Assembly: GCF_964204645.1 (NCBI RefSeq)
Contig: NC_134033.1
Location: 15,260,655-15,324,654, forward strand
Origin: Tubulanus polymorphus
Taxonomy: Eukaryota; Animalia; Nemertea
Reading direction: 5' to 3'
DNA: 64,000 nucleotides
Positions 1 through 64,000 of the stretch are shown here, piece after piece. How positions within the stretch are numbered: the stretch's first letter is position 1; each line of letters begins with the position of its first letter. The notes beneath the pieces are model-generated. The model had not been told where the DNA came from. It was given only the letters and a program-made list of their open reading frames with translations, and did not search any database. The position numbers and the translations under genes are program-made.

Positions 1-377
1 TCGTTTGTTGCAAACACCCGCGAATATACTGTCTGTACAGTCACACACATAATAACAAAATAATAATTGTTATCGGCTTTCACAGTATATTTTGACGACG
101 ATGGTCAACTCAAAACTGTCGATGTAACGCTACTTGTCTAGTATCGTTTCTGTCAATGTGATTTGTTTAATCAGCTTATTTAGCTCTGGTTGGATACTCT
201 CAACTCGCTGAAATGTTGCCTCATTATTCGACTCCTTACTACTCTCGAGTCTAGTGTTCTTCAACTCTTGCCAGATTCACTGACCCTGTGAATTTAATTG
301 ATACTAGACGCAGACGCGCGCCTCAGACAAGGCGCGCTTGTTTGTACCGTAATTATTTCTTCACTGTGTTGTGTTTT

Positions 378-1085
378 GAGAGAAAGAGTGAGAGGAGGGA
401 GAGGATGAGAGAGGAGGAGGAATGAGGAGGGAGAGAAGGGGAGATTAGGTAAAAGTTTTGAGAGTTTTACAGCAAGACAGGCCTGTAGAGATAGGTTGGG
501 TCGAGGTTTTTAGGGTTTTGGAAGTGGCAGAGTTGGGGAGAAGAAAAGGAGCGAATCAGAAAAAGTTTTAAGATTACGAGGTAGACTAAGAGATTAGGGA
601 AATGGGGAAATGAGAGAAAAGAGGTGAGGGCGAGAGGGGACAGAGAGAGGAGAGGAGAGAGAGAGGGAGAGAGGGAGGAGAGGAGAGAGAGGGAGAGAGA
701 GGAGTGAGGAGAGAGGAGATAGAGGGAGAGAGAGGAGAGGAGAGAGAGAGGGAGAGAGGGAGGAGAGGAGAGAGAGAGAGAAGAGAAGAAAGGAGAGAGA
801 GGAGAGGAGAGAGAAGGAACGAGAGGAGTGAGGAGAGAGGAGAGAGGAGAGGGGAGAGAGGAGAGAGGAGAGGGGAGAGAGAGGAGTAAGGAGAGAGGAG
901 AGAGAGGAGAGAGAGAGGGAGGAGAGGAGAGAGAGAGAGAAGATAGGAGAGAAGAGAGGAGAGGAGAGAGAGGGAGAGAGAGGAGAGGAGGGAGAGAGAG
1001 AAGAGAGGAGAGAAGGAGGAGAGAGAGAAGAGAAGAGAAGAGAGGAGAGAGGAGAGAGGAGGGAGATGAGAGATAGGGAGATAGG
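378..1085. repeat. GA-rich polypurine low-complexity tract
   Basis: Almost pure A/G on the + strand (GAGAGGA variants), purest at 600-1080. It explains the S/L/P and R/E/G ORFs. Confidence 0.95.
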
Positions 1086-4000
1086 GGTTGAAATTTGAGG
1101 CGATACCAAAAAGGTTAGGAGATTGAAGAGAAGATATAGAAAAGGATGGATTAAACTCATCTCTTACACAATTGTTTACAGTTTGTTTTGAAATAAGAGT
1201 AAAAATCTAAACGCCTTAATTCAATCAACATCACTATATATAATGTGTAATATCTATTGGAACAGTAAACGTAAAGATGAATAGTGACGGTTAGCTTGAT
1301 TTTATCAGAAAAACGAGCTTCCATTTAACAGCTAGTGTGGAAAGTTCTCCAAATGAGTCACATTCACCCGGACTTTTAATAAAATCAAGTTAACCAGAGA
1401 AAACCTTCAAATCTGTCATAGCGTTTGTCTGATTCGACACCTGATTAACACGGCAACTTAATTTATGAGGACATAAATTAAAGTTTTTAACCGAGAAATC
1501 ATTCGCAAAAAACTGCGCCGCAGTCGCGAACTCCGATCCCTGTGGCGCCGGTGACGTGGTTCATGCGGGAAAAACTACGGAGCGGCAAGAGAAAAAATAA
1601 TACCGGTTTCTTCTCTGACAACGTAAACACCTTTAAACCATTGTCAGCGAGGCAAGCTATCATAGTGTCTCGGATAATGCACCTTAATAACATTCTTAGC
1701 AGAAACGGAAGTTTTCCCCACAAAAGCCCCTTCTCACCTCGCGAAGTCTTCTCATAAAAGAGAGCTTCCGAATTAACAATTTCGCTAATGCCAGCCGTGT
1801 TTTTACGTGTCATTCTTAACAATGGCAACTGCGTTTGGCAACAATCACGGCGGTTTCGGTGTTATTTCGTCCAACAATTAGCGAACAAGGAAAATTGCCC
1901 AGTTTGACGTTCGGAACGGAGCGGGGTGACGATCTTTACAGATATTTGTATCGCTGCTGAAATTGCCCCGGTAATTTTCTAGCTATTGTTCACGCGGCGA
2001 TGTGGCGTTCGCGACGACGCTCTTCGTATTGGCAGCGATGGATGGAGTCGCGCTTTTGGAATTGTTTTCACAGTTTGACTGCTCGCGCAGTGGCAGTCTC
2101 TGAGACCGTCGTCGGTACAGGTTTGACAGGTTTGCCGGGTCCAATTTACCGCTGAAAGGTGAGGCGTTTATCGTTAGAGACGATGCGCGAATGGGTCTAG
2201 AGGTGATTTTCAAGTCCCCCCTGGTGTAGAAAATCGTACCACTACACGATAAATGAAATGAATGCTAATCGTATTACACATGTGTTAGATATTACAGACC
2301 AGATTTCTTGATATCTCTGAATTGTAACATTTTTCGCCAAAAATTAGAGTAATTTGATAGAACAAAATATTTTGTTACATTTGTTTTATCGAAAATGAAC
2401 TGAAATTATTCTGATTTTGAGAATATTTAGATATTTTTGGGTGTGATCGAGAGCATGTACAGGGCTGTGGTCAGCTTATGGTTTAAAGGATCATCTACAC
2501 TACAAATCTGGTCCAAATGTAGATGGGGTATACATCACCCTAAATAAGATGTTAGAAAAAGAAAAAAAACAACATTAATATAACAATCATATTACGAGGC
2601 ATGATTAGCAATAACTATAACAATTTGGAAGACATATCACCGGGGACAAGTCCCTATCAACCACTTCACAACTGAATCGTAGTAATTGAACAGAGAAGTT
2701 AGCCTGCTTATGGACCTAGACTCCACGGTCTGGTCAGTGTATTTTGAGAAGAGTAGCTGTGCTGTCTAGTCAGGCGTTATGACTCTACTGACCGACAATT
2801 TTCTTTATTCTCTGATCATAAAAGCTTCCGTAAGGTCGTTTTCTTAAACACGTTTCTGGTGACCATTTAGTTTAGTGGTAATCTATTCAATACCCTATAG
2901 TTCCCGGTTATCTTCGGTTTCTAAGGCTATTTCAGAAATATTCTTGATATGTTTCGTGCGTAAAGGTCAACTATTGAAAAATATCGAAAATGAAAAACAG
3001 AATAATTGCAAACTTTTACGAAGAATTCCGGGCCGTCCCCAAATTAACTACTGACAACATATTCACCTGTCGTACTGACTTAACTTCGTTGTACGAAAAG
3101 ATTCATGTTCGGTTTGGTTTTTTTTACGGTGTTATAACTCGGAAAAAAAGAGAAACATAAGACAAAAAGAGCCGGAGGCGTTGAACGAAGAAACACACAC
3201 GCGACGACATGACTCGAATCATCATCATCACCTATTGTAAGAATGGCAACGTGTGTATCAAAAGAGTCCAAACAATGGAGTTTCCTATACCAGGTGTTGT
3301 CTAGTATAGAATGCCCGAAGTCATTTAACTTTAATGACACTAAAAAAAGCGACGTCGTCTTGACAATTCTCAGTTTGTTATACGGAGTGGCATAAACACG
3401 AGACACCTTTACGTACTCGTTTACAGAATTACTTTTTTGTTTTCAGCACATGCTCACTGCTGTCCTCCCTTTCAGGAGCGGATATAGATAAGACAACATA
3501 ATTCCGTAGTGGAATATTTCTAGATGCTGAGAAAATTATCAAATTTTTCAAACCCCTTGAACCACTTGCCGCGTTTTGCCGACATGAAGTTTTGTGTATT
3601 AGAATATTTCTAGATGCTCAGAAAATGATTGATTTTCTCAAAGCCTTCTGAAACGTAAAACCTAAACGGCCTCGTCTCCATGGCACTCGCTGTCGTGTTC
3701 TATTTACATATGTATATATAACCCCAAATTCTTCCTATAATTCCTGGTTCCGCTCCCGCTATTCAGAACTCACAGTGATGAGGAAAAGTAGGTTTTCTTA
3801 AAACTGTAACATTAATGTGAATTATGATGATAACTATGTCTTTATTTCTTACAATAGAAAAGAAGAAAAAAGAAAATACTAAAAAAAAAAAAATATCAAT
3901 ATGCACAAGGAATAAAACATATTCATATTCCGAAAGATTTAAGAACATATTCGAAAGGTAAAACTCTCATAAGCTAACTTAACAGTTTCCTAGAGCCGTA

Positions 4001-5327
4001 TCTAGCGGAAGATGGGGGTAAGTTGCCCCCAGAAATTTTGGAAAAGTGCCCTTTTTGCAAATATCATCGTTATATCTAAACTACCCCTTTTCAGGATCCC
4101 CTGCCCCCCACCCCCAAATTCAAATACTAGGTACAGTATTGATACAATAGTAATCGATTAAGTCTTTTATCTCCCAGTTTAACTAAATTGAAAGGTTTAT
4201 CAATTTGCTATCGAAAGTTGACCACACGAAGAATCGTTCAAACTTAAAGTACACTTTTCAATTTCTAAACCGGTTTTGGCGCATAAAAGGTGTTTGTATG
4301 ACATGAGATATCTACGTTTTCTATTCGGAGAATCATATTATTTTTTGTTATCATTTTTACTCGAAGCAAAGAACAAAACACATTATCCGCTTCTCTGCCC
4401 GTATAAATTTTTGAATTCACTCGGAAGAAAAGAGTAAAAATGTAAAAATTTCTTTTAAACTCTGACTTTATATTGAATGAATCAGTAAGATCATGATATT
4501 CGTGATGAAACGATAAATGTGAAATCCCAAAATTTTTGAACGAATTAAAAGTTTAATCATAAATGCTAGAATCGTTTTAAATATTTCGGTTGGTTCCTAC
4601 CACACACTTCTTAGGTACAAACAGGAGTTCAGTCCAAACTGGAAGAAAGGTGGCAGGAACCACCCGAAATATACCGAGAAAGTACTGGCAATGTCTGTTG
4701 TAGAGTTTAAGTCATTCGCCAAAATACAGATCTTCAATGCACAATTTTCCTTGGCGTTTGAACTTTTGTTTTACGATGGAATTACTGCGCTATACAAATT
4801 AACAATATCAAATATTTCTAGCATTTTTAGACCTTTCAAGTCTTTCAAGAATTGTGGAATTTTACATTTTTTGACTTTCATGGTTTGCACTCGAAAGTTG
4901 ACAGAAAATTTTCTTTCATTCAGTTTTTCAAATCTCATACATTCAGAATGAAAAGGGTAGTAGGATTTTACGTGAACAATCATTGGCCTTCTTAGCGCGG
5001 TGGACGTGCTGTTTGTCTCACAACCAGTAGATTTTGGTGGGGTCGAATCCCCTGAAAACAAGCTATTTTGTTAGCTATTTGACATTTTGTTATTCTATTC
5101 ACATCGTAAAAATAGACCGCGGGGGTCTGTCTGACGCACAACGCCCCCTAGGTAACAATAACTTTTTTGTAAAACATAATAGCCCGCTTTTCATAGGAAA
5201 CAATAAAAAAATCATCACCAGGCCAAACAAGTCGAAAATAATGTTTAGCAAGTTTATCACAGGTTCCTTTTGTAAACCGGTAATTTGAGGTAAAACAAGG
5301 ACAAATGCTAATGTTGTAATCATGGAT

Positions 5328-5372
5328 ACGCTAGGTGGCGCTCAAGCCATGCAACACGACGCCACCTAGCGG
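5328..5372. promoter_or_regulatory. Inverted pair of CTCF-like motifs
   Basis: CGCTAGGTGGCG followed by its exact reverse complement CGCCACCTAGCG. Both fit the CTCF core CCASYAGRKGGCRS reasonably well. Confidence 0.5.
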
Positions 5373-6198
5373 TAAAGCTATGATCGCACCGTGTTCCTCT
5401 TTCCCGAAACGAACGACTCAATATCGCGGCCTCGTAACGATGGATATTTGTTCAGAAAGTCGATAGCCAGTGGGGGTTCCCGGCGTCAAGTGCATACACT
5501 CGTATTGTTCCCGGTGTCAGCGAGTTTTTTTCAGACTCTTTTCTGAAAATAATCTGCAAACAAAAAGTAAACATCAAAGAACTCTTGGCTTTCAGCTGAT
5601 TCTAACACATATAACGAAACCCTTAAGCAGCGCGGTGACCAACCTGCACTGGCATATATCCAATGCTCCTTTATTTTCCAAGGCTTTTTTGAGTAAAAAA
5701 AAGTAACACATTTCCCGTGATTCAGCATCTGTAACTAGGTGACGACGTATACAACGGTTTCTATTGTTGGCCCGAGCGGATACTATTTAGTTTCCGAGCT
5801 TATGAATCTGTTATATTGTGTCAATCGAACCGCGAACGGCTGATAACGTCATGTTAAAGAAACATCTCTAATAGAGGAAAATATGAGTCCTGACTTCACT
5901 AACAACTCACTGGAGTCAGTTTCAGAAAACCCATTGTACGGTTAAGGTTTGTAATACGCTGCCACCTTTTTTAATGCCATTTACAACGTAACGTCAACAT
6001 TTTTCCAATAGCAAAAATGCCCAATTCCACTCAAATTCAACTGAAAATACTATTCTTTATAACATTGTCAAATCCATTTTGATGCCATTTTTTTCCATTG
6101 GTCCCATCAGTGGCGTTATAAAGGACTAAAGCCGTGATTAAATCAAAGTCGTTGCCATAAGCAATTTGATCATTTGATCAAACTGATCCCAGGGCCTA

Positions 6199-6430
6199 GG
6201 GGACCGGTTGCATAGTCGAGACTTTTAAAGTGCAGCATCGAATCAGATTGGCCTCAGAATTTAGATGGTCTTAGACTGGTTTTTAGTCTAAGCCATGACT
6301 ATGGAACCAGCATAGTTGCATACGTCAGTCCAAAGATGGCCTTAAACCTCAAGACTAGTCTTAGGATAGGCCTATTATATCGGCTACGGAACTTTGTTGG
6401 TCTTAGCCTTCTATATTTTGGACCGGTTGA
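6199..6430. mobile_element. Degenerate Harbinger-type MITE family A copies
   Basis: GGACCGGTTGCATAGTC ... TAAGCCATGACTATGGAACCAG matches the TIRs of the 8197 and 20034 copies; the internal GGTCTTAGACTGG motif is also present. Confidence 0.65.
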
Positions 6431-7630
6431 ATATAGGCGAGCCTAAAATGAATTCTACAGGCGTTCGACGTATTAAACAAAAAAAAACAGACCATTGAAT
6501 ATTCATTGACCCGCAATAACCATGTTTTAATACCGCCCAGAAAAATCATCATCCTTACAACAAGATTTGCGTCGACGAAGATATCTCAGCAGTTCACTGT
6601 ATCAGAAGAAGATGCTGGATGAAGATGAAGATGGTTTTACCTTTAATTTAATGAGGGATGTTGAACGACGACGTGATCTTTTTTTTATCTGCAAGCAGAG
6701 TTTCTCATTTAAGACTCTCATTATTAGAATTTGACCCGCAGTATCAGCCGAACCGATCAATGGCAATCAAAGGCTTCCAGCATGAATAAACGCGGCTTAT
6801 CAACTCTTCATGTCCTCCCGTTGGTAGCGCGCGGAGCACTGCACAGATAAGCACACCGCACTTACCGGGCCTCCGATCCATTCTGTACTGTCTAATAAGC
6901 TTTTTGTTTTTTGCCCGGAACGCAGGTGAAATTGGATTGACGTGGCTATCACAGTCGAAAACACGGCTTAGGGGCTTAATCTTGAAAAACGGTTACAAAG
7001 GTTCATCAAGATTGTGTAGCAGGGGAACCGAGCGCACGCTCGCTAGAGCTCGAGAGAGCCGGGGAAAGGAAGTCTCACGCAAGCGATCGTCTCTGCCTCG
7101 TCGCCACCAGTTCCAACTACTACTTGAGAGCATATAATGAGCAAATTGAAGAAGTCTCGCGCACGCGCGCGCGTCGCACACAAAAACTACACCCGAACTT
7201 TGATGATAAATGCGTAGCGTGCATGGCGAGAATTGGAAACCATTATTTAAAAGTTCTCGTGAGGCTATAAGCAGTTATCCGGGGTACAATTTATCTAAGC
7301 CCACGGGTTTTAAAGGGTCGGTACTTGGAGATGATTTGAACGACGTGGCGTCTAGCTGAACGAGCGACGGAGAGCGTTAGATCTTACCGTCACAAACACT
7401 TGATTGAAATAACTTGTAAATTCGGGATAACGCCGGATTAGCCGCTATTAGTCTGATGAATAGCCTAATACGGAGGATTATCACGTATTCGCTCGATAGG
7501 AGGCGCTTGATGTATTCACAGACACGCGCAGACGCGGGACCCTGCGTCGTTTTAGAAAAAAAACAGTTTCAAAACTAAAAGTTCGCCAGCCACTTGAAAT
7601 TCAAATCATTGAGGCCTTTAGAATTATACC

Positions 7631-8060
7631 ATTGATGAAAGACTGTATCCCCGTTGTAAAGATAATGTGATCATTACAATACAAAAACAAGTCCGAAAAT
7701 GTTTCCTTGAGCTGGCAATTTATTTCGTCGTATTTATTAATAGAATAGAATCAACATAAGAAATACTCAAGTAACAACAAAAAATCGTTAAATATATTCA
7801 TTATCCAATGGAGATCATTGATGAGCCCGTGTTGTAAAGATGATATACAGTCCCAGAGAATCCCTGAGCTAGTAGTTTATTTTGACGTTTCGACTCTATC
7901 CTGATAGTCATCTTCAGGAAAACTAGTGTCATATAACAAAATTATGAAATGTATGTGCAAAGAAAAAATGTGATTCAAAAATCTCACGAAAGAAAAGAAA
8001 ACAAGTCCTAGAACTAGTAGTTTATTATTTCAACGCTTCGGCTTATCCTCTTCAGGAAAA
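7631..8060. mobile_element. Tandem ~185 bp Penelope-like (pLTR/retrozyme-like) units
   Basis: Repeated blocks (C/G)TTGTAAAGAT...GAGCTRGYARTTTATT...TCTTCAGGAAAA, homologous to 40328-40800 and 42316-42535. Confidence 0.6.
7884..7920 (-). ncRNA. Short-stem-III hammerhead ribozyme motif
   Basis: Minus strand reads CTGAAGA-T-GAC(TATCAGGATAGA)GTC-GAAACGTC. The catalytic core is intact; stem I is weakened. Confidence 0.65.
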
Positions 8061-8196
8061 CAGGCAGAAAACAGACGTTTCAAAAAGTTCACCCAGCCCT
8101 GGAAGTGGTGGTTTTCCTCAGAAATATCCGTCGCTCTATGCGACCCCAACCACCCAGACACTCAGTTCTCGGTGATCTAAGGTGCAAACAAACCAG

Positions 8197-8334
8197 GGGC
8201 CGGTTGTATAGTCACGGCTTAGACTTAAGACCAGTCTAAGACCTACTTGGTTCTATAGCCAATCTAACAACTTAAGATCAGTCTTAAGAATTAAGACTAC
8301 TTTTAGACTAAAGTCATGACTGTGCAACTGGCCC
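8197..8334. mobile_element. PIF/Harbinger-type MITE family A
   Basis: ~24 bp TIRs GGGCCGGTTGTATAGTCACGGCTT / AAGTCATGACTGTGCAACTGGCCC, with a CAG target-site duplication (TSD) on both sides. Confidence 0.85.
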
Positions 8335-8351
8335 CAGGACTAATATTAACC

Positions 8352-8575
8352 AGATAAAATCCCACTATATACAGATTAAAAGAATTTAAAACCAGAATTT
8401 ATTTATTAAATCAAAAATATATAAAAGACACGACGTTTCGATCTCACCCTAGAGATCATCAACAGGTGACGATGACGATGATCTCTAGGGTGAGATCGAA
8501 ATGTCGTGTCTTTGATTCAATGAATAAATTCTGGTTTTTAAATTCTTTTAATCTGTAAATAGTGGGATTTTATCT
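8352..8575. mobile_element. Penelope-like inverted repeat with two opposed degenerate hammerhead motifs
   Basis: ~100 bp inverted arms. Each carries stem II GATCTC(TAGGGT)GAGATC followed by GAAAYGTC; the cores are mutated (CTGTTGA and ATGACGA). Confidence 0.75.
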
Positions 8576-9439
8576 TATTATCCGTTCACCACGTTTGGTT
8601 ATCGTTCTATCATATTAACAGTATTTTTTCAATTTGAAATGAGGGTGGATTCTCTAATGTGTTTATGATTGATATTAGTACAAACGAATTTTACAATATT
8701 TTCAAAGACACCAAGACTGGAAATAGTCCCGCAACTATAAAGCTTAAACTCACTCCCATCAGTAATCTACGCATATAATGTCTAATCTCGGAGTACATAA
8801 AGACCGTCTCAGACTAATCTATTGAATTCTCTCGGCTGAGATCGCCAGTGTTCCTTTCACTGAGGGAATCTGTAAGTTCGACTGCGCGTTGAAAGGGCTC
8901 GGTTATTGGACGTATTGAGCTCGACTCCGTCGGGGCTACGGTTGATATAACAGAGATATACATGTAATTATTAAAGCTATTGTGCAGCGCTGAGGCTCGA
9001 TACGAAAGCCACTTAACTCGCTACAATACGCCATCAATACAGACCCCTATAAGGACCTTACCCCTAGGGATATGTTATAATCAACCTCAACATTGACAGT
9101 GAATCAAACCTCATTCAGCAAATCTACATTTATCTATTTTTTTTCTTTCTTTCTCTGTGTGTGTGTCTGTGAGGACAACTAAAGGCTTCGTGCATTCTCT
9201 CTCTCATCCAGGATGCTCGATGTAATCTGAGCGGGTGGTTTTTAGAGGAACTTTATTCTCTTAATGCAGCTGATATGAATCAGCACTGTCGCCCCAGTAT
9301 CTTTGTGCTGCTATTGCTATTTACAGTCGAAATAACGTTTTATTAATGATCAATAATCTGTAATATTTGATTTAATGAAGTTTCGTTTTGAATCTTAGAT
9401 TGCGTACAATCTATTCAGTACGGGCTATAATTCTACTAA

Positions 9440-9659
9440 GGCTAAACAAAAATGATACCTTGTTTCTCCGCAGCGGCCGGGTCATTTTTGTAAAATATGA
9501 TAAAATTTATAAACAGTTCATTTCTATAGCGGCCGGGTCTGTTATGGTAAAATTGATCACGATTTTAAAAAAAGTAATGTATAGGGTAGATAGGCGGCCG
9601 GCCGGGTCAACATTTAAGCTCAGCAGAGCGGAGAAACAAGGTATCAATTTTTTTTAGCC
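9440..9659. mobile_element. Tourist/Harbinger-type MITE family C
   Basis: TIRs GGCTAAACAAAAATGATACCTTGTTTCTCCGC / GCGGAGAAACAAGGTATCAATTTTTTTTAGCC with a TAA duplication. Confidence 0.85.
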
Positions 9660-9734
9660 TAATCGTATGTTCAAACGTTATCCTCCTTTTGAACTAATTC
9701 TAACTTGAAAGACTAACCCAGTTGCTGTTGGATT

Positions 9735-10594
9735 TCACCAGGTGGCACTAGTGTGGGGATGTTAGGCTAGAGCCCCGCTGGCTGAGTGGGAACCACTGAC
9801 ACACGAGAGGTTGCGGGCTCGAGTGTTTCATCTTAGCTTATCTGGACTCTACCGGTGCCTGAATTTTCCATCAGTATTTCCACTCGTATTGGAATTGTCT
9901 CAGGTTCTCACCAGGTGCCACTATAGTATATCCAACTTTTAAGCTGGCTAAAATTATCAAGTTAGGTCTAGATGTATATAGATCCCTCCGGTAGTGTGTA
10001 AATAGTATGCTGTAAATAACGTTTGTTATGTTTTGAAACACTTTTATTTCCTGTTTTTTTGTAAATAATTGTAAATACTTTTTTGTCCTCCATATACCAT
10101 GTGAATGGTTGGAGTGTAATAAATATTCGTATTCGTCTCAGTTCTAGCGCTAGAGTTATCCCAGGACCTCACCAAGTGGAGCTAGTATTGGTATTGTCTC
10201 AGTTCTAGGGCCAGAGTTATCACAGGACCTCACCAGGTGGAGCTAGTATTGGAATTGTCTCAGTTCTAGGACCAGGTTTATCTCTCACGATCTCACCAGG
10301 GGGCGCTTGTATAGGAATTGTCTCAACCTAACAAACAACCAGTATTTCTAGGGCTAGAATTATCTGAGGATCTCACCAGGTGACACTCAATATATCTTTT
10401 CATATGCTGATATTTTGTATACCCTCTATGTACCGAATATACAGAATGTAATATATCGAGAGTGCAATCTTATCGTATCTTACCCTAGGGGTCCCAGGAA
10501 TTAGAATTGTCACAGTTACAGTCCCCGAGTTATCTCAGGATCTCGCCAGGTGGCACTCCTATTGAAAATACTTCAGGTACCCACCAGGGGGCTG
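9735..10594 (+). promoter_or_regulatory. Tandem ~61 bp repeat carrying ~8 forward CTCF-like motifs
   Basis: TCACCAGGTGGCAC (9735), TCACCAGGGGGCGC (10293), TCGCCAGGTGGCAC (10543), CCACCAGGGGGCTG (10581) and variants, within GGAATTGTCTCAGTTCTAGG...TTATC units. Confidence 0.6.
10068..10137 (+). mobile_element. 3' end of a non-LTR retroelement (stem-loop plus TATTCG tail)
   Basis: CTCCA..ACCAT(GTGA)ATGGT-TGGAG hairpin, AATAAA and (TATTCG)n. A near-identical copy lies at 62453-62526. Confidence 0.65.
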
Positions 10595-11226
10595 AAAATC
10601 GATACTCTTCCAAACGATAACGGGTCGCAACGTGTCACATTGTGAAGAGAATCCGTAGAGATAAAAGCACATCTCTTATCTATTGTAACAGGGAATCTAT
10701 TGAGTATTTGTCCACGTTTGGTGCGGATTTTATTAATTTTCAGCTCCATTCACGTTCGTGAATACTTTCCATAGATTTCCAGTGACATTTTATTAATATC
10801 AATAACAATACACAAACTGTCAGGTTGTCCGTTGACTGTCAATCTCTTTTCTCTCGCGCGACACACTGGTTGTACACGGTTTATAAAACCTGGCCTCTCC
10901 CGTATTGTTCCTCTCTCGACACATATCCTCTAATGTCGTCGCTTAATTTTTACGCGTCGCGGCGGCTGCTGCGCGCGCACCTAGTCCGCGTCACTGGCCC
11001 CGCTTATCTGTAAATAACCTACACTGAGACGAGGACACTATCACAACAACACAATCCCCTCCCACACCTCATAGCATTGATTCAATTGGCATTGGAAAAA
11101 CAATGTGATACCACGATTTCAGCCTTCCTCCTCCGGATTAGAACAAAAATGAAGTATATTTGAATAACGAAACATTTTAGGCAAATTCATTCAGAAACCC
11201 TTTAAATTCTCTTTTTTACGAGTGGT

Positions 11227-11665
11227 ACTCCCTCTGGTGGCAGCTCTATCTATAATTGGAAGCAAATAGTGCTTCAGGAGCGCCCCCTGGTGGTTCATGG
11301 GAAGAAATCATTAGCGTTTCAGTGTTGAAAGCGCCCTCTGGTGGTTCAGCTTTGCACGAGATGGACCCAGCAGAACTTCAAGGCTTATATGGCGCCGTCT
11401 GGTGGTTCAGTTATTCACGAGAAGAACCCGTTAGAGCTCAAGTGCTTACTCTGGTGGTCATATCATTCGTAAGATGAACCCAGCAGAGCCCAAGGGCTTA
11501 CAGCGCCCCCTATTGGTAAGGTGAACCCAGCAGAGCCTCAGGGCTAACAGTGCCCCCTATTGGTAAGATGAACCCAGCAGAGCCTCAGGGCTTACAGTGC
11601 CCCCTATTGGTATACTAAGTTAGGAGTGTGGAACACTTCGGCGCTCAATGAACGCCCTCTAGCGG
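11227..11665 (-). promoter_or_regulatory. Tandem ~47-60 bp repeat carrying ~8 reverse CTCF-like motifs
   Basis: GCGCCCCCTGGTGG (11280), GCGCCCTCTGGTGG (11331), GYGCCCCCTATTGG x3 and ACGCCCTCTAGCGG (11652). Confidence 0.65.
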
Positions 11666-12825
11666 TTCACCTACATATCAACTGAACTCGAGTGATCGAT
11701 GCTCGAGGGCAGACGCGCGGTCGGCGGATATAACTAACAATAAGCAGACAATTTCAATGCTAATTCTAGTATTACATATGAAGTGAAACGGGAAATTTGA
11801 ATTTGAAATTTTCAATCAACGTCTCGTCGATGTAGTATTAACGAGCTATCAGTCGAGCAGACGATAGATTGATGAACAGTCAATAGCGTATTGATTAGCC
11901 AACAATAACACCAATACACAACTGTCCAATCACTTTATAACGCTACTTTACCGCTACTGATTCGTTCATTTGTCGGTTTATCAGCGTCGAATGCCGCCGA
12001 TAAGTGGATCGGACACCTCGACACTGACAACGCGCCATCGTTCCTCATTACACGAATTACCCGCTATGGTTTTCGGGTAATAAAATCTTTCCGGAGCACG
12101 CGGCGATTTTCCACCTGACCCGCGGTGAATAAGGCGCCGTATTAGGCATAATTCTCGCCTATTTATCTGAGTGAATTGAATCGCGCCGTCGTTCTCTCTC
12201 TCGGCGTCGTCGTGTTAGTGAAACAATCCGCTCTCGCCGTTAATAATGAGCGCGACAACACACACAGATATTGTCCGTTTGTATTGTACTTGTGTTATTG
12301 GTTGTAAGGCCTGTTTACGAAGATAAACCGACGCGTAGGGATATCTTACACTTTGTTGAACAACGTCAATAGACACTCGTCGGCGCTTTCAACGGAAATT
12401 TTCGCGCCTAAATAGTTACGAAAGCCGGTATGTTCACGCATGGCGGCTTCCTGTCATAAAACTGGGACGGGGTCTTTATTGGAGGGTTCAAGGGACCAAG
12501 ATGGCGACGATAACCGCAGATTGGATCTAGCCTACCGTTCAGTAGTTTGAATGACGCGTTTTGTAGATAAGCGGCCACGTCGTGCGCGCGTGTGAGTGCT
12601 GTCCCTGTCCCACGGTTCAGATTCTCTCGCTGATCCGCGGTCTAACGCGGAATAAATCAACCGTGCTGCCCTCTATTATTCATAGCTGTCAATTCAATTA
12701 AAAAGTCGCTCGTGAAAAACCGATTTAATCTTCGTGTTGTTTGTCGTGTGTTAACCTACGTTCACTCGCATGCCGCAGCCTACCATTCTCTGAAATTCTT
12801 ACTTCCGACACTTTTACTGGGATAG

Positions 12826-13120
12826 AAATTAAACCTACCCAACTGTGGAACTGGATTCAGAGTCAAATTAAACCCACACAACTGTGGAACTAGATACAGA
12901 GTCCAATTAAACCCACATAAATGTGGAACTGGATCCAGAGTCAAATTAAACCCACACAACTGTGGAACTGGGTTCAGAGTCAAATTGAACACACACAACT
13001 GTGGAACTGGGTCCAGAGTCAAATTAAACCCACACAACTGTGAAACTGGGTTCACATTCGAATTAACCACACACAACTGTGGAACTGGGTGGGTCTACAT
13101 GAACCCCGTGGAACTGGGTG
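12826..13120. repeat. 42 bp tandem repeat related to the MITE family B terminus
   Basis: Unit AACTGTGGAACTGGRTYCAGAGTCAAATTAAACCCACAC, about 6 copies. Confidence 0.9.
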
Positions 13121-15084
13121 AATACAAGAGATACTTAGTTCAATGACGCCGTATTGTGCGTGAGTGTGAGTGTAGTCTCTCACAAAAGCGTCGAAGTAAT
13201 TTAAATTCAATTACTGAACATTAGGAAAAAACTCAGTAAGGACCTAAATGTCACAGGACGCACTTGTGTATTATAATAATCTATGCCCTCTTCTATACTA
13301 GCTCTATTCAACTACGTCGTGTCAATGATAAAAATCAACTTTATATTTTTAATAACCCAACCATTGTTGCGCGAACAATGGAAAAAGTGTCCTGAACACT
13401 TGATGTCGCCAGGAACCACAATGCAGAGTTACAGATGTTGCCAAGATGCCGAGTGGATTGTGTCATTGTAACAATGCGCCGAAGACCATATTGAATTAAG
13501 GTTTCAATTGAATTCATTGTAGCGTCGAAAAATAACAGATAACAAGGCAACAATGGGCCAACAAAAAGAACGGTTTCTATCGACGAGTTGTCCGATTGTT
13601 TCAAGCTTGGAGACATAAGGTGCACGCAACAATGGAAGGCGCACTGTTGTATGTAACGGTATATATATTGTCAGTGGACGGAAAATTAATGGAAATGGCA
13701 GACGGCAACAGCAGGTGGAATGCCGGCGTTAGCCTGAGCGAGCGAATCTAAACTCTCTCTCTTTTTCTGTAGGTCGTGTTGTAGTAATGATGTAAAACGT
13801 ATAATGTAAATGGTGCGCACAATGATTGAGTCGGACACAGTCTTTGTAATAGTAGAACATTTAGATTAGTAAAGGCGCGCGTGCGAAGCCTGCTGCGGCG
13901 CGTGTGGTCATTACGGAACCAGTTTGCAGATTTATCATAGCCGCGTCAATACATTTTTTTTGACAAAAAAGTGTCAAAGGAGCGAGCCTTTTGTTTCCGA
14001 GTCTAGGGTGAAAGCAAGACATAGAGGGGACTGGGCGAAGGGTAAAGTGGCGCAGTTACAGGTTAATGAGGGGTTGACTGAAAATTGAGTCTTGACATTT
14101 TTCGAAATTCTGATACAATGTTCATCAAGTAATCCATTCTCGAATGATTCAGGTACATATTTAATATCTGTCCTATTTCAATAGGAAAGTCCCCCTTTTC
14201 ACGGCGAAAAAGTGTCCCCCTTTTCTTGAAATAGAACAGCCATTTGATTAAAAAGCACGGCGCGGCCCGTGTAGCGAACCGGTCGCTGAGAGTTTAGGAA
14301 ATTAAACAGTTACATGAAGTGCACTGCACACGACTTATTACTCTTCAGCGGTCATTTCCTGGTAGTTAATGTCTCATTGGTTGATTATGTTTTCTGAAAG
14401 CCGAGCACCATCGACAGCGAATGGACAACTACACATTAATTGTCGGACGATTGCGGGACCAGTGTGTTTAATTTATTGGTTTCATTGTCGACATGTCATC
14501 GACATTTTGTTCCTATTTATACAAGTATTATGTGAACAAGACTCTTATTAGAATGACGTCGAAAAAAGAATGTCGTGATATTTTAGGTTCGTACACACGC
14601 GATAGCCATCGATTCAAACAGTCTCAATTCGTACCGTGAAAGTCCGTTATATCGTTTTCTGAGAAACCGCGTTACGTGGGCTTGTGCGTGGAAACATTGG
14701 CGATCACCTATGACCGATCTAACATCGAAGATTTACTGTTTAACCCAAAGTCGGGTAACTTAAAATAACTATTTGTCAATAAGACAATGTTAATTTGACA
14801 AATTGGAAATATTATTCTGAGATGTAAGTAACCCTGCAAAATTCTTTATATAACGGCATATTTTACACTGGTCCAAATAGTGGCATAATGAACTAAAGAC
14901 GTCTATTGTAGTTTGAGTAGGTGATTCACAAAAAGCTTTGAATTAATACATTTTCGAGGTTTTATTTCACCCAGCCCTGGTAGTGCTACAGTGATCTACG
15001 TCGCTCTACGATCATAGTGTTAAATCTGTGGTACTTCCAGACGCTAAGATTCTTGGTGAAAGTTTTATGTATTTCGTATTTATG

Positions 15085-15405
15085 TCCTGATAAAATGATT
15101 AAAGCACTGAACACATGTTAAGTGTGGACGATCAGTTTTTGAAAGTGCTGATAAAATGTTAAATGCCCTGTGTTTGTAGTTCATTTGCAATTGAGAATGT
15201 CTCAGGTGAAGCACTGGACACATGTGAAGTGTGGACGATCAGTTTTTGAAAGTGTGCTGATAAAATGTCTAATATCTGGTGTTTGTAGTTCATTTTCAAT
15301 TAGAAATGTCTCAGGTGAAGCACTGAACACATGTGAAGTGTGGACGATCAGTTTTTGAAAGTGTGCTGATAAAATGTCCAATGTTTGATGTTTGTATAGT
15401 TTCAA
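15085..15405. repeat. ~109 bp dispersed tandem satellite
   Basis: ACACATGTGAAGTGTGGACGATCAGTTTTTGAAAGTG unit, about 3 copies. Also found at 41485-41990 and 44628-44745. Confidence 0.9.
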
Positions 15406-16586
15406 TAAAAAATAGGAGGGGGCCTTAAGTCGGAGCTAGAAGTATCACCCACGCATTCAGAGTTCAAATAAACCAAAATAGATCATACACATACAGGAAT
15501 GCGATCGCCACAAACAACTTCTCAGCCGATTTTTCATCTTTTAGCGGAGAGAAAAAAGACAGCTTAGCGGGTGTATTGTTCGCGTATCCTATCCGCAACG
15601 GAACGCTCCGGCACTCCTTTCAAAACTACAACAATGTCCAACCGTTAAATAATTCACAAAAAAGTCTCCGAGCTCATTAATAATTTCTCGGGCGACAATC
15701 GCGGTTTGAAACGGAGTTTACTGTTTCAGTAGCAGACGATAACAATACGGCATTCATCCGCGATTATCTCTGCAACAAAATACCGACTGATTTCGTGTAT
15801 TGTTCCTTATTTCGACGCTGATTAACCATGGACGTAGGTATTATGCTCGCTTCTATGGTTACAGTGCTTTAGTCAAGATGATCACCATCGGTAACAATGG
15901 GGACGGTTTCCTCTGACAACAATCCGTCACATGGAGATGGAAATAACCGAAAAGAGAAATTCGCGCGCGGAGAATTCGAAACTGAACGGATTAATAGAAA
16001 ACAAAACCGATTTATACTTTTTTCTATAGATCGTCTTCTGTTGTGGCTTTCTCTACGAAACTCGCTGTGACGTCTGTGTCTTTGACTGCGACTTTATCTG
16101 CTGTTCAAAGCAAAACTTTTGCGACGAATAAAGAAGTTCGACAGTGGCTTCAGAACCGGACACACGGGATTGGTCGAAAGTAATTTTTTTTTGCTATAAG
16201 GCGATCAGTTATCAAAAAACCTGTGCGCTGTATATATATATGTATAAAACACGCATCTAGGTTCTTAAGGTGATTGGTTTTCTTTGAAAAAAAAAACCCT
16301 TGTGGATCATATATTCTATTAGCGGTTTTTTAGAAAGAAGTGGTTTATGGTTTTTTTTATCGTAAAAAAGCAAGCATAAGGAAGGGGATTAAACAGTTAG
16401 GTACATACAGTTTGCCCCCGGAATAAAGTAGGATTATATACCATATCTTATTAATATTGCACTTCTTCGTGTAGTTATTCAATAAAGCGGCAAAAAATGA
16501 GAGCACCAGCCTTTTCAGAAAATTCCTCAGAAGTTTGTTGTTGAAATCTAGAAATACCAGTTGGATAACTTGTATCGTGAACATGA

Positions 16587-16799
16587 AGCTAAAAAAGTTG
16601 ATACAGTGTTTCTTATGTCTGCTTAGCTTAAAACTTGACCAGGCCGGTCGCCTATCAACTTTGTACTTTACTTTTTGAGATCATATCCAGCCGACAATCA
16701 CAGACCCGGTAGGTATACAAATGAACTGATTACAGATTTTATTTGGGATTTACTAAAGTGACCCGGCCGATTAGGAGAAACAATGTATCATTTTTAGCT
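16587..16799. mobile_element. MITE family C, degenerate, reverse orientation
   Basis: AGCTAAAAAAGTTGATACAGTGTTTCT ... GGAGAAACAATGTATCATTTTTAGCT. Confidence 0.7.
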
Positions 16800-18238
16800 T
16801 AAATCAGCATTGTGGCTTTTTATATCATACAACGGATTGTGAACCACAAAATTTGCGCAACTTCTGTATTGAGTTGATCAGTTTCCGGGACCTGACATCC
16901 CCAATCACGGGATTGGGAATGAGGTACCCAGAGAGTGCAGTGACATGAGCGTGCGGTTCATGCCACCGGTCACTGGTGTAATTTTGGATATATATTAGCC
17001 TTGGCTATCACCTATCACCTATCCAAAATACAACATAATTTTGCTTCCGATATTGTCCTGATATTGTATTGATATTGTATTATATCGATATTCGTGTCGT
17101 ATTGTCTTTTGCTCTAAGCAAATGTTCTTTCATGAGCAATAAAATATTCTATTCTATCGTCAATTAGGAAAAAGAAATATCGAACCTGTTAATAATGTCC
17201 TGTATGGCGTTCAGTGCATTGAGGGTATCAAACAAGTCCCTTGTGCTGCTTGGGACAACGGTAGCCCCTTGGACCCGACCTTTAGGAACCCGACGACCTC
17301 TTCTCCTTAAGGCAGCTAGTGGTCCTTTGGGTTCGGTTAACTGGCTCTGACACACGTTTGGGTCCTTAAGTAAATGTACCACCCCTTAAGGCAACTTCGG
17401 GCTCAGTGTTGGGGGCCGATCGACTCCTTGTAGACCTACCATTCAAAACTCTCCACCTATGACGTCATTGTGATTATCGTCTTTCGTAGCGAAGGCTTCC
17501 CCGATCAGAACCAGTCTGGAATCATTATTAAATTCACACGCGCGCCCGCAATCTTAGCGCTGTTTTGTCAGACTATTCAGTATAATACGGTCCCCGGTGA
17601 GAAGTTATTAATTAGCCTGTATTCAGCGATGATTAGGTGTGACTCGTCTCGACAAAGAACCTTTATGAAAACCTACGTATATTATCACTCCATTTCTATA
17701 AGCCTGGATTATACTCGGTGTCCCAGGGGGCGCTATCGTCCGTCCGGCTGTATGGATAATGACATATAGTGTATTTACGAGCTGTTGTTATCACACCGGT
17801 CTGCGGTTACACGACACCCGCTTACCAGGGTCGGTTTCACAAAGCAGATGAAGATCTTGGAAGGTTTTTTCCGTTTTACCCAACTACAACTGAGTTATGG
17901 ACAAAGCCATCAAATTAAAGTAAAAAGTCACGTTTCGACGGCCAATATGGAAGGCCAATATGAGTCATGAAATATAAATGAGTTCGGTTGAAAACAGGTT
18001 GAAGGAAACAAACATATTCAACAAAAGAATTCTGTTGAGTCGACCGCCGATCACACAACTCTCTACTTCGATTTCCGATTTCAAAATTAAATCCCCTGTT
18101 TCGTCCCCGGCAGGTGTCAGTGGTGAGCTCGTAAGGGATACCGAATTCCAATCAAGTCAAAATATTAACCTATGAACCAATAAAACAAGAGGGACTCCCC
18201 AATTCCCTATTGCAAGAACATACTTCAAAAAACACTAG

Positions 18239-18346
18239 GGTCCAGTTCCACAGTTCTGAGTTAAGATTTGACCCTGAGTTAACTCATTGAAAATGAGCTA
18301 ATTTTAACTCAGAGTTAACTCTAACTCACAACTGTGGAACTGGGTC
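18239..18346. mobile_element. PIF/Harbinger-type MITE family B
   Basis: TIRs GGTCCAGTTCCACAGTT / AACTGTGGAACTGGGTC with a TAG duplication inside the target AAACAC-TAG-GTGTTT. Confidence 0.85.
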
Positions 18347-18799
18347 TAGGTGTTTCCGCGTCTACATGTGCGTAGAAAAGGTTCGTCAGTAATTGAGCGC
18401 ACTATGGTGGACTTTATGAAAACCTTTTACGACTTGACAGGATCCGAGCGAGCGCAGCGTACAGTTCTGAAAACAGATAGTGATTCCGCGTATAAAACGG
18501 TATAAAAACTCGGGCACCGAACTCTTTTCATCTTGCAACAATGACCCTTTTGTCGCCATGGAGTCATACGAGCGAAAATAAAACCGTGACTCGCATCAAC
18601 TAACAAAACACAATCTGGTAATTGGACAGATTCGCCCGGAGGCGCAAACTGGAATACACCTGAAAGGGAAGATCTGTCTCTTTGTTGGATTTATCATCGA
18701 GATCATAACGAGAAATGTCTCTCCTTAATGGTGTGAAGAATTCCTCGCTTCTCTAACCTTTTAATACGTCCTGCGACAGCGCTGATGCACGTAGTTAGG

Positions 18800-19030
18800 G
18801 CTCGGGGTAGGTCACTGTCAGGATTCGAACCAGAAATATTTCGTCGGGGTTGGAGAGCTCAGAAAGGAACCATAGAAAAAAAAACTTTGTCACTGCCAGG
18901 ATTCGAACCAGCAATATTTTCGTCGGGGTAGGAGAGCTCAGAGAGGAACTACAGAAAGAAACTCTGTCACTGTCAGGATTGAAACTATTGTCGAGGGCGG
19001 AGAGCCCAAAGAATATCCACGTCACAGCCA
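18800..19030. repeat. ~76 bp tandem repeat containing a reverse B-box-like motif
   Basis: GTCACTGTCAGGATTCGAACC...GTCGGGGTTGGAGAGCTCAGA, about 3 copies. A homologous array lies at 52420-52670. Confidence 0.8.
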
Positions 19031-19778
19031 CACTAAATTTCTAGTGGATTTAACATTGGCCACGATTTATACCGCATCAGAAAAAAAAACGAATTCGAAG
19101 ACTCATCAAAAAGTGAAAATCAGTTGGTGACACGACACCGCGCGGTTAATAATGAAAGAAGCACGCGGACAAGGCGCGCACGTGGATACAACCAATTAAC
19201 ATAACCGAACTATCGGGTAGATTGAAAGTGCTCTTTTATATAACAAAACAGAAACATAATATTGTTTATAGTCTCGCTATCAGGGATTTAATTTAATATG
19301 CATTGTTGTAGTTGTAATTGCTGTATATTGTTGCAATCACCAGCTTGACAGGCGCGTTTTCACGACGCAACAATGACCAGAATGTCTTTCATTCACGTTT
19401 TGAAATTAGACGTACAACAATGCGGAGCCGTTGAGCGCGAAAAAGATTTATGATCTTTTTTTTTGTATCGCCGCGTAGAAATTAAAAACGGAACGAAAAC
19501 GTTTTTGTGCGCGTAATATTGTATTTGTTAATTTTCGAATGTGACAAAAACGTAAACAATCTGGTCAAAAGTAATTCAATCGGAATTGCACGCAATGTGC
19601 GTTGGACACGAAATTGCGAAATGTTTTCACACAAACACAATTATTATTAACGACAACTGTTGTATGCGCAGAAATGACATCATTTCAAACTATTGATTGA
19701 GCAAAGAATGTCATTAAAAACGGTAACATCGTGTGCTTTTTTTAGCGTAAGCGCCTCTAGCATTCGCAAATGGACCAA

Positions 19779-19971
19779 GGCTAGAATGAAATGATACCTA
19801 AATCTCATAATCGGGTGGGTCATTTTTATAAACTGCAATGAAATTTGTAATCATTTCATTTCTATAGCTACTTGGTTCAAAAAAGAAGTAATGTACAGGG
19901 TAGATAGGCGGCCGGCCGGGTGAACTTCTAAGCTCAGCAGGAATGAGAAACAAGGTATCAATTTTTAAGAC
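19779..19971. mobile_element. MITE family C, degenerate
   Basis: GGGTAGATAGGCGGCCGGCCGGGT...AAGCTCAGCAG...GAGAAACAAGGTATCAATTTTT is shared with the 9440 copy. Confidence 0.75.
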
Positions 19972-20033
19972 AAAAATAGTAAAACACTCAACCGACAAGT
20001 TCTGTGTAACCATGGGCTTTAAATCGAGTCCAG

Positions 20034-20212
20034 GGGCCAGTTGCACAGTTAAGTCCAAAAGTGCTCTTAAATCTTAAGACTGGTCTATAGTTTGTTAGAT
20101 TGGCTATAAAACTAAGTTGATCTTAGACTGGTCTTAAGTTGTTAGATTGGCCATAGAACTAAGTTGGTCTTAGACTGGTCTTAAGTCTAAGCCATGACTA
20201 TGCAACCGGCCC
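20034..20212. mobile_element. PIF/Harbinger-type MITE family A
   Basis: GGGCCAGTTGCACAGT...GACTATGCAACCGGCCC with CAG duplication; reverse orientation of the 8197 copy, with the internal unit duplicated. Confidence 0.85.
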
Positions 20213-21699
20213 CAGTACTCCAGTATCCCAGCTGGTAGCTAGTCGATTGGGTCGACGACTCACAGAGCTCCTCCTCAGAATAGTCGAGTCGATCGTTTTA
20301 CAAATCGCTGCTGGTAAAAAAAAAACACACACACACAGTTGGATATAGAAAAAACCGACCGGGATGTAAATGTATTTACTGAACAGCGCGACGTGAGTTC
20401 TGTGACTGCGTTCAATAGAAACTAACATCCAGTAATTATCCGTTAACAATGCAAACTTTGAAATATTAATTTACTCGCATTGTTGAGAATAGAAGACAAT
20501 TTGCTGGCAGTGTTTTGTCGACAATGTCGGAGTATTGTTGGCGCATTGTTGGGTGTTAATTGCGTTCTGTGTTGTAGATTGTTTGACGTCGACGGTTTCC
20601 CATCCCCTCTCTATTATTACGCGTGTATAGCTGATCAAATCGTATTTATAGATTTTCCAGTCAGTCATAAAAGGATAAAAAATACATTTGAAATGAGCTG
20701 TTGGGGATAGGGAGAAGTGTTTTATCAGAAAGAAACCAACAAAAATTAGTGACTTCAATTGTTAAACTTGAATTAAACAGGCAACCATTCCAACCACTGC
20801 CAACAGGATTCGAAGCGGTTATCCATAGTTCGACTGGCGACCAGTCCAACCGTTACCAACAATACTCGAACTTAATGATGCGTGAATTTGACTTGGAGAT
20901 CAGTCCAAACTACCAGGATTCGAACCCAATGATCCACACAGTTTGGCATGTATCAGTATAAGCACTACTACCGGGATTCGGACTCGGAGACCGGTCAAAC
21001 TGGACGGGTTTCGATACCAGCCATCCACCTTTCCAACCGCAAGCAAAATCCAATGACATATTTCTTGGCGTGACTCGAGACAAGTCCTACTTATACCATC
21101 GGGATTCGAATCCATATGAAGCGTGGATAATTGACAAGCGGCCTCGTGTAAAAGAAAAAAGAATCAGTTTTATTGCCGCGGAATACAATAACTTGTTATA
21201 AATATCCAATGCCGTTTTGTTATCGTCAAAAGCGTTTTTTGTTTTCACCATTTTTTTTCCAGCGCAGAATCAAATTATACGTTTCTTTTATTCGCCTAAA
21301 CCGTCTGCGTCGCGCGCGGCTACAGTTACCGCTGGGTAAAATAATCGAACGTAATTGTTTTGTTTTAACGTTATTCAAAAGATGATTACGAGTCAATTGT
21401 CGCCATAGGCAACGACGGAAACGAGTGATTGTTGTCGTACTGTGAGGAATAATTGCTGGTGAATACGCGTTGACTAGTTTAGGTTTGTTGTAGTTTGTTG
21501 GCTGGGGCGCGCCAGTGTTGAAACGTAAAAATCGTTGTTTTTTTTTGTGTGGAAAATGTCGGGGTATCCTCAGCCACACGGAGAATCTACAGCTTGAGTT
21601 CGGTTCCCGACGACTCCGTAAAAAGCCCTGTTTCTTTCGTTGATTACATTATGTTAAATATGTATTGTTGGCTTTTGGAAAAAAATATTGACCGCAACT

Positions 21700-21975
21700 T
21701 TATAGCCAATCTAACAACTGTGTAGACCATAACTCATCTTAGTTTTACTGCAAATCTAACCGCTTAAGACGAGTCATTTTGGTGGATAATTGCCAATCTA
21801 ATAACTTAAAACCAGTCTAAGTTCATTTTGGTTCTATAGCCAATCCAATAACTTAAGACCAGTCTAAGCTCATTTTGGTTCTATAGCCAGTCTAACAACT
21901 TAAGACCAGTCTAAGCTCATTTTGGTTCTATAGCCAATCCAATAACTTACGATTGCAGACTTTCAGACCGGGCTC
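21700..21975. repeat. 46 bp tandem array of the family A internal unit
   Basis: ACTTAAGACCAGTCTAAGCTCATTTTGGTTCTATAGCCAATCYAA, about 5 copies. Confidence 0.8.
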
Positions 21976-22699
21976 TAGGTTCACTTGTACAGGGCTTCGA
22001 TTCAAGACTATTCCTTTCAATTATTGAACTCACTATTAGAATTCAGGCAATCAAACTCACTAAATAAACTCAAACTCACAAAAGTTTGTTCATGATTTGA
22101 GCCCAATTTTGGACAAATTCACGACTTTCCACAACACTATGGGCCTTGGTTTAATCTTTAGGAAATGACTGCCGAATTGCGAATGTAACTAAAACATTTG
22201 AATATTACATCGAAACCATAGAAAGTGTTCTGTCGCACACAATAAACCTGTAAACACGGTCCACGTCATGGCGGAAGTAACGATAGTCTGTGTAAAACTC
22301 TCTCGACAATAGATCGCATTATGAAATAATTAATGATTATCAATGTCTGTATTTCCGGCAGTCATTTCAGCACATTTCCTGTTTTTATCTCTGAGCTCTC
22401 TGTCTCTGTTTGTGTGTCTCATACAGCACGCGCGAAATAACGTCGTTCACAGCCAGAACTTAAAACAATACTCATGTATGCACACATAATAGTCGTGGGT
22501 CCAGGCGGTATTAACCGTTCTGTCCAATACGTAGCAATTCTAAGTGTCCTTCGAAATAACGTCATTCAGTTGTTGACTCCGGTAGCCTCTTAGAGGGAGA
22601 ATCTCTCGAAATGCTCAAAAATAGTTTTTGGCATTCACCTTGGCTAGGATGCTGGGAGTACCCTTACCCTTAGCCCTTTTGCCATTTTAGTGCCATGAT

Positions 22700-23001
22700 G
22701 AAGGTGCAGGTTCAAGGTTGAGGGTGATACAGGTTCAAGGTTGAGGGAAATGCAAATTCAAGGTTGAAGAAGGTGCAGGTTCAAGGTTGATAGAGGTGCA
22801 GGTTCAAGGTTGAGGGAGGAACGTGTTCAAGGTTGATGGAAGTTAAGGGTCCACCTTGGGATGGTGCTAGATGTACGCAGAGTTGATGGGTTGCAAGTTT
22901 CAGGCTGGCGGAGGTGCAGGTTCCAGGCTGGCGGAGGTGCTGGTTCCAGGCTGGTGGAGGTGCAGGTTCCAGGCTGGCGGAGGTGCAGGTTCCAGGCTGG
23001 G
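22700..23001. repeat. 21 bp minisatellite (two sub-arrays)
   Basis: GGTGCAGGTTCAAGGTTGA.. followed by GGAGGTGCAGGTTCCAGGCTGGC units. Confidence 0.9.
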
Positions 23002-23420
23002 AGATCGATAGCTGTACGAAGATCGCACTGTATGCGCCGAGGATCTCCGCCCGACTATTTACACAACGCAGGAACACGCGGTTTGTTTTTAAACCGGTGA
23101 TGAATCGACAGAGAAACGAAACAAACGATAACAAACGACACTTTCAATAATGTCGTCTCCATGGTAATTATCGGTGTTATTGTTGCCCTTCAAAAACAAC
23201 AATATTAACCGAATCACCATGGAGTTTATTGCTATGGTTTCCGGTTTTTTGATCGATCGCCTTTGAACCCGAATAAAAACAGAAATCGTCTGCGATGACT
23301 GCTGCCGAACAGGGGTCGACTGAGTTGGTATCTCTGGTATTCAAATATTAAGTGTTTTTGTCTTTTGAATCACTCACTCTTTGTTTGATATCCTTTTGTA
23401 GATGTATTTTGTACTCCGAA

Positions 23421-23530
23421 CGCCTGATGATCGGCCGATAGTCTTAACCAGAAATGTTGCTAAAAAATATATAATACATGTATACTATTTTACTATAAAA
23501 CATTGACATCTTTACTGTGAGATTTCTTTC
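23421..23530 (+). mobile_element. Degenerate hammerhead motif with family tail
   Basis: CTGATGA (23424)...GAAATGTT (23451) with a weak stem II, and downstream GTGAGATTTCT. Confidence 0.45.
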
Positions 23531-24667
23531 ATTGGCTAATTCATTCGTATCCTCTACGTCCGAATGAGGCTAATAAACGTTGATCGAAATTATATTTTGC
23601 ATAAACGAGAGAAATCCCGCGACAATATAGCCAAAACGAGAAACTTTAATAGAAGATTTGCGCAAATATAAACTCTTCTATTCATGTTTCTCGTTTATGG
23701 CTATATCTATTATTGGATCTACCGTGTTTATTCATCGTACACGGATTTCTGTGTTTTCTTCTCGACTCAAATATATTTTGCATCTTTTCTCGCATTGTGT
23801 GTTTTTTTTTCGCATATTTTCATGTTTTCTGCGCTCAAATTCGAGGAAAAGTGAAACTCGTTACACATTTTTTCGTTTTCATTGTTTTTTGTTGTTGTTA
23901 TAGTCAACTTCGCGCGTTTTCAACGAGGGCAGCGATATTCAAACTTCACCAGATTTGATTACGATGCATTTATGTACGAATAATATCATCTATGGTTAAA
24001 AATTTAAATACAGCTTCAATTTTTTTTCGTCAGAAACTGCGACCAAGAAAATAATAAAGAAAAGGTACCGGTATAATCATATATAATCTCTAGAATCTCG
24101 GTCCTACTGATCATCGCTTGCCAGGGCAAAGCGAGCTTCGGCGGAAGGCCGTGTGACATGCGAACACCGGCAAGCGAGGATGAGTAGGCAAACCGATGTC
24201 GTTATCCTCGACGATATGAATAAGAAATCTATTCCGGATCAATAAGCAACGATGTCAGCTAAATTTTCTTTTTTAAATTAACGGTCTTCTTCGGGTCACC
24301 GGACTCTTCATATATCCGGTATATACTCATCCCATATTAAGTCGAATTCCGTGTTTTTACTTTAACCAGTCGAGCGTGAAAATTTGGTGGACTCGGGATA
24401 TTGAAATTTCAGTGTCAGATTTCTGAAAGCAAGTTGACAAGGCTGTGCACGCTTCCTTTCGCTATAATACCGACTTAATGAAGCAGAAATGTATTTGAGA
24501 CGATTTTTTTGTTATGAGTTTGTCGTCGGAGATGACTCTGTTTTAAATCCTACTCGTGAATAAAAGCGCTCAGCGATCGACGTCACAGTAATCTGATGAA
24601 AAGGAGAAGTTTTAGCGATTTACTTTCTTTGTGAAATCGCGTCATCTATGAAATAGAAAAGTGATGA

Positions 24668-25307
24668 GTTCCACAGGGTGCAGCGGGTCTCCCTAGTGTT
24701 CCACAGGGTGCAGCTGATCTCCCTGGTGTTCCACAGGGTGCAGCGGGTCTCCCTAGTGTTCCACAGGGTGCAGCTGATCTCCCTGGTGTTCCACAGGGTG
24801 CAGCGGGTCTTCCTGGTGTTCCACAGGGTGCAGCTGATCTCCCTGGTGTTCCACAGGGTGCAGCTGATCTCCCTGGTGTTCCACAGGGTGCAGCGGGTCT
24901 CCCTAGTGTTCCACAGGGTGCAGCGGGTCTCCCTAGTGTTCCACAGGGTGCAGCGGGTCTCCCTAGTGTTCCACAGGGTGCAGCTGATCTCCCTGGTGTT
25001 CCACAGGGTGCAGCGGGTCTCCCTAGTGTTCCACAGGGTGCAGCGGGTCTCCCTGGTGTTCCACAGGGTGCAGCGGGTCTCCCTGGTGTTCCACAGGGTG
25101 CAACTGATCTCCCTGGTGTTCCACAGGGTGCAGCGGGTCTCCCTGGTGTTCCACAGAGTGCAGCGGGTCTCCCTGGTGTTCCACAGGGTGCAGCGGGTCT
25201 CCCTGGTGTTCCACAGGGTGCAACTGATCTCCCTTGTGTTCTGCAGGGTGCAGAGCATCTCTCTGGTGTTCCGCAGGGTGCAGCGGGTCTCCCAAGTGTT
25301 CCACAGT
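24668..25307. repeat. 30 bp minisatellite, ~21 copies
   Basis: GTTCCACAGGGTGCAGC(GGG/TGA)TCTCCCT(A/G)GT. It explains the periodic ORFs here. Confidence 0.97.
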
Positions 25308-26744
25308 GGTTCGGGTCTTATTTGCCTCAGAATCCAGTTCTACAATTGCTATAGAACAACTGGGCCCATAATAAGATGTATAATTGATCACACAACAGCA
25401 AACTGGATTTAAACTTGACAGAATTCAGGTAGAAATTAAACTATCTCGAGACTGATGATGAATTTTTGAATAATTTATCACATATCGGACATTATCTAAA
25501 ACTAATCATTATCCAACTGTTTCTAAAACCGGGTATTAGTTTACAAACAGCGCCTATTGTGCAACGTATCGAAAGCGTTGTCCATTATTCAAACGTGATA
25601 ATATCTATTGCACCATGACCGATAACGCGCAACAATGCGTTGAATTATCCGTTTGTCTTCGTATGTGTGCAGATACGCGGCTTAGTGGGTGGTTTACCGG
25701 GTCGATAATATCGATCGAACGATTTTATGAAATGAAATGAACAATATCTATAGATTCATAATGTAGATACATAAAGAGTATTGAGAATTTGTTGCTGATG
25801 TGTTTAGAACTAATAAAAATTGAATGAAATATCATCGGGACGTTTACGTCGTTATGGTGTTCATTGTTGGGGCGCGCGTGCGTGAAAAATCGATAAATAT
25901 ACAAAATGGCCGAACTTTAATAGCATCGATCCCCAAACTCAGCGTGAAGGCACAACAGCGATATTTAATTAAACCATATGGCCGATAGAATACGATTTTG
26001 TGCGCCTTAAAATGGTTATCGATGCCGTGGGGTTTAGGTATATAGGTAACTATAATAAGTGATGTATACAAAGTTATACCCGCTGGGATTTGAAATGGAT
26101 TTCGTATCTCCTGTTCATAGAAATAACCGGTTTGTCCGCTTAACCGATGAACCGGGTAACAATGGGCTAATCAAGCCGTCAAAGGTAGTGATAATATCTT
26201 AGATATCCTGAAAGTATCGTTTGTGCAAAAAGACCGTTTAGTACTGAAGACGATATGAAAGAAATCAAGAACTCAGATATAAAAATTGTCGGAAATATTT
26301 CCTAGAGCAGTTTATTCAACGTCATTTATTCGACCTGGAATACATTTGTTCGAAATCGCCATTTTTTCCGGAGTACATGAAATACGGCCTGGAGCCGCGA
26401 AATCTATTCGCACCCGTATTCGGTCTGACGAATACTAGATGCCAACAATTAATGTCGTTAATTTAAATGTATTTATCTTAACGTCTCGTTTTGTATGCAA
26501 ATCATAAGTATCGACGACGGCTGTGCAGGTCCCGAGGCGATCGTTAGCTGGGAATTTCCCAGAACACTCGTCTCTCCAAAGTTAACAACAGTCGTTGAAA
26601 ATACCGCCCGGATAAAATTGTCTTGTATTACTGCGTCTTGTTTCAAGGGATTTTCGTCTCTTTTTAACTTTTGCAAGAAGACAAGATAAATTGAATTGAA
26701 GTTTGGATGTCTAGATTGTTATTCCTTTTTGCTTTGATATTCAG

Positions 26745-26935
26745 GATCCAGTTCACTGAAGTTATTTGACTCAGACTCATTGGAAATGAACTCAGAGTTA
26801 ACTCTAACTCACAATTATGGAACTGTTCTGTCCATGTTACAAATGAGTTAAGATCTCTTAAACTCTTGAGTCATATCTTACCAATCGAGAACGTTGGAAC
26901 TGGTTCCTGGATCCAGTTTCGAAGTTGTGAGTCAA
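26745..26935. mobile_element. MITE family B degenerate copies
   Basis: GGATCCAGTTC...CAGAGTTAACTCTAACTCACAATTATGGAACTG. Confidence 0.65.
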
Positions 26936-27282
26936 GTGCGCGATCACAGGAGCGTTTTTGGCCCGTGCCAAACTTGGCCAGAAACAACTGTTCACACGGG
27001 TGCCAAATGGGCCCGCGTCTGTCTGGCCCGAGCCAAACGTTACCCGACTAGAAGAGTCAGACCAGGGCCGAGCCAAATTTTAGCACGGGTCAAATTAATG
27101 CTTTTGAATTGCAACTGATTCTGGAAATCATGACTCACTTCGCTTTGCTTAAGCATTGTTTAGTATCAAGTGAAAGGTTTACGTATGAGTGCGCCCTCTA
27201 ATTAGGGAATGGACCAAATTTCACCCGAGCCTGATCCGTGCCAATTCGGCACGGGCCAAATCGTCTCCGTGTGATCGCGGAT
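26935..27282. mobile_element. MITE with ~30 bp TIRs nested in a family B remnant
   Basis: CGCGATCACAGGAGCGTTTTTGGCCCGTGCC versus GGCACGGGCCAAATCGTCTCCGTGTGATCGCG, with internal (GG)CCCGWGCCAAA subrepeats. Confidence 0.75.
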
Positions 27283-27904
27283 TAAGTCAAGAATCATATC
27301 GATGTCTGTGGTACGTCATATTATAAGGCGCCTCTTGATTCTATAAATCTTAATCGTCGTTAATTGTGTCTACCATAAAACGTCAGCTCTACCGTTATTA
27401 GTGACTCTTGTATTTAGTAAAATCATCAGGCGTGAATTTAAACGCATTTTTACTCATCTGCCCTCGTCGCCGAATAGTCGTATCGCGCCGAATCCCTCCG
27501 CGTTTCGGGCTATCGATAAACAAAAAAAAACGGTTCGATATATAAATATGGAAACAAACGCCGATAGTAAAACGCAGTGTAAAGAGACACACGTGCGCTA
27601 ATGACTGGTAGTCATTGTTCGTCCCCAGATAACAATTCATTCAGTAAATACGAATAGTTCTACTGATGACAAGGGTCGCATGAAAGATGCGCATGATGTA
27701 ATTTGAGTCTCCTTTCGGCTGCTAGCAATGCTGCTTATGCTGCTGCTGCTGCTACTAGTGATGCTGCTGATGCTGCTGCTGCTGTTTTATCTTCTATTTA
27801 ATTAATTAGACAACAGTGTCGAAACCCTTTGAGAGATCATCACAACTTGACGCTTTTTAGCAGAGCACGTGTTCAAAAACTATCATTTGACTTTTACAAT
27901 TAGT

Positions 27905-28570
27905 ACCTTTGTACAATACCATGGTACATGGTACATGGTACATGGGCCAATGTACAATACCATGGTACATGGGTCAATGTACAATAACATGGTACATGGT
28001 ACATGGGTCAATGTACAATACCATGGTACATGGTACATGGGTCAATGTACAATACCATGGTACATGGGTCAATGTACAATACCATGGTACATGGGTCAAT
28101 GTACAATACCAAGGTACATGGTACATGGGTCAATTTACAATACCATGGTACATGGGTCAATGTACAATAACATGGTACATGAACCAGGTGACCAGTGTAC
28201 AATACCATGGTGCATAGTACATGGTCAATGTACAATCATGGTACATGCGCCAGTTGACCAATGTCATCTATACCATGGGTCAGTGTTCAATGTACAATAC
28301 CATGGTACATGCGCCAGTTGACCAATGTCATCTATACCATGGGTCAGTGTTCAATGTACAATACCATGGTACATGCGCCAGTTGACCAATGTCATCTATA
28401 CAATGGGTCAGTGTTCAATGTACAATACCATGGTACATGCGCCAGTTGACCAATCCCATCTACCATGGGTCAGTGTTCAATGTACAATACCATGGTACAT
28501 GAGCCAGTTGACCAATGTACAATGGTACATGTGCAGTTGAAAATACCATACAATACCACATGGTACAGGT
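27905..28570. repeat. Compound minisatellite (27/35 bp, then 63 bp units)
   Basis: TGTACAATACCATGGTACATGGGTCAA units, followed by longer units with GCGCCAGTTGACCAATGTCATCTA. Confidence 0.95.
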
Positions 28571-30639
28571 ACCTATTCGACCAGATTGTTAGTGATTTAG
28601 ATTGACTTAGAGCAAGTATAGACCGGGAGCCTGTTACTCAAAAACCTGTTAAAGATGACCGACGGATAACCGATTGTAAAGATGAATTTTTAGTCGTCAC
28701 AATACGTATATGTCAACTTTTCACTGGTTACTCCAACAACCTTCGAACAACCACTGTAGCCACAGTTAGTCCACATTTTAGTCCACAGTTTCGGCATGGA
28801 CTATAAAACTAATTAATAATTGAATTGATATAACGGTGGTTTTTGTTTTAATAACCCCTATTACAGTTACAGAAATCATTTATTCATTTTTTTAATTCAT
28901 TGTTCAGAACTTGACGCGGAACCAGTAAAGCCTCGTCACACAGTTTAAATAGTATTGCTATAAACAAGCAAAGTATATAGAAAATGCGCAGCTGAATAAC
29001 TTGTATAGAAGTTGAAATAATAGAATATCAAATAATGCCGCATAGAATTCACTCTCACTTCACAGCGATTCTCACAATGTTGATTTTACTTTCATTTCGT
29101 GTAATCAGATACCCATCGGGTTTTTTTTTTTCTATATACAGTACACAGGACTGCATTTATTTACCCGATATTTCACGTGTGTTTTGAGAGCGACGGAGCT
29201 TTTAACTGTTCACAAACCCGCTTGTATATTGAAGTGGGCGATATATTTTAAATATCTACAAAAGCTCCACTTACGCGATGAATGTGCACTTAGCAGTCCG
29301 CCGTGGTTAAGACCTTTCCGACAAAACCAAACTCAACAACGTGTCACCAATTTCCCGATAAAAAAGAGTCCGCATTGCCGTTCAGAAATTCGAATATTCA
29401 AACGAAACGGTCGCCATTGTCGTTCCGACGGTTGGCCATTGTTGCCGCGCGCGCGCTGGCGATCGATAATATAACTTATTTCGAGTAGCTACGAATAATT
29501 AGCGGTAATATTTAGTAAAACAAATGTTTTCAATTACGCCAATACACCGGTAAAACTGTCTTTATCAATTATTAACGTAGCTTCCTGCATTCGAGTGGCG
29601 ACGCTTGAAAGATGTCCAATATTCGCGATTCTTTAAGCGTTTGAAATTTTAATGGTTTGAAAACCGACGAAACGTTCGGAAACTCGGGTTAAATTGTCTA
29701 CTAGAACAACGAGTTCAATAGTGCTTTATAGACGTACAATGGGGGGCTTTTTAGTGGTTTTTTCATAAATGAGCAATTGCTCGATAAACACGAGTACCGC
29801 CGCCGCGGCGTTCACTGTATATTATACACCTTGTAATATCATGTACCGGGACAATTTATTCTGGCGTCGCGTCTAAAAGCGTACGAACTTCCCGAGAATA
29901 TGACAACACAGTGAATTATACCGGGAACTTATATATACCGGTTGGTAATTGATATCCGAACCTGTATAGAGGGAGGGGGAAGGGGTGAGGGGGTGAGGGG
30001 GGTACTAAATTGACTGGTTTTCAAGTTAGAAAACGTTAGAACAATCGAGTTTATTTGAAAATGATTCGTTACGCTCTTTTGCGAGTTAATCGTATGCAAA
30101 TGATATGCATATTTTGGCAAGGTGGACAAAAAAGGCTCCGAAGAAGTCTTTGATTTAGCGAAAGGAAACCGTTTTTTCTCCCAACTTTAGAAGTAGTTCA
30201 ATATCGAATCTATTTGAAAATGCGTAACGTTTTTTACGAGTTAATCATATGCAAATGATATGCACATTTTTGGATAACTTTCCAAATAAGGCTTTAAATC
30301 TCAGAACTATCGTAAGGGACCGTTTTTCTCTAAATGTCGAAATAGATAAGCCCTCCAGTAAGCTGTACGCTGCTACCATCTGGCGACTGGTATTAGAACG
30401 ATTCCACAATCCATCTGTGATTATTAAACTCTCCCTGGTTTCTCTGTCATTACTAACCAAAAACGAAAATAACAAAAATGTAAATAAATTCCAAACAACT
30501 CTCCGAACACACGATCTCACCTGACTCGAAAACAGTATCGGTTACTAACAATATTTACAGATATCGTTAATAACCCCCACGTGCCGGCGTCGGCTTCTGT
30601 TTGACAATCACACAAACGCACGCACGCTGGTTGCGTTCA

Positions 30640-30835
30640 TCGAAATGGGCGTGGCTTCGTACACAGCCGTATTGTAAACGTAATAAAGCCGTCCATACAC
30701 AGACGAACAGTGACAACAAACGACCGGTGATTGGTGAATATTGTCAACACGTTCGTTCACAGACGCCTACCCCGCCGATATTGTATACATAAAACACACG
30801 TGCGTGAGAAATCAGTCTCCAATCAGTTCAGTTTC
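30640..30835 (+). promoter_or_regulatory. Putative SoxB2 core promoter
   Basis: GC/KLF box GGGCGTGGC (~30647), reverse CCAAT (~30730), TATACATAAAA (30784-30794) about 30 nt upstream of TCAGTC (30812), and two further TCAGTT initiator-like motifs. No ATG occurs between these and 30917. Confidence 0.55.
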
Positions 30836-30916
30836 GTAACGCAGATCAGATCGTCAGGATATTTCTCTCGCCTGCTATTTGTGTGTGGAATTTCGTGTAT
30901 ATTCGCTTATAGAAAG

Positions 30917-31801
30917 ATGTCGACGCCGACGCCTCCGATATCGATGTCTTCACCTCCCGGAATGAGCGCCGTTGTCGGCGGCCCGAAAAGTATCAGCCCG
31001 TCGGGCGTTATGGGCAACGTTTCCGCAGCCGCTGCTGCCGGTAGCGACCACGTAAAACGCCCTATGAACGCGTTCATGGTCTGGTCGCGCGGGCAACGAC
31101 GTAAAATGGCTCAGGAAAATCCGAAAATGCACAATTCGGAAATCAGCAAACGTCTGGGCGCCGAATGGAAACTGTTGTCCGAAGAGGAGAAACGTCCGTT
31201 CATCGACGAAGCGAAACGGCTACGCGCGCTTCATATGAAGGAACATCCCGACTACAAATACCGACCGCGACGTAAACCGAAAAATCTACTGAAAAAAGAC
31301 AAATACGCGTTTCCGATACCGGTATTTCCCGGTATGGGCGGCATGCCCGGAATGGCGCCCGGACTTGGTTTAGGAGCGTTCCCGCCGCTATCAGCCGCCT
31401 CGGCGTTGGACAGTTACACATCTATGACGGAGAAGGCCCGAGCCGCATTTTTGCCTCCGTCGACGCATTCGCTATACCCTCATTTATCGGATGCTACCAA
31501 CAAACTTGGCGAATCACAATTTCGACCATCGGATATACCGACTAGTTTATACAGTAACATGTACAGTTCGTCAGCGGCGGCAATGAGCGCTCTGAGCGCT
31601 AGTATGGCGGCCAGCGCCAGCCTACCACCGTCCGCCCATAACCCTACAGGACTACCGGGACAGTATTTGGTACCGTGTTGCCCGCCGGGCGCGTACATGC
31701 CCTCGGCGGCCATGTCGGCGGCGGCCCAGGACTTACATCGTCCGTTAACGTACGTGTTAGTGAAACCGGAGGATCATTACCGGCATCATTCCAGTCTATA
31801 G
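30917..31801 (+). CDS. SoxB2: SoxB2 HMG-box transcription factor (Sox21/Sox14-like), intronless, 294 aa
   Basis: HMG box [42 protein letters not shown]...YRPRRKPK starting at 31046. It is followed by the B2-type KKDKYAFP, and a C-terminal RPLTYVLV resembling the Sox14/21 P(L/V)AYIL motif. The first ATG is in AAGATG context. Confidence 0.95.
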
Positions 31802-32148
31802 AGCACGGGTTCGAGGCATACTTTGTTTTACTGTAAATAGACCGTTCTTTAAAGAGAAAAGTATGAATATTTTTGTTACCGCGATTAAGATTCAGTGTAC
31901 GTAGTTTATCATCAATTTTGTGATTTTGTGTGGTGGTGATTTCCGAGCGAGTGAAGCGAAAAAAATCATTCAGATTAAAAAAACAAATAAACAAAACTAT
32001 TTCAGGTTGAGCGAATGGACATGACGTGCGCGCATTATGTTTGACTTCGGACAATCGAGTATCGGTGACATCTGCAGCCGATGGGACGAGTTTGCGTCGC
32101 ACGCGTCCGTTTAAAAATATGCGACAAGTCTCAATTATCGACGTGCTT

Positions 32149-32410
32149 CATTGTTCTCATCATAATCGAGACAATGACTGCGAATGACGACAGATCGGTC
32201 AACAATGCCGGGGAAACAATAGCAGCGCGCGCCTGTTGAATACGCGGGTCAACAATGCATCGACGTTTGAACTTATCGACTGGAAACATTTCAACAATGC
32301 GAAAACGCTGTAATTCTAATTACGACAAACAATTCGGGTTTTAAACGTTTTCGACGACGACGAACGCCAACAACGAAGTCCGTTATGCGTCCCGTAGATC
32401 GCAACAATAG
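32149..32410. promoter_or_regulatory. Sox-binding-site cluster
   Basis: Eight (A/G)ACAAT motifs in about 260 bp, just 3' of the CDS. Confidence 0.5.
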
Positions 32411-32719
32411 GTCGTCAAGGTAATGGTTGATATGGGGGTTAATTGTTGTAATTATGATCGTGCTGATTGGTTTAAATTGATTGTGTTCATCGTATCGTCA
32501 CAGCAGGTTTGTTTGAGGGATTAAAGAACTGACTATATTGTTTAAACAACCTAAGCTAATATACATAATACGTTACATTCTAACGGGTTCATTTTTAAAA
32601 TTCTGTACGAGGCTTTTTTATAGCAGAATCAGCACTTGAAATATCGACTCGGCGAACCAATTATTTGCTAACTAGATTAATATAGAATGATTGTGTGAGT
32701 TTTATTTCATTCTGAATAT

Positions 32720-32997
32720 AGTTCCACAGTTGTGTGGACTGTATTTGACTCTGAACTCAGTTCCACAGTTGCGTGGGTTTAATTTGACTCGGGACACAGT
32801 TCCACAGTTGCCTGGGGTTCGATTTGACTCTGGATCCAGTTCTACAGTTGTGTGGGTTTAGTTTGACTATGGACACAGTTCCACAGTTGCCTGGGGTTCG
32901 ATTTGACTCTGGATCCAGTTCTACAGTTGTGTGGGTTTAGTTTGACTATGGACACAGTTCCACAGTTGTGTGGGGTTCGATTTGACTCTGGATCCAT
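32720..32997. repeat. 42 bp tandem repeat (family B terminus), reverse of the 12826 array
   Basis: CAGTTCCACAGTTG...GGGTTYRATTTGACTCTGGA, about 7 copies, with an alternating dimer pattern. Confidence 0.9.
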
Positions 32998-35900
32998 TTC
33001 TATAAATAGTTCCAACCGTTCAGTTATTTCTGTCTGCATGAAAAATAATTAAATCGCTTTATTTGAGCGCAGAGTAAATTTGATTGAGTACCAGTACAAC
33101 TGTCTGTTTGGTGTTACTGGATCCTAAAAACTAAATTCTCAGTTTTATATCATTTCTATCATGTTGATTCTATTTTCAAATCAAGTTCTCCAACAAAAAA
33201 CAAAAGTGTTACGAATTCAGAAACAATTCAGAAACATCGAATAACTATGATATATTTGCCTGACGATAAAGTACGCGGCTAGGGTTTAAAAGGGTCAGAC
33301 ACATACAGCAAGTTACTCATTCAACGCGCTTACAAAATGAAATTCTCAAGTACGTGTATATCATTATTCTAAAAGGCAACTTGATGATGCCAAATATGAT
33401 GTCGACAAAAACCTCTTTGTCCCTAGCTATCAAACACCTGGATCCTATTCAGTATAATACTATATAAAGTATTTGTTATTTACCCTTAGATACAGATACA
33501 GTTCATTGTGATAGTTCTAGGGGATGGTGGAGCGGGCACTACTATGTTTGTAAAGAAGTATCGGCCAGTATGGGCGTTCATTCAGACATTCGTTTTAAAC
33601 TGTTCTCAAATAGTGTTATCAATTGTTTGCGCAGTTGGATTTGAAAGAAACGCATTTTAACTTCCTTTGACTCAGTTGAACGGGGTTAAACAAGGCGGCT
33701 GTATAAACCTATTGTTGTTTTATTTTGCTAAATAGATTTCCCCATTCTTTTGGTTATCACCTTATCGGCCGGTTATTTTAAAGATACCATCTTACAATGG
33801 GATTGAGAATTAGGTTGGCTCCGGGCATTAACCCTTTCCCCTCTGCAAGCGTACTTCCTCATCAGTGAAATATATGAAATATCTAACGATGACCGACGAA
33901 ATTGTATCAAATCAAAGACTTTTAGAATCCATGATTAAAACAATGATTTCCTCAAAGCCTTCGATACCAAATGATAAAATCAATGATTTTCCGATAGCCT
34001 TTGATAATCTGTAAGTGTTCGCTAGATTCTTCAATCAATTTTTCGCCTCACCTGTAATTTTACGATTCCAAGATCAAATGACGATGAAACCTTATTTTCT
34101 TTTCACTTTTTCACATTTCTTGATTATGAGTAGAAAAAAAGAAAAAATTGTTTCAAAAACTACGTAATTATTTTTTTACACTTATTATTGTCGAAAAAAT
34201 TAATGTGCTTTGTTCCAATTATGAATGTAATTAGTTGACGATTATTTAAATTATAACTATAAATTGATCATAATTATAATGATAAAATAGTTATGATTAG
34301 AATAACAATTCTGATTATTTTTATAATTATTATTATCATTATGACTATTAATTAGTCAGAAACGTTGACACGAATTCACCTGATGAATTTGAGTAATTAT
34401 AATTTTTGTGCCAATTTTTAGTTTTAGAATACTTTAATGATTAATTAAAAGTTTATATATTTAAGTATATTAATTAAGTAAATTCGATTATTCGTAAATA
34501 AATTAAAAGAAAAAAAATGTATCGATAGTGTATAGGGGCCTATAATATAGATATGTATAGTTAGAATTTGGATCATTGACTGGTGCCGCCATTTTGAGCT
34601 GCAACAATGTAATTAGTTTAGACTGGTCTCCACAGCTGCGAGACCAAACGTTTATTGTTTCACACTTATAGTCTGTGCTATCATCATATTTTTTTCAATT
34701 GAACACAAATATCATATTTTCGAATTCATACAATGTAACGGTTGTTATGAACTAATCGATTATGTAATTCAAATACGTTAAGTGTTATTGGATTTGAATT
34801 TCAAACGTAACGGAAAATAATCGATTCCGTAACTGAATTTGACAACAGAAATTGCAATGAATTTCTGCACTATCAGACGAGTCTACCTACGGGAAGTAAT
34901 TAACGATTTAACTCATTGATTAATTGATATTTGTATAATTAATATGTATAGTAATCTAGAATGTACTTCGACTTGAACAACGACCTCTGTTGTCTGATGA
35001 ACGAATTTACAGATTTGTTTCTTTTTTTAAATGTAACAGATATCGCTATTGTTGAAAAAATTAATTTGTCGTTTTTCAAGAAAAGAATAATGAATAATTT
35101 CAAAACATATTTTTAACTCTTCTCGAATGTTCTTTTTGTGCATATTTTCTGCCGCGAGATGGCTGTCGCCATGTTGACTTATGACACGGAGAGACTTTTA
35201 ATTCTGTGTAACACGAGACTGGCCAACAGTGGACTTCATCAGCAACTCAGAATTAAGGTTCGAGTCCCACACCATCCTCGATTTTACCCTGCCTCATTTT
35301 ATCCTGAAAAGACCCAGAAGCCAAACCAAATCTGAAACTGTGCTCTGATTCCTTGTTAATCTATCACATTCTACGATTACCTACTACCTTGTCGAGGATC
35401 ACCCGGTGATAGTTCTAAGTTGTACCCTGGCATGTGAGGAGTTTCGAGCCACTGGACTCCATGAGAATTTCAAGGAGTTGTACCCGGCAGGTAAGTATAA
35501 GTGAGGAAATGTACAAAACCGTTTTAGACAAGAGAAATGGGGTACCAGCGGTGCTCACCAGATGGCGCAACAATACACTGACTAATTCGTAATGAAAATC
35601 ATTTTCAATGAAATTTGAACTTGATTTTTTGACATCTAGAACAAGTCACAGAATAGATAGATATAACCGAAAATTGAATATGCTTTACAAGTACAATGAA
35701 TGTAGAGTGTTGAAAAATGGAAACAAATATAGCCGCAAAGCAGCGATGATGGGTTTTCTGCCCAAATGAATTTGTGAAAAAGGTTTTCAACTGAAACAAT
35801 GGGCTACTGTGAGAAGCGAGGGTTATCTGATGATCCACCAGGTGTCGCTAGTGTTACTCAGTTATTGAATTTCTTCTACATCTCAGTTGAACTCAAATCA

Positions 35901-37327
35901 ATTTTTCTCATAAGTGGAATCATAAACTGTAGTAGAGAAAGTGATTATTATATCTATCTGACTTGTTTGGCTAAAACCTAAAAACGAAAATTTTACCATA
36001 GGTAAAATAAACTTCTTATGTCATATAAAGCTGCTTTGCGGCTATATTAAAAACCAAGTATTTTTCTACTGCTGTCTAGAAAGCTATTTTTACAGAATCA
36101 TTTGGGCAGAAAGCCCGTTATCGATGATTTGCAGCTATACTATAAAACCAGAACCATTTGTCAACTGCTCACTAAAATGATGTTTTTTCAACAGAATCGT
36201 TTATGCAGAAAACCCGTTATCGCTGATTTGTGGCTTTATTTTCTCCATTCTCTTTCAAGATTTCTCATTGATTGTTCTTGTAGAAATACGTTTCTCAGCC
36301 GAAACAAAAAAAAAGGAAATTTGACAATCTTTAAAACCAGTGTTTTTCAACTACCCAATAAAGGAACTACTACTTTTATATCTATTGTATTTTGCCCCCT
36401 GTGCGCGCATAGTTTATGACACACAAAATCTGCCATTTTGCCTCTTAACAGTTCGACGCCATTGTGAATTACTAAAGTGATAATTCATCGCTGAAAAGAC
36501 TGTATTATTACTACCTTTTTCTCGGTCAAAGTATATCGCACAAAGGTCGAGATATACTATCATTGGGAAGAAGCTTTATAACAGGTTTTCACGTATATGA
36601 AGGAATATTATTCTTTAATACTTCACTCTTCGACAAAAGGGCATTGAATAAAATATGCCATTTCGTTCATTTGTATATGATTAACCCGAACGTATTGCGA
36701 AAAATAGGAGCATTCCGCAAATTTCTCAACGCAAATTGTTTAAATTGCCCAGTTTTCATAGAATAGTTTCGTCAAAGCAGCGTATATACAATACGGATCG
36801 ATGAAGTGAAAATTGAACTGGAGACCACATTTAACACGAGCCTTTACCTAAAAAATCCTTTTATATTCAAAACGATATTTCTGGTTATAAGTTAATTTAC
36901 GTATTGTAAAGTACATGTTACCACTACACAGCTTGTTTTAAGTGGAGTCGTATTCAAACTGGTTGGCGAACGAATCTCACACCTGTCGGATGACTATATC
37001 CGGCATAACGACACAACCGTAATTATTTCTAATAGACTCCCGGTGTTGATTATATTATTTCGGGAAATAATTGATTGAATTTAAAAAGTTTATTTGAAAA
37101 CTTAAAAGTACTCCATAACCAGCTTGTTTTAAAATGGAATTATATATATTGAAACTTTTGCACACTATTTTCAAGGTATTTGCATACACTCCTTTTTGCA
37201 TAAACGATTATTTCCTGATTAACTCATTTTTTAAGAATCTAGTTTTTATTCGATTTTAACCTTAATTGAAAAAATAAACAATTGTACATTTAATAAAGAA
37301 AAAAAAAACAGGACATTTAACAACCAG

Positions 37328-37435
37328 GACCCAGTTCCACAGTTGTGAGTGAGAGTTAACTCCGAGTTAAAATTAGTTCTTTTTCAATGAGTTAACTCGG
37401 AGCCAAATCTTAACACAGAACTGTGGAACTGGACC
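37328..37435. mobile_element. PIF/Harbinger-type MITE family B (reverse orientation)
   Basis: GACCCAGTTCCACAGTT ... AACTGTGGAACTGGACC; full-length similarity to 18239-18346. Confidence 0.85.
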
Positions 37436-38959
37436 CTTATCTTTAATATTGTGGGTTTTTTATATTCATCCATAGATTCATTGAATCATTCTCTTATACA
37501 TTTAAGAATCCGCAGATTCCCTGAATAATCCTCTTGTGGATTCAGGGATCCATAGATTCTCAGGGTCCTGGGAAACTTGGATAAAACCTGGTAAGATTTA
37601 TTCGCGTAATTCATAAAAATTTGTTTTGCAAATTACCTAATGCAAAATAGTATGTAGAAAATTTGTTCATAAAAAAAACCGAATACGTCAGGAATACATG
37701 CAGTAACCTTACTCGGCTTCGGGGAGTTTCGAAATCGGTCTTAACTCAAACGCTTTAAGAATTTTCTCCATTGAAACGACCAAAAGATCTAAAACTTGCG
37801 AAATAATAAAATAATGTATATATAAATATATATATAATGATATATATTATCATTATTGTATACCGCGGCGCGTTAGGCGTCATGAATGTCTATTCTCAAG
37901 AGCGGGCAACGCCGAATTCAATACACTTTACTCAGCGGTGCGCATTGTACGAAAACAATACCGACACAATACCAACAATACGTTTTATACGCGCTGCGTC
38001 ATTCTTCTCGGTTTGTTTTGTAAAGTAGCAATGATATTAATTATGATAGTCTAACAATGCGACTAGCTCATCAAGTCTACGTTGAATCAACGGACGATCA
38101 AACGTTACAATAGATTTCGCTACTCGATTTTGTCCGGCGACAAAAGCCCGGTAATAATCCATTATTGCGTCGACAATGCGACCGACAATGCGCCGGTATT
38201 CAAGCGGTTTCGAATCCCAGCGAGAAACGCGTTTAGAGGCCGCGCATTATGTGTTCGTTATCAAAGCTTCCAAACAGCCCGGCATTGAAGAAGTTATTTA
38301 GCCATTGTCGACGCACAATGCTCATTCAACAAAACCGGCTTTGACGTCAATTCCATAAACAACAGGCGAAATTCTTTGAAGCTTTTTCAGGGTTTAACAA
38401 TTCGACACAATTGCGCCTTGAATAAATATTTTTGGCAGTGATATGCCATAAGCGGGTGTTTGCATGAAAAAGGATCGGTGACCATTCAACGACATGAATA
38501 GAATTTAGGGTATTTTTGACAGGCTATCTATCAGGAATTTGTTCCATCCATTGTCGCCATTGTTATAGCGTATTGTTCGTTGTTGCCGTACTTGACAGAA
38601 TTCCAACCGCCCGTATTGTTGGGCCAATTCAAAAGGTAGCTTCTCTTTATTCTAGAACATGTTTCTTTCTCGCTTTTTTCTATATCTAAATGGAAACACG
38701 TACGTGCACCGACACAACATAAAAAAGCCGCCATTGTTACCGAGAGCACTTAGAAAGAAACCTTGAAAGTAATAGATACGTTTTGGAGAACAACAATGCA
38801 CATTCAACTTCAATGTTGTTTTGTGTTTGATATATAATCATGGAGTCTAAAACGATTTTAGATTTTTTCGTTTTGAAATCCATGATTTTTAATGTATATT
38901 GGAGTAAGTTCCAGTCCCAGTCCAAATAGTCCCAGACCCAGTCCAGTCCAGTCCCGTGT

Positions 38960-40038
38960 CCTTCGCCCTCTCCATGTCCGTCTCCCTCTCCCTGCTCTTC
39001 CTCTCCCTGCTCTCCCTCTCCCTCCCTCTCTCTCCCTCTCCATCTCCCTCTCCCTCTCCCTCTCCCTCTCCCTCTCCCTGTCCGTCTCCCTCTCCCTGCT
39101 CTCCCTCTCCCCCGTCTTCCCTCCCTCTCCCTGCTCTCCCTCTCCCTGCTCTCCCTCCCTCCCCCTCTCCCTCTTCTCCCTCCCTCTCCCTCTCCCTCTC
39201 CCTCTCCCCTCCCTCTCCCTCTCCCTCTCCCCTCCCTCTCCCTCTCCCTCTCCCTCTCCCTCTCCCTCTCCCTCTCCCTCTCCCTCTCCCTCTCCCTCTC
39301 CCCTCCCTCTCCCTCTCCCTCTCCCTCTCCCTCTCCCTCTCCCTCTCCCTCTCCCCTCCCTCTCCCTCTCCCTCTCCCTCTCCCTCTCCCTCTCCCTCTC
39401 CCTCTCCCTCTCCCTCTCCCTCTCCCTCTCCCTCTCCCTCTCCCTCTCCCTCTCCCTCTCCCTCTCCCTCTCCCTCTCCCTCTCCCTCTCCCTCTCCCTC
39501 TCCCTCTCCCTCTCCCTCTCCCTCTCCCTCTCCCTCTCCCTCTCCCTCTCCCTCTCCCTCTCCCTCTCCCTCTCCCTCTCCCTCTCCCTCTCCCTCTCCC
39601 TCTCCCTCTCCCTCTCCCTCTCCCTCTCCCTCTCCCTCTCCCTCTCCCTCTCCCTCTCCCTCTCCCTCTCCCTCTCCCTCTCCCTCTCCCTCTCCCTCTC
39701 CCTCTCCCTCTCCCTCTCCCTCTCCCTGTCCGTCTCCCTCTCCCTGCTCTCCCTCTCCCTGTCCGTCTCCCTCTCCCTGCTCTCCCTCTCCCCGTCTTCC
39801 CTCCCTCTCCTGCTCTCCCTCTCCCTGCTCTCCCTCCCTCCCCCTCTCCCTCTTCTCCCTCCCTCTCCCTCTCCCTCTCCCTCTCCCCTCCCTCTCCCTC
39901 TCCCTCTCTCCCTCTCCCTCTCCCTCTCCCTCTCCCTCTCCCTCTCCCTCTCCCTCTCCCTCTCCCTCTCCTCCCCTCTCCCTCTCCCTCTCCCTCTCCC
40001 TCTCCCTCTCCCTCTCCCTCTCCCTCTCCCTCTCCCCT
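38960..40038. repeat. (TCTCCC)n polypyrimidine microsatellite, ~1.1 kb
   Basis: Pure hexamer run at about 39357-39727, flanked by duplicated variant blocks. Confidence 0.98.
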
Positions 40039-40327
40039 CGACTGTGTGTTTATTGTATGTTATACGATTGCTCGATTTCAGCCACTTTACGACACAATTT
40101 ACGACACTTTGTAAGAATCCGTTTGGAGACTCTTACTCGCACACCGGGAACAAATAGACCTCAATATCCTAACAATAAGGACCCTGTACACATCACAATG
40201 TTTGTTAGTTTTAAGTGTCTCGAAAATAAGGGTCAATGGCACTTACATCGGTTCGTTTAGGCCTATACTTGAACTTATGTTTTCCCATCCTCCCGAGAAA
40301 GAATTTTTGGTGAATTTTTAACAACTC

Positions 40328-40800
40328 AATGGACTCCGTGTTGTAAGATGAAATCCTTATACGATAAAAAAAGGCCGAAAATGTTTCTTTGAGCTGGTAG
40401 TTTTTTTCAACACGTATTCTAATAGTTATCTTCGAAAATGTTCAAGTTACGACAAAAATCAGTAAAATGTTCATTATCTAGCTATTGGAGTGCACTGATG
40501 AGTCCGTGTTGTAAGGATGACAGTGGCGTCGTTGGAAGTGCAGCGACTGCAGCGACAAAAGCCGCGGCAATAATTTACTGAACGACGTTCTTTTTTCTTT
40601 GAATACCACGTTTTTTAAGAAATTAAGTCAATTCGCCGCGGCAATATCAAGAATCTGTCCAAAATCGGTATTTGGCCGCAGATATAAAACATTGCTTCCA
40701 ACGCGCCTGTGATATACACTCCTAGTGTCTCTAAAATGTTTTCTTAAGCTAGTAGTTCATTTTAAACGTTTCGATACTGTGTTACTGAAACAGTATTCTT
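40328..40800. mobile_element. Two tandem ~170 bp Penelope-like units, the second interrupted by an insertion
   Basis: TCCGTGTTGTAAG recurs at ~40335 and ~40503, and AAAATGTTT..GCTRGTAGTT is repeated. Homologous to 7631-8060. Confidence 0.6.
40521..40709. mobile_element. Small TIR element inserted in a hammerhead-like motif
   Basis: CAGTGGCGTCGTTGGAAG ... CTTCCAACGCGCCTG flanked by TGA/TGA. The paralogous empty site at ~7838 reads GATGATATAC. Confidence 0.65.
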
Positions 40801-41484
40801 GAACATGTGTCCTGCTAGGTACGGCCAGGGAAGTGTCATTACACTTCCCCGGTACGGCCCTCCCAGAATCTCAATCATCGGAGCATTGCGTAATTGTACA
40901 CACCATTAATATATCATTCAGAATTAAGACTATAATTCAAAATACCTCGATAAAATTTATGCTATAATTCAAAATAATGAAATCTCTTTAGGATCAATAG
41001 TGAGGCATTAGGACCTCGATTTAATCGGAATCTCAATCATATACCCAACCATAAAAAGACACCCAGCCGAGCACAAACCACGAACAACAGATTTTATACA
41101 GCCCTTTCTATTCAAACTTCAATTCGTCGCTTTTATCCGCATAGAAATTTATACTATGTAAAAAAAAACATCCATAATAAAAAAAAACTCGTCAACAATA
41201 AAACTATTGAAATTATTGAAATAATGATCCCATGACTGTCGGTACAATAAGCACAATGCACGTATATGTTGTAAATGGCTATTTTTAGCGTTTAAGTAGG
41301 TGTCTTTTTTGTTTACGAATATAATTTCTGATCGGTAGTTTTATAATGGGAAAACTGAACTTTTGAAACTGCTTTTTATCAAGGTGGTATAATTTGATAG
41401 GGAGTGAATTTGAAACGGGTGCCCATTGGGTTCCCAACTGTCAATCGACAATCTGCAGTCCTGAAACACAGTCGTCAGACACAC

Positions 41485-41990
41485 AAATTCATTTTCAACT
41501 AAAAATATCTCAGGTGAAATCATGAACACACGTGAAGTGTGGACGATCAGTTTTTTGAAAGTTAACTGATGAGATGTCTAATGTCTGATGTTTGTTGTTC
41601 ATTTTCTATTAAATATGACTGAGATGAAGTTTTGACCAACACATGTGAAGTGTGGACGATCAGTTTCTGAAAGTGTACTGGTAAAATGTCTGATATCTGG
41701 TGTTTGTAGTTCATTTTCAATTGAAAATGTCTCAGATGAAGCACTGAACACATGTGAAGTGTGGACGATCAGTTTTCGAAAGTGTGCTGATAGAATGTCT
41801 GATATCTGGTGTTTGTAGTTCATTTTCAATTAAAAATGTCTCAGGTGAAGTTCTGAACACATGTGAAGTGTGGACGACCAGTTGCTGAAAGTGTGCTGAT
41901 AAATTATCTAATGTCTGGTGTTTGTAGTTCGTTTATAATTTAAAATGTTTTAGGTGAAGTTCTGCTGATTAAATGGCTAATATCTGGTGT
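41485..41990. repeat. ~109 bp satellite, ~4.5 copies
   Basis: Same unit as 15085-15405. Confidence 0.9.
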
Positions 41991-42338
41991 TATTCATGAT
42001 CCCGACCACTAGGAACGTTAGGGTACATATCTCCGAGGACTGAGTCACAAGCTGTACCGCTGCAAGAACTCTCAGGGACATATGTCACTTCTAACAGTCC
42101 CTATGTTCCTATGTGTTCAATGAATGGAATAAATCAGTTAAAGTTTGTTTGAGTTAAAACCTCTCGAAAACTTCATTTACATTTAACACATTTCATATTC
42201 ATTGGAATAGAATAGGATTTGTTTACACTCCGTAACCATTTCTATACGGGGAAAAATAGAGTATCTACATTATTACAAAAACTGAAAATAAAAGTATTTG
42301 AACACGATTGGTAGAACACTATATCCGTGTTGACGCGA

Positions 42339-42535
42339 TGAGGAGAGAATCCCACAATGATAATAAAAAGTCCGAAAATGAAACTTCGAGATAGTAGTTT
42401 ATTTCAACGTTTCGACTATATCCTAATATTATTCCTGAAGATGACTATTAGGATATAGTCGAAACGTTGAAATAAACTACTATCTCGAAGTTTCATTTTC
42501 GGACTTTTTATTATCATTGTGGGATTCTCTCCTCA
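42339..42535. mobile_element. Penelope-like inverted repeat (90 bp perfect arms)
   Basis: 42339-42428 is the reverse complement of 42446-42535, with a 17 nt spacer. Confidence 0.85.
42429..42475 (+). ncRNA. Short-stem-III hammerhead ribozyme motif, intact core
   Basis: TTATTC-CTGAAGA-T-GACTAT(TAGGAT)ATAGTC-GAAACGTT-GAAATAA. Confidence 0.75.
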
Positions 42536-44220
42536 AAAGTATTTGAAATCATAACAAACGTTATTTGTAATTTACACTCCTGCTATTTACAATATGTATA
42601 TATATATATACATATATACTATTGGGGGATCTATGTACATTAAGCCTTATTTCAATAAAAATAGCTATTTCTAGCTATCCCACGCATGGGTTGATCCAGG
42701 ATCTTTTGGAGGCCAGGGACAAGAAGAAAAGGTATTTTCAGATAAAGCAGCCATGTCAGGGCCACCATTGGGTACCACCATCCAAACCTCCGAAACGATG
42801 AGTGTCAAATGTGCAGATTTAACAATCTTGTTCTTGGCGGAAAGGGAAACCTCAGTGGAGATACCATCCCTAAATCCAGCCCTCCTGCGGTAACTTCATT
42901 GCATTAGAAACTATGGAACTGAACCCGCAGTATCTGCTGTGTGGAATCGGCGAATGCGGTGGATGTGGATCTGTCAACGTGGGACTGGATCTTATCATGG
43001 ACGTACACGTACGTAGAAACTAGATGCGTCGTATCCATGATCTTGTTCATTCAGGGTTCTTTATCTAAAATTTCCTGCATCTTCACACAAATACTACTTA
43101 GCACATACTATATCTAGTTTTATTTGAAGTGCCTGGTTTGTGGATTCGGATTTGGATAAAAATCTAAAAGCCATAGTAACAAATGATCGCCAACAATAGG
43201 TTCCATAGCGATGTATATACATGTATCCTTATGAATACAATGTAACTATTCAAATACTTTGAAATGTTGATTGTTGAATTGATAAAAGCGGGTTACCCGG
43301 ACAATAGGGGATGGGCCGACTCTGAATAGATGGGGGCCACATAGATTATTTATCAAGGATGGTGCGGGTTCTCAACAACGGGAATTACTTCCACGTATCA
43401 ACTAACTGGGGAAAACCGCCATTACGGTTTATTAGACACCGCATCGGGAAAAACACCCGATTAGTTATCGGCGGGCTAGTCTCATCGGGTTCGAAAAAGA
43501 GAAATACGCGCGATTACACCCAACGTCGGACTAGCTTCGTCGCGTTTGTAAAGGGGAATACGCCCGATTGCTCAGCGGTGGACTTGTCTGACTAGGTCTA
43601 TTATATCCAGCGCATAGATGCTGGTAGGTTTTTTGTGCTCGCTTTATCATAGCCCTTTCACGTTGAATTGGCTACGCACAAAAGCCTCGGTTAACTGGAT
43701 GTATACGAATGCTTATTTATCGCTATTCAATCGCGTGAATAGACCGTTTTCAGAAGAGAGCCGTGCCTTACAATTCATACCCATTCAAATTCGTGTTTAT
43801 CCAACACAACAAGGCATACAAACGATGAATGATTTTCAATTTTATATTCCACAATAGACGAATCATTTTCAATAGACCCAGTGTTGATTATATTATCGGC
43901 GATGAATGCGCGCAATGAATAGCCCTTATTTGTTCGTCTGTACTCATTATCCGGTTTACAATACGTCATTCGTCGTTTCGGGTACGGTCTTCCGCGTTTT
44001 ACAAGCGCGTCCGTTGTTGTCGGTTATTATTCGGCCATTAGCGTCGCTTGTTCCAATCACTCTCGACGCAACTGAAGCCAAAATTATCCCGTATTCAGTT
44101 CGAATATCGTGGTATATTTGAGTTTATTGTTAGTCGTAATGAGCGGATAAGCCGACAACGTTTATTCAACGATAGAATCCACTAGATTTCTCTATCTCGA
44201 GGGGATTCAACTCGCTTACC

Positions 44221-44627
44221 AGGGACCGGTTTCATAGCCGCGCGGCTTAGACTAGTTTGGTTCTATAATCTTAAGACCAGTCTAAGCTCATTTTGGTTCT
44301 ATAACCAATCCAACAGCTTAGACTGGTCTTAAGTTAAGTTGTTGGATTAGTTATAGAACCAAAATGAGCTTAGACTGGTCTTAAGTTGTTGGATTGGTTA
44401 TAGAACCAAAATTAGCTTAGACTTTGTAGCTATAGAACTACGATGATTTTAGACTGGTCTTAAGACCAGTCTATGCTCATTTTGGTTCTATAGCCAATCT
44501 AACAACTTAAGACTAGTCTAAGCTCATTTTGGTTCTATAACCAATCCAACAACTTAAGACCAGTCTAACCTCATTTTGGTTCTATAACCAATCAAACAAC
44601 TTAAGGCCATTGGTTTTTGGTTCTATA
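44221..44627. mobile_element. MITE family A derivative with internal 46 bp units in alternating orientation
   Basis: GGGACCGGTTTCATAGCC start, followed by forward, reverse and forward blocks of the TAAGACCAGTCTAAGCTCATTTTGGTTCTATA unit. Confidence 0.75.
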
Positions 44628-45104
44628 GAAATTTCTCAGGTGAAGTTCGTGGACACATGTGAAGTGTGGACGATCAAATTTTGAAAGTGAGCTGATGTCT
44701 AATATCTGGTGTTTGTAGTTCATTTTCAACTGAAAATGTCTGAAAGGGTCCAGGCTATAGATTGATACCTACAAGGCTGCACCAACAACTTTTTTTACTG
44801 AACGGTTTTTATTCTTGTTCATTTTCGGGTCAAACTGACTTCCAATGACTCTTCACCGAATTCGCAAAGAGCTCTTATCGAGGACCGGCCATTGTTGTCG
44901 GGTTTCCTGGAAGAATTGAGCCATTGTTGGTGGTACGTTTTTACGTTTTCTCACCTGAATAAAATTCGAGGACTTGTTGATAAAAGGAATACGTGACGTG
45001 AATTCATGGCCATTTGAATTAAACCTCGGACCTTCTATACCAGAGGTTTTGAACTAGCAGATATCTTTACTTAAAAATGACAGAACCACATGGTGTTAGT
45101 ATAC

Positions 45105-45585
45105 AGTAGCGCCCTTAGCGGATCCTCGATTGCCACAGCAGCATTTCAGTGTTTCTTTTCAATGGTACAGGAGCAGTAACACGGTTGATCTTCGATCGCC
45201 ACAGATTAAATTATATAAGATTAAACTTTTGTTCTCCTGACTATGAAAGTATAAGGAGGGGTAAGACTTTGTACTCGAGCGCCCCTGGTGGATCCTCAAT
45301 TGCCACAGTAAGACTGTACTCTAGCACCCCTGGCATATCCTCAATTGCCACAGTAAGACTGTACTCTAGCACCCCTGGCATATCCTCAATTGCCACAGTA
45401 AGAATGTACTCTAGCACCCCTCAATTGCCACAGTAAGATAAGATAAGAAAGACTGTGTACTTTAGCACCCCTGGTAGATCCTCAATTGCCACAGTAGGAT
45501 TTTGTACTCTAGCGCCCCTGGTGGATCATCGATTGCCACAGTAGGACTGTGTATTCTAGCACCCCGGTGAATTCTCGATTGACAA
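45105..45585. repeat. ~42 bp tandem repeat with a CTCF-resembling core
   Basis: GTACTCTAGCRCCCCTGG(T/C)RKATCCTCAATTGCCACAGTAAGACT, about 8 copies. Confidence 0.85.
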
Positions 45586-46206
45586 AGTACCTACCATACG
45601 CCCACATCCATTATCCTTTTTTTTCAAAATTCAACAACGATAGATAATCGTATTCTTTATTCTTTATATACAAACAAATTTCAAATCAAACATGCCACCG
45701 GTTTTCAGAGAGACATCGGGAGCGATTGCAGGTGATAACACAGATTGACACAATACACGACCACTGAAACAATAAACACGCAGTGCGATATTATTTCAGC
45801 GGTAAAAACATTGATCACCAGAGAATAGTCACCGTTCGGGAGTCAATTTGCTTCCAACAATGGCCACAGTTGACTCGTCTATTGTCACCTAAGTTACCGT
45901 GGACGAATGCAATTTCAAGCGAACAATAACTCGAGGAAATGAAGTCAAATTCGATGAAAAATACACATACGACTAGCAAGAGAGAGGGAGAGGAGAGAGG
46001 CGGTGTTCGATCGGTTTGCAAAATAGCCGGAATAAACAGGGGAATCAGTTTGAATCCAGAGGGAGATTTACCAACCGAAACTTCACGCAGCAGGTGGCGC
46101 ATTCCAGGAAACACCAGCCGGTGTGTCCATCAAAACCCGTTAACACGCTGGTGTATTGAGCCGGTGTCCAAATTGAGCTCAGGTCATTGTAGTGTCAACA
46201 GTGCTT

Positions 46207-46262
46207 TCCGGGATTCGAACCCCCGACCTTTCGCCTACCGGTCGACCATTCTACCACGGCGC
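46207..46262 (-). mobile_element. tRNA-derived SINE-head-like fragment
   Basis: Minus strand reads TGGTAGAATGG (A-box-like) ... GGTTCGAATCCCGG (B-box). No complete cloverleaf can be formed. Confidence 0.5.
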
Positions 46263-48964
46263 AAACATATGCGATTCGAACTCCCAGCCCAAACTTTGGT
46301 TTTCGTAGCTTGTCGACAAGTGTTCGGATTATAATTATTATCATTCGAGCGCACACTTTTTCAGGTTTAGTCTTAATGCATTTCGTCGGCCATTTTGGAA
46401 CTAGGTCTGGTCTACAGCGATCGCCTACAGCAATTCAGTGGTCGACTTTTTCCCGACTCCAGGCATTAAGTTTCATTTCATTCGGCAAACAGTCAACTAA
46501 CTCCAACGAGCGAAGTTCGCACGACCGCAACCGCCATAGACACCAAATAACATTACAGCGCCATCTTTTAAAGTTTCCAAACGTTCAGTTTTAACTTGAA
46601 TAACCTGTCAGCACTGGCGGTTTTGCATTAGCGTGTTTCTGGGAAAAATATCAGCTTCAACCATTATACCCCCAGTTCCTGCTGGTTCCTGCGCATTGTG
46701 CACAATCTCTACCAAGCAGAACGCGAACTTTTATTCGACCTTACAAACACGGTTCCCGATACTGGGGATATCGGCAACAGAACGGAGGAAACGAAACCCA
46801 CAATAAGCTTATCGTGTTATAACTAAATGATAAACAGCGTGGCAACCATCGGCAACAATGGTAGCCGTTACCGAAACTCAGCGGCGTTAGAACAGTCCAT
46901 ACGAATACTCAGCGGTGGTTAAACAGACTAATATGACAGAACGCTACTGGAAACCTGTAGTAACCGCACGCGCGAGCATTGTTGTCGTATTGTTGGCGCC
47001 GACTGAGACGCCATTAAGACCGTTTCATGCAATTTGCAGCGTTGACAAAGGTGATACAAAGTGAAAACAGTTACTTTGATGAATCAGTCACGTTTACACT
47101 AACAGCAGCAGCGAGTCGGCGCGGTACAGCGTTAAGAGGTTTAGCACTTTTTTTGCCTGATATTAATATGCTTTGAAAAGAATATCAGGGAAATGTATAC
47201 AGTTAGTGGTGACATTTGCTACCTATAGGTGTCACTGTAATCGCACTCGTAGCGTGGATTGCAAAAAATCTCGGGCGGGTCGAATCCTGATAGTTTTTAG
47301 GGGGATATTTAGCAGTAAATATGCTGCCCAGGCGAACTTGGTCATCATAGTTAGACTAGTGGTCGGAACTGATAACCGAACGCACAATATTTCGATCATG
47401 ACGCATTCCACATTGTCGGCCATCTTGGAACTGGGCCCGAACAACGACAACTACAACGACCGTGCTCAACCATTTACAGAACATAGTTCCGACTAACTGA
47501 CATTTTTACTGAGGGTTTTTACTTAGATGTTCAACTATCGATGGCGATTCCCGCTTTTTAGAGGAGTATTTAACGGTGCCACGTGCTGCCCATACATTTG
47601 AAAATCTCACGAGGTTCGAATCCCGATATTTACCGGGTACCACGCGTACTGCCCGCAGGCGTCGCTGTAGTATCGGCGGCTGCTGATGTTCCTAGATTCG
47701 ATTAAGCGACGTTTACACAAACAATTTACCCCGACGAACGAATCGTTACAATGTACGCCTATTATACCTCGGGTGTAACTCAATGAAAATCAACCGAGCG
47801 TAAGAATAGAAATCATTGTTGAATTAAACCGTCTCGGACAGATGTGCGCAACTGCAGCAATAAGTGAATTGTGATTCGACTGAGAAACATTGTCTAATTC
47901 AATCAGCGCCGCCTATTATCCGTTGTGTGTAAGCGTGTAATTACTAATTTATATACTTCGAAACATTGACCGCCGCCGACACGGCGCGTGCGTCATCATC
48001 GACAACAACTCACCGGAGGACTTACATCGTAAATCGATTGTCGAGTGTCTCATAACTTGATTGACAAATAACGAGGGCGGATCTAGGATTCTTTGAAGGG
48101 ATGGACCTGAAATTCGGAATGGGCACTTAATCTTTAAAAAAGGCAGATTTGGAAACATGAGGGCTACAAGCACGGAAATTGGTGTAGGCTTCTGGTGGCC
48201 CGCCCACAGAAAAATTAGGACTAAAAGTGGCTTTTCTGGCTCTTATCACGACCGATTCGGATTTATTTTTTGTCCTTACTTAGCGCGACACGTGATAGTC
48301 CGAGCCAATCGACTCAAACACGCTATCGAGTTCCCTGATTCTCAACTCGGTTAAAATATTTACAGCACTCCAAAATGATACCGAATATTAAGGAAGCCTA
48401 CAATAAAATCCATGCAGAAATGAATGTTATAGTCTAAGATTATTGGCGAAAGAACCGGCGACAGGCCTAGATCGCGGAAGTCGTCGCCACGCTACACGCT
48501 GCGGACGGAAGTACGGCGGTAGGTGTCGCTAGCGTACGGTAAACGTATAATGGGATGAAGATTGAATTATTCTAGCCATCTGTCCGTCACGACTGATATA
48601 ATAGGATTTCTTGATCGTGTCAACTTCATAGTGTTTCATTCTATTAGCCACTCGAGGATAATCACTTGGGCAAATAACTCATTACCGTAAACCATCTATG
48701 ATAGTCGATTACCGTAGTTTGACGCATTAATCGACCAATATGCTGTACCACCGCGTCGTTAGCCGGGAAACATCTCCCAAATCTGTACACTCGGCCGATC
48801 TCCCTGATTCTGAACGAATCTTGAAGATTCACAGATATTTAAATGAATAAGCAAATGAATCTGAGGAAATAGTTAAGAGCTTGATTAAGATAGGGGTTAG
48901 GGATGTACTTACCGAACGTTTTTGAGGTTCCATTCGGAGGTAGTCTATAGAGGTTTTCACTGAG

Positions 48965-49335
48965 AGGTAGTATCAGGTACTTGGAGGTGTGGAAGTAGTA
49001 TGAGGTAGCTAAAGGTTTACACTGAGTGATGAGGTACTTGGAGGTAGAATGACATACTTGGAGGTTGGAGGGAGTATGAGGTACTTGGAGGTTGGAGGGA
49101 GTATGAGGTACTTGGAGGTTGGAGGGTGTATGAGTTACGGTACTTGGAAGTTGAATATGAGGTAGTATGAGTACTTGGAGGTTGGAGGAATGCGAGGCAG
49201 CATGAGGCAGTTGGAGGTTAGAGGAATGTGAGGTAGTGAGACAGTTAGAGGTTGGAGGAATGTGAGGCAGCATGAGGCAGTTGGAGGTCAGAGGAGGTAA
49301 TGAGGTAGGAGGAATGTGAGGTAGTATGAGGCAGG
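48965..49335. repeat. Degenerate 27 bp G/A-rich minisatellite
   Basis: GAGGTACTTGGAGGTTGGAGGGAGTAT variants. Confidence 0.85.
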
Positions 49336-49944
49336 GGAGAAGGCTACCACTGTGGGGACAAGGTTGACGACACTTGATATAACAAGCCGTTGTATAAACA
49401 TTGTAATTATTATCAATCTGCACCGCCGCAAACAGAGAGACTGCTGTCAGAGAGCAGACGATCAGTGAAACGATGATGAATAGTGGTCCAGATGGCTGCG
49501 GATGATGCTGTTCTCTGTTCATCTCAATTATCTTTGCGGTGTTAATTTATTGTCATTCGATTTAATTATCCTAATTTTCCTATTCATTACACGCGCGCTC
49601 ACTCGCCGTGTTGTGTTGTGATGAAGGACGAGGGGTGCTCCAGGGGCACAACCTAAATACAACGACTTAAATAAGGGAAATTAGGGAAATTATGTCTCTC
49701 ACATATTTGCGTGTCATCACTGGCATCACTGACCAGAAATTTACCAACTTCAAAACATCGTGAAAAAATCTCTTCAAATGATTGGGTTATTTGTGCTGTT
49801 TCAACGACTTTTTCAAGGCTTTTGACCGCGTGTTATTTTTGTGCTTCGATGTTCAATAATTCTAAAGACTGCTGACAATCACGGAGTTGAATTGAAGGGA
49901 TTAAGTTTAAACTTGCAAAAGCCTATGTTATCTTGGGACTTCGA

Positions 49945-50342
49945 TCCAGACTGTAGTCCGTGTGAGTCCTGGTCCGGGCTGTAGTCCACGCGAGTTCCGG
50001 TCCGGACTGTAGTCCATGGTTGTTTATTTTCGTTCTTTGTTGTAGCCCATCTGTGGTCCAGTTTGGGCTGTAGTCCACGACGTGAGTTCCAGTATGGGCT
50101 GCAGTCCACCTGTGTCCCGGTCTGGGCTGTAGTCCACGTGAGTTCTGGTCTCTGGTCTGGGCTGAGCTGTAGTCCACGTCAGTTCCGGTCTGGGCTGTGG
50201 TCCACGTAAGTTCCGGTCTGGGCTCGAGTCCACGCGAGTTCTCGTCTCTGGTCTGGGCTGCAGTCCATGTGAGTTCCGGTCCGGGATGTGGTCCACGTGA
50301 GTTCCGGTCCGGGCTGTAGTCCACGCGAGTTCCGGTCCGGCA
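49945..50342. repeat. 28 bp minisatellite
   Basis: GAGTTCCGGTCYGGGCTGTAGTCCACGY, about 12 copies. Confidence 0.9.
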
Positions 50343-52419
50343 CTTCTCCATTCAGCCTCTTTGTCCGTTCATTGTATCTCCAATAAAAGCCGTTTAATCC
50401 CAAGTCACCGTCTTTTCTAAACAGTCGGCCCGCGGCCATTATAAAACGCGGATCGGGTAACACTAAAAGCTGGAACGTCAATCGAATTGTAAATTGGTTG
50501 AAATTAGCCCACGTAATCGTCTAACAAATTGTTTATTCGCGAAGCCGAGATCCGATCAGCCCTCGAGACGCACAATTCGATTAGGCAACTTTGAACGTTA
50601 CCCATGAGATATTAGAGCCGAAACGGGATAAATGGATGAGGGATATTTTACCGGAAAATTGAGCTAAGTGCCAATGATCGTAGTTTATTTCATCAGTCGA
50701 TTGTTCGGTAATTTCATTACACAATCACACACTGTGTGCATTTATTTCCTCGAGCTCCTCGCAGAAGCTTCGCGATATTGTCCGGGTACATCCGACGTGT
50801 CTTTCTGTTTAGGTACAGGGGTAGGATTCGGGCCCATAGCAAGCATTGAAAAAATGGTTGGGACATTTTTCGATTTTGACGCCTCTTTTTAAAAGAGGAA
50901 CATACTAAGGATATTTGATGGTTTCATGATGTCCCAACTTTCCACAAAAAAAAAACGAAATCAACTACGGATTTCACATAAATCTTACGTTAATATTCAA
51001 GATAGAAAACTGACAATAGTGATGATTAATCCGATTTCTGTTCAGGGTTTTAGAAAAAAAATGCAAATTTCTGTCAATAGAGGGCGTAGTATAGCGGTTC
51101 GTCATTGTTCAATGGAGGGCATTGCATCATTGAAATTGAGGGGATGCGTGTAAAAAAATTTCAGATTTCGATTTCGAGGACGATGTGAAAGTGCGGCTTC
51201 TGTCGATAGGGGGTGCAGTACTGATATATCGTATCTCATCAAAAGAGGGCGCAAGTATCATTACTGCCAGTTTTTGAAGAAGGTAATGCGACTAACTGTC
51301 AACAGAGGGTAGCACTGGTGTATTCAAGTCGTTTGAGAATTGAGGCCCCCGTGTTTAGCAGGCCTAGGGGGCGTGTTGTTGTTGTGCGCGGGCTATGAAT
51401 TTGATTCTAACACTATTCAACCATGATCAGATTCTATCAGTTCTAAAACCAATCTAGCATTTAGAATCATGACTACATTTGGACTTTAAGTCACGACTGA
51501 GCAATAGTGCCCTGGGACATCCTTAGTCATAGAAATCGATCCCAATTGGCTTGAAACGGGGACTCGTGGCCAAACTTAGGGGGCGGACATTCGAAAAAAA
51601 CCGAAAATCGTTATTATGTTGAATGCGGTGACAATGAATTAAGTAGGTTCGAGTCCTAGATTTGGATTCCAGTTTTAAATGGTAATAAATCCGAGTTGAG
51701 CGGCGGTTATGAATCTACCGATTGATGTGAAACATAAAATCCTGATTTCAATATTTAATTGTAGTTTTCTGAATCGTTGAATGTAAAATTAGTGTGAAAT
51801 TAGATTTTTCTAATAAAATATCGAATCATCTTTTCTCTCGATAATCCGCGCACGATATCTCATTTATTAGACTGCGATACGATATATCTAATTGATATAA
51901 TCTCGAATGAGATATATCGACGACGACCGTAATCGATAATAATTAATTCGAGTTAAAAAAAACGGAGTATGCGTCTTAGGTGTGTATAGAACTACGGAGC
52001 GGTCAGTCGACTCCGTAACGCCCTGGCACGCGAGTTGTTTTTTTTTCGCGAGGATATTGCAATAACGTAAAATCCGTGGTAATTCTTACGAGAACAATTC
52101 GATACAATCGGTAACAATCGGACGCAACAGACACCGAATGAGATTTAAAGCCGACGGTTGGAATAAATACATATATAATTCGATTCGAATTGCTCGTTTA
52201 TGGTAATTGTGGTTTTGTTCCGATTGTCGTGTTGGATAACGCCGGCTATTGTTTTATAATCCGTTCCCGTTTATCACAACAATCGGTGTCGATTACGCGT
52301 CTATTGTTTGGATTGAATAATTAATTTTAATTGAATTTAACCCTTTCGCGGCCGGCGCTATATATGGGTATACGGTAAAAGTACATTATGAGCAACTGGT
52401 TGCACCGCTTGGGCAAACA

Positions 52420-52670
52420 GCAGAAAGAAACTCTCGGATTCGGGGACGTAGAGCTCAGTGAGGAACAATAGAAAGAAACTTTGTGACTGTTAGGATTCAA
52501 ACTATCAATTGACGGGGTTGGAGAAATCGAAGAACAACTACAGAAAGAAACACTGTTGCTGTTAGGATTCAAAGTATCAATTGTCGGGGGTGGAGAGCTC
52601 AGAACTGGAGGGAGGGGGGGGGGAGAGTTGCAAGAAGAACAAAAGAAAGAAACTCACTGTCAGGACTCAA
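52420..52670. repeat. ~76 bp tandem repeat (same family as 18800)
   Basis: AGAAAGAAAC..TG..CTGTTAGGATTCAAA..ATCAATTG.CGGGG..GGAGA. Confidence 0.75.
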
Positions 52671-52803
52671 ACGAAATTTATGATTATATTTTTTAAAGAT
52701 TTAATATGTACAGGTGTTGATAATGTCTACTGTAACATTATCAACACCTGGCATCAGAGACAGTAAAATACTTAGTTTCAATACGATATGATTTTAATAT
52801 CTG

Positions 52804-52901
52804 CCCTCGGTAGCTCAGTTGGTAGAGCGGAGGACTGTAGAAAGGCATCTGTCTCCAGAGCTGAACTCCTTAGGTCGCTGGTTCAAATCCAGTCCGAGGG
52901 C
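52804..52901 (+). tRNA. tRNA-Tyr(GTA) with a 25 nt intron (52841-52865)
   Basis: Acceptor stem CCCTCGG/CCGAGGG, D arm GCTC/GAGC, anticodon GTA at 52837-39, intron after position 37, T arm GCTGG-TTCAAAT-CCAGT. Confidence 0.92.
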
Positions 52902-52905
52902 AACA

Positions 52906-52912
52906 TTTTTTT
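52906..52912 (+). terminator. Pol III terminator (T7)
   Basis: TTTTTTT starts 5 nt after the end of the tRNA. Confidence 0.75.
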
Positions 52913-53078
52913 CTAATTTTGGAAATGAACCGCAGAAACACTTGAACTGTCTATTTCTGGCTTGAAAACCCGGAGTAAAATGATGATGTCAGTCAAAGGA
53001 TTCAATCTACCATTTGTTGGTAAGTTCAAAGAAGAACTAAATACAGAAAGTCAAGATTCGATTTGCCTACTTCTTCTA

Positions 53079-53126
53079 CTTAGGTCGCTGGTTCAAATCC
53101 AGTCCGAGGGCAACATTTTTCTAATT
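53079..53126 (+). pseudogene. Duplicate of the tRNA-Tyr 3' half plus trailer
   Basis: CTTAGGTCGCTGGTTCAAATCCAGTCCGAGGGCAACATTTTT is identical to 52869-52910. Confidence 0.85.
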
Positions 53127-53212
53127 CTTTTACAACAAAAAAACTTTGAGTAAATAAATGAAGAAATCCCACACTTCGAATTTAAAATTATACGATAAAA
53201 TTTATTATTTTG

Positions 53213-53260
53213 AAACCACAACGTTTCGGCTGTTGACTAACAGCCATCATCAGGTGGATT
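53213..53260 (-). ncRNA. Short-stem-III hammerhead ribozyme motif, intact
   Basis: Minus strand reads AATCCAC-CTGATGA-T-GGCTGT(TAGTCA)ACAGCC-GAAACGTT-GTGGTTT: stem I CCAC/GTGG and a 6 bp stem II. Confidence 0.8.
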
Positions 53261-53664
53261 GATGATGGCTGTTGAGTATATCTAGAAACGATTTCCACAA
53301 TCCCAAAGATAACCCACGTTACGAAGCAGAATCTGGAAACGTCAAAATCCACGATCAGTTCTAGTTTTTTCTTCAGTGTTTTCCGCAATGCCTACAGGAA
53401 ATGTTGTTGTTGCAATGTGACGACATCGTTGAGCGATAATCGATTCACGGCAACGCGTAGGTGAATATTGAAAGTGGCAAAATGAGAAGTCGTTCAATCA
53501 CAATTACCGTTATGCAAAACTTAGTCTCTTCTCTGATTCGAAGTCGAATGTCTCCAGATTATCAAATCTAAGAGGCACCCCATCATTTTACTAATCGGTA
53601 CTCTAAAGACCAATCAATTACAGATTAAAGATATAGATGTTCAATGCATAGTTATTATTTAGTA

Positions 53665-53780
53665 CACCAGATGATGACTGATGAAGTCTTTAGCCGAAAC
53701 GTCGCGCAAATATAATATACACTTCAATTCATTAAGAGAACTTTTCATCTTAAGCTGAATTTATCGTGGGATTTCTCTAA
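53665..53780 (+). mobile_element. Degenerate hammerhead motif with family tail
   Basis: CAGATGA-T-GACTGA...TTAGCC-GAAACGTC, followed by GTGGGATTTCT at ~53766. Confidence 0.5.
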
Positions 53781-54606
53781 GTATGAGGCGCCGGAATAAT
53801 TGACTGAAATCCTTCTCTGATTCACAATCGAATGTCCCCCGATTATCAAATCTAAGAGGCACCCCATCATTTGATAATTGGTACTTTAAAGACCAATCAA
53901 TTATAGACTCGAACAGCGGGTTGAGACTTGTACATACTGCATATAGTTATATCTCTCTCTCTTTAAAGTGTTAAGTTGATAATTCCGATCTCGTACGGAC
54001 GAAACGGCGACGAATCCGGTAATCACCATAATAAATAAAATTCTCAAATTAACCCAATAACAACAACAGAGAGACGAGAGTCGTACTAATTACCGCATAA
54101 CACGTTTAGAGAACAGCGAGCGTGCCCGAGCGAATAGATTCGATTATTTGAGAAACGAATAATGGCACTTACACCGGAATGATAATCAAACCTCTATGGA
54201 ATCGGTATAAACGCTATCGAACCGGGCACGAATAAGAAGTTGTTCCGTTTATTCAATTATTCCACGATTAGTACGTGACTAATCTTATATTGTTACGGAA
54301 TGTTTGCCTACCTGAATATCAAGTTTAAACCTAATTGTCGAAATCGGTTTTTGAATATTTGTGGTCGTTTTACCCTCGTGTCAAGGACGTTTTCATACCT
54401 TGTATATAAATTAAAAAGTTCAATGATAGAATTTTTCAAACCGACAAAATGTTTTGTACAACACAACGTTTTGGCTGTCAATTATTAAACGATATTCTCA
54501 TGAGGCCTAAAATTCATATACAAGAAGAAATTCAGATCATATTGAATTCATCTTTATTTTAGATATCTATCGGTTAATTATTGAGCTAATATAGCTATAG
54601 TTTGAC

Positions 54607-54695
54607 GACATTTCGAGTATATCCTAAAGCATATAGTCATCTTCAGGAATACTAGAGTTTCAACTAAATATAGTAATGCATGAAGATGTCTATCA
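54607..54695 (-). mobile_element. Degenerate hammerhead motif with a short inverted copy
   Basis: Minus strand CTGAAGA-T-GACTAT...ATACTC-GAAATGTC; plus-strand TGAAGATGTCTAT at ~54681. Confidence 0.55.
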
Positions 54696-55075
54696 TCAAT
54701 CTTATCAAATATTCTTTTGTATTCTTTTCTGTTTTTCTCTTCTCTTTCTTCGTAAAGTCTTGTTGTTTTCTTTATTCTAGATATTTAAACAATCGGTTAA
54801 TTATTGCGCTATAGTTTAAGCTATTCAACAATTCGACCACACACTAATACATGTACTTCGATATAAACAAAAAATCTGTATATTCGACCGCTGATCACAC
54901 AACTATATCTGCACTTCGATTTTCGTTTAGGAAATCAAACCCCCTATTTTCGCTCCCCCGGCAGGTGTTGTGGGTTTGTAAGGGAGACCAAATCAAAAAA
55001 TCAAACAAAATCCCAAAATCCACCGAGATCAAATAGAAAATGGGGTCAATCCCTATTTTAAGAGACATGAAAAAA

Positions 55076-55149
55076 AGAAGTCCCACAAATAGAATTCTAT
55101 ATGATAGAATTTATTGAAACCACAACGTTTCGGCTGTCATCGTCAGGTG
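55076..55149 (-). mobile_element. Hammerhead motif with collapsed stem II (same subfamily as 53213)
   Basis: Minus strand CAC-CTGACGA-TGACAGCC-GAAACGTT-GTGGTTTC ... GTGGGACTTCT. Confidence 0.55.
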
Positions 55150-56267
55150 CAGTAACCAGAAATAAACATTACTTTTATGGGTTTCCTTTAATAAGTTAAA
55201 TCGGACGAGAATTTTATCTCGGGACTTTATCATTTATCACAGATCTATTTGAACCGATTTAAAGGCTAGAACATTGCAACATTGTTTCTCATTTCCGATG
55301 TTTCCAGAGAACAGGCGCGCACCTGCCAGCACGAAAGACAATAATTATACAACGAAATCATTTTGCATATTTTGCATAAATGTCTAACACGCATGTAGCA
55401 TCATCAGATACATAGATAACAAAAAATCGATAATTATTTGTTTGAATACGATTGTCTGCGGGGCCCGAATTCGGGCATTATTTGATTAACAAGCGAAATG
55501 CGTATCGGGTAACGGTTGAACATTGTTACCGGTCGTCATTAGATACGAGTATGCCGACGCCAACGAATTATAAATAACAGTAACTTGTTGGAAATCGTTT
55601 GAACCGATGAAATGAAATCCGCATTTTGTTGTGAGGCGTCATTCTCTTAGCGAAAGGCGTAACATAATGGTGATAATAGAATACGGGTAAAGTCGTTATC
55701 GATTTTCGGGCTGAAGGGTTTGTTTGCTTGAATTCGCTGTAATGTATACGCAGAGTTGAGTAAATTAATCGCGGCGAAATGACGTGACAAAAGACATGAT
55801 CAAAAAGAGATTCTTTTTTCTAAAATCTTTCATTTATTATATATTATATTTTTCGTATCTAAAAATGACGATGAATTTTTTTTTGATTTTCTAAAAGTAT
55901 ATCATCCATACATAAGCATATATTGTATACTCTGTATCAAAAGTGATTTAGCTCTTTTCAATTTTCCATAGGTTTAATATATTACACTTTCTGCATCGAA
56001 AAATGATTTCAATGTATGTTACCCAATTTTTGAGGGGGATAGATGTAATTTCTCTAAATTTCTTCAGTAATCAACAAGAGATTTTTTGAATCTTCTGTGT
56101 ACGGTAGGCCTTACCCTAAATTACTGTGCTTTCTGTATAAAAAAAAAATCATTTTCTATCCATAATTCTATATTTTAATGTATACCTAACCCAATTTTTC
56201 TGGGGGTATTTCTCGATTGCATAGGTGTTGAAATGATAAGTGAAATTCTGAATTAAATCGTTTTTTA

Positions 56268-56445
56268 GGCTAGAAAATCGATACATTGTTTCGCGTTTTT
56301 GCTGAGTTTAAAAGTTGACCCGACCGGCCGTCTATCTATCCTGTACATTACTTTTCCAAATCATGATAAAGCTATTGTGATTACAAATTTAATTGCAGTT
56401 TACAAAAATGATTATGAGAAACAAGGTATCATTTTTAGTTTAGCC
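56268..56445. mobile_element. MITE family C
   Basis: GGCTAGAAAATCGATACATTGTTTC ... GAGAAACAAGGTATCATTTTTAGTTTAGCC with a TTA duplication. Confidence 0.8.
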
Positions 56446-56543
56446 TTATCATTTTTCTATTTTGCATACTGAAGCATTTGCCAGATATAAAAGACATCTT
56501 TTGCTCAAGTTGAATCGGATAAAATGAAAGTGAACCATAAAAG

Positions 56544-56707
<164 letters not shown>

Positions 56708-57251
56708 AAGGAATTATATTCTCGAAACAAAAATTTCGCCGCACAGCATAAAACGTAACCTAACGACAGCCGACACTAAACCATCTTGAATATCAAAGCA
56801 TTCAATATAGAATGGCATGTGTCAACCTTTGATACGTCAGTAAAAGCAGTTTTTTTGTGTCTTGAACTAATGGGTTATTTTGTGTATAAGTCCAGTAACT
56901 GGAGGGCCTGCCTGTCTGCCTGCTATATTATTGAATGGGCGATGAATGAAGTGTCGTCTCAAGAGGAAGTGAACGCGTGCGCGCGCGTTCTCGTGTTGAT
57001 TACAGTCGTGGAAACTAGAAATCGTATTACCGTTTTTTTATAACCACAAACCTATATCATCATCACCGCGGTTCTTGTGAATGAGAAAAAGTAAATAATA
57101 TTCGAATAAAATCATTCGTTTTTTTGTTTTTGTAATTTTATCATCTTTTTGTTGATAATAAAGATGCTGTAATTGAATTATAGCGGAACCTCGTTTCAAC
57201 GAACATCAGGAGACCAGACAATCTTTTCGTTATAACCGATAGTTCTATATA

Positions 57252-57377
57252 CAGCGGAACCTCGTTACAACGAACTTCAGGAGACCAGAAAATCCCAATT
57301 GTTAGTGACGAAATTCTGTTTGTAATAACCGAAAAATATAATTTCATGCCCGAGATCTTTATAGCGAGGTTCCACTG
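57252..57377. mobile_element. Tc1/mariner-pogo-type MITE
   Basis: TA|CAGCGGAACCTCGTTACAA ... TTATAGCGAGGTTCCACTG|TA, with a partial duplicate at 57181-57240. Confidence 0.8.
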
Positions 57378-58156
57378 TATTTCAGTTTGTTTCAAATGTT
57401 TATTTTTGTCTAACTCTATCACACCATCTTCTCGTTTAAATTTCGCGAAAGCAAAGATTTCACATCGAATTATCATTTTCTATTCACAGACTTCGGTATA
57501 AAATGGCGACTATGGATACGGCACAAAGAACACTTTTACTTTGCTGTCAGTTATAATTTGAACAAGAAAATAGAGACACGCCGCCGCGCTCTTCTAGATC
57601 GATTCCAGAGGTAACGCAGAGATGTTAACGGGTATGAATTCAATACTGTTCATATCGTAAAACACACGTCGAAAAGTTTCTTGGATGCGCAGGGGCTGTG
57701 AAGAGAACCAGAAAGAAGGCGGTGGAAAAAAGCGGAGAATTTTCCAGAAAAGATTCGCCGAAGTTTCACTTATAGAAACGTCGATATTCGGCAGACCGAA
57801 TGGGGGAAAAATACTGAATTGAATTTCATTTTCTAAAAATATTTGTCGACTATTTTTAATAATACTCCGGCAATATTCGTTTAGTGGAGCCGTATTAACC
57901 GGCTGTAGAATAAATATATCGTGCAGTATTTTAATAATAATAATATAATTATATATTTATTTATTTATCAATATATGTGTAAGATCTTTATAATGATTTA
58001 ATATACATTTTGCTACATAATTAAAAGGACATCCCCCCAATCCTTAAGGCTGTACCAAAAAAGGAGAATGCCCTGGAAATGAAAAAAACAAAACAAATCA
58101 AAATGCACCACCACCAGTCAGGGTAACTAAACAATGACATGGAACAGAAGATATAC

Positions 58157-58522
58157 CAGTTTACAGTTTATTTGACAAACTCAAGGTCTACAAATTAGAC
58201 AATATGAGTGAAAAATAGAACATTATACAAAATAACATAGCGGCGAATGCCGTGTTTACATAAATATTTTAGCAATTTTACTTATAAAGATACATAAATT
58301 ATAAAGTGTTCTGATGTTTTTTGTCTGTATAAGGGAGGAGAATTTATACTGGTTTGGATAAATTGAAAATTTTCTGTCAATGTGCCTGGTCCTTAAATCG
58401 TCAAGGTTTGGACAACATAATATATAGTGAAATTCGTCCCCTATAGCACTGTTGCAAAGAGGACAAGTCCTGCTTTCTCTGGGTACTTTCATCCATCTAC
58501 CAGTTTCAATTGGAAGTTTTTG
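58157..58522 (-). mobile_element. 5'-truncated LINE remnant (C-terminal CCHC zinc-finger region plus 3' UTR)
   Basis: Translates to KLPIETGRW...CPLC...GDEFHYILCC, typical of non-LTR ORF2 C-termini (RTE-X/L2-like). The 3' UTR ends AATAAACTGTAAACTG. Confidence 0.85.
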
Positions 58523-58579
58523 GAGTTTGTTTTACAAATGGAAAACAAATAATGATATAATGATATTGATAATAATGTA

Positions 58580-58650
58580 GATATGTGGTCGGCCGGGTCA
58601 TTTTTTAAGCTCAGCAGAAATGAAAAACCAGTTTTCAATTTTTCTAGCCT
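58580..58650. mobile_element. MITE family C right-end fragment
   Basis: CGGCCGGGTCA..TAAGCTCAGCAG..CAATTTTTCTAGCC. Confidence 0.6.
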
Positions 58651-60974
58651 AGGTTAGATATTTTTCAGTTAAAAATAGAGATTTTGCTGTTTTTAGACCA
58701 AATAAATCAAACTCTTATGATTTTATTGATTCGATCTAGTTCACGATACTGTTTTCTGTTGATTCATTTGCGTGTTTGGATTTGCAAGAATATTTCAGGT
58801 AGTTTTGTTCTATTTTTAAAAACAGAAATGATATCTGTGAAAATTTGCCTCAAACGACGTACATAAATAGGATAATCTCTTTATGAACTGTCTAAGTTCG
58901 TAATAACGCCGCAATCCTTTATAACATATGTATAATATATAGAAACTCTATTGTCAAAGAAAACTTTTATGACAAGTACATTAATTATATAACAATATCC
59001 AGTACAAAGATGACGGATAACAGTATACAAAGCCAATATAGATATTATTGATTTTGAAATAGGGATTGTCCCTGTTATTTATTTGGTTGGTAAATTTCGT
59101 TTGATTTTCTGATTGAGTGTCCCTTACAGACCCACATATTATTAGCACGATTAGGCGAAAGAGGTCGTCTTTCCACTATCCGTACTGGAAATAATAGGTT
59201 ATATTAGTGATAATATCTGTAAAATTAAGAGTTTAATATCACTGCTCTCTTAACGCAGAGAATATGTCCAATCTAACTCAAATCCGATGAAAAAACAATT
59301 CTTTATAACCCTGCCAAATTCGTCTTAAAGGATAGGATAGGATTGTAAATTTATAGCGCCTTGTAAATAGCAGGACTTATTATCAAAGGCGCTCTCCAGA
59401 CGAAGATGATGACTCGAACAGAAATGTCTTGAGCTGTGCTTTGAATGCTGGCAGAGAATCAATATCACGGTTAAAGTCATGTTTATCATCGGTGTTTTAA
59501 AAAGCACTTTTACTGCAGTTTTGATTAAACTGGTTTGATTCAATTTTCAGGAGTCCCGAGTTTCCCCTTACCGCTTGAAGCGACTATAATCGTACGTTAT
59601 ACTTGTGTTCGAAAATTTCAGCTAAACCGTTGATTTCGAAAAAAAATTAATCAAACGCTTTTCAATCGCGTTCGCGGACTAGATAATCGTCATCGTAGAT
59701 TATCAGATTACGATTTTCGAAATTATACCAAAAAAAAATCCGTTCACATCGAAAAGCGAAAAACGATAGTGAGTATGACGAGAGAAAAAATGTGTTCACC
59801 ATCAAAACATATACGCAATAACATAATACGTTCTCGCGTCTGTTACTTATTAGCTTTTTTTCTTCTGAAAATAATATTCAAAATTCTAACAGGTCACCGT
59901 CAATTAGAGAACAAAACCCCAAACCGTCGCTGAGGATGAATCGGTATTTTAGTTACGACTATAATTGGCCTTGTTTGAAATTAATACCGGTACATTATTG
60001 GTTAAAACTATAAGGGATGACGTCGATTGTAACGTCGTTCGCGTTGTTGGCGTTTATATTGTAACGTAACCCTTCCCATTGTTGAGTATTGTCAGCAGCG
60101 TCTCGTACGTGCGTTATACGTCACCTCGGGCGGTAATTAAAATAGCCCCGCGGCTGATTTCGACGTAAAAGTTTGACCGGCGTATCACAGGCGACGTACG
60201 CGCGCGCGCGCGCGCAGGTTCTCGTGTCTAAACGGATGAAAGCTATGAAGTCAAGTTGATAGGATACGTGTATTTTAATACGCGCTACTAAAATGAATTC
60301 TAAAACTTTGATGAAGTAAATATAAACACGATTCTTAAAGAGACGTGTTACACGTCTATTTGAAGACTTTATTAGATGGTGACATTTTAAAGTTTGATGT
60401 TTATTCGACTTATTGAATGACTTTGTGATCTTTGCGTGCGCGACAAGAGTGTATATATATATAATTAGAAAGTGAAAATAGTAAAATTTATAGATTATTT
60501 TAGATTTTATGGAGACACAGAGCGTTCCATTAAGAACAGAAGGTTCAATTTAGCAAGATTTTAGTGGAGAGGACTATACATGTGTGTATTCGTTTACATA
60601 AAGCGGTATTTTTGCCAAAACAAACAGAAATTGCTCGAAAAAGTAGAAATTTAACGATTATTTTAGATTTTGTTGAGACACATAGGGTTCCATTAAGAAC
60701 AGAAGGTTCCATTTAGACAAGTTTTAGTGGATGTTCGGAGAGGATTGTGTGTATTCGTTTACATAAAGCACTATTTTTTGCCGTTTGAACGAATACTCTG
60801 TGTAATAAATGAAGTCAATATGAATAAGTGGTTTTAGCTATCAAATTCCAAAACAAAAACTGTGTTCCATCCTCACTTAGTTTAGAAGCTGTAATTGACT
60901 GGTATCAGTTACACACTCGGTAGAGTTCGACTCAAAAGTTGAAGTTTGTTCATTTCAAATGCTTATACTGAAAA

Positions 60975-61430
60975 CTGTCTAACTGGGTTCAGAACTATAT
61001 GGAACTTGGTTCAGAACTGTGGAATTGAGCCCAGAACTGTGGAACTGGATCCACAACTGTGAAACTGGCTGCTGAACTGGGTTCAGAAGTGTGGAACTGG
61101 CTGCTGATCTGGGTTCAGAAGTGTGGAACTGGCTGCTGATCCGGGTTCAGAACTGTGGAATTGAATCCAGAACTGTGAAACTGGCTGCTGAACTGGGTTC
61201 AGAAGTGTGGAACTGGCTGCTGATCTGGGTTCAGAAGTGTGGAACTGGCTGCTGATCCGGGTTCAGAACTGTGGAATTGAATCCAGAACTGTGAAACTGG
61301 CTGCTGAAATGGGTTCAGAAGTGTGGAACTGGCTGCTGATCTGGGTTCAGAAGTGTGGAACTGGCTGCTGATCCGGGTTCAGAACTGTGGAATTGAATCC
61401 AGAACTGTGAAACTGGCTGCTGAAATGGGT
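60975..61430. repeat. Satellite of 20/29 bp units with a 78 bp higher-order repeat
   Basis: GGGTTCAGAA(C/G)TGTGGAACTGGCTGCTGA units arranged in repeating groups. Confidence 0.92.
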
Positions 61431-62452
61431 AACTGCGGTACCAATCAAAGCCGTGCTTCGATTCATAGGAAGTGACGTAGACCTCGTGCCATCCGCATTT
61501 CGAGTGCTGCTTTTTCATAGTAAAATAATAACTAATAAGTAGCTTTTTATATATTTCATTCACAACAAACTATTAGAAAGCATGAAAATACGCAACAAAA
61601 GTGTGCGAAAGAAACCAGACACGGGGCTATATGATAACCCTCAGAGATAGATTGACGTCAGTATTTTAGCATGATAAAACGATGTGGATTCGAATCCCAA
61701 ATTTTATATATCATCATACATGACGAGTTGCGGGCTCGAATCCCTAATTTCTAAATTATCCTAGGTCAGACTTCGAATCAGTTAATGGCGCAAGATACGA
61801 ATCGATACAAACTCAGAGAAATCCAGTCTTTACGAAACTTTTCACACTCTCGCGTTAGATTAACGACAACAGTTCGATGACGTGCGTCCATTCTCAGTAA
61901 CATTACACACAAATAAATGACTTTTTCTCAAAGCCGACAAAATCCCGTTTATAGAATCGGATATTGAAACATGTCTGGGCATACGATCTGTAAGATCACT
62001 ATTATCGGCGCACTAACTCGATTTAGACCAACGGACGGATTTATCTCGATTTCTGACTCCTAATCCGCGCCAATGTAAACCAAATTTCCGACGGATTATC
62101 ACCCATAGCTACGCCAACAATGGTCGGATTGTTGCCTAGCGATGATTAAACTGACGTATATCACGTTCGGTATTGAACGTCGATAATGAGTTTTAACCAT
62201 AAATAACGATGCGACGTACTACGTTTTCTGATTAATTGTCCGACGGACTTAGCAGCCGAATTGATGCCTGAACAAATGGCGATAAATTCCCCTCTGAAAA
62301 AAAAATACTTCCCGAATCTCGTAAGATGGAAACCCGTCAAAAACATTTCATCAGAGTATTGCTTCGCGGATCGCGACTGTGGTAAGCGAGGATCCGCTAG
62401 GTTGGTTCGCGAGTTGAAGCGGTCCTGCTTTCATAACCGTTTATGCAATTAA

Positions 62453-62526
62453 TTGTAAATACTGTTTTTTTCCTCCATATACCATGGAAATGGTTGGAGT
62501 GTAATAAATATTCGTATTCGTATTCG
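62453..62526 (+). mobile_element. 3' end of a non-LTR retroelement (second copy)
   Basis: Same hairpin, AATAAA and (TATTCG)n tail as 10068-10137. Confidence 0.65.
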
Positions 62527-62816
62527 GCATGCATGAATTCTGTCCACATTCGATTTAAAAACATTCTTTTTTCTTATAAAGTAAATTCTATAAGTCTAAC
62601 AATTCTATTCTATATATGCATGTATATATTGAAATATTAGTTAACATAGGCTAAATATGTCTACGTTCCCTAATGCTTGAATTCTTAGAAAAGCGCTGAA
62701 TAGAAGCACATTTTATTATCATCATTATTTTCATCATTGATATTAGTATTATTTATCGTAGCAATTAAGCCAAACCCAGTTTTGGTGTATGTAGGATTTT
62801 GTACTGAGGTGCCATC

Positions 62817-63290
62817 CAAACACTAGGTATTGTTAGCACCGTCCCCGTTTACTCGGGGTGCCCTACAAACACTAGGTATTGTAAGCGCCGTCCCCGTTTA
62901 CCCGGGTCCTACAAACACTAGGTATTGTACGTAGTCCAATCTACTTTTCTTGTAACTTCTCTGTAACGAGCTCAGCTTTTTACATCTTTCCTCTCCTCTC
63001 TGTCATTTCTCTTTTCTCTCTCTCTTTCATCTGGTGCCTGCGCTAGCGGCCTACAAGGCTTTGCAAGGCCCACATGAAAAAGCACAATACAATGTTGCAA
63101 ATTTATATATTTTTTCTCTTTTTTGAATCGTTTACTTGTAATAATGTTACGTTTTTTTGTGAAAATAAATTGATATTGAAATTGAAAAAATTGTGAGCTT
63201 ACAGGGGCGCTCCATATTTTGGACGGTACCCAGGCGCCGTTGAAATTGAAAAATTGTGAGCTTACAGGGGCGCTCCATATTTTGGACGTT
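62817..63290. repeat. Two short tandem duplications
   Basis: CAAACACTAGGTATTGT x3 (~50 bp unit), and TTGAAATTGAAAAATTGTGAGCTTACAGGGGCGCTCCATATTTTGGACG x2. Confidence 0.8.
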
Positions 63291-64000
63291 TCCACGGTGC
63301 AGAGGAGTCGTTCACGCGATAAATTGAGAAAAAAAAACGAATATTTCGATCCTTTGACGTCTCTTCAAAGCGGGGGTTTGTGTCAACTGATTTATAATCC
63401 ATAATCTTCTCAGTGTGGATACGAAATGATGAAATTCTATCTGGAAATTTCACGGCGAAGGTGATGATCCTTGTGAAGTAAAACCCGCTCTGAAAAGCAA
63501 TTTACTTAAAAGGTAAATCTGCTTTTCAAGGATACACGAAAAATCACGCTTTTGAACGATATCTCAAAGGTGTCAACACAAAACACTACTCATTAGGGTT
63601 TCAAACCCATTTGTGTCAAGATTTCCATCCTTTGTTGACGTTTCTATTCATAGCAACCGTCGTCAAAAGCAACGGCAACAATACGGTTTTATACGTTTCA
63701 TTGTTGGTTTTGTGTTGCTTAGAAGCACGCGAAATCCGCGCTGCTTCCGTTCGTAGCGTGCGAATGCACCGACTTTCCGTTACCGAAAATGTCATCTCAT
63801 TTTTACCGAAGGGTCAAGGTCAACCAGTGCTGTTTTAAGTAATTATTGAAAGAGAAGCAAAAAAAAACGAAATTCTTTAAATTTTAGCCTAAAATTTTCG
63901 ATTGGTCTACACGATTTTGGAATTCTCTTCGTTCGTTTCAATCAGAATATATATACCGATTTTTGAATATCATAATCGGTAAACCTGATAGAAGCGACCG

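Follow-up and report, generated by a model that had tools for sequence, protein, structure and literature searches.

Does a short tandem repeat of the nemertean Tubulanus polymorphus encode self-cleaving hammerhead ribozymes on both DNA strands, or on one strand only? The question is raised by two loci, at 7590-8110 and 40290-40830, in the 64,000-nt stretch of DNA that we analysed in full (the window). The original prediction, made for these loci from the letters of the window, proposed a retrozyme-like unit whose ancestor may have processed itself in both polarities; the sequence facts that it quoted are correct in content and in position. Such an ambisense unit, if true, would be without precedent among genome-encoded animal repeats in having ribozymes in both polarities, and would link retrozymes to viroid-like replicators. 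We conclude, with a probability that we put at roughly 0.88, that each locus is a short array, old and decayed, of a 167-bp repeat derived from a Penelope-like element (PLE), with a minimal hammerhead on the minus strand only and a chance look-alike on the plus strand.

Repeat units of the two loci and their Penelope-like parent

Tandem units of about 150-165 bp stand head-to-tail at both loci, with truncated units at the array ends. From one cleavage-site homologue to the next, unit lengths come to 148, 157 and 164 nt (164 nt being counted without an insert), and these spacings bear out the head-to-tail order that had been described for both loci. The features are as follows, with identities referring to the 167-nt majority consensus.

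8032..8064, minus strand: partial upstream unit with a decayed minimal hammerhead (CUGAAGA retained, helix II mostly deleted, GAAA changed to GAAG)
7884..8031, minus strand: Unit A, 148 nt from cleavage-site homologue to cleavage-site homologue, 82% identical
7727..7883, minus strand: Unit B, 157 nt, hammerhead decayed, 77% identical
7590..7726, minus strand: Unit C, truncated at its 3' side and without a hammerhead, 78% identical
40765..40830, minus strand: partial unit with a decayed hammerhead at 40803-40765, placed by its sequence and by alignment to the PLE 5' region
40409..40764, minus strand: Unit D, 164 nt without the insert and one TGA, 77% identical
40521..40709, no strand assigned: dispersed repeat of 189 bp inside Unit D, MITE- or SINE-like, unclassified
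40290..40408, minus strand: Unit E, truncated at its 3' side, 75% identical

With identities of 75-82% and many indels, the window units are old copies. For Unit C, a blastn alignment with the 167-nt monomer spans 7623-7713 at 73% identity, and the plus strand of Unit E holds a remnant, GGACTCCGTGTTGTAAGATGA, from 40330. The core GAGTCCGTGTTGTAAAGATGA occurs four times in the window against 0.29 expected, far above chance, and has 27 matches in the genome against none for a reversed control. A genome search with 7600-8060 returned hundreds of near-identical copies of one segment, often regularly spaced or in inverted pairs. A tract of (CCCTCT)n of about 1.07 kb lies at 38966-40036, just upstream of the 40290-40830 locus; other simple repeats of the window are a perfect (TGC)55 at 56544-56707 and an (AG)n-rich tract of 440 bp at 642-1081.

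Unit D had been read as one unit split by an insert at 40521-40709 with a duplicated TGA, and the insertion is real. The target duplication, TGA, stands at 40518-40520 and again at 40710-40712. Genome-wide, the insert gave 413 first-look candidates, and the best 40, which were scored, are 85-93% identical, lie on many chromosomes and share the same boundaries, ending at query positions of about 6/7 and 195/196, which correspond to 40520/21 and 40709/10. The termini of the insert show imperfect inverted similarity (CAGTGGCGTCGTTGGAAG... / ...CTTCCAACGCGCCTG).

The relationship of the units to a PLE is seen at locus L031, where three tandem copies of a 2.86-kb element are 98-100% identical across the compared repeat blocks. 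The element has an 802-aa ORF with RVT_1 (E 6e-10) and GIY-YIG (E 9e-6) matches, and this pairing of reverse-transcriptase and GIY-YIG domains identifies it as a PLE. On its coding strand, the ATG is preceded by a hammerhead at a distance of about 115 nt. All five window units align to the stretch from this hammerhead to the ATG in minus orientation, so the plus strand of the window is the element's antisense strand.

The non-coding relatives of the window units came to light when the conserved core of the plus motif served as a search pattern and a good copy then served as the query. They form an ORF-less tandem repeat with a period of 167 bp (1037 first-look candidates) that is dense at C8:0.2-2.3 Mb, in runs of at least ten units, and is scattered on other chromosomes too. 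At G000:C8:372113-373616, ten successive unit starts are spaced 167 bp apart, and the expectation that the units would be tandem elsewhere in the genome thus holds. The 167-bp repeat often adjoins a 69-bp variant that is scarcely more than the ribozyme. The majority consensus was built for the 167-bp non-coding unit only; a single chromosome supplied 65 of the 69 full-length units, scoring having been confined to the best candidates of the genome search.

Inverted pairs of PLE fragments also occur in the window, at two places outside the arrays.

42303-42535, both strands: two 5' fragments from the young autonomous PLE family, arranged head-to-head as an inverted pair and almost the same in sequence as the copies at L031
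8422-8474, minus strand, and 8473-8505, plus strand: two inverted copies belonging to a second hammerhead family, with GAUCUC/GAGAUC as helix II, found with the covariance model R1 described below

That PLEs insert as partial tandems and as inverted pairs, of which the window thus holds examples at 42303-42535 and 8422-8505, suggests an alternative origin for the arrays themselves: their units could be pseudo-LTR fragments stacked up where autonomous PLEs inserted at the same sites, be it repeatedly, in nested form or with 5' truncation, with no separate non-autonomous family. The unit indeed covers exactly the PLE stretch from hammerhead to ATG. However, ORF-less arrays of at least ten regular 167-bp units exist elsewhere, and a regular period favours amplification of the short unit itself. 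The window units, moreover, carry the diagnostic strings of the 167-bp family (GCTCAAGGAAACATTT, ATCTTTACAACACGG) and not those of the autonomous PLE sampled. We therefore consider an origin by stacked fragments improbable and retain descent from a separate 167-bp repeat.

The minimal hammerhead of the minus strand

The motif of the 167-bp family consists, in order, of helix I (GUAUUC.../GAAUA..., about 5 bp), CUGAAGA, an extra U, helix II (6 bp in the main form, GACUAU/AUAGUC), GAAA, CG, and U-U or U-C. The only intact minimal hammerhead of both loci stands at the end of Unit A, with its core at 7917-7888 and a model span of 7926-7874. On the minus strand it reads CUGAAGA-U-GACUAUC...GAUAGAGUC-GAAA, so that the CUGANGA and GAAA boxes flank a helix II with the G10.1-C11.1 pair. 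An intact-core hammerhead had been placed on the minus strand about 35 nt past the plus copy at 7818, and it is there: it matches the strict descriptor at 7917-7888 and scores 63.3 bits (E 3e-17) at 7874-7926 with R1, a model whose training set includes this copy. R1 is a covariance model of the minimal hammerhead made from a 20-sequence alignment; it was applied to both strands of the complete window, with no filters and a limit of E<=10.

The remaining motifs of the loci have decayed to different degrees. The R1 match of the partial unit at 8032..8064, which is also aligned to the PLE 5' region, spans 8022-8064 (minus strand) with 22.8 bits (E 4e-4); for the Unit D hammerhead at 40442-40399, R1 gives 9.8 bits (E 6) on the minus strand and no match on the plus strand. 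Unit B gave no R1 match on either strand. In the hammerhead at 40803-40765, which had no R1 match at E<10, CUGAAGA has become UUCAAGA, GAAACGUU is retained, and helix II is a different, perfect 7-bp helix (AUACUGU/ACAGUAU).

In alignment A1 (20 motifs), U or A follows A9 in 20 of 20, and GAAA is followed by CG or GC, U, then H. Scanned with the strict descriptor, the loci and the window gave several distinct helix II families: GACUAU/AUAGUC, GAUCUC/GAGAUC, GCUUUUA/UAGAAGC, GGCUGUU/AACAGCC and GGGUGGAA/UUCCAUCU. In the 20-sequence alignment, helices I and II covary between families, with double changes in 10 of 11 pairs (a value that 0 of 500 shuffles reached), the helix II pairs of R1 being partly guaranteed because pairing there was a selection criterion of the aligned motifs; helix I, which lies outside the selection descriptor, covaries in 5 of 5 pairs. 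Paired cells amount to 86.8% in the same alignment, against 31-46% with the partner slid. Among the 69 full units, the strict descriptor matches the sense strand of 28 and the antisense strand of none.

Rfam hammerhead models gave no match at E<=10 in both loci or in three loci with young PLE copies (L003, L007 and L012), and at the gathering threshold the whole window yielded a tRNA only. Evidently, the Rfam models do not cover motifs that lack helix III. Membership accordingly rests on the published criteria for the minimal motif and on our own model R1. Judged on sequence, the minus-strand motif agrees with every criterion of the published Penelope-type minimal hammerhead, of which it is a putative example. 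The tRNA gene (52804-52901, plus strand; Rfam tRNA 57.8 bits) has a 28-nt insertion in the anticodon loop, which marks it as a eukaryotic tRNA with an intron; it went uncalled by ARAGORN in bacterial mode.

The window does hold hammerheads on both DNA strands, outside the arrays. The pair at 42303-42535 includes an intact minimal hammerhead at 42426-42478 (plus strand, 70 bits) and a truncated one at 42396-42445 (minus strand), and looks like a small recent inverted pseudo-LTR insertion. The members of the pair at 8422-8474 and 8473-8505 were both outside the R1 training set; their scores are 40.9 and 30.3 bits, and CUGA is changed to CUGU in the minus copy. We conclude that hammerheads on the two strands of the window are separate inverted copies, in the known inverted pseudo-LTR arrangement of PLEs, and not an ambisense unit. 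Six further matches to the minimal-hammerhead model cluster at 53210-55416, where 53262-53210 (minus strand) is an intact motif of a third family, with helix II GGCUGUU/AACAGCC and helix I CCAC/GUGG; with no ORF of at least 130 aa nearby, this cluster is probably more PLE debris.

The plus-strand motif

Removal of the insert and one TGA joins 40487-40520 to 40713-40722 and yields the plus string as it had been quoted, GGAGTGCA-CTGATGA-GTCC(GTGTTGTAA)GGAT-GATA-TACACTCC. The decayed version described for the paralogous unit is likewise present, on the plus strand of Unit B (7818-7848, TTGATGA-GCCC-GTGTTGTAA-AGAT-GATA). GAUA replaces the required GAAA in both copies, and position 3 of the 7818 copy is a U as well. 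In the reconstructed 40487 candidate, GAUA is the one core mismatch, helix II has 4 bp, helix III is absent and the fold z is -1.2; the motif at 7818-7848 fails the descriptor even when two core mismatches are allowed. On the plus strand, R1 found no match inside 7590-8110 and 40290-40830 (E<=10, filters off).

In the hammerhead architecture, helix III is built by the strand that follows GAAA, and cleavage takes place between this helix and helix I (PMC4209133). The structure that had been drawn for the plus strand is a hairpin with an internal loop and two helices. Its CUGAUGA/GAUA loop is closed by a single helix, and there is therefore no three-way junction and no scissile site; neither a helix III nor an NUH cleavage site can be placed in it. 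The 7/8 closing 'stem I' is found only in the 40487 copy and has no counterpart in the consensus.

A genome-wide consensus had been proposed as the check on the plus hammerhead, and it went against it. The antisense consensus of the family reads TTGATGA-AACAC-TCTGAGTCC-GTGTT-GTAAAGAT(A/G)ATAT, the helix being followed by GTAAAG. It has U instead of C3, hence no CUGAUGA, and a U inserted after G12; GUAAA or GAUA stands in the place of GAAA, and helix III and an NUH site are both absent. On the antisense strand, GAAA follows the helix in 0 of 69 units and in 0 of 21 sampled copies. CTGATGA occurs on that strand only in the copy at 40495-40501 and in about two linked copies on C1. Among 21 copies sampled regardless of the box, CTGATGAG was found in one, the others reading ...ACACTC(T/C)GAGTCC or similar, and the CTGATGA at 40495 is thus a private change of CTCTGAG.

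The origin of the plus-strand letters can be read from the sense strand. The plus motif complements a segment that is conserved on the sense strand, UCAUC..ACAACAC-loop-GUGUU-UCAUCAAUGG; its 'UGAUGA' is the complement of UCAUCA adjoining the relic start codon, and its 'stem II' region is a small hairpin that shares its stem, but not its loop, with the PLE. The antisense strand of the L031 PLE reads GGTAG-AACAC...GTGTT-GACGCG and has neither box. The 5-bp inverted repeat AACAC/GUGUU lies between the hammerhead and the (relic) start codon, at about 76-100 of the consensus (sense) and at about 4915-4890 of L031 (minus strand). The 167-bp unit and the autonomous PLE have both kept it, with the loops GGACUCAGA and GGAUAUU respectively, and its stem shows no covariation.

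We conclude that the plus-strand 'hammerhead' is a chance look-alike that arose in a few copies after private mutations. The ambisense, viroid-like reading, in which the ancestor was a viroid-like retrozyme with a self-cleaving hammerhead in each polarity and the plus motif is a decayed remnant, is therefore unsupported, and we regard it as very improbable. It could draw on one window copy with a perfect CTGATGA followed by a 4-bp helix (40495-40518) and on the recurrence of CTGATGAG in two linked C1 copies, but GAAA, helix III and NUH are absent on the antisense strand from every copy and from the consensus, and the covariance model is silent on the plus strand.

The antisense consensus itself is hammerhead-like if two core deviations are admitted (TTGATGA-AACAC/GTGTT-GTAAAG, matched by 61 of 69 units), yet a match of that quality arises in dinucleotide shuffles of the unit at a frequency of 6% (5-bp helix) to 15% (4-bp helix). 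The two deviations, the U at C3 and the U inserted within G12-A13, fall on positions that established mutational work has found invariant in the hammerhead. The helix AACAC/GUGUU is symmetric and so is equally formed on the sense strand, and the parent-type PLE lacks either box on its antisense strand. That the UUGAUGA-AACAC(loop)GUGUU-GUAAAG of these units is the fossil of a functional antisense hammerhead, and the ancestor thus ambisense, is in our judgement even less probable than the ambisense reading at large.

Folded as a circle, the antisense monomer is more stable than its shuffles (z -2.9), which would also suit an ambisense unit, and the sense monomer has no extra stability (z 0.09). 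The asymmetry of G-U pairing alone may lie behind this difference.

That the plus-strand UGAUGA...CUGA belongs to a box C/D snoRNA-like or k-turn RNA is scarcely credible, since the Rfam plus matches that suggest it (Tetrahymena C/D snoRNA models, SNORD97 and SNORD49; 13-20 bits, E 2.8-6.7) are all far under the gathering scores of 37-75 bits with E>1, UGAUGA is not conserved in the 167-bp family, the boxes have no adjoining terminal stem, and the sequence is a decayed repeat copy. The weak Rfam snoRNA and miRNA matches at the loci were set aside as chance or inverted repeats.

Place among known elements and possible mode of spread

The motifs of PLEs have a long helix II and a short helix I and are proposed to act as dimers that build helix III (PMC4209133; also PMC7761336). 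Published minimal hammerheads cleave weakly, and as dimers only (PMC4209133); for dimer cleavage, a passage of PMC7761336 cites Lunse, Weinberg & Breaker 2017. The motif described here resembles the minimal hammerhead of PLE pseudo-LTRs (Cervera & de la Pena 2014, PMC4209133) in its core boxes, in the extra nucleotide between A9 and G10.1 and in the G10.1-C11.1 pair. Helix II of 6-7 bp, helix I of about 5 bp and a palindromic CG or GC for helix III are further points of likeness (PMC4209133), as are the position upstream of an ORF with RT and GIY-YIG and the tandem or inverted copies. At the level of the motif we see no substantive difference; here, the motif stands also on an ORF-less 167-bp unit, and the window copies are mostly dead.

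The metazoan non-LTR retrozymes (Cervera & de la Pena 2020, PMC7229834) are likewise non-coding, AT-rich repeats of 150-450 bp in head-to-tail order. They share with the present repeat one hammerhead per unit, in one polarity, the coexistence with autonomous PLEs and homology to PLE termini (PMC7229834), and an origin from PLEs has been argued for them (bioRxiv 10.64898/2026.07.22.740005). As a repeat, the family has what defines them: a 167-bp period, at least 10 consecutive units and no ORF, the window units being 148-164 nt long. Two features differ. Published retrozymes have a canonical type-I hammerhead with loop 1-loop 2 contacts, whereas here, in the minimal PLE variant, helix I is open and loop 1 is missing; and published retrozyme circles are highly self-paired, in contrast to the sense monomer here with its z of 0.09. 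With both the canonical type-I hammerhead and the self-paired monomer absent, we file the family as a PLE-derived hammerhead tandem repeat. Its motif appears to be a member of the PLE minimal-hammerhead class, and the repeat would work like a non-LTR retrozyme minus those two features. Of the retrozyme-like candidate originally proposed, the tandem, hammerhead-bearing units thus stand, on the minus strand, and the second polarity does not.

Members of the Avsunviroidae carry complete, conserved three-helix hammerheads in both polarities. The HDV-like circles of toads and termites are viroid-like and have hammerheads in both polarities as well (PMC7761336). The only idea that the present repeat has in common with viroid-like RNAs is a small unit that self-cleaves from multimers: they have full hammerheads on both strands, whereas the second strand here is without GAAA, helix III, a cleavage site or a conserved CUGAUGA. 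Nor does the ancestral unit emerge as one that self-processed in both polarities, the plus strand lacking a hammerhead in the consensus, in the copies and in the parent PLE; at strict settings the descriptor matched it in 0 of 69 units.

Our preferred reading, a decayed array of the PLE-derived repeat, suggests the following course. The repeat descends from the 5' non-coding part of a PLE, from the pseudo-LTR hammerhead through to the start codon; a parent-type PLE is still intact in the genome. The sense strand of the unit is the minus strand of the window, and each ancestral unit carried one Penelope-type minimal type-I hammerhead, with a helix I of about 5 bp, CUGAAGA, an extra U, a 6-bp helix II (GACUAU/AUAGUC) and GAAA, followed by a palindromic CG replacing helix III and a U-U/C cleavage site. 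In array transcripts, neighbouring motifs could pair via the ACGU palindrome to form helix III, and the resulting dimeric hammerheads would, on the model of the literature, cleave the transcripts into monomers of about 167 nt. The monomers may be ligated into circles and could be copied back into DNA by the Penelope enzyme (PMC7229834, PMC7761336, bioRxiv 10.64898/2026.07.22.740005). Arrays would also enlarge through unequal exchange at the DNA level.

At the two window loci, the core is intact in one of five motifs, and no cleavage is expected from a minimal motif that stands alone; by this sequence evidence, both loci are most likely inert. The young C8 units (L059-L088) show at the C11.1 position 31 C, 31 G and 7 T among 69. 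Their arrays are 94-97% homogeneous, although half of the units have a broken helix II pair. Since half of these units lack C11.1, array growth needs no intact ribozyme, and DNA-level amplification must contribute. The loss of C11.1, together with the z of 0.09 for the sense circle, argues against an RNA-driven life cycle for the arrays here. It is unlikely, if less so than any of the alternatives weighed above, that the intact 167-nt arrays elsewhere in the genome are live minimal-hammerhead retrozymes that make very small circles.

What remains is a species-specific example of a known process, in which PLEs shed their hammerhead-bearing terminal region as short tandem repeats. The half of the young units that lack C11.1 adds that such arrays can expand with broken ribozymes.
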